This document shows, piece after piece, positions 1 to 32,000 of a stretch of 32,000 nt of DNA. Made by a program: the position numbers and the translations under genes. The stretch covers positions 2,807-34,806 of the forward strand of contig JAZSDZ010000050.1 of NCBI GenBank assembly GCA_045531435.1, written 5' to 3'. This stretch comes from Candidatus Fimenecus sp. (GTDB lineage: Bacteria > Bacillota > Clostridia > Oscillospirales > Acutalibacteraceae). The notes beneath the pieces were generated by a model. That model saw only the letters and a program-made list of their open reading frames with translations, did no database searches and was not told where the DNA came from. Position 1 is the first letter of the stretch. Every line of letters starts with the position of its first letter.

Positions 1-18
1 TATAATAAATATAAGTTT

Positions 19-513
19 TTATGAATTTAATTTTGACATTACTTCTGCGTCTTTTTTAAGAACAACATCTGCACCGTCTTTTCTCATTTTGTCAAGTTTA
101 TCTGCAAGCGCTTTATCTTCAACTGCAATAATCTGTGCAGCAAGTAAAGCAGCATTAGCACCACCATTAATAGCAACTGTTGCAACAGGAATACCTGAAG
201 GCATTTGAACAGTTGAAAGAAGTGCAGCCATACCATCAAGGTATTGTGAAGCACAAGGAATACCGATAACCGGTAATGTTGTGTTCGCAGCAATAGCACC
301 TGCAAGATGAGCAGCCATACCTGCAGCACAAACCAATGCTCCATAATCATTAGCTCTCGCATTAAGTGCAAAGTCACGAGCCTGTTCAGGTGTTCTGTGC
401 GCTGAATAAATATTAACTGTATATGGGATTGCTAAATCATCAAGAACAGCTGTTGCTTTTTTAATAATCGGAAGGTCACTATCGCTTCCCATTAAAATTC
501 CTACTTTTTTCAT
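19..513 (-). CDS. purE: N5-carboxyaminoimidazole ribonucleotide mutase (PurE)
   Basis: 164 aa ORF with the typical PurE N-terminus MKKVGILMGSDSDLP and Gly/Ala-rich core. SD AGGAGG lies upstream. TAA stop. Confidence 0.9.
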   Translation of the reverse strand: MKKVGILMGSDSDLPIIKKATAVLDDLAIPYTVNIYSAHRTPEQARDFALNARANDYGALVCAAGMAAHLAGAIAANTTLPVIGIPCASQYLDGMAALLSTVQMPSGIPVATVAINGGANAALLAAQIIAVEDKALADKLDKMRKDGADVVLKKDAEVMSKLNS

Positions 514-527
514 AATTACCTCCTAAA

Positions 528-642
528 AAGCGCAAATGGACAGTCCTATACTTAAAATCTTAAGTAGAACTGCCCAGACGGTCGGCTAAAAATCCCGTGC
601 TCCTCTGTGGTGCTCCACATTATTCCGTCAGTAACACGGTAT
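528..642 (-). promoter_or_regulatory. ZTP (pfl-motif) riboswitch with terminator-type expression platform in the purE leader
   Basis: The minus strand reads ACCGUGUUACUGACGGAAUAAUGUGGAGCACCACAGAGGAGCACGGG...AGCCGACCGUCUGGGCAG. This matches the ZTP consensus blocks (GUGACUGGCG..GGUGG..CCACC..GGGAGC and AGCCGCCCGCCUGGGCA), with P1 CCGUG/CACGG, P2 GUGG/CCAC and pseudoknot UGACGG/CCGUC. Next comes hairpin GGGCAGUUCUACUUAA...UUAAGUAUAGGACUGUCC overlapping the 3' subdomain, followed by a U-containing tail. Confidence 0.85.
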
Positions 643-659
643 TATTAAAATATAATAAT

Positions 660-689
660 ATTATAATATAATTTGATATTTAATGTCAA
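660..689 (-). promoter_or_regulatory. Candidate sigma-A promoter for the riboswitch-purE transcript
   Basis: On the minus strand, TTGACA (689..684) and TATAAT (665..660) are separated by 18 nt, just upstream of the riboswitch. Confidence 0.4.
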
Positions 690-747
690 TTAAACATCAA
701 AATTAGTATGCCGAAATTTCGACAGTTTTTGAACTTATTTTTGTATA

Positions 748-1164
748 TTATTTTGCTTTGCTTTCACAATAAAGACAACGATAAACTCTGTTTTCCTTAT
801 CTCTTAAAGTAAATATATGCGGAAGCTCCTGCTCAACCGTAGTAATACAACGAGGATTTTTGCATTTTATAACATTTTCTACCCTTTCAGGAAGAATAGT
901 TGCATACCTTTTTGCAATTTTTGAATCTTCAATAATATTTACAGTTGCACCAGGGTCAAGATATCCTAAAGCATCTAAATCCAAATCAATAACTCGGTCA
1001 ATTTTAATAATATCTTTTTTACCCATTTTAACGCTGTCAGCATTTTTGATAAGAGCAACCTGACAATCAATTTTATCAAGTCCCAAAAAATTATATAACG
1101 CCATACCTTTTCCTGCTGTAACATGGTCAATAACAATTCCGTCTTTAATCTGTCCGATAATCAT
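748..1164 (-). CDS. pyrI: Aspartate carbamoyltransferase regulatory subunit
   Basis: 138 aa with a C-terminal zinc motif (CKNPRCIT...YRCLYCE). Lies directly after pyrB (adjacent stop and start). Confidence 0.9.
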   Translation of the reverse strand: MIIGQIKDGIVIDHVTAGKGMALYNFLGLDKIDCQVALIKNADSVKMGKKDIIKIDRVIDLDLDALGYLDPGATVNIIEDSKIAKRYATILPERVENVIKCKNPRCITTVEQELPHIFTLRDKENRVYRCLYCESKAK

Positions 1165-2079
1165 TTATTTAACCTCCAACAATTTCATAATAAGCGCCAT
1201 TCTGATAAATTTTCCATTATTTACCTGTTTGAAATAACAAGCACGAGGGTCTTTATCAACAGAAACTGAAATTTCATTTACACGAGGAAGCGGGTGCATA
1301 ATACATAAATCTTCTTTTGCTGTTTCAAGCTTCTGTGGAGTAAGAATATAGCTATCCTTAAGACGGATATAATCCTGTTCATTGAAGAAGCGTTCACGCT
1401 GAACTCTTGTCATATAAAGTATATCAAGATCAGGCATAGCATCCTCAAGTGAAGTTGTTTCGACATATTCAAGATTTTTTGTCACAAGCTCAGTTTGTTT
1501 GATATATTCGGGAACTTTTAATTCTTCAGGTGAAATAAGAACAAATTTTACATTTTCATATCTCGACATAGCACCGATAAGTGAATGAACTGTTCTGCCG
1601 AATTTAAGGTCACCGCAAAAACCGATTGTAAGATTATCGAATCTTCCTTTTTCACGTTGAATTGTAAGCAAATCAGTAAGTGTCTGTGTAGGATGGTTAT
1701 GACCACCATCACCTGCGTTAATTACAGGAATATCAGTGTTCATAGAAGCAACCATAGGTGCGCCTTCCTTAGGATGACGCATCGCAATAATATCTGCATA
1801 GTAACCTACCGTTCTAATAGTGTCAGCAACACTTTCGCCCTTTGCAGATGAAGAACTTTGTGCTTCAGAAAATCCAAGTACATTACCACCAAGATTATAC
1901 ATAGCAGACTCAAAGCTGAGTCTTGTTCTTGTTGATGGTTCAAAGAAAAGAGTTGCAAGGATTTTACCTTTACACTTTTCGGAATATTTTGCAGGGTTAT
2001 CTATAATATCATTTGCAACCGAAATAAGCTCATCAATCTCACTGACTGAAAGCTCCTGGATATCGATAAGACTTCTCAT
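1165..2079 (-). CDS. pyrB: Aspartate carbamoyltransferase catalytic subunit
   Basis: 304 aa with [17 protein letters not shown] and HPLPR motifs. Confidence 0.95.
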
Positions 2080-2094
2080 AATATTTCTTCCTTA

Positions 2095-2748
2095 TTATTT
2101 AGCACCGTTTACTTCAAGGTACTTTTTAATTCTATCAACATTTTCTCTGTTATTTTCATCTTCTTCAAGATATTCAATAATATCATAAACATCAACAACT
2201 GAATATACAGGGAAGCCGAACTGCTCTTCAATTTCCTGCATTGCCCCTTTTTCAGTCTGACCCTTTTCTTTTCGGTCAACCATAATAAATGTTGCAATTA
2301 CCTTTGTACCATCAAGGTGTTTAAGAATATCCATAGATTCGCGGATAGCAGTACCCGCAGTAATAACATCCTCAATAATAACAATTTCTTCTCCTGCTTC
2401 AGGTACATAGCCGACAAATGTGCCACCTTCACCATGGTCCTTTACTTCCTTACGGTTAAAAAAGAACGGAACATTAAGACCATTCTTTGAAAGAGCAACA
2501 GCAGCTGAAATTGAAAGTGAAATACCCTTATAAGCAGGACCATAAAGTACAGCTTCCTTCTTGCCAAGCTTATTAAAGTATGCTTTAGCATAGAATTCAC
2601 CCATTTTTGTAATTTGGTCACCTGTTTTAATCATACCAGCATTGATAAAATAAGGAATTTTTCTACCACTCTTGGCAGTAAAATCACCAAATCTTAAAAC
2701 ACCAGCTTCTTCTAAAAACTGTATAAACTCTCTTTTATATGCTTCCAT
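2095..2748 (-). CDS. pyrE: Orotate phosphoribosyltransferase
   Basis: 217 aa with PRPP-binding motif IVIIEDVITAGTAIRES. Lies in the pyr operon. Confidence 0.9.
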   Translation of the reverse strand: MEAYKREFIQFLEEAGVLRFGDFTAKSGRKIPYFINAGMIKTGDQITKMGEFYAKAYFNKLGKKEAVLYGPAYKGISLSISAAVALSKNGLNVPFFFNRKEVKDHGEGGTFVGYVPEAGEEIVIIEDVITAGTAIRESMDILKHLDGTKVIATFIMVDRKEKGQTEKGAMQEIEEQFGFPVYSVVDVYDIIEYLEEDENNRENVDRIKKYLEVNGAK

Positions 2749-2763
2749 TATTATTCTCCTCTA

Positions 2764-3462
2764 TTAATCACAAAATTCTGCAACACAACGTTCATAAGCT
2801 GCAACAGGATCAGCGGCTGCTGTAATTGGTCTACCGACTACGATATAGTCAGAACCCGCTTCCTTTGCTTTTTCAGGAGTCATAACACGAACCTGGTCTC
2901 CGATATCACCATCAGCAAAACGGATACCCGGAGTAACTGTTACGAAATTCTTACCACATCTGTTATGAACCTTATCAGCCTCAAGTGGTGAACAAACAAC
3001 ACCGTCAAGACCTGCAATTTTAGCGTTATTTGCATAGTGCATAACAACCTCGTCAATAGGTTCTTTGATAAGTAAATCTCTTTCCATAACTTCCTGACTT
3101 GTCGATGTAAGCTGAGTTACAGCAATAAGCATAGGTCTTGTGCCATCAGGTCTTGTAAGACCTTCAAGGGCACCTTCCATCATAGGAATAGCACCACCAG
3201 CATGAAGGTTTGTCATATCAACATCAAGATTTGAAAGCACTGCCATTGATTTTTTTACAGTATTTGGAATATCGTGAAGCTTTAAATCAAGGAAAATTTT
3301 ATGTCCTCTTGCTTTAATTTCCTTAACGATTGACGGACCTTCAGCATAATAAAGCTCCATACCGATTTTTACAAATGGTTTTCTTCTTGTGAATTTATCA
3401 AGAAAATTCATAACATCCTCTTTACACGCAAAGTCACAAGCAATAATTACGTCCTTACCCAT
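2764..3462 (-). CDS. pyrF: Orotidine 5'-phosphate decarboxylase
   Basis: 232 aa with the FLDLKLHDIPNTV motif. Confidence 0.9.
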   Translation of the reverse strand: MGKDVIIACDFACKEDVMNFLDKFTRRKPFVKIGMELYYAEGPSIVKEIKARGHKIFLDLKLHDIPNTVKKSMAVLSNLDVDMTNLHAGGAIPMMEGALEGLTRPDGTRPMLIAVTQLTSTSQEVMERDLLIKEPIDEVVMHYANNAKIAGLDGVVCSPLEADKVHNRCGKNFVTVTPGIRFADGDIGDQVRVMTPEKAKEAGSDYIVVGRPITAAADPVAAYERCVAEFCD

Positions 3463-4373
3463 TAGTGTGCGCCTCCTATAATTTCATTTATAACTTTAAC
3501 ATTTAATTTACTAAGTTCATTTGGTAATTCTTCGATAATTGTTTTACAAGCAAACGGGTCAACAAGATTTGCAGCACCAACCTGAACAGCAGTTGCACCT
3601 GCCATCATAAGTTCAATAACATCTTTGGCAGTTGAAACGCCACCCATACCAATAATCGGAATTTTGACTGCGTCATAAACCTGATAAACCATTCGTACAG
3701 CAACAGGGAAAATTGCTGAACCTGAAAATCCGCCCATTTTATTAGCGATAATCGGTTGACGACGCTTAATATCAATTCTCATACCGAGTAACGTGTTAAT
3801 AAGACTTATTCCGTCAGCACCCGCAGCCTCTGCAGCCTTTGCAATTGAAACAATATCAGTAACATTTGGTGAAAGCTTTATAATAATTGGCTTTGTTGTA
3901 ACAGCCTTTACTGCCTTGACAACCTTTTCAACTGCAGCAGGTTCAGTACCAAAACTCATACCACCATTATGAACATTAGGACAAGATACATTTACCTCAA
4001 TCCATCCAACCTGTTCACAGGCGTTAATTTTTTCACAGGTATATGCATATTCTTCAACTGAAAAACCACTTACATTAGCCATAACAGGCTTATTAAAAAC
4101 CTTTGCAAGTTTAGGTAATTCTTCACTGATAACCTTATCAACACCGGGATTCTGAAGACCTACTGAATTAATCATACCTGCATGACATTCAGCAATTCTA
4201 GGCGTAGGATTACCGAAACGAGGTTCTTTTGTAGTACCTTTAAAAGAAAAAGTACCAAGAATATTTATATCATAAAGTTCTGCAAATTCATAACCGAAAC
4301 CGTAAGTACCACTTGCAGGGATTATGGGATTATCAATTTCAATACCGAGAAGATTAACCTTTGTATTTACCAT
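3462..4373 (-). CDS. pyrD: Dihydroorotate dehydrogenase B, catalytic subunit
   Basis: 303 aa class 1B DHODH-like protein (NVSCPN, GGVSTAKD). Overlaps pyrK by 7 nt. Confidence 0.9.
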   Translation of the reverse strand: MVNTKVNLLGIEIDNPIIPASGTYGFGYEFAELYDINILGTFSFKGTTKEPRFGNPTPRIAECHAGMINSVGLQNPGVDKVISEELPKLAKVFNKPVMANVSGFSVEEYAYTCEKINACEQVGWIEVNVSCPNVHNGGMSFGTEPAAVEKVVKAVKAVTTKPIIIKLSPNVTDIVSIAKAAEAAGADGISLINTLLGMRIDIKRRQPIIANKMGGFSGSAIFPVAVRMVYQVYDAVKIPIIGMGGVSTAKDVIELMMAGATAVQVGAANLVDPFACKTIIEELPNELSKLNVKVINEIIGGAH

Positions 4374-5098
4374 ATAATTTCCTCTCTTTCAAGCACCGGA
4401 CCATCCTTACAGATTCTCTTGTTGCCATATTTTGTCTTGCATGAGCAACCCATACATGCACCGAAGCCACAGCCCATTCTTTCCTCAAAGCTGTACTGAC
4501 CACTTGTTACAGCCATTGACTCAATAGCCTTAAACATTGGCATCGGACCACAGGTATAGAAATAACTATATTCTGTATCTTTAAGAGCATCTGTAACAAA
4601 GCCCTTGATTCCATAAGAGCCATCAACAGTTGTAACCTTAACATCTGCACCAAGCTTTATAAATTCATCTTCATAAAAAATTTCGTTTTTTTTATTAAAG
4701 CCAAGAATTACTGTTACACTCTTACTTTCAGAAATAAGCTCTTTACAAAGATTATACATTGGTGGAACACCGACGCCACCACCGATAAGTACAGGCTTGT
4801 CTAATGATTTTGATGTGTCAAATCCATTTCCGAGTCCACAAAGAACATCAAGCTTTTCACCTGAGTTCATTTTACTCATTACTTCAGTACCCTCACCAAC
4901 AACCTTGTAAATAATTGTGATTGTTCTGTCATAATAATCACAGATTGAAATAGGTCTACGAAGATAAAAGCCATCAAGCTTAATATTTATAAACTGACCG
5001 GGTGCAGTAATTGAAGATGTATCACCTTCAAGCACCATTTCAAAAATGCTTTCTGTCAGTTTTTTATTACTGATTATTTCATACATACCTTGGTACAT
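4367..5098 (-). CDS. pyrK: Dihydroorotate dehydrogenase B, electron-transfer (FAD/2Fe-2S) subunit
   Basis: 243 aa with C-terminal cluster motif CGFGACMGCSC...C. Has a TAATG-type overlap with pyrC. Confidence 0.85.
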   Translation of the reverse strand: MYQGMYEIISNKKLTESIFEMVLEGDTSSITAPGQFINIKLDGFYLRRPISICDYYDRTITIIYKVVGEGTEVMSKMNSGEKLDVLCGLGNGFDTSKSLDKPVLIGGGVGVPPMYNLCKELISESKSVTVILGFNKKNEIFYEDEFIKLGADVKVTTVDGSYGIKGFVTDALKDTEYSYFYTCGPMPMFKAIESMAVTSGQYSFEERMGCGFGACMGCSCKTKYGNKRICKDGPVLEREEIIW

Positions 5099-6363
5099 TA
5101 TCTAACCTCCCAAGCAATTTTACCATAACACATTGTCATTAAGCATTTACCGTAAACTTCCATTCCTTCAAAAGGAGTGCTTTTACCCATTGAAAGAAAA
5201 TCATCAGGATTTACAGTGTATTTGCTATCCAAATCAAAAACTGTCAAATTAGCTTTGTTACCGATTTCAATTGAACTGCCGATATTAAATCTCTTATTTG
5301 CATTTACAGAAAGTAATTCCATAAGTCTTTCAAGAGAAATAACTCCTGATTTAACAAAATAAGTGTACATTACAGGAAATGCAGTTTCAATTCCCACAAC
5401 ACCCATATTACTCTTTTCAAGGCCTTTTGATTTTTCTTCAACACTATGTGGTGCATGGTCAGTAGCAATCATATCAATTGTACCGTCAAGAATACCGTTA
5501 ATAAGTGCTTGTCTATCACTTTCATCACGAAGAGGAGGATTCATTTTGAATCGACCGTGTTCTTGTAAATCTTTATCAGAAAGCACAAGGTAATGAGGAC
5601 CTGTTTCGCAGGTGATATTAACACCATCTTTTTTAGCCTGACGGATTAATTCAACACTTTCTTTTGTGGAGATATGACAGACATGATATGCACAACCTGT
5701 TTGTTTTACGAGTTTAATATCCCTTTCAATCTGTTTCCATTCACTTTCGGAGCAGATTCCACGATGTCCGTACTCCTCAGCATATTTACCCTTATGAATG
5801 TAACCACCATTGAGTAAATCATTAACTTCACAATGTGCTACAATCATTTTGTTATGCTCTTTTGCTATTTTCATAGCATTAAGCATCATTTCGTCACTTT
5901 GAACTCCCCTGCCGTCATCAGAATAGGCAATACACATATCAGCCATTCCTGATAAATCAGAAAGCTCCTCACCCATTTCATTTACAGTAATTGAAGCGTA
6001 AGGATAAACATTGATTACAGCATCCTTATTAATAATATCAATCTGCTCCTGTAAATGCTCAACCGAGTCAGGAACAGGATTTAAATTAGGCATTGAACAA
6101 ACGGATGTATAACCACCGTGAGCAGATGCCAGAGTTCCTGTTTTAATTGTTTCTTTATAAGAAAAACCCGGTTCACGCAGATGCACATGCACATCTGTAA
6201 AACCGGGAAATACATAACAATCTTCAAAATTATATACAAAATCAGCACATTCAGGTGCTATAAAGTCAGAAATTCCGGCAATAATTCCGTCGTCGATTAA
6301 AATATCTTTCTTAATGAATTGTGATTTGTAATAAACTGTTGCATTGCTAATTAATTTCTTCAT
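5098..6363 (-). CDS. pyrC: Dihydroorotase
   Basis: Contains the DVHVHLREPG metal-binding motif. The ORF track starts at 6375, but the ATG at 6363 (MKKLISN) has a GGTGA SD-like element upstream, so 6363 is preferred. The start remains uncertain. Confidence 0.88.
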   Translation of the reverse strand: MKKLISNATVYYKSQFIKKDILIDDGIIAGISDFIAPECADFVYNFEDCYVFPGFTDVHVHLREPGFSYKETIKTGTLASAHGGYTSVCSMPNLNPVPDSVEHLQEQIDIINKDAVINVYPYASITVNEMGEELSDLSGMADMCIAYSDDGRGVQSDEMMLNAMKIAKEHNKMIVAHCEVNDLLNGGYIHKGKYAEEYGHRGICSESEWKQIERDIKLVKQTGCAYHVCHISTKESVELIRQAKKDGVNITCETGPHYLVLSDKDLQEHGRFKMNPPLRDESDRQALINGILDGTIDMIATDHAPHSVEEKSKGLEKSNMGVVGIETAFPVMYTYFVKSGVISLERLMELLSVNANKRFNIGSSIEIGNKANLTVFDLDSKYTVNPDDFLSMGKSTPFEGMEVYGKCLMTMCYGKIAWEVR

Positions 6364-6400
6364 TCTATCACCCATTAAAACCGAAATACCGTTCTTAAAT

Positions 6401-6430
6401 ATAGTAACATATTTAGATGTTGTATGTCAA
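6401..6430 (-). promoter_or_regulatory. Candidate promoter of the pyr operon
   Basis: On the minus strand, TTGACA (6430..6425) is followed 18 nt later by an extended -10, TGTTACTAT (6409..6401). Confidence 0.4.
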
Positions 6431-6452
6431 TAAAATCAAAGCACAATATATG

Positions 6453-6481
6453 TAAAAAAGTGGAGTTTTTTAAACTCCACT
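6453..6481 (-). terminator. Rho-independent terminator after the rubrerythrin gene
   Basis: Stem AGTGGAGTTT/AAACTCCACT (6459-6468 and 6472-6481) is followed on the minus strand by T6. It also has a T-rich tail on the plus strand. Confidence 0.6.
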
Positions 6482-6491
6482 TTTGTTTAAA

Positions 6492-7040
6492 TTAATAGTT
6501 TTCAGCTTTCACCATAAAATATGCCTTTGGATGTGCACAAACAGGGCAAACTTCAGGTGCTTCCTTACCGATATGAACATGACCGCAGTTAGAGCAAATC
6601 CACATCATATCGCCATCACGAGAAAATACAAGTCCACCCTCAATATTAGCGAGAAGTTTCTTATATCTTTCTTCATGGTCTTTTTCGATTTTAGCAACCA
6701 TTTCAAAAAGAGATGCAATATAGTCAAAGCCTTCTTCTTTAGCTACCTTTGCAAATTCTGCATACATCTCTGTCCACTCATAGTTTTCACCTGCAGCAGC
6801 ATCCTTAAGGTTTTCAACCGTTGTTGGAATACCACCATCATGAAGAAGCTTAAACCAGATTTTTGCGTGTTCCTTTTCATTGTTAGCAGTTTCTTCAAAA
6901 ATCTGTGCAATCTGAACATAGCCATCTTTCTTTGCTTTTGATGCATAATAGGTGTATTTATTTCTTGCCTGTGACTCACCTGCAAACGCAGTCATAAGAT
7001 TAGCTTCTGTTTTTGAACCCTTAAGTTCCATTAAAATCAC
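6492..7040 (-). CDS. rbr: Rubrerythrin (N-terminal diiron ferritin-like domain, C-terminal rubredoxin-like domain)
   Basis: 182 aa with EExH-type diiron motifs and a C-terminal CSNCG...CPVC. Confidence 0.9.
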
Positions 7041-7133
7041 TCCTAAATTTTTATTAATATTATTTTACCATATTTTTGAAAAAATACAACAAAAAATATA
7101 AAAATATGATATAAAAAATTGAATAATTAATTA

Positions 7134-7481
7134 TTATTTCATATATGTCCCACCGGTATTACTATTATCTAAAGTACCATCTAATTCTATGAGAAGACAT
7201 TTTACCAATGTTGTACAAACCGGTCGATGTAAAATACCTTTTGGAATTACAATTAAATCGCCTTCACATAAATGTGTTTTATCATCTTCAAACTCAATGT
7301 CAAACTCGCCTTCAATACAATAAAACAATTCATCAGAAAACTCATGCATATGAAAATCAAGTGTACGATTTTCTGCCTTTAGAACATTTAACATATGATT
7401 ATTAATTTTGCATATCTCTTTATATTCAAATAATTGATTAATTGATTTTACTTCTTCTTTTAAATTAATTTTATAAATCAT
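7134..7481 (-). CDS. Cupin-domain protein
   Basis: 115 aa with cupin motifs (HMHEFSDELFYCIEGE ... GDLIVIPKGILHRP). Has an ATGA stop/start overlap with the upstream acetyltransferase. Confidence 0.6.
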   Translation of the reverse strand: MIYKINLKEEVKSINQLFEYKEICKINNHMLNVLKAENRTLDFHMHEFSDELFYCIEGEFDIEFEDDKTHLCEGDLIVIPKGILHRPVCTTLVKCLLIELDGTLDNSNTGGTYMK

Positions 7482-8080
7482 AATTTTATCTTCCTATTTT
7501 TATAATAATATTCTTTATCGTGGTCGTTGATTTCTCGCAACACTTTACAAGGGTTACCGACTGCAACAACATTTGCGGGGATATCCTTTGTGACGATACT
7601 TCCTGCACCTATAACTGAATTATCCCCGATTGTAACACCAGGTAAAACGACAACTCCTGCACCGAGCCAACAATTTTTACCAATGTGAATTGGCAAGTTA
7701 TATTGATATGCAAGTGGTCGAAGTTCAGGCAAAATAGGATGTCCTGCAGTTGCCAGAACAACATTAGGTCCAAGCATTGTATGATCACCAACATAGATAT
7801 GTGTATCATCAACAAGTGTCAGATTAAAATTAGCATAAACACCTTTACCAAAATGAACATTCTTGCCTGCCCAGTTCGCGTGTAATGGTGGCTCAATATA
7901 GCAGTCCTCCCCTATTTCTGCGAACATATTTTTAAGCATTTCTGTTCTTTTAGGAAGTTCAGACGGTCTTGTCATATTAAAATCATATAATTTATCAAGA
8001 TATGTAAGCTGTTCGTTAAAAATATCTTCATCCATTGATAAATATAAATCTCCACTATGCATTTTTTCACGAATATCCAT
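7478..8080 (-). CDS. maa: Maltose/galactoside O-acetyltransferase family protein (hexapeptide repeat)
   Basis: 200 aa with a Mac-type N-terminus (MHSGDLY) and left-handed beta-helix hexapeptide repeats (IGKNCWLGAGVVVLPGVTIGDNSVIGAGSIV). Confidence 0.8.
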   Translation of the reverse strand: MDIREKMHSGDLYLSMDEDIFNEQLTYLDKLYDFNMTRPSELPKRTEMLKNMFAEIGEDCYIEPPLHANWAGKNVHFGKGVYANFNLTLVDDTHIYVGDHTMLGPNVVLATAGHPILPELRPLAYQYNLPIHIGKNCWLGAGVVVLPGVTIGDNSVIGAGSIVTKDIPANVVAVGNPCKVLREINDHDKEYYYKNRKIKL

Positions 8081-8083
8081 TTT

Positions 8084-9622
8084 TTACACCTTCATAATTT
8101 TAATATTTTCACAATCAATTATTGTCTTAAATGTTCTTAATGTAATTTTCCTTGGTTTAACTTTAACATTTCGTACTTGAATATTTTCAGCGTGTCTTAA
8201 GAATAAACCATAAGCATTAATATTCCTGAATCTGTTACATTCAGGGTATTCTTTTTCTTGTTCAGGAATTCTAAATCTTAAATCAATGTAGTCTTTTCCG
8301 TCTGCATATTTAATATCAAAATTTTCAAGATAAACATCTTTAATTTTTTGATTAGGAATACCCATAATCATTATTGGTATTTCAATATTTTCAGCCCTAA
8401 TGTTTTTAACTGTTACATTTTCAATTTTACCTTTTCCGTCAAGTTCAGGTCTATTATCTCCATTACGGTTACAAAGTCGTATAAACAATGGACAAGCCAT
8501 TGAATCCATTTCAATATTTGAGATATTAACATTCTTAACCTTTGCACCATCGCAGGACTCGACAGATATTCCACTGACACCTGCAGGATAAATATCATTT
8601 AAGTAAAACTTACAATTTTCAACTGTTATATCTGAAATATCAAGAGAGGTTTCTGTGCCGATTTTAAATGAATTTGTACAGGAAATGACTTCACAATCGT
8701 GAATGTAAATGTTACTCATCCCGTTTTTGCAATTTACATCAAGGTTATTTTTTATTTTAAGTCCGTCATTACCCGAAGTTGTCATACTCATATTATTTTT
8801 GATGACAATTCCGTCGTCAGCAGTTGAAACAAAACATTTTTTGATAACAACATTTGACGAACCACAAATATCAATTCCATCACAGTTTCCAATATGACGA
8901 TTGTTATTAATTACAACATTTGAAACATTAACATCATTTGATGAGTTAATATTTACTGTCCACATTGCAGAATTTTCAATAATAAGGTTATATAATTTAA
9001 CACGATTACAATTCTTTAAAAACATTAAAAAGCCATATTTACTTTTGTGCGGAAAACGGATTCTTTTTCTGTATTCCTGTCGCAAATCCCACACATCAAG
9101 TGTGTTTTTGAAAGGTTCAGTTCTTGGCGGTAAATGAGGTTTCAGTGAAAAAAAATTACCTTCACCACAGATTTTCCCGGGACCTACTATACCAATGTTT
9201 TCACAATTATCAGCGTAAATCAAAGCATTTTCAGTAAAATCATCTGCATTATGAGAAGCAATAATTGCTGACTCCTTTTCAATATACAGAACAACATTAC
9301 TTTTTAAGTAAATTGTACCGCTTGTATATGCACCATTATCCACAACGACAATTCCACCACCGTTTTTATTACAAAACTCAATGGTTGAATTGATTGCCTG
9401 AGCATTATTTACAGTTGAATTGTCTGAAATTGCACCAAAATCACGGATATAAACAGCATCATCCAACGGTAATTGCAAATTATAGTTTATATATTCTGAA
9501 TAAGGAATATCCTTATAGAAATCACCTTCGTAAACCTCTGAAAAAACTTCTCCATCGTAAATTTTAAAGTCTTTCTGAAGGTTTTGAAAAAATGAACCAA
9601 TATGGTTAATAATTCGCGACAT
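8084..9622 (-). CDS. Glycoside hydrolase family 28-like right-handed beta-helix protein (exo-polygalacturonase-like); no signal peptide
   Basis: 512 aa. The N-terminus is typical of GH28 (IRDFGAISDNSTVNNAQAINSTIEFC..GGGIVVV..GAYTSGTIYLKSNVVLYI). Catalytic-region-like motifs are present: NCDGIDI and TADDGIVIKN. Confidence 0.7.
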   Translation of the reverse strand: MSRIINHIGSFFQNLQKDFKIYDGEVFSEVYEGDFYKDIPYSEYINYNLQLPLDDAVYIRDFGAISDNSTVNNAQAINSTIEFCNKNGGGIVVVDNGAYTSGTIYLKSNVVLYIEKESAIIASHNADDFTENALIYADNCENIGIVGPGKICGEGNFFSLKPHLPPRTEPFKNTLDVWDLRQEYRKRIRFPHKSKYGFLMFLKNCNRVKLYNLIIENSAMWTVNINSSNDVNVSNVVINNNRHIGNCDGIDICGSSNVVIKKCFVSTADDGIVIKNNMSMTTSGNDGLKIKNNLDVNCKNGMSNIYIHDCEVISCTNSFKIGTETSLDISDITVENCKFYLNDIYPAGVSGISVESCDGAKVKNVNISNIEMDSMACPLFIRLCNRNGDNRPELDGKGKIENVTVKNIRAENIEIPIMIMGIPNQKIKDVYLENFDIKYADGKDYIDLRFRIPEQEKEYPECNRFRNINAYGLFLRHAENIQVRNVKVKPRKITLRTFKTIIDCENIKIMKV

Positions 9623-9738
9623 ATAACCACCTCTTGAAACATTTTATCATATCAAATAGTAAAATTAAAGTTTAATTAAGTATTTTTTTTATAGAATTTC
9701 ATATCCTATTATGAAAAAATATTTTTGAGGTGATTTGT

Positions 9739-11568
9739 ATGTGTGGCATAGCTGGTGAAGTATGCTTTAACAATTCTGTATTAAGGAATAAAGATTCATA
9801 TATTAAAATGCAAAAAGTTCTAGCACCTCGTGGACCTGACCAACAAGGAATGTATATAAGTGAAAATGTTGCATTAATTCATTCTAGACTATGTGTTATT
9901 GACATTGACAAGGGAATTCAACCAATGACCGTAAAATACGGTAATAATAATTATACAATTGTTTATAATGGTGAGTTATACAACACAGACGAAGTCAGAG
10001 ATGAACTTATATTACTTGGACACAAATTCTATAGCCATTCTGACACTGAAGTAATACTAAAATCCTATATCGAATGGAAGGAAAATTGTGTTGATAAGTT
10101 TAATGGAATTTTTGCATTTGCAATTTGGTGCGATGAAGAACAGCACTTGTTTTTTGCAAGGGACAGACTCGGTGTAAAACCTCTCTTTTACACAATAATA
10201 AACAATTCGTTTATATTTGGCTCTGAAATTAAGGCATTACTTGAACATAACTATGTAGAACCTATTATAGATGAAAATTCAATTGCTGAAATAATTTATT
10301 TAGGCCCCGGAAGAACTCCTGGCTGTGGAATATTTAAAAACATTAATGAAATCAAACCTGCTTGCTGTGGATTTTACAACAGAAACGGTATAAAAATAAG
10401 AAAATACTGGATATTAAAAGACAAAGAAAATAAAGATAGTTTTGATGAAATAATCGAAAAAGTAAAATATCTTGTTAAAGACGCAATAACACGACAACTA
10501 GTTTCCGATGTACCCATTGGTACATTTTTATCAGGTGGACTTGATTCAAGTATAATATCTTCAATTGCAAACACATATATGAATGAAAAAGGACATATTT
10601 TAAAAACTTTTTCTGTAACTTATGAAAATAATGATAAATATTTTAAATCTAGTAAATTTCAGCCAAATAATGACAACGAATTTATTCACAAGATGGTTGA
10701 ATATCTTCACTGCGAAAATCACTTAATAACACTGAATAATCAAGACCTTGCTAATGCAATATATATGTCAGTAGATGCACGTGATTTACCAGGAATGGCT
10801 GATGTTGATGCATCATTATTACTCTTTTGTAAAGAAATAAAAAAACATTGTACCGTTGCACTTTCCGGTGAATGTGCAGACGAAATATTTGGTGGATATC
10901 CGTGGTTCAGAGATAAAAAAATACGTGCTATAAATGGATTTCCGTGGTCACAAACAACTTTATATCGAAAATCGTTTTTAAAAAATAATTTAAAGTTGCC
11001 CGATGCAGAAGATTTTGTTTATTCTCGCTATAAGGATACAATTATAAATACATCAAAAATAAACGATTTATCCCCAGTTGAATCAAGGATGAAAGAAATG
11101 ATGAAATTGAATATGGACTGGTTTATGCAAACACTTTTAGATAGAAAAGACAGAATGAGTATGTATAATGGACTTGAAGTCAGAGTACCGTTTTGTGACT
11201 ATCGAATTGCTGAATATCTCTATTCAATTCCTTGGAAATATAAAGAATATAATTCATATGAAAAAGGATTGTTACGAAAAGCAATGGAAGAAATCTTACC
11301 ACAAGAAATATTATGGAGAAAGAAAAGTCCATATCCTAAAACTCATAATCCTGAATATTTGAAAATTGTTTCAAATATGTTAAAAGAAGTTATTGAAAAT
11401 GATTCGTCACCTGTGTTAACATTTATAAAGAAGTCAGAATTGAATAAATTACTAAATACTAGTAATAATGAGCCATGGTATGGTCAATTAATGACAACAC
11501 CACAAACCATAGCATATTTTTTACAAATAAACTATTGGCTTGAAAAATATAAAATAATAATAAAATAA
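9739..11568 (+). CDS. asnB: Asparagine synthase (glutamine-hydrolysing)
   Basis: The start is moved to ATG 9739 so the protein begins MCGIAG, the N-terminal Cys nucleophile of class II amidotransferases. GAGGTGA SD lies upstream. SGGLDSS PP-loop motif present. Confidence 0.9.
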   Translation: MCGIAGEVCFNNSVLRNKDSYIKMQKVLAPRGPDQQGMYISENVALIHSRLCVIDIDKGIQPMTVKYGNNNYTIVYNGELYNTDEVRDELILLGHKFYSHSDTEVILKSYIEWKENCVDKFNGIFAFAIWCDEEQHLFFARDRLGVKPLFYTIINNSFIFGSEIKALLEHNYVEPIIDENSIAEIIYLGPGRTPGCGIFKNINEIKPACCGFYNRNGIKIRKYWILKDKENKDSFDEIIEKVKYLVKDAITRQLVSDVPIGTFLSGGLDSSIISSIANTYMNEKGHILKTFSVTYENNDKYFKSSKFQPNNDNEFIHKMVEYLHCENHLITLNNQDLANAIYMSVDARDLPGMADVDASLLLFCKEIKKHCTVALSGECADEIFGGYPWFRDKKIRAINGFPWSQTTLYRKSFLKNNLKLPDAEDFVYSRYKDTIINTSKINDLSPVESRMKEMMKLNMDWFMQTLLDRKDRMSMYNGLEVRVPFCDYRIAEYLYSIPWKYKEYNSYEKGLLRKAMEEILPQEILWRKKSPYPKTHNPEYLKIVSNMLKEVIENDSSPVLTFIKKSELNKLLNTSNNEPWYGQLMTTPQTIAYFLQINYWLEKYKIIIK

Positions 11569-11580
11569 AGGATGAAAGAA

Positions 11581-12534
11581 ATGAAAAATGGAGATTTAAA
11601 AAAAGTTGCACTTGTTGGTACAGGATTCGTAGGAATGAGTTTTGCTTATGCTCTTTTAAATAGTGGAGAATGTGACCAACTTGTTTTGATTGATGTCAAC
11701 AAAGAAAAAGCAAAAGGAGAAGCTATGGATTTAAATCACGGTCTTCCATTTGCAAAAAGAAATATGCTAATTTGTACGGGAGAATATGCAGATTGCCACG
11801 ATGCTGATATAGTTGTTATTGCAGCTGGTGTAGCACAAAAAGATGGCGAGGACAGAATTTCACTATTAAAAAGAAATTATGAAGTTTTCAAATCAATTAT
11901 TGAACCTATAGTTAAAAGTGGATTCGATGGTATATTTCTTGTTGCAACAAACCCCGTTGACATTATGACAAAAATAACACTTGAATTATCAGGATTTGAC
12001 CCATCACATGTTATAGGAAGCGGAACAACATTGGATACTGCTCGACTCCGTTATTTACTCGGAGATTACTTCTCAATCGATCCGAGAAATGTTCACGCCT
12101 ATGTTATTGGTGAACACGGTGACAGTGAAATCGTTCCTTGGTCCCAAGCATATATTACTACTAAAAGGGTATATGATATTGTAGATTCATCTAATGGTAG
12201 ATTTTCATTTAATGATTTATATAAAATAAGCAAAGATGTTACAGGCGCTGCACAAGAAATTATTAAAGCAAAAACAGCAACGTATTATGGAATCGGTATG
12301 GCTCTCGTAAGAATTGTTAGAGCAATTTTTGGTGATGAAAAAAGTGCGTTGACTGTCTCTGTAATGTTGAATGGTGAATATGGTTTAACTGATGTTTATG
12401 CCGGATTACCAGCAATAATAGGAAGAAACGGCGTCGAAGAAATTATCGTTCTCGACCTTAAAGAAAATGAAAGAACAGCATTCATAAATTCTTGTAATTT
12501 CTTAAAAGAAACTGCTAAAAAGATAGGGTTCTAA
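11581..12534 (+). CDS. ldh: L-lactate dehydrogenase
   Basis: Contains GTGFVG NAD-binding and IGEHGDS signature motifs. ATG 11581 has better SD spacing (AAAGGA-n8) than the ATG at 11572 in the track. Confidence 0.9.
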   Translation: MKNGDLKKVALVGTGFVGMSFAYALLNSGECDQLVLIDVNKEKAKGEAMDLNHGLPFAKRNMLICTGEYADCHDADIVVIAAGVAQKDGEDRISLLKRNYEVFKSIIEPIVKSGFDGIFLVATNPVDIMTKITLELSGFDPSHVIGSGTTLDTARLRYLLGDYFSIDPRNVHAYVIGEHGDSEIVPWSQAYITTKRVYDIVDSSNGRFSFNDLYKISKDVTGAAQEIIKAKTATYYGIGMALVRIVRAIFGDEKSALTVSVMLNGEYGLTDVYAGLPAIIGRNGVEEIIVLDLKENERTAFINSCNFLKETAKKIGF

Positions 12535-12539
12535 AAAAT

Positions 12540-12563
12540 AACAGGTCACTTATGTGACCTGTT
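12540..12563. terminator. Bidirectional terminator between the convergent ldh and ceramidase-like genes
   Basis: Perfect 10-bp stem AACAGGTCAC/GTGACCTGTT with loop TTAT, flanked by an A-run and a T-run. Confidence 0.65.
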
Positions 12564-12568
12564 ATTTT

Positions 12569-14398
12569 TTATCTTACACTATCGTATATTTCGTAGAAAT
12601 TCTTAATGAATGTTGTACCTGCATGTTTACCATAAGAGATAAGGCACCATGTATCATCATCAAAATCACCAGATGTTTCGTTATATTGGAATCCAGCCAT
12701 TACGAAATTAGCCTCATTAGCAACATAACCTGCAGCGTCATTCATAAGGTCCATAACGATAATATCTTCACCTGTATATTCTCTGATAGGCATCATTGGG
12801 AATCCTTTTGCACCATTGCCACCCATAAGAAGTTCACCAAAAGTTTCACCCGGACTCATATAAACCTTCATACTGTCGCCAATTTCAAGATAACCAACTT
12901 CAGTGACTGTATAATAATTCCAATTATCATCTTTAAGAACAAGATTATCGGCAATTGATGTTTTACCAAGAAGTCCTACAATGTTGTTTTCAATCTGGAC
13001 TGTAAATTGCTTTGATTTAACATTAAGAACAGGTTTAACCTCTTCTTTACCTACAGTAGGAAGTCCCTCATACCAAATAGTATATCCTTCTTGTGAACCA
13101 TACTTTTCAACACCAAGTTTATCGCCTGTTTTATCGTTGAGAGCAATTCTTTCGGAATTTGTCATACTCATACTAAGAAGAATATAACCAAATTCATAAC
13201 CTAATCTTAATGCATCACTATGTGCTGTTCCGCCTTCGAGCTCGTCATTAGAATTATGTCTTGATGAAGAAACAGTTGAAACATTACCCTGAAGGAAAAT
13301 GAAATTATATCCAGCTGAATTCAATAACTTCTCCATTGACCAGATGCAGTCAGCTGTAAATTTTCTATCAAAGTTTAATGGGTCACTTTCGTCCTGATTC
13401 CAGTCAAAGCTTGCTGATTCAGGGTGACAACCAAATGTTGAAATAATTGTAGGTATTTTTTCTGCAGAGAATGGTACAAACTCAAGCTTATACATATTTG
13501 TATCATAACAAATTGGTGCTGTACGGTCAAAAAGATAATCAGCAATATCAATCTTTGAATAGTACATCTTACCTGTTGTCATATCAGCAAGAGCAGCTTC
13601 GACAGCTTTCTTTGAACCATCAACTACGGATTTAATAAATTCACGAGGTACACCATATTTAACTTCATTAGTCAATGTGTTGTTTAAAAGACATCCGATT
13701 GGGTCTGTCCAAACACCCTGAGAATCAATACCCGTATGAATATGAGTACATGATACATTGATACTTACAATGTTATTCTTTTCAGCAATTTCCTTTAGTG
13801 CTTCACGAATAAGACGAACATCAGAATTAGCAAGACCCATTGCATCAACAGCGATAAATACAACATTACCTCTGCCTGAGCCATCATTCATAACGATTAC
13901 TCTTGACATAAGGTCTTCATAATTACCTTCGTCATCCTTATACATTTCATTACCGTAAACATATGGAATGTATGCACCTTTTGCATAAGATTTTTCGCCA
14001 AAATCTTCAGGGAGAATTGATGCTTTACCATAACCAAGACTCCAAACCTTATCACCCTGTGGTTCATCAATAAATTCATCCATACCAGGATAGAAATTAT
14101 CATATGAATCAATATCAAACTCTTCATAATCAAGCACAGCAGCAGAATCAGGAACTACAACACAAAGAGCCTTACCAATAATATCATTGATAAGGAAATT
14201 GCTAACAGCATTAAACAATTTGACAAAGAAAATCTTTGTTTGTAAATTATTATCAACCTCGACACCTGTGTCAGATTTCATAACATACTCTGTAATTGAT
14301 TCACTATTTTTTTCTGCGAATGAAACAACAGAAAACATAGGTATCAACATACTGATACAAAGAATAACTGAAATAACTGACATTAAACTTTTTTTCAT
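12569..14398 (-). CDS. Secreted protein with a neutral/alkaline ceramidase-like N-terminal domain
   Basis: Signal peptide (MKKSLMSVISVILCISMLIPMFSVVSFA). The pattern GYGKASILP...SRVIVMNDGSG..VVFIAVDAMGL...INVSCTHIHTG resembles the bacterial ceramidase_alk family. The start is moved to ATG 14398, which follows a GGAGGA SD. Confidence 0.5.
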   Translation of the reverse strand: MKKSLMSVISVILCISMLIPMFSVVSFAEKNSESITEYVMKSDTGVEVDNNLQTKIFFVKLFNAVSNFLINDIIGKALCVVVPDSAAVLDYEEFDIDSYDNFYPGMDEFIDEPQGDKVWSLGYGKASILPEDFGEKSYAKGAYIPYVYGNEMYKDDEGNYEDLMSRVIVMNDGSGRGNVVFIAVDAMGLANSDVRLIREALKEIAEKNNIVSINVSCTHIHTGIDSQGVWTDPIGCLLNNTLTNEVKYGVPREFIKSVVDGSKKAVEAALADMTTGKMYYSKIDIADYLFDRTAPICYDTNMYKLEFVPFSAEKIPTIISTFGCHPESASFDWNQDESDPLNFDRKFTADCIWSMEKLLNSAGYNFIFLQGNVSTVSSSRHNSNDELEGGTAHSDALRLGYEFGYILLSMSMTNSERIALNDKTGDKLGVEKYGSQEGYTIWYEGLPTVGKEEVKPVLNVKSKQFTVQIENNIVGLLGKTSIADNLVLKDDNWNYYTVTEVGYLEIGDSMKVYMSPGETFGELLMGGNGAKGFPMMPIREYTGEDIIVMDLMNDAAGYVANEANFVMAGFQYNETSGDFDDDTWCLISYGKHAGTTFIKNFYEIYDSVR

Positions 14399-14420
14399 AA
14401 TAAAATCCTCCATTAATTAT

Positions 14421-15440
14421 TTATTTTTTACGAATTTCGTCTTTAAAAACAAAACGATATCCGTTATTTTCCAAAAGTATGTCATCAGACATGATCATTC
14501 CAAGACCTTTAATTTTTGCAAGTCTTGGTTCTTCAACAACTTCACATCTTATTCCGATTTCTTTTGATAGTCGCTCAGAAATATCAAAAATCAGTGCTCC
14601 ACCACCACAAAGTAAAATTCCGTGGTCAGCAGCATCTGATAATAAATCAGGTGAAACATTCAATATTTCATTATGAATCTCTTTAATAATCAGGTTAATC
14701 TGTTCATCAATGAAAGGAAAAATCTCAGTTGAAGTAACTTCAAAAGAAATTGGTAGATTATCAAGACAACTTTTACCCGACACAAACAATGCTGTTTCGC
14801 AATCTCTATTTATTGCAGAAGTAATCTTATTTCTAATATCTCTTGCAGTATGAGGACCAATAAGAATATCTCTTTCTTTTTTCAGATGATTGATAATAGC
14901 TTTATCAATTTCGTAGTTACCTCGTTTAATGATACCTTTTGCTGAAATACCACCTAGAGAAACAACTGCAATCTCTGAAATATGGTGACCAATATCAAGA
15001 ACCATTCGACCGCCAATTTTATCAGTTGGGATTCCACTACCAATGGCTGAAGCTAAAACTCCATCAACCATACACACACGTCCAGCACCAGCTAAAGTAA
15101 CAATATCAAGAAATGTCTTTCTTTCTAAATTAGAAATTTTAGACGGCAGAGAAATAATAACATTAGGCTTATAAATTCTATTACCACATACTCTCTGCAA
15201 ATAATAACGTAGCATTCTTTCAGCCATTACAAAATCAGAGACAACACCATTACGAATAACCTTGGAAATGTTGATATCCTCCATACATCTACCATCAACA
15301 TTATAGGCTGCTAAACCAAATGCAATTGGATGACCCGTCATATTATCAATCGCCACAACCGAAGGTTCATCCACAACAATTCCTTTTCCTTCAGCAAAAA
15401 TCTTAAGGGAAGAGGAACCAAAATCAATCCCAATTTTCAT
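14421..15440 (-). CDS. MreB/Mbl-like actin-family protein
   Basis: Contains MKIGIDFGSS phosphate-1 motif, DIGHH and LCGGGA motifs. The start is ambiguous: ATG 15440, or TTG 15467 abutting the typA stop. Confidence 0.7.
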   Translation of the reverse strand: MKIGIDFGSSSLKIFAEGKGIVVDEPSVVAIDNMTGHPIAFGLAAYNVDGRCMEDINISKVIRNGVVSDFVMAERMLRYYLQRVCGNRIYKPNVIISLPSKISNLERKTFLDIVTLAGAGRVCMVDGVLASAIGSGIPTDKIGGRMVLDIGHHISEIAVVSLGGISAKGIIKRGNYEIDKAIINHLKKERDILIGPHTARDIRNKITSAINRDCETALFVSGKSCLDNLPISFEVTSTEIFPFIDEQINLIIKEIHNEILNVSPDLLSDAADHGILLCGGGALIFDISERLSKEIGIRCEVVEEPRLAKIKGLGMIMSDDILLENNGYRFVFKDEIRKK

Positions 15441-15467
15441 TCCTTTCAGATTATCATCCCCTTTCAA

Positions 15468-17297
15468 TCAGCTCTTTTTGAATTGCTGTTTCAATCTTAA
15501 GTCTTTTGACAATATTGTTTTTCTAAGTCTGATATTAACAGGAGTAACCTCCATTAATTCATCATCCTTAATAAATTCCATTGATTGTTCAAGACTCAAA
15601 ACTGTATGAGGAACAAGTCTTAATGCATCATCTGAACCAGATGCGCGAGTGTTAGTAAGATGTTTTGTTTTACAAATGTTGCAAGTCAAATCTTCGTTCT
15701 TTGAACATTCTCCAACTATCATACCTTCATAAACAGGAACACCAGGTCCAATAAACAATCTACCTCTATCTTGTGTATTAAATAAACCATATGCAGTACT
15801 CTCACCCGTTTCATGAGCAACAATTGAACCACGTTCTCTTGTTTCAATATCTCCTTTGAAAGGCTCATATCCAGAAAACAGATTATTCATTATCCCATTT
15901 CCGTTTGTATCTGTCATAAACTCAGAACGATATCCTATAAGACCACGAGCAGGAATTTTAAATTCAAGATGTGTTGTTCCACCATCTCGTGTACCCATAT
16001 TTTCAAGTTCACCACGACGAGAACCAATTTTCATCATAACAGAACCAACATACTCTTCAGGAACTTCAATAATTAAAAGTTCAATAGGTTCATAAAGAAC
16101 ACCGTCTTGAATTTTTGTAATGACCTTTGGACGAGAAACTTGAAATTCATATCCCTGCCTACGCATAGTTTCAATAAGAATTGATAGATGCAACTCGCCT
16201 CGTCCTGAAACTTTAAAGGTATCTGTTGATTCGGTTTCCTCAACTCTCATACTTACATTAGTTTCAACCTCTTTGAAAAGTCTATCACGAAGATTTCTGG
16301 AAGTAACAAACTTGCCCTCTTTTCCTGCGAAAGGACTGTCGTTAACAATGAAATTCATTGAAATTGTAGGCTCATCAATTTTTATAAATGGAAGAGGCTC
16401 AATACATTCTGGTGAACAAAGAGTTTCACCAATATTTAAATCAGTAATACCTGAAATACAAATGATATCACCTACTGTTGCTGAATCAACCTCAACTCTT
16501 TTAAGACCATCAAATTGATATAATCGAGAAATACGAACATTTTCCTGACTACCATCAGTCTTACATAAAACTAATGAATCATTTTTGCTAATTTGCCCTC
16601 TTTCAACTCTACCTACACCTATTCTACCAATATAATCATCATAGTCAAGGCTTGAAAAAAGAACCTGTAATGGTGCATCAACCTCTCCTGTAGGTGCTTC
16701 AATATTATCTATAATTGCATCAAACAATGGTCTCATATCACCATCACGGACTGATGAATCGAATGAAGCATACCCATCTCTTGCAGATGCATAAATAACA
16801 GGAAATTCTATTTGTTCATCACTTGCGCCTAATTCAATAAACAAATCAAGGACTTCATCAATAACTTCATCGGGACGAGCACCCGGACGATCAATCTTAT
16901 TTACAACAACAAGAACTTTTTTATTAAGTCCAAGCGCTTTCTTCAATACAAATCTTGTCTGAGGCATACAACCTTCAAATGCGTCAACAAGAAGCAAAAC
17001 GCCATCAACCATCATTAGAATTCGTTCAACCTCACCACCGAAGTCAGCATGTCCCGGAGTATCAACAATATTAATTTTATAATCCTTATATTTTACAGAA
17101 GTATTTTTAGAAAGAATTGTGATACCTCTTTCTCGTTCAAGGTCATTTGAGTCCATAACTCTATCCTGAATAACTTCATTTGTTCTAAAAATACCACTTT
17201 GCTTTAACAATTCATCAACAAGAGTTGTTTTACCATGGTCAACGTGAGCAATAATGGCAATATTTCTAATATCGTCTCTTTTATTCAACAAATTCAC
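15468..17297 (-). CDS. typA: Translational GTPase TypA/BipA
   Basis: Contains [17 protein letters not shown] and NKID G-motifs and has an EF-G-like domain order. The exact start (GTG 17297 or a nearby TTG) is uncertain. Confidence 0.95.
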
Positions 17298-17430
17298 CTT
17301 CGTTACTTATCTTAAATATTAATTTTACCACCAATATTCATAATTGGCAAGAAAAATAATAATAAATTTACAGACCTTTACAAATTAAAGAAAATAATAT
17401 AAAATTTAAATAAAGATATGAGGTGATATT

Positions 17431-19062
17431 TTGAATAAAAACATAACATTACGAATAATGTCTTCTCTCGAAAAAATATATAATAACGATAAAATACCAG
17501 AAAAAGATTACACAAGATTATCAATGTTAAAAAATGAAAGAAAATCCTTTCAGATTGCTGTTGAGTGTAATGAAGCTTTTACTGGTTCTTTAAAGGTTAA
17601 ATCATCTATTAATAATATCCGATTATATTCAGTAGAGTTAATTAATTCAGATTTACCTATGTCAAAAAATTCAGACAATTACTTTCGTATTAGTAAAGAT
17701 AGATATTATCCTGATTTGCTGTTACCTGTTGAGGATAAAATCAATTTTAAAAAAGGAATAAGTGTTTTTTGGATAGAATTAATTGCAAATGAATCAGTTG
17801 TTGGAAAACATAATGTTGACATTACATTGTCTATTAATGATAATTTAATTATATCAAAATCAATTGAAGTAGAAATAATTAATTACGAATTAGACTTCAA
17901 AGATTTTATCTATACTTGTTGGTTTCATACAGATTGCCTTATGTCACATTATAGTGTAGATGTGTTTTCAGATGAATATTGGCAGATTACAAAAAACTTC
18001 TTAATGACAGCAACTGAATATGGTATGAACTGTGTGCTGACGCCAATCTTCACGCCTCCACTTGATACTGAATTTGGTAAAGAAAGACCTACTGTTCAAC
18101 TTATTGATGTTGAAGTTACAAATGGAATATATTCCTTTAATTTTGATAAACTTACACAATGGATTGAATTATCAAAAAGTTGTGGAATTAAATATTTTGA
18201 ATTAGCCCATTTCTTTACTCAATGGGGAGCAAGACATGCACCCAAAATTATGGCAACTGCTGATGGTGAGTACAAACAAATTTTTGGTTGGAATACTAAA
18301 TCAACATCTAAAGAATATAAAAAGTTTCTAACAGATTTATCATATAAACTTAAAGCATATTTCGAAGAAAATAATCTTAAAGATAAAGTTCTTATCCATG
18401 TAAGTGATGAACCGAATTTTGCAATGCTTCGTTCATATTCAAAGGCATCAAAGCTTATTCATAAATTATACAAAGGTTATAGAATTGTTGATGCTCTTTC
18501 TGATATATGGTTTTACAGACTTGGAATTGTTACAACACCAATCCCTTCAACTGACCATATAGATAAGTTTATAGGAAAAACTGATGAATTATGGACTTAT
18601 TATTGTAGTGCTCAAACCAAAAATAATGTTGCAAACAGATTTTTCTGTAATGATTCCATAAGAACAAGAGTGATAGGTTATCAAATGTACAAGTATAATG
18701 TTAAAGGCTTTTTACATTGGGGATATAACTTTTACTATACTCAATTATCTAAATCTGTTATAGACCCATATAAAATAAGTGATGCAGGAGGGAAATTTCC
18801 ATCTGGAGATAGTTACATTGTGTATCCTGCAAAAGATGGCACTGCACATCACTCTATCAGATTGAAAGTCTTTTATGATGCACTTCAGGATATAGCAGCA
18901 TTAAATTCATTGGAAAAATTATCTGACAAACAATTATGTTTAGACATTATTGAAGAATATGGACAGCATTCAATTACCTTTTCTGATTATCCACATTCAG
19001 ATTATTGGATGCTTAGTACACGAGAAAAAATCAATGCAAAAATTAAGGAATATGTAAAATGA
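17431..19062 (+). CDS. DUF4091 / GH123-like glycoside hydrolase family protein, cytoplasmic
   Basis: 543 aa with no signal peptide. The central TIM-barrel-like region contains HVSDEPN, an Asp-Glu pair like the catalytic DE of GH123 beta-N-acetylgalactosaminidases. The assignment comes from motif memory only. Confidence 0.45.
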   Translation: MNKNITLRIMSSLEKIYNNDKIPEKDYTRLSMLKNERKSFQIAVECNEAFTGSLKVKSSINNIRLYSVELINSDLPMSKNSDNYFRISKDRYYPDLLLPVEDKINFKKGISVFWIELIANESVVGKHNVDITLSINDNLIISKSIEVEIINYELDFKDFIYTCWFHTDCLMSHYSVDVFSDEYWQITKNFLMTATEYGMNCVLTPIFTPPLDTEFGKERPTVQLIDVEVTNGIYSFNFDKLTQWIELSKSCGIKYFELAHFFTQWGARHAPKIMATADGEYKQIFGWNTKSTSKEYKKFLTDLSYKLKAYFEENNLKDKVLIHVSDEPNFAMLRSYSKASKLIHKLYKGYRIVDALSDIWFYRLGIVTTPIPSTDHIDKFIGKTDELWTYYCSAQTKNNVANRFFCNDSIRTRVIGYQMYKYNVKGFLHWGYNFYYTQLSKSVIDPYKISDAGGKFPSGDSYIVYPAKDGTAHHSIRLKVFYDALQDIAALNSLEKLSDKQLCLDIIEEYGQHSITFSDYPHSDYWMLSTREKINAKIKEYVK

Positions 19063-20240
19063 AACAAGTTTTAAAGGAATTTAAAAACTTTATAAAGGAA
19101 ACAGATAAGACATTATTGATGCTTTGCATTATAGCTTCAATATTCGGTTCTATTGTTGTTTTAAGCGCTACAAAATGGACTGCCAACGAAGGTGGATTAT
19201 TTTCACGAGATTTTTTAGTTATGGTAGCTGCTGTGTCGGCTGGAATGATAATAGCTTTGATAATTTCAGTTATCGACTATGAATTTATTATAAAAATGGC
19301 ACCACTAATTGGTATTGTATGTATTGGATTAATGCTTCTACTTTTTGCAATTGGTGTTGGTCCAATTGAACGACCAGACGCAAAAACATGGATTAAATTT
19401 GGATCAATTTATTTTCAACCATCTGAAATTGTTAAGATAGGATACATAATTACCTTTGGCGTTCATCTTGAAAAATTAAAAAACAATATTAACCATCCAT
19501 TTTCAATAGCACAACTTGCTGTACACGCACTGATTCCAATTGGATTAGTTATTAAAACTGGTGATATGGGTTCTGCGCTTGTGTTTATAATAATCACAAT
19601 TGTTATGTTATTTATCGCAGGTTTACATTGGGGATACTTTCTTGGCGGTGGGCTTCTTATATTAGCTGCGCTTCCACTTGCATGGATGTTCTTACTCGAT
19701 AATATTCAAAAAGAAAGATTTTTAGCTCTCGCCTACCCTGACTTATATCCTGATATTATTTATCAGCAAAAACGAGGTCTTGCAGCATTAGGCGGTGGCG
19801 GAATAACTGGACAAGGCCTATTTAAAGGAGCTCTGACTCAAACACCAAATGCCATTCCTGAGGCAGAAAACGATATGATATTTACTGTTGTTGGTGAAGA
19901 ACTTGGTCTTATTGGTTGTATTCTTGTTTTATTGATATTAACATTTATTGTTTTAAGAATTGTAAACACAGGTCGTCACGATAATGTTGGAAATATTAAA
20001 ATAATGTGTTATGGTGTTGCAGCTATGATTGCAGGACAGGTAATTATCAATGTTGGAATGTGTCTTATGTTATTACCCGTTATTGGAATAACACTTCCAT
20101 TTTTCAGTGCAGGTGGTTCATCAAATCTTTGTATTTACTTCGCCATTGGACTTATATTAAGTTTTTACAGATATAACCAACAAAGAGATATGATTCACGT
20201 TAGTCAGTCAAATATTTATAATCCATTTATGGACACATAA
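19059..20240 (+). CDS. SEDS family peptidoglycan glycosyltransferase (FtsW/RodA/SpoVE)
   Basis: 393 aa polytopic membrane protein with QPSE, GDMGSALV and LPFFSAGGSS motifs. Has an ATGA overlap with the upstream gene. Confidence 0.85.
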   Translation: MKQVLKEFKNFIKETDKTLLMLCIIASIFGSIVVLSATKWTANEGGLFSRDFLVMVAAVSAGMIIALIISVIDYEFIIKMAPLIGIVCIGLMLLLFAIGVGPIERPDAKTWIKFGSIYFQPSEIVKIGYIITFGVHLEKLKNNINHPFSIAQLAVHALIPIGLVIKTGDMGSALVFIIITIVMLFIAGLHWGYFLGGGLLILAALPLAWMFLLDNIQKERFLALAYPDLYPDIIYQQKRGLAALGGGGITGQGLFKGALTQTPNAIPEAENDMIFTVVGEELGLIGCILVLLILTFIVLRIVNTGRHDNVGNIKIMCYGVAAMIAGQVIINVGMCLMLLPVIGITLPFFSAGGSSNLCIYFAIGLILSFYRYNQQRDMIHVSQSNIYNPFMDT

Positions 20241-20256
20241 TCAAGGAGTCAAATTA

Positions 20257-20439
20257 ATGTTTAATGAAGAAAGGTTTAAAAAACTTTATTCTCAAGGTAT
20301 TATTTGTACTATGGAAGTATGGATTGATACAGAAACAGGAGTTAATTATTTATATCACCGTGATGGAAATTCCGGAGGTTTAACTCCATTATTAGATAAA
20401 GATGGAAAACCAATGATTACACAAACAGAAAACAAATAA
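20257..20439 (+). CDS. Small conserved protein (DUF6440-like)
   Basis: 60 aa. AGGAG SD lies upstream. The motif ETGVNYLY...GGLTPLLDKDGKP is recalled from a small Firmicutes family. Confidence 0.45.
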   Translation: MFNEERFKKLYSQGIICTMEVWIDTETGVNYLYHRDGNSGGLTPLLDKDGKPMITQTENK

Positions 20440-20443
20440 AAAA

Positions 20444-20474
20444 TGGGTATCTCAATTTTTTAAAGAGATACCCA
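20444..20474. terminator. Bidirectional terminator between the convergent DUF6440-like gene and pcrA
   Basis: Stem TGGGTATCTC/GAGATACCCA, with A-rich and T-rich flanks. Confidence 0.6.
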
Positions 20475-20479
20475 CTATT

Positions 20480-22825
20480 TTATACTTTTTTAACTACGCC
20501 CATATTTGCCATAATCTTTTTTGTACCAACTTTGTCAAAAGCAATTTCCATAAGTGTATCATTACCCATTGGTTTTAAAGAAATAATCATACCTTTGCCG
20601 AATACTCTATGAGTAACTGTTTCACCAACAATAAATGAATTTGTGGTTTGTTTTTGCGGTGCTTTGAAACCAACACCAAAGCCGCTTGTAACAGATTTTG
20701 ATTGAGTTGCAGTAATACTATTACGAATTGGAGTCTTTGGCTTAACAAGTGATTGCAAACAATCCTTAGGTAACTCATCAACAAATCGTGATGGTCTGTA
20801 ATATTTTGTTGAACCAAAAACCATCCTTGAACGAGCATTTAAAAGATATAATTTTTCTTTTGCTCTTGTAATACCAACATAAGCAAGTCTTCGTTCCTCT
20901 TCAATTTCAGATGCATCATTCATAGACTGAAGGCCAGGGAAAATGCCCTCTTCAAGACCCGGAATAAATACAACAGGAAATTCAAGGCCCTTAGAAGCGT
21001 GTAATGTCATAAGAACCACTGTATCACTTTCTGAATTATAATTGTCAATATCAGTAAGTAATGCAACTTCTTCAAGGAAATCAGAAAGTTCACTTTCAGG
21101 ATTTTCTTGGCTGAATCTGATGAGATTGGAATTTAATTCATCAAGGTTCTGTAATCTATCTTCTGCTTTATTCTTTTCGACTGACTCAAGATAAGATTTA
21201 TATCCAATTTCATTAAGCAATGAAATGAAAACAGATGACATGGATTCTCGTTCTAACAGATTTGAAAAGCCTTCAATCATCTGTGTAAATTCAACAAGCT
21301 TCTGTGAACTTCGTTTTAGTTTTTCGTACTCATCAGCAGTCTTAAACACCTGAAAAAGACTTATATTAAGTGCATCGGCAATTTCTTTAGCAGTTGAAAC
21401 TGTAGTAGCTCCAATTCCGCGTTTAGGAACATTAATAATTCTTTCAAGTCGAACACTATCATCATGATTAGCAATAACAGCAAGATATGCTATTGCATCT
21501 TTAATTTCCATTCTGTCGTAGAATTTATGACCACCAATAATCCTATATGGAATACCGCTTCTTACAAGACATCTCTCAAGCGAGTTAGACATTGAATTCA
21601 TACGATAAAGAACAGCAAAATCACTGAATTTCCTATTTGAATTCATTTGCTTCATTATTTCATCAGCAATAAACTTACCTTCAGAATATTCATCATCAAG
21701 TGTATTTAATACAACCTTATCGCCTTTTCCGTTTGATGTCCATAAATTCTTACCTTTACGCTGCTCATTATTTGAAATAATAGCGTTAGCTGCATCAAGA
21801 ATGTTTTGTGTTGAACGATAATTTTGTTCAAGTCTAATAACATGAGCATTTCTAAAATTTTTCTCAAAGCTCAAAATATTTTCAATAGTCGCACCACGGA
21901 ATTTATAAATACTCTGGTCATCATCACCAACAACGCAAATATTGTTATATCCTTCTGATAAAAGTTTTGTCAACTTAAATTGAGCGTGGTTAGTATCCTG
22001 ATACTCATCCACAAGAACATACTTAAATTTACCCTGATAATATTCTCTGACATCTGAATTTTCTTCAAGGAGTTTTACAGTATAATAAATAATGTCATCA
22101 AAATCCATTGCATCAGCACTCTTTAAAAGTTTCTGATATTTTTTATAGCACTCACCTATCTGTCTTTCTCTGAAATTTCCACTTCCAAGAATCAGAAACT
22201 CGTCGGGTGAAACAAGCTTATCTTTTGCTTTGCTGATTTCAGAAAGAATTGACTTATGCGACAAAATTTTATCATCAATATCAAGAAGACGCTGGCAATC
22301 CTTCATAACCCTTTTACTGTCATCAGTATCATAGATTGTAAAGTGTTTTGAAAAACCTAAATATTCAGCATTTCTGCGCAAAATACGAACACATATAGAG
22401 TGAAATGTTCCTGCCCAAATATCGTTTGCATCTTCACCTATTCTTAATGATAATCTGTCTTTAAGTTCATTAGCAGCTTTATTAGTAAATGTAAAAGCAA
22501 GTATCTCCCACGGTTTAGGTACATCAACAGATAATAAATCTCTGATATATGAATATACAGATTCATTTCCATCATAATATGACTTAAGTAATTCTAATGA
22601 ATCATCTTCAATTCGACCTGATATTACATCAGAATTATATGCACTACCAAACTTCATCAAATTAGCAATTCTGTTAACAAGAACAGTTGTTTTGCCACTA
22701 CCCGCACCTGCAAGAATTAAAAGCGGTCCATTTACTGACAAGACCGCTTCCAACTGCATAGGATTCATTTTATTAAATTCTTTTTCAATAATTTTATTTC
22801 TTAACTCACAGATTTGTGAATACAT
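20480..22825 (-). CDS. pcrA: ATP-dependent DNA helicase PcrA (UvrD family)
   Basis: 781 aa with Walker A AGAGSGKT, DEYQDTN, and the full set of SF1 motifs. AGGAGA SD present. Confidence 0.9.
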   Translation of the reverse strand: MYSQICELRNKIIEKEFNKMNPMQLEAVLSVNGPLLILAGAGSGKTTVLVNRIANLMKFGSAYNSDVISGRIEDDSLELLKSYYDGNESVYSYIRDLLSVDVPKPWEILAFTFTNKAANELKDRLSLRIGEDANDIWAGTFHSICVRILRRNAEYLGFSKHFTIYDTDDSKRVMKDCQRLLDIDDKILSHKSILSEISKAKDKLVSPDEFLILGSGNFRERQIGECYKKYQKLLKSADAMDFDDIIYYTVKLLEENSDVREYYQGKFKYVLVDEYQDTNHAQFKLTKLLSEGYNNICVVGDDDQSIYKFRGATIENILSFEKNFRNAHVIRLEQNYRSTQNILDAANAIISNNEQRKGKNLWTSNGKGDKVVLNTLDDEYSEGKFIADEIMKQMNSNRKFSDFAVLYRMNSMSNSLERCLVRSGIPYRIIGGHKFYDRMEIKDAIAYLAVIANHDDSVRLERIINVPKRGIGATTVSTAKEIADALNISLFQVFKTADEYEKLKRSSQKLVEFTQMIEGFSNLLERESMSSVFISLLNEIGYKSYLESVEKNKAEDRLQNLDELNSNLIRFSQENPESELSDFLEEVALLTDIDNYNSESDTVVLMTLHASKGLEFPVVFIPGLEEGIFPGLQSMNDASEIEEERRLAYVGITRAKEKLYLLNARSRMVFGSTKYYRPSRFVDELPKDCLQSLVKPKTPIRNSITATQSKSVTSGFGVGFKAPQKQTTNSFIVGETVTHRVFGKGMIISLKPMGNDTLMEIAFDKVGTKKIMANMGVVKKV

Positions 22826-22841
22826 TTAAATTCTCCTATTT

Positions 22842-23366
22842 CTAAAATAAAATATTTCCCTTATAATCAATGGCAACAATCAAGGGGAAATTATTAAATT
22901 CAAGTCTTTTTATGGATTCGCATCCTAAATCATCAAAAGCAATTACATCACAACTTGTAATACATTTGGACGCAAGAGCACCCGCTCCACCTGTTGAACA
23001 AAAATAGATGGCATTATTTTTGATTATAGAATCAACAACTTCAGAACTTCTTGGACCTTTACCAATCATAGCTTTTAAACCATTGTCTAATAGAGTTGGT
23101 GTAAATTTGTCCATTCTACTTGATGTAGTTGGGCCGCAACTTCCTATTGCTAAACCATTTGGTGTAGGAGTAGGACCTGCATAATAAACAAATGCATTAT
23201 TCAGTTCGAATGGCAAATCTTCACCATTCTCAAGCAGTTGTATGATTCTCTTGTGTGCAGCATCTCTTGCAGTATAAACAATGCCGGAAAGAAAAACACG
23301 GTCTCCGGCATTGAGAATATTAATATTTTTCAATACTTCGTCTGTATTATAGTAAAATTTCGCCAT
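22842..23366 (-). CDS. Fe-S type hydro-lyase beta subunit (class I fumarate hydratase / L-tartrate dehydratase C-terminal domain family)
   Basis: 174 aa. The GPTTSSRMD and STGGAGAL motifs are typical of FumA C-terminal domain/TtdB. It terminates at TAG (22842-22844), with a second in-frame TAG two codons later. Confidence 0.8.
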   Translation of the reverse strand: MAKFYYNTDEVLKNINILNAGDRVFLSGIVYTARDAAHKRIIQLLENGEDLPFELNNAFVYYAGPTPTPNGLAIGSCGPTTSSRMDKFTPTLLDNGLKAMIGKGPRSSEVVDSIIKNNAIYFCSTGGAGALASKCITSCDVIAFDDLGCESIKRLEFNNFPLIVAIDYKGNILF

Positions 23367-24094
23367 TACTCATCCTCTTCATCATATGATACAGAAACAT
23401 AACTCTCATCACGAACAGTATAAACAACATCATTATCAGAGTTTTCATCAATTACAGTTTCGTAGTCAAAATTATGAGCTTCAATTTCTGACAAATCAGT
23501 ATGAAGATTTAACAAATTAGATGCTGAAGAATTGAGTTTTGAACTGAGCGCATATACATCCTTATGTAATTGCTCAATAGATAAATTAAACTTTTTAGAA
23601 ATTGTATCTACATCTTTTAAGAGTGATTCTATTTCTGCAGCTTCTCTCTTAATATCCTGAGATGCAAAAGCACCAATGTCCTTTGCTTTACTCTTAGCAT
23701 TTTCAACTAAATCATCAGAATAACGACGAGCATCAATGTATGCCGCACCAATTTGTTTTTCAGCACGACGAAGTTTTTCAGATTTTTCATCATATTCAAC
23801 AGATTTTTCATTGAGTTGTTTATTTTCAAGAATTGCATCATTAAGTTTTTCTTTAAGAGTTTCTATTTCTATTTCTTTTTCAGCAAGCTTATCAGAAACA
23901 CCGGAAAGAGAATCAAGTTTATCCTCAAGTTCTGCAATCTTATTTTTTAAATCAAGAACTTCCTCTCGTTTACTATCAAGACTTTCTTTCACATCAGCTG
24001 TTTCAGTCTGTAACTGTTCAATCACACTAAGAACATCTGATTTTTTAAATCCGCCGAAAAGCGAAGTTTTCATAATAGTTAAATCATTTGCCAT
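23366..24094 (-). CDS. Acidic coiled-coil protein, weakly DivIVA-like N-terminus
   Basis: 242 aa. The N-terminal FGGFKKSDVLSVIEQL resembles the DivIVA-type F..GY...V..F motif, followed by long heptad-like K/E-rich repeats. Has a TAATG overlap with the downstream gene. Confidence 0.4.
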   Translation of the reverse strand: MANDLTIMKTSLFGGFKKSDVLSVIEQLQTETADVKESLDSKREEVLDLKNKIAELEDKLDSLSGVSDKLAEKEIEIETLKEKLNDAILENKQLNEKSVEYDEKSEKLRRAEKQIGAAYIDARRYSDDLVENAKSKAKDIGAFASQDIKREAAEIESLLKDVDTISKKFNLSIEQLHKDVYALSSKLNSSASNLLNLHTDLSEIEAHNFDYETVIDENSDNDVVYTVRDESYVSVSYDEEDE

Positions 24095-24245
24095 ATAAAT
24101 TTACCTCTTATGTCTTTTATTCAACTTATTTTAACAGATTATTTTAAATAAAACAACACAAAATGAAAAATTTATTATTATATGGTAAAAAATAATAGAC
24201 AACAAAGAATTTTAGTTGTAAAATAAAAAATAAGGAGGAATTATT

Positions 24246-25217
24246 ATGAAAAAGTCAACTAAAACTGCTTTAAAAACTGTGGGAATTATTGGTACATCCG
24301 CTCTTGCTACCTACTATATGATTGGTAATTGTTTCTATCTATTTACACTTACAAAAAAGGGATTAGAAACACCATTTGTAGCAAAAATAGCAAGTGGCTC
24401 TAAAAAGGATGATGAAGAAAAAATCAGACTTAATAAATTAATGGAATTAGGAAAAAATTGGTTTAATCAGGCAGACAAAGAAAAATTAGCTATTAAATCT
24501 TCTCATTTTAATAAAAATCTTCACGCTGATTACATTTTTCCTGATAAAGAAAGTGATGTATGTGTAATTGTTATTCACGGTTATACATCTAATCCATGTT
24601 CGATGGGCGTATATGCTCAAAAATATCATGAATTAGGATACAATGTACTTATGCCGAGTCTTAATGGTCATGCTGATAGTGAAACAGGTATTATTACAAT
24701 GGGATGGTATGACAGACTTGATATTCTTGACTGGATAAATTTTCTCACTGAAAGTAACCCAAACATTAAAATAATTCTTCATGGTGTTTCAATGGGTGCC
24801 GCAACAACGATGATGACTACAGGTGAAGAACTTCCATGTAATGTTAAATTGGCAATTGCTGATTGTGGATACACATCTGTATGGGATATTTTTGATAATA
24901 AAATCAGAAATAATTTTAAAATGCATACATTCCCTACTCTCTACAGTGCTAACACAGTTAATAAAATTTATACTGGATTTGACTTTAAAAAAGCATCTTC
25001 AGTTGAACAGCTAAAAAAATCAAAAACTCCTACAATATTTATTCATGGTGATAAAGATACATTTGTACCTTACGAAATGCTTGATAAAGTTTATGAAGCT
25101 TGTGCATCAGAGAAAGAAAAGTTGACAATTCCAAATTCTCCACACGCACGAAACTCCTGTTCAAATCCCGAACTATACTGGAATTCAGTTTGTAATTTTA
25201 TTAATAGATATATGTAA
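24246..25217 (+). CDS. Membrane-anchored alpha/beta hydrolase
   Basis: N-terminal TM helix. Contains HG oxyanion motif (VIHGYT), nucleophile elbow GVSMGA, and late D/H residues. Confidence 0.75.
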   Translation: MKKSTKTALKTVGIIGTSALATYYMIGNCFYLFTLTKKGLETPFVAKIASGSKKDDEEKIRLNKLMELGKNWFNQADKEKLAIKSSHFNKNLHADYIFPDKESDVCVIVIHGYTSNPCSMGVYAQKYHELGYNVLMPSLNGHADSETGIITMGWYDRLDILDWINFLTESNPNIKIILHGVSMGAATTMMTTGEELPCNVKLAIADCGYTSVWDIFDNKIRNNFKMHTFPTLYSANTVNKIYTGFDFKKASSVEQLKKSKTPTIFIHGDKDTFVPYEMLDKVYEACASEKEKLTIPNSPHARNSCSNPELYWNSVCNFINRYM

Positions 25218-25226
25218 GCATAAAAT

Positions 25227-25248
25227 AAGCCGACCATCAGGTCGGCTT
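25227..25248. terminator. Bidirectional terminator
   Basis: Stem AAGCCGACC/GGTCGGCTT with loop ATCA, between convergent genes. Confidence 0.65.
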
Positions 25249-25258
25249 ACTTTATTAT

Positions 25259-27316
25259 TTATAGTGATTCTATTTCTCCACTTTTATATTTAAAAATTTT
25301 CAATGCATCTGCCAATTCTACTTTGCCATTTTTATCTGTATCAGCAGCCTTTAAAGCAGTTGAAGACAATGTAATTTCATTTGTTTTATATTTAAAGATT
25401 AAAAGTGCATCAGAAATTGTAACATATCCATCTGCATCAATATCACCAATTATTACATCATTGGAAACAGTCACTTTACAAATTGAAGTATGTGCACCAA
25501 CCTTTGCTGTAATTGTAGCTGTACCTTTTCCAATAGCAATCACTTTTCCATCTTCGACTGTAGCAACAGATTTATCTGATGATGTCCATATAATTGCCTT
25601 ACTATCAGTTGTATTTGATGGGTTATATTTGACTGTTAGTGTTTTTGATTCCCCATTAAACATTGATAATTCTGTTTTGTCAAGAGAAATTCCTTTAAGT
25701 GGTATTTCATTTTCTGTACTTCTTACGATATCAATATAATATGTTCTTGAATCACCATTTTCAGCCTTAACAACAACCTTAATATTATTTGTACCACCTG
25801 AAAGTTGAACTTTCCCTATTCCACTTACTGTAGCCTTTGAATTAACTGTTTTAGCAGTGATATTCACAGAAGAAACTGATTCAGCAACAGTTAAAGTATA
25901 ACCTGATGTTTTACCACCATCAAAATTAAAAGTTAAACCTTCGATTGTCAAAGAACTTAACCAATTATTAGGACTTGCATTACTATTTTTTGGTAAAGGA
26001 CAAGCTTTTTCAGGCATATTCTTAAAATAAGGAATAATGAAAGTAAAATTCTCATTAAGAATGCCTAATTTAGAATAAGATTTATACACAGTTTCAGCTT
26101 CTTTATATGGTGCAATAATGTTACTCATATATTGATGAGTCCACACTTTATTCACAACATTAAATTTTTGATAATACAATGTATCCTGATTTCTATTTAT
26201 GTATCCTGCACCAATCCACTTAGCACCACCAACAATTGCCTTATATGGTGTATTCCAAGGAATATCATAATTTTTCTTATCAGATTCAGATGCAGTATCA
26301 CCTCTTGCATATTTTAGAGCATTTCCAACAGGGTCACTACCGGCGAATGCGTGTATATTATAAAAATTATAGTATCCTGCATATGAGCCATATGTGCCAC
26401 TTGTGGAATCGCTACCGTTTTTGCCAACTTCTTGAATTGTTCTTGAAGCAAGGTGATATGGACTAACTTTTGACTGAAAACCGGCATCGATATATGCCTG
26501 AGCATATGAAACAGCTTGTCCACTTGTATTCTTTGTAGTTTTGCCATCCATAAACGAACCATCAATTATTGCATTAACACCGTTTATTGTGTGTGAAGTC
26601 GAATTATATTTTAAAGACTCAAACATAAAAACATCTTTTTCGTTAAAGAAATTTCTTGGGTCCATATAATGTGCAATTGTTTGTTTATTAGCTTGATACC
26701 AGCCACCACTATCCTGCGAAATCCATTTGTCGGTTCGCCAGTTATAAGCACCAGACTGTGTAGAACGATATGATATAGGATAAACATAGTTTACAAGACT
26801 GCGACTGAGAAAACCTTGTGCATCCTCTTCAAATAAGCTTGACCACTCTATACCGGTGTCATAAAAAACAAATTTCCAATTAGGATGTTCATTAATCAAA
26901 TCTTTAATATATGATTTGTATAATTCAGGAACACCATCGGGCATAATACCACCAGGACTATCCTGTGTTTTTTCTCTTACAAATTTTGCTGAAATAAATC
27001 CTTCGTATTCGACACCATTATACTTAAACTTAATATAACACCATTTAGGATGATTATCGTCGCCATCACTGTCAACAGTGTCAAGAATAGTCACAATATC
27101 ACCTGTATTAAGATTAATTGTATTACCATTATGTTTCAAAATATTATTTGTTGAAACAGATGTAGGCGAAGTTCTGACACGAACAGAATCATGTGTTATA
27201 TAGCCTGTTTTAGATTCAGCTGAAACAGAAAAAACAGAAGAGAACGAAAATAAAATAGAACATACTAAAATAATGGAAATAATACTCTTAATATATTTAT
27301 TTTGCATTCTTCTCAC
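25259..27316 (-). CDS. Secreted multidomain protein: SH3-like, glucosaminidase (GH73-like), cadherin-like beta-sandwich, Big_2 and type I dockerin domains
   Basis: Signal peptide present. The SH3b-like segment is GYITHDSVRVRTSP. The glucosaminidase-like core has SPYHLASRTIQEVG, YYNFYNI, TLYYQKFNV and HQYMSNIIAP. The Big_2 segment is TLTVKYNPSNTTDSKAIIWTSSDKSVATV. The dockerin is a duplicated Ca-binding segment: DIDADGYVTISDAL and DTDKNGKVELADAL. Confidence 0.75.
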   Translation of the reverse strand: MRRMQNKYIKSIISIILVCSILFSFSSVFSVSAESKTGYITHDSVRVRTSPTSVSTNNILKHNGNTINLNTGDIVTILDTVDSDGDDNHPKWCYIKFKYNGVEYEGFISAKFVREKTQDSPGGIMPDGVPELYKSYIKDLINEHPNWKFVFYDTGIEWSSLFEEDAQGFLSRSLVNYVYPISYRSTQSGAYNWRTDKWISQDSGGWYQANKQTIAHYMDPRNFFNEKDVFMFESLKYNSTSHTINGVNAIIDGSFMDGKTTKNTSGQAVSYAQAYIDAGFQSKVSPYHLASRTIQEVGKNGSDSTSGTYGSYAGYYNFYNIHAFAGSDPVGNALKYARGDTASESDKKNYDIPWNTPYKAIVGGAKWIGAGYINRNQDTLYYQKFNVVNKVWTHQYMSNIIAPYKEAETVYKSYSKLGILNENFTFIIPYFKNMPEKACPLPKNSNASPNNWLSSLTIEGLTFNFDGGKTSGYTLTVAESVSSVNITAKTVNSKATVSGIGKVQLSGGTNNIKVVVKAENGDSRTYYIDIVRSTENEIPLKGISLDKTELSMFNGESKTLTVKYNPSNTTDSKAIIWTSSDKSVATVEDGKVIAIGKGTATITAKVGAHTSICKVTVSNDVIIGDIDADGYVTISDALLIFKYKTNEITLSSTALKAADTDKNGKVELADALKIFKYKSGEIESL

Positions 27317-27410
27317 ATCCTTAAAAATATTTGTCTATATTTTACCAAATAATAAGAAAATCGTCAAGTTTGATAAATTTTCCAATTTTTTTTAAAATTT
27401 AAAATTACTA

Positions 27411-27456
27411 TTGACATTTAATTATTTTATGATATAATAACGATAATCATTACTGT
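27411..27456 (+). promoter_or_regulatory. Promoter with an overlapping Fur/PerR-type box upstream of the perR-like gene
   Basis: TTGACA (27411-27416) and TATAAT (27433-27438) are separated by 16 nt. Immediately after and overlapping lies TAACGATAATCATTACTGTTA, which contains GATAATCATTA (Fur-box-like core, imperfect dyad). Confidence 0.5.
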
Positions 27457-27471
27457 TAGTGAGGTGAGAAA

Positions 27472-27846
27472 ATGGCATTAGAAAGAAAAAGCAAGCAGCG
27501 TGATGCAATAATTAATGAACTTTGTTCACGATATGACCATCCTACTGCAATGGACCTATATCTTACAATCAGAGAATATATTCCTAACATAAGTTTGGGT
27601 ACGTTATATAGGAATTTATCACAATTAGAAGAAAATGGGATGGTTTTACGAATTCCTGATGGGTCAACCGACCGATTTGATGGGAATGTTAATCCACACG
27701 CTCATTTCAAGTGTACTACTTGTGGTAATGTTTATGATTTAATGTCATTCAAAAACGACTCAATCTCCTTTTCAGATGATATAATAAGTAAAGTTAATAA
27801 TTACAGTTTAATGGCCTTTGGGTTGTGTATAAATTGTAATAAATAA
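27472..27846 (+). CDS. perR: Fur family transcriptional regulator, likely peroxide-responsive (PerR-like)
   Basis: 124 aa with a Fur-family wHTH and two CxxC pairs (CTTCG, CINCN). Sits directly upstream of a rubrerythrin gene. The PerR subtype is inferred from context. Confidence 0.75.
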
Positions 27847-27874
27847 ATTAAAATTTATTTTTGGAGGAAATAAT

Positions 27875-28420
27875 ATGAAAAAGTTTGTATGTTCAGTTTG
27901 CGGTTATGTTCATGAAGGAGATTCAGCTCCTGAAAGATGCCCACAGTGCAAAGTTCCTGCTGACAAGTTCAATGAAGTTAAAGAAGATGAAAGAACTTGG
28001 GCTGCAGAACACGTTGTAGGTGTTGCTAAAGGTGCATCAGAAGATATCATTATGGACCTTCGTGCTAATTTTGAAGGAGAATGTTCAGAGGTTGGTATGT
28101 ACCTTGCTATGGCAAGAGTTGCTCACCGTGAAGGCTATCCTGAAATCGGTCTTTACTGGGAAAAAGCTGCTTGGGAAGAAGCGGAACACGCAGCAAAGTT
28201 TGCTGAGCTCCTTGGTGAAGTTGTAACAGACAGTACAAAGAAAAATCTTGAAATGAGAGTTGATGCTGAAAACGGCGCAACTATGGGTAAATTTAACCTT
28301 GCAAAACGTGCAAAAGAACAAGGTCTTGATGCAATCCACGATACAGTTCATGAAATGGCTCGTGACGAAGCAAGACACGGTAAGGCATTCGAAGGTCTTC
28401 TTAAGAGATATTTCAACTAA
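27875..28420 (+). CDS. Reverse rubrerythrin (N-terminal rubredoxin-like domain, C-terminal diiron domain)
   Basis: 181 aa. N-terminal CSVCG...CPQC is followed by ferritin-like EExH motifs, the reverse of the domain order in the gene at 6492-7040. Confidence 0.85.
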
Positions 28421-28446
28421 TCCCCTATTCTTATAAATATACTATT

Positions 28447-28478
28447 ACGAGTGGCTTAATGGTCACTCGTATTTTTTT
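28447..28478 (+). terminator. Rho-independent terminator of the perR-rubrerythrin operon
   Basis: Stem ACGAGTG/CACTCGT is followed by ATTTTTTT. Confidence 0.7.
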
Positions 28479-28501
28479 GCCTTAACATACATAAGTCGTC
28501 A

Positions 28502-28570
28502 AAAAGTGGTCAACAAGTCTTTAAAACACTTCTATTATCACCTAAAAGTGGTCATAAAAAAAAGTGGTCA
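28502..28570 (+). repeat. Three direct copies of AAAAGTGGTCA
   Basis: Exact 11-mers occur at 28502-28512, 28544-28554 and 28560-28570, in non-coding DNA just inside the putative element boundary. Confidence 0.8.
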
Positions 28571-28583
28571 TCCTTGTAACAAC

Positions 28584-28659
28584 ATATTAACAAAATTTAT
28601 TTAACTATTCAACAAAATATTAACAACTTTTCTACAACTTTTTTGAGAAAAATATTAAC
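28584..28659 (+). repeat. Three direct copies of ATATTAAC(AA)
   Basis: ATATTAACAA occurs at 28584-28593 and 28617-28626, and ATATTAAC at 28652-28659. Start-to-start spacing is 33 and 35 bp. Confidence 0.7.
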
Positions 28660-28695
28660 TTGTCGTTTTTAAAGCACAGGTTACTTGTTTTAGAG

Positions 28696-28704
28696 TGATA
28701 TAAT
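28696..28704 (+). promoter_or_regulatory. Candidate extended -10 promoter for the tandem paralog genes
   Basis: TGATATAAT (the TGnTATAAT form). No good -35 element. It would give an A-rich leader of about 145 nt. Confidence 0.35.
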
Positions 28705-28856
28705 ATAGACACAACAAAGGGAGAGACACCAAAACAAAAAACCAAAAGGAGTGAGTAAACAAGAGGTAAATGGTTAATCCCTAAGTTAAATAAAACAATA
28801 TTAAAATAATAAAAAATAAGGTGACGACTTACCGTTTTAAGAAAGGAAACTTCAAT

Positions 28857-29264
28857 ATGAAAAATACTATCAGAGAAACAAAAATTGACCTTGCAAACAA
28901 CCTTACAATCGACCACGCAAACAAAACAATTACAGTGACAAAACAGTTCCAAAAGGCTTCAGGAAAATATGGTTCAGAAGAATATTTAGTTTGTGAAGAA
29001 CTTATGTCAAAGTTTAAAGACTATCGTTTTGTAGTAAGAACACAGAAAAAGAGAAAGTCAACAACACTCTCATATGATGAAATGACAAAATACATTTCAA
29101 AGCACGACGATAACGGTGAAATCATGAATGAGTTCCTTGTTATGAGAGGCTTAAAAGCAAATGAAAACAATGAAAAGACATCAGAGTCACCAAAAGAGAT
29201 TAGAAATTGGTTTTTCACAAAATATCCTGAACTCAAGAAAATCAATGAAAAAAAAGTTGCTTAA
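28857..29264 (+). CDS. Hypothetical protein, paralog A of a tandem pair
   Basis: ATG 28857 follows an AAAGGA SD (the GTG at 28821 in the track is less likely). Shares DHAN, EY, F..Y...VR, L.YD.M.KYI, W.F.KYPE and terminal KVA blocks with the next ORF. Confidence 0.65.
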   Translation: MKNTIRETKIDLANNLTIDHANKTITVTKQFQKASGKYGSEEYLVCEELMSKFKDYRFVVRTQKKRKSTTLSYDEMTKYISKHDDNGEIMNEFLVMRGLKANENNEKTSESPKEIRNWFFTKYPELKKINEKKVA

Positions 29265-29287
29265 TTAAGAAAGGAAGGTAATAAATT

Positions 29288-29710
29288 ATGGCAAAATCAA
29301 GAACACCTGTTAAATTCGACCATGCGAACAATAAAATAATTCTTTACAAATGGTTTGAGGAAAAAGCACGATACCCTAAGAATGATGAATATACAATGCT
29401 TGCTAATTTTATAAAAAGTTTTCCAAATTATACTATAACTGTTCGTGATGATATAAAAACAAACAGTAAACAGGAACACTACAAAGGGTTAAAATACGAT
29501 TATATGGAAAAGTATATAAGAAGGTTTGAACCTGAAGAAACAAGAGAAGAAGTTCTCAAAGAACTTGAGGATAGAAAATTCATAAGTCAGTGTCATTCAA
29601 AGGGGCATCGTTATCCCACAATAAAGAAATGGTTTTTAGAAAAATATCCTGAGGTAACAACAAATGGTATGCCAATTATTACTGATACACCACTCGAAAA
29701 AGTTGCATAA
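29288..29710 (+). CDS. Hypothetical protein, paralog B of a tandem pair
   Basis: 140 aa. GGAAGG SD lies upstream. Shows clear block similarity to paralog A. No family is confidently recognised. Confidence 0.7.
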   Translation: MAKSRTPVKFDHANNKIILYKWFEEKARYPKNDEYTMLANFIKSFPNYTITVRDDIKTNSKQEHYKGLKYDYMEKYIRRFEPEETREEVLKELEDRKFISQCHSKGHRYPTIKKWFLEKYPEVTTNGMPIITDTPLEKVA

Positions 29711-29745
29711 AAGGAAGAATAAATAATGAAACTTAATAGGACAAA

Positions 29746-29785
29746 AACACCACTGAATTTTAAAGAGTTCAGTGGTGTTTTTGTT
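29746..29785 (+). terminator. Rho-independent terminator after the paralog pair
   Basis: 12-bp stem AACACCACTGAA/TTCAGTGGTGTT is followed by TTTTGTTT. Confidence 0.75.
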
Positions 29786-29803
29786 TGCGTTCGACCGTCC
29801 TTT

Positions 29804-29833
29804 TTGGACTTTATTAAAAAAAATTGTTATAAT
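29804..29833 (+). promoter_or_regulatory. Candidate promoter of the TAG-containing gene run
   Basis: TTGGAC (29804-29809) is followed 18 nt later by TATAAT (29828-29833), with an upstream TG (TGTTATAAT, extended -10). Confidence 0.45.
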
Positions 29834-29902
29834 ATATTATAAGGTCGGACAATGTCTGATACTTTATTTACAAGAAATTTTATATATTAAAGGAGTGGAA
29901 AA

Positions 29903-30088
29903 ATGTATAGTAAAAAAACTAAAAAAATTGATGTTCGCCTAACTGCAAAAGAGAAAGAGGAAATCCAATAGTAGGCAAAAAAGTATCACATGAACACAAG
30001 TCAATACATTAGGTTTATATGTGAAATGTGGAGGATTTGCGAAAATGAGCATAATCAATCAAGCACCAATATTAAAGTCGAAGGGTGA
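29903..30088 (+). CDS. Ribbon-helix-helix (MobC/CopG-like) protein, interrupted by tandem in-frame TAG TAG at 29969-29974
   Basis: AGGAG-n7-ATG start. Translation is MYSKKTKKIDVRLTAKEKEEIQ**AKKYHMNTSQYIRFI..., and the pattern K.I.VRLT..EKEEI...A......S.YIR spans the two TAGs in frame. TGA stop. It is a 22-aa stub under the standard code. Confidence 0.5.
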
Positions 30089-30596
30089 AAAAAACAGAGA
30101 TAAAAAATGGGGTATGGCAATAAGAACACATGAACTTGAAACAATACTTTTTAATGGTCTGACAGGAAAACAAGGTGCATAGTTAAAACTGATGTTATTT
30201 TTGACAGGAAATGCAGACAACGGAAGTTTTGCAATCGCAGAGGCAACAGTTATGAGCCGTTGTGGAATGTCAGAAACAACATACAAGAGTGCAAGAAAAT
30301 CATTGGTTGAAAAAGGATGGATAATCCATAAACCAAGTGTAAACGGTCAACAGGGTGAAATCATTGTGGATTATGATACAATTTATAAAAGTGCAGAGAG
30401 GGATATTGATATTACCCCTTCCCCTGACATTGAAAATACCCCTTCAAATTCTGATTGTTCCTCGGCAGGGGTTATTGAATATACACATAATAATAAAGTT
30501 GAAAAAACAAATAATAATATTATAAAATCAAATATTATAAACAAACCAAAAGTAAATGATGAGTTCAGTGATGAGAAAGGAAACTTCATATTTTAA
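30045..30596 (+). CDS. Winged-HTH replication/regulator-like protein, interrupted by in-frame TAG at 30180-30182
   Basis: GGAGGA-n9-ATG at 30045. Translation is ...ELETILFNGLTGKQGA*LKLMLFLTGNADNGSFAIAEATVMSRCGMSETTYKSARKSLVEKGWII. The frame is continuous with track ORF 30192-30596, whose own ATG lacks a well-spaced SD. Confidence 0.55.
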
Positions 30597-30613
30597 GAAA
30601 AAGGAGAATTCAA

Positions 30614-31024
30614 ATGAGTAAATATACAGACTATATTTACAACAAATATTTAGAATAGGAATGGTCAAAAGAATTTGACTGTGCAGGGGTCTATTCAATA
30701 ACCGTCAACAATAAAATTGTATATGTTGGTAAAAGTAAAAATATACTCTACAGAATGGCAGAACATTGGATTTCAATGGCAAATCCAAAAGAAAACAAAT
30801 ACAAAGTATTATCAGAGGCAAGAAGTAGAAAATATAAAATTCGATTTAATATTTTACATACTGCATCAAGTCGCACAATGGATGAAATTGACGAGGAAAT
30901 AGGAGAAAGAGAGGGTTATTTTATTCGTCTCTATACTCCCCCTCTTAATTATCAAATTCCAAAAGAGGAAAATTGGAGAAAATTTAAAATTAACAGGGGT
31001 GCATTGAATATATCCCTTGATTAG
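30614..31024 (+). CDS. GIY-YIG nuclease family protein, interrupted by in-frame TAG at 30656-30658; ends at TAG 31022 or TGA 31046 if TAG is read through
   Basis: AAGGAGA-n6-ATG start. Translation is MSKYTDYIYNKYLE*EWSKEFDCAGVYSITVNNKIVYVGKSKNILYRMAEH...GEREGYFIRLYTPPLN, giving the GVY-x9-YVG, R, E and N motifs. There is no in-frame start between the TAG and the GIY motif. Confidence 0.6.
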
Positions 31025-31044
31025 ATTTTGGAAGGAGAAATTAT

Positions 31045-31233
31045 ATGAATAATGAAATGTTAGAAACATTACGAGACTTAGGAAAAGTCCCTGACTTATT
31101 CTATTATCAACTCAATGGAAAGTCGGCAAATGAAAATTTTAGAGAATAGAGAAATAATTTTCTTGAATTATTAGAAAATTTTGATGAACCTGAAACCATA
31201 AAAATCATCACGGAAAGTAAGGTGAAAGAATAA
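31045..31233 (+). CDS. Small hypothetical protein, interrupted by in-frame TAG at 31147-31149
   Basis: GGAGA-n6-ATG start. Translation is MNNEMLETLRDLGKVPDLFYYQLNGKSANENFRE*RNNFLELLENFDEPETIKIITESKVKE. Has a TAATG overlap with the next ORF. Confidence 0.4.
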
Positions 31234-31376
31234 TGGCAAACATAAAAGAAAGAAACAAGAAAAAACAAAAAAAGAAGAAAAACATACTCGAGTCAGAAAT
31301 TCTTGCAATTATGCAAAAAAGTTTAAAAACTGCACTCGATATGGCACTTGATGAATTATTAAAAGACTTCAAGTAA
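31233..31376 (+). CDS. Small Lys-rich hypothetical protein (47 aa)
   Basis: Start overlaps the previous stop (TAATG). Translation is MANIKERNKKKQKKKKNILESEILAIMQKSLKTALDMALDELLKDFK. A terminator follows. Confidence 0.4.
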   Translation: MANIKERNKKKQKKKKNILESEILAIMQKSLKTALDMALDELLKDFK

Positions 31377-31381
31377 TACAA

Positions 31382-31424
31382 ACGGCAAACCAAGAGAAAC
31401 ATTCTCAAGGTTTGCCGTATTTTG
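31382..31424 (+). terminator. Rho-independent terminator ending the plus-strand element operon
   Basis: Stem ACGGCAAACC/GGTTTGCCGT with a 17-nt loop, followed by ATTTTG. Confidence 0.6.
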
Positions 31425-31593
31425 CGTTTATACCCCTTTTGGCTCGTTTGACGAGTAAAACATCATTCTATCCTTTACAGTCATAAAAACCGTAATTCAT
31501 AATGAAATACACACTTAGACGGAGAATGAGCCACGCACAATTACAAATTGAGTGGCACATAATTTTTATCCTGAAATATACCCCCTACTTACC

Positions 31594-31708
31594 TGTTCAT
31601 AAAAACAAATGATTTCATGAACACTTTTAGGTCACGAATAATATAGTGTATTTGACCGTCAAAACACAGGATTTTGTTCACGAAACAAGTTACCCCTTTT
31701 CATGAACA
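31594..31708. promoter_or_regulatory. Two inverted-repeat pairs TGTTCAY...ATGAACA (possible protein-binding sites)
   Basis: Pair 1 is TGTTCAT 31594-31600 with ATGAACA 31617-31623. Pair 2 is TGTTCAC 31675-31681 with ATGAACA 31702-31708, reaching into the 3' end of the XRE gene. Function unknown. Confidence 0.3.
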
Positions 31709-31917
31709 TCAGAGTCTTTTACATACTCCATAAGGTCGGCAGGTTGACAATCAAACTTTTCACAAAGTCGAGAAAGGGTTTTGTGGTCTAATCCACCTGT
31801 TCCGTTCTTTAATGCAGTCAATGTTCCCTGCCCTATCAATTTGTCTTGACGGATTTTGTATGTTGTATAACCATTATCCTTCAAAAGTTTAAATAGTTTA
31901 TCATATATTATTGGCAT
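31690..31917 (-). CDS. XRE/Cro-CI family helix-turn-helix transcriptional regulator
   Basis: The start is moved to ATG 31917 (MPIIYDKLFKLLKDNGYTTYKIRQ...), which follows an AAGGAGG SD. The C-terminal pattern LSRLCEKFDCQPADLMEYV is typical of short XRE regulators on mobile elements. Confidence 0.8.
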   Translation of the reverse strand: MPIIYDKLFKLLKDNGYTTYKIRQDKLIGQGTLTALKNGTGGLDHKTLSRLCEKFDCQPADLMEYVKDSDVHEKG

Positions 31918-32000
31918 ATAAAAAGCCTCCTTTTCCATTGTCCATATTATATCAAAGAATATGCACAAAGTCAAGTGTATAAAATAAACAAATATATACA

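Follow-up and report, generated by a model that had tools for sequence, protein, structure and literature searches.

An operon with probable code-15-type recoding of TAG in a satellite-like element of gut Oscillospirales

Introduction

The window analysed here is a stretch of 32,000 nucleotides from contig JAZSDZ010000050.1 of Candidatus Fimenecus sp. (assembly GCA_045531435.1). Close to its end, four adjacent genes are interrupted in frame, and each interruption is a TAG codon. Are these genes broken, or is TAG read in them as an amino acid, and if so by what agent in a host that itself reads TAG as a stop? An earlier note, made from the letters alone, had proposed amber recoding or suppressor-gated expression in a standard-code host. 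This core reading was supported by the analysis described below and survived every refutation test that was run.

Phage satellites (PICI, P4-like, PLE and the minimalist PICMI and VEIME) are small integrative islands that have their own regulation and replication and carry no virion genes. Recoded prophages of the Topaz clade have been described in Oscillospiraceae (Borges et al., preprint 10.1101/2021.08.26.457843).

Materials and methods

GIY-YIG homologues were collected from three sets, comprising 80 genomes at species level, 27 contigs of IMG/VR and 80 of metagenomes; in all three they were full-length when TAG was read as sense. tRNA genes were sought using ARAGORN with default settings in the window, in about 200 loci and in later batches, and also with relaxed thresholds and introns allowed. 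Rfam was run with its gathering thresholds and again with a limit of E <= 1. The TAG share of a gene is the number of TAG codons divided by the sum of TAG, CAA and CAG codons.

Results and discussion

In-frame TAG codons

The five in-frame TAGs given in the earlier note were confirmed at 29969-29974 (a tandem pair), 30180, 30656 and 31147. All are in frame with upstream ATGs, and a GGAG-type ribosome-binding site can be read directly before each of the four ATGs, as had been stated. Interruptions by TAA or TGA and frameshifts are absent from the four genes, again as claimed. The TAG at 31022-31024 had been taken as the stop of the GIY-YIG gene; this assignment was wrong and the codon is a sixth internal TAG. 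The extension that follows it, 'xILEGEII', matches 'QIMEGE..' of homologues in the alignment, and the gene in fact ends with the TGA at 31046-31048, whose overlap with the following ATG reads ATGA.

The four recoded genes stop at TGA, TAA, TGA and TAA, and none at TAG. The remaining genes of the window stop at TAA (26) or TGA (3), in agreement with the earlier description of stop usage; the one host gene that had been singled out for its TAG stop (22842-23366, minus strand) does end in TAG-AAA-TAG. TAG makes up 14% of the stop trinucleotides on the plus strand of the window, and the chance that six random nonsense hits would all be TAG is roughly 0.14^6, about 1e-5. The ENA, NCBI and Logan assemblies, made independently and from different samples, agree on all of the TAGs.

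The TAG operon

A promoter-like site precedes the operon at 29805..29833 (plus strand; TGGACT-17-TATAAT with an extended -10 TG, ten of 12 positions matching); it is put forward by consensus match only. The first gene (29903..30088, plus strand, 61 codons) is predicted to encode a ribbon-helix-helix (RHH) protein of NikA-like or Arc-like type. It carries the tandem TAG TAG at 29969-29974, is matched across these codons by the Pfam NikA-like family (2e-10) and ends at the TGA at 30086-30088, overlapping the following gene. Copies L004 and L006, at 95% identity, have AAG in place of the first TAG. Across loci, TAG accounts for 18-29% of the Gln-type codons in the RHH families, and dN/dS is 0.2-0.4.

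The second gene (30045..30596, plus strand, 183 codons) encodes a putative winged-helix replication initiator (Rep), with matches to Pfam HTH_36 and to the DnaD-like, replication initiation and O-like PHROG families (2e-10 to 5e-8). Its TAG (30180-30182) is also TAG in ten close relatives and Gln in L019; dN/dS is 0.15-0.25. A repeat search placed iteron-like repeats (D4 and D5) within the gene, at 30402-30445 and 30475-30519.

The third gene (30614..31048, plus strand, 144 codons; Pfam GIY-YIG 2e-6) encodes a GIY-YIG nuclease and contains TAGs at 30656-30658 and 31022-31024. Between the first of these TAGs and the catalytic motif there are no in-frame starts, as the earlier note had pointed out. 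At the conserved position of the motif LNxQIP, Gln (n = 78) and TAG (n = 12) are both found. TAGs are carried by 74 of the 87 small-element homologues (142 TAGs in 12,108 codons) and by 79 of the 80 metagenome homologues, and dN/dS is about 0.1.

The fourth gene is a small ORF (31045..31233, plus strand, 62 codons) with a TAG at 31147-31149. It belongs to cluster 23, in which 13 of the 16 members contain TAG; its TAG column is Gln in ten of the 12 other members. Pfam, PHROG and further searches gave no family match for it. The last gene of the operon, a lysine-rich ORF of 47 amino acids (31233..31376, plus strand; cluster 42, nine loci), is TAG-free here and overlaps the preceding gene as TAATG. 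A likely operon terminator follows at 31382..31418 (plus strand; inverted repeat I3, 17-nt arms with 88% complementarity, then a T run).

The reading frame and the recognizable motifs had been said to continue across the stops. This was borne out by the Pfam and PHROG matches, which extend across the TAGs (NikA-like RHH, HTH_36, DnaD/O-like and GIY-YIG).

TAG as a sense codon

About 270 GIY-YIG homologues from Oscillospirales genomes and gut and rumen metagenomes are full-length only with TAG as sense, and about 240 of them carry one to five TAGs. Mixed stop types or frameshifts had been named as a sign of decay; the roughly 270 homologues contain no TAA, TGA or frameshift lesion. When the residue at the TAG positions was checked, as had been suggested, the positions were found to shift between lineages and to align preferentially with Gln codons. 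Gln is enriched six- to ninefold opposite TAG. In pairs of 60-97% identity, 28% of the codons facing TAG are CAG and 10% are CAA, far above the one-step neighbours GAG, AAG and TGG, and the TAG sites of the window itself face Gln in the nearest TAG-free relatives. In the family, some TAGs stand opposite a conserved Leu, Tyr or Glu, which could mean that a few copies are in decay or that Gln is not inserted every time. For all four read-through genes, dN/dS within the small-element lineage is 0.09-0.4, indicating purifying selection.

Decay and assembly error as the origin of the TAGs are ruled out by the identical assemblies, the intact homologues, the Gln-type codons and the dN/dS values. By this comparative evidence, TAG acts as a sense codon in the operon. 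The residue is most probably glutamine, as in code 15, and we judge the locus to be a case of genuine code-15-type recoding in a satellite-like element.

The element and its boundaries

The operon lies in an integrative element of 8.2 kb from att to att. The host rubrerythrin gene carries the insertion in its 3' end, and the element extends beyond the window. attL (28340..28442, plus strand) is this 3' end, which is repeated at the far end of the element: in the related locus L001 the same segment (9048-9150) recurs with 87% identity at 17306-17408, just beyond the integrase, as a direct repeat of roughly 100 bp, and contig L003 (8,287 bp) spans the distance from one att copy to the other. Compared segment by segment with L001, the window is 80-89% identical before the element and 96-100% identical from 28443. 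The element is 96-100% identical in a second host species, with flanks at only 67-89%. These comparisons show the element to be bounded and recently mobile. A BLAST alignment starting at 27409 had brought in Fur and rubrerythrin as possible parts of the element; they were rejected as conserved host genes (80-89%), the element starting at 28443. Contigs of about 8.2 kb (L003, L214 and L216) were considered as circles and rejected: they terminate in diverged att copies and therefore represent the integrated form or fragments. No circular or encapsidated copies of the element were seen.

Just inside attL there are three copies of AAAAGTGGTCA (28502..28571, plus strand; repeat family D1), which may be arm-type sites of a recombinase. 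A cluster of AAAAGTGGTA / AAAAGTTGTTA, similar to the AAAAGTGGTCA repeats, adjoins the integrase end of L003. Two TAG-free paralogues follow on the plus strand, encoding proteins of 147 amino acids (28821..29264) and 140 amino acids (29288..29710; 100% identical to the L001 copy). They form cluster 6, with 84 copies in 41 loci and one TAG in 12,549 codons. Sequence searches of Pfam, PHROG, PADLOC and the PDB gave no matches for either, and an AlphaFold2 model of the 140-residue protein (pLDDT 76) gave no significant Foldseek match in the PDB. The likely terminator of this gene pair (29741..29784, plus strand; inverted repeat I2) is a perfect 17-bp hairpin with 100% complementarity followed by a T run. 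Downstream of the operon, a TAG-free Cro/CI-type HTH_26 regulator (31690..31917, minus strand; Pfam HTH_26 1.3e-12; 75 amino acids in L001-L005) is divergent from the rest of the element and has a strong promoter-like site at 31974-31946 on the minus strand; in 35 loci this family contains one TAG in 2,571 codons.

The other genes of the element are an integrase, a serine recombinase, HTH and WYL regulators, the two paralogues described above and a variable cargo gene. The element has no capsid, tail, terminase or lysis genes; a packaging gene (terS, cos or pac) was not recognized in it either, and a domain search found no relaxase or coupling protein among its proteins. Tens of species-level genomes show this 12-gene architecture, which includes genes that the phages do not have. 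The isolate Oscillibacter valericigenes An860 carries two such elements. Pseudoflavonifractor phocaeensis An901 is a cultured carrier, and Hominicoprocola fusiformis CLA-AA-H188 is a further isolate with the element.

Distribution of TAG and the host code

TAG is confined almost entirely to the operon. In the small elements its share is 0.277 in the GIY-YIG gene, 0.18-0.29 in the RHH genes, 0.21 in the small ORF and 0.074 in rep, against 0.007 in the integrase, 0.010 in the serine recombinase, 0.003 in the paralogues, 0.007 in the HTH_26 regulator, 0 in the 91-aa gene and 0.006 in the WYL regulator; in the cargo, too, it does not exceed 1%. Within the element of the window, the operon has six TAG and nine CAA/CAG codons and the nine other genes have 0 and 62 (Fisher p = 2e-5). 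Use of TAG as the normal terminator in the rest of the element had been named as a finding against recoding; the rest of the element stops its genes at TAA and has no in-frame TAGs. Because these genes avoid TAG, they can be made in a standard-code host.

Among host-flank ORFs of at least 250 amino acids, 25 of 260 (9.6%) stop at TAG, as does one of the 30 genes of the window, and in-frame TAGs are absent. These counts indicate that the hosts use the standard code, and decoding of TAG is therefore not constitutive and efficient. The sharp division into TAG-rich and TAG-free genes implies that translation has two states.

Related phages and a circular relative

The recoded module is also present in TAG-recoded temperate siphophages of 22-27 kb from the same bacterial order. 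The corresponding IMG/VR contigs encode terS, TerL, a portal, a minor head protein and a tape-measure-like protein of 773 amino acids; they contain many TAGs, and their integrase is TAG-free. The 147/140-aa paralogues are absent from these phages. Neither the element nor its nuclease matched any GenBank phage record, whether at the DNA or the protein level. The earlier note had regarded recoding focused on early-type genes as unusual. The focus holds for the element, but it is not a special feature: the related phages recode nearly every gene except the integrase, replication included, and in the element the TAGs are seen in early-type genes because it simply has no late genes.

A circular element of 7.2 kb from rat caecum, pRGI00117, has a TAG-free plasmid Rep and TAGs in terS, in the GIY-YIG gene and in a phage-related gene. 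Its split matches that of the element, with TAG-free maintenance genes against TAG-bearing phage-interaction genes. Two side observations concern packaging: in the phages the GIY-YIG gene lies just upstream of terS and TerL, and pRGI00117 itself carries terS.

Search for the decoding agent

The element-encoded suppressor tRNA that the earlier note had envisaged was not supported. No tRNA-CUA was found in the element, its 10-kb flanks, about 300 related loci or a recoded phage contig of 22,505 bp, either by ARAGORN with default settings or by Rfam even at E <= 1. Relaxed ARAGORN runs gave hits that were rejected as noise scattered within coding regions. Other code-change factors (RF2 or an aminoacyl-tRNA synthetase) were likewise absent from the element, the flanks and the roughly 300 loci, and no candidate TAG-free protein factor common to the recoded phages and the small elements was found. 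With tRNA-CUA missing from about 300 loci, the decoding of TAG would be supplied in trans. Should the related phages also lack a suppressor, it would be unproven that the helper supplies a tRNA, and TAG might be decoded by a host-borne agent or by one of another kind.

Proposed mechanism

The best explanation, which we consider reasonably probable, is that the operon of a satellite-like element is gated by TAG decoding that comes from elsewhere, most likely from a helper phage. In a quiet host, ribosomes would stop at the first TAG (two stand in tandem in the first gene) and the operon would be silent. The most plausible trigger of TAG decoding is a code-15 phage that infects the cell or is induced there; the operon would then be translated, the element would replicate by means of Rep and the iterons inside rep, and the nuclease would be deployed. 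A joint action of this nuclease and the terminase is suggested by the gene order of the phages. In this model the TAGs would be a translational sensor of the helper phage. We infer the source of suppression, the need for a helper phage and what the nuclease does.

A broader claim can be made only tentatively: that the genetic code serves as a sensor in a large family of gut Oscillospirales elements that have no capsid, with a switch that perhaps needs no suppressor tRNA. Such a family would include integrative islands and at least one plasmid-like circle, with phage-interaction genes that are written with TAG as Gln and would be translated only after a code-15 phage changes decoding in the cell. 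The elements and the 22.5-kb phage contig contain no recognizable suppressor tRNA, so the switch may work without one; inactivation of release factor 1 could allow tRNA-Gln(CUG) to read UAG.

Comparison with known systems

The closest likeness is to Topaz and Garnet, small temperate code-15 clades. As in the element, TAG has a Gln-like sense in a standard-code host and the integrase is TAG-free; the hosts are Oscillospiraceae, integration at tRNA-Thr is seen in near relatives, and recoded and standard-code relatives are interleaved. The related 22-27 kb IMG/VR contigs, which have the integrase, Rep and GIY-YIG module in common with the element, resemble Topaz by its published description. Topaz genomes, however, are those of complete phages: they measure about 22 kb and carry structural and lysis genes, which the 8.2-kb element does not have. 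The element adds the 147/140-aa paralogues, the WYL regulator, the serine recombinase and the cargo slot to what Topaz and Garnet carry, and here it is integrated into a protein-coding gene.

Its integrase, Cro/CI-type regulator, own replication initiator with iterons and lack of virion genes are those of a phage satellite, as are the variable cargo slot (a defence-type nuclease in a relative) and the genes common with one phage group. Unlike in known satellites, terS, capsid-size and cos functions were not recognized in it, and its helper dependence is presumed, with only indirect support from the shared module, the TAG gate and the near-identical copies in diverged hosts. Literature searches on satellites combined with code 15 or recoding found no satellite family that uses a difference in genetic code as its induction signal. 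Laboratory amber conditional-lethal mutants offer a functional parallel, since expression of an essential gene likewise hinges on UAG suppression and a tandem TAG makes a tight block. Here the arrangement is natural, found in hundreds of lineages, kept by selection and limited to one functional module. Finally, integrative mobilizable elements (IMEs) of Bacillota are similarly small, with a tyrosine integrase and a serine recombinase, a NikA-like RHH protein and cargo genes; the element differs in having no detected relaxase or coupling protein and in that the closest relatives of its core module are phage genes.

Alternative explanations

TAG might instead be decoded by an undetected factor from the host or the element itself, such as a noncanonical tRNA or an RF1-disabling protein, with a gate set by host physiology or with none, in an autonomous or conjugation-mobilized element. 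Phage-borne tRNAs are indeed not evident, the 22.5-kb recoded phage contig with the same module family having no suppressor tRNA. Detectable suppressors were reported in only about 40% of TAG-recoded phages (preprint 10.1101/2021.08.26.457843), which makes a suppressor a common and not a universal feature of code 15. The first operon gene resembles the relaxosome accessory protein NikA, and the conserved TAG-free paralogues occur in 41 of the 88 loci that use TAG and in none of the 15 that do not, a comparison confounded by phylogeny and short contigs. Against this stand the TAG stops and clean reading frames of the host flanks, the two translational states implied by the TAG split, the absence of the paralogues from recoded phages and the failure to find a relaxase. 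We consider this explanation unlikely.

Less probable still, the element could be what remains of a code-15 prophage in decay, its TAG genes being unexpressed leftovers with no present function. The module is common to full-size recoded phages, and the element has neither structural genes nor a visible means of decoding TAG. A remnant, however, would hardly recur as a 12-gene architecture in tens of species-level genomes with genes that phages lack, keep dN/dS at 0.09-0.4 between small-element members, show no TAA, TGA or frameshift lesion in about 270 GIY-YIG genes, or exist as near-identical copies with intact att repeats in hosts whose flanks are 67-89% identical.

That TAG encodes pyrrolysine or another non-glutamine residue is highly improbable. 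Lys, Glu or Asp outnumber Gln in some TAG columns, but opposite TAG no codon comes near CAG in frequency and no residue is as enriched as Gln, no pyl genes or tRNA-Pyl were found in any locus with default settings, and TAG-to-Gln (code 15) is a documented gut-phage reassignment. Ordinary pseudogenes with random nonsense, or consensus or assembly errors, would fit the truncated fragments that the NCBI pipeline calls (for example, a GIY-YIG protein of 108 amino acids), but are already refuted by the identical TAGs of independent assemblies, by six of six interruptions being TAG (chance about 1e-5) and by hundreds of homologues in which TAG is kept or exchanged with Gln codons.

Implications

Descriptions of stop-codon recoding have so far concerned phages; with this element, it would be known from small non-viral mobile elements too. 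Since standard annotation shreds recoded genes, databases effectively hide a family of elements that is widespread in Clostridia of the rumen and the human gut. The lack of a suppressor tRNA even in the 22.5-kb recoded phage contig sharpens the question of how TAG is decoded in recoded phages without a detectable suppressor, which are the majority, and the cultured carriers O. valericigenes An860 and P. phocaeensis An901 make it testable. If the proposed mechanism is true, the operon would be a natural case of 'genetic-code gating', in which a parasite's parasite stays silent until its helper phage alters the reading of UAG.

In-frame TAG codons of the operon

The four-gene operon was translated with TAG as a sense codon. 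All five TAGs listed in the earlier note are present: a tandem pair in the first gene (29969-29974) and single codons at 30180, 30656 and 31147. Each shares the frame of an ATG 5' of it, itself preceded by a GGAG-type ribosome-binding site. The read-through product of the first gene is a NikA-like/Arc-like ribbon-helix-helix (RHH) protein, that of the second a winged-helix replication initiator (Rep; HTH_36; PHROG DnaD-like and O-like) and that of the third a GIY-YIG nuclease; in all three the family match crosses the interruption. The fourth product (62 aa) gave no family match. Two gene ends were corrected. The RHH frame runs on to a TGA at 30088, overlapping the next gene, and the TAG at 31022, previously taken as the nuclease stop, is in fact internal, the sixth of the operon: homologues have C-termini that match the eight codons 3' of it, and a TGA overlapping the next ATG closes the frame. 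TAG makes up 14% of the stop trinucleotides on the operon strand, so that the chance of six random lesions all being TAG is about 1e-5. The remaining genes of the window end in TAA (26) or TGA (three), except for one host gene (22842-23366, minus strand), which closes with TAG-AAA-TAG (22836-22844) and has the sole TAG terminator among 30 window genes.

Conservation in independent assemblies and homologues

Copies of the element were traced using the 140-aa protein encoded just upstream of the operon, across independent assemblies (ENA, NCBI and Logan). The TAGs are identical in all copies covering the region, bar one site; the first TAG is replaced by AAG in two copies of about 95% identity. 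A scan of the genome collection for the nuclease returned 80 loci in species-level Oscillospirales genomes, including Acutalibacteraceae, Oscillospiraceae and Faecousia MAGs and cultured isolates of Oscillibacter valericigenes, Pseudoflavonifractor phocaeensis and Hominicoprocola fusiformis. With TAG as sense, the homologues at these loci all translate in frame as full-length ORFs of about 140 aa; most contain one to five TAGs, at sites that vary by lineage. Among metagenome loci, 79 of 80 are full-length with TAGs.

At positions facing TAG in homologues, Gln is enriched 6-9 fold, in line with the code-15 reading (TAG as Gln) raised in the earlier note. At the Gln of an invariant LNxQIP motif, 78 sequences have Gln and 12 have TAG. 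In pairs of 60-97% identity the commonest codons facing TAG are CAG (28%) and CAA (10%), well over other single-step neighbours, and the TAG sites of the window itself have Gln opposite in the nearest relatives without TAG there. All four operon genes gave dN/dS values of 0.09-0.4 against relatives of the same element type. The operon TAGs are very probably translated sense codons kept by selection.

Boundaries, mobility and gene content of the element

The 3' end of the host rubrerythrin gene forms a direct repeat of about 100 bp. One copy lies at 28340-28442; the second was found in L001, a homologous contig with both element ends, just past the tyrosine integrase. The repeat spacing in L001 gives an element size of 8.2 kb, and one contig of 8,287 bp spans exactly from repeat to repeat. 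The host flank (window 20478-28442 against L001 5-9150, from MAG RGIG8575) is syntenic but only 67-89% identical, whereas identity from 28443 onward is 96-100%. The rubrerythrin site of two different species therefore carries the same element, which has moved recently between them.

Gene order is kept in tens of genomes. Two tandem paralogues (147 and 140 aa; 28821-29710) are followed by the RHH, Rep, GIY-YIG and small-ORF genes, a 47-aa ORF, a divergent Cro/CI-type HTH gene, a 91-aa protein, a serine recombinase, a variable cargo gene, a WYL regulator and the integrase. The paralogues, present in 41 loci with a conserved C-terminal 'RYPTIKKWFLEKYPE' motif and essentially free of TAG, had no match in Pfam, PHROG, PADLOC or PDB, nor with Foldseek, and are an uncharacterised family. 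The cargo slot, between the serine recombinase and WYL genes, holds a SHOCT-domain protein in the element type of the window (L001 13757-14587), a type IV/Mrr-like restriction nuclease in one relative (L201 12659-13930) and, in others, an LRR protein (L214 5531-6646) or large unassigned proteins such as one of 1,030 aa (L216 3886-6978). The slot appears to be a hotspot for defence or cargo genes under the WYL regulator. The 3' half of the rep gene contains pairs of ~20-nt repeats 24 nt apart (30402-30445 and 30475-30519), which resemble iterons and, by analogy with lambda O, may mark an origin inside the initiator gene.

In shorter variants the integrase lies directly 3' of the nuclease and abuts a host tRNA gene. 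Six human-gut metagenome relatives (L264, L265, L277, L282, L284 and L296) adjoin a tRNA-Sec gene (anticodon TCA) ~2 kb 3' of the nuclease gene, presumably the integration site; the tRNA neighbours of other relatives are tRNA-Pro, Thr, Val, Arg or Ala. Oscillibacter valericigenes An860 carries two different family members, one of each architecture type (L032 and L038; contigs NZ_JAFBIV010000004.1 and NZ_JAFBIV010000002.1), both with in-frame TAGs, and this cultured strain is an experimentally tractable carrier.

Partition of TAG between genes

ORFs were clustered across loci with TAG as sense, and TAG use was measured as TAG/(TAG+CAA+CAG). Within the small elements the operon genes have shares of 0.277 (nuclease), 0.18-0.29 (RHH), 0.21 (small ORF) and 0.074 (Rep). 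Other genes stay at 0.010 or below: 0.007 (integrase), 0.010 (serine recombinase), 0.003 (paralogues), 0.007 (HTH), 0.006 (WYL) and 0 (91-aa gene). The element of the window has 6/15 in the operon versus 0/62 in nine other genes (p = 2e-5). The hosts use the standard code, as proposed earlier, since 25 of 260 long ORFs in host flanks end in TAG.

Gene callers disagree on the nuclease. The NCBI annotation gives a truncated 108-aa GIY-YIG protein (L002 11411-11737) and omits or cuts short the neighbouring genes; Logan gene calls on some short contigs, for example L005 2354-2788, continue across the TAGs. In databases the family is consequently represented by fragments mixed with code-15 translations.

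Related phages and a circular relative

The integrase/Rep/GIY-YIG module is also present in IMG/VR contigs of 22-27 kb. Next in order there come terS, TerL, an SPP1-type portal, a minor head protein and long proteins of the tail region, one of them a 773-aa tape-measure-like ORF. TAG recoding is heavy in some of these contigs; others use the standard code. The nuclease gene lies immediately upstream of terS and TerL, and from this position its product may take part in packaging. A reassembled contig of 22,505 bp (L205 and L093 merged; IMGVR_UViG_3300045988_102862), apparently a near-complete TAG-recoded siphophage, has TAG in nearly every gene, even those for replication; the exceptions are the integrase and five small genes. 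That TAG is concentrated in 'early-type' genes, as pointed out from the window, is thus real here but no special feature: with a related phage recoded almost throughout, it is what remains without the late genes. By description, not by sequence, these phages match the Topaz prophages, which infect Oscillospiraceae (Borges et al., 10.1101/2021.08.26.457843), in size, host, insertion beside tRNA-Thr and a TAG-free integrase.

The existing annotation of pRGI00117 (HG796263.1, 1-7167), a published circular 7.2-kb 'plasmid' from a rat-caecum metamobilome, consists of 14 short CDS fragments. Once TAG is taken as sense, the circle codes for terS (two TAGs), a GIY-YIG nuclease (two TAGs) and a phage-related 167-aa protein (four TAGs), and its plasmid-type Rep and the neighbouring 182-aa gene are TAG-free. 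It shows the same partition logic independently, and contains no tRNA.

Search for a TAG decoder

The suppressor tRNA envisaged in the earlier note was not found: no tRNA with anticodon CUA was detected by ARAGORN (default settings) or Rfam (E <= 1) in the window, the element or about 300 related loci with their 10-kb flanks. ARAGORN candidates at relaxed settings were only noise. The 22,505-bp phage contig gave no tRNA gene whatsoever (ARAGORN; Rfam E <= 1). Suppressors are reported for only ~40% of TAG-recoded phages (10.1101/2021.08.26.457843), so a missing suppressor tRNA is not unprecedented.

Discussion

The TAG-free genes would serve the element while it sits integrated in a quiet host (integration, regulation, cargo), and the TAG-rich genes its active phase (replication, nuclease). 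The simplest reading would be a translational gate, opening only while the cell decodes UAG, most likely when a code-15 phage of the related group grows lytically. We consider it probable that the gate on the operon acts in trans and that, if so, it is most likely opened by a recoding phage.

It is possible instead that TAG is decoded by an undetected factor borne by the host or the element, as the related phage contig without a suppressor might suggest; the host genes that terminate normally at TAG and the sharp split between TAG-rich and TAG-free gene sets argue against this. Purifying selection, a conserved architecture and recent transfer make a dead prophage remnant unlikely, and the CAG/CAA signal does the same for pyrrolysine or another residue at TAG. 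Random pseudogenisation or assembly error is excluded as the source of the TAGs.

Code-15 recoding in phages and prophages is already known. No description of a recoded non-viral element was found in full-text searches of open-access papers and bioRxiv preprints (satellites, helper phages, integrative or mobile elements combined with recoding, code 15 or suppressor tRNAs); its occurrence in a capsid-less, tRNA-less, satellite-like family of integrative elements appears to be new. Recoding as a sensor of co-infecting phages has already been speculated on (10.1101/2021.08.26.457843). The fuller reading, helper sensing together with a tRNA-independent code switch, is put forward tentatively and we would not yet bet on it. 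If a code-15 phage gates the operon in trans, the element would be a satellite-like parasite, with the genetic code as its means of sensing the helper.
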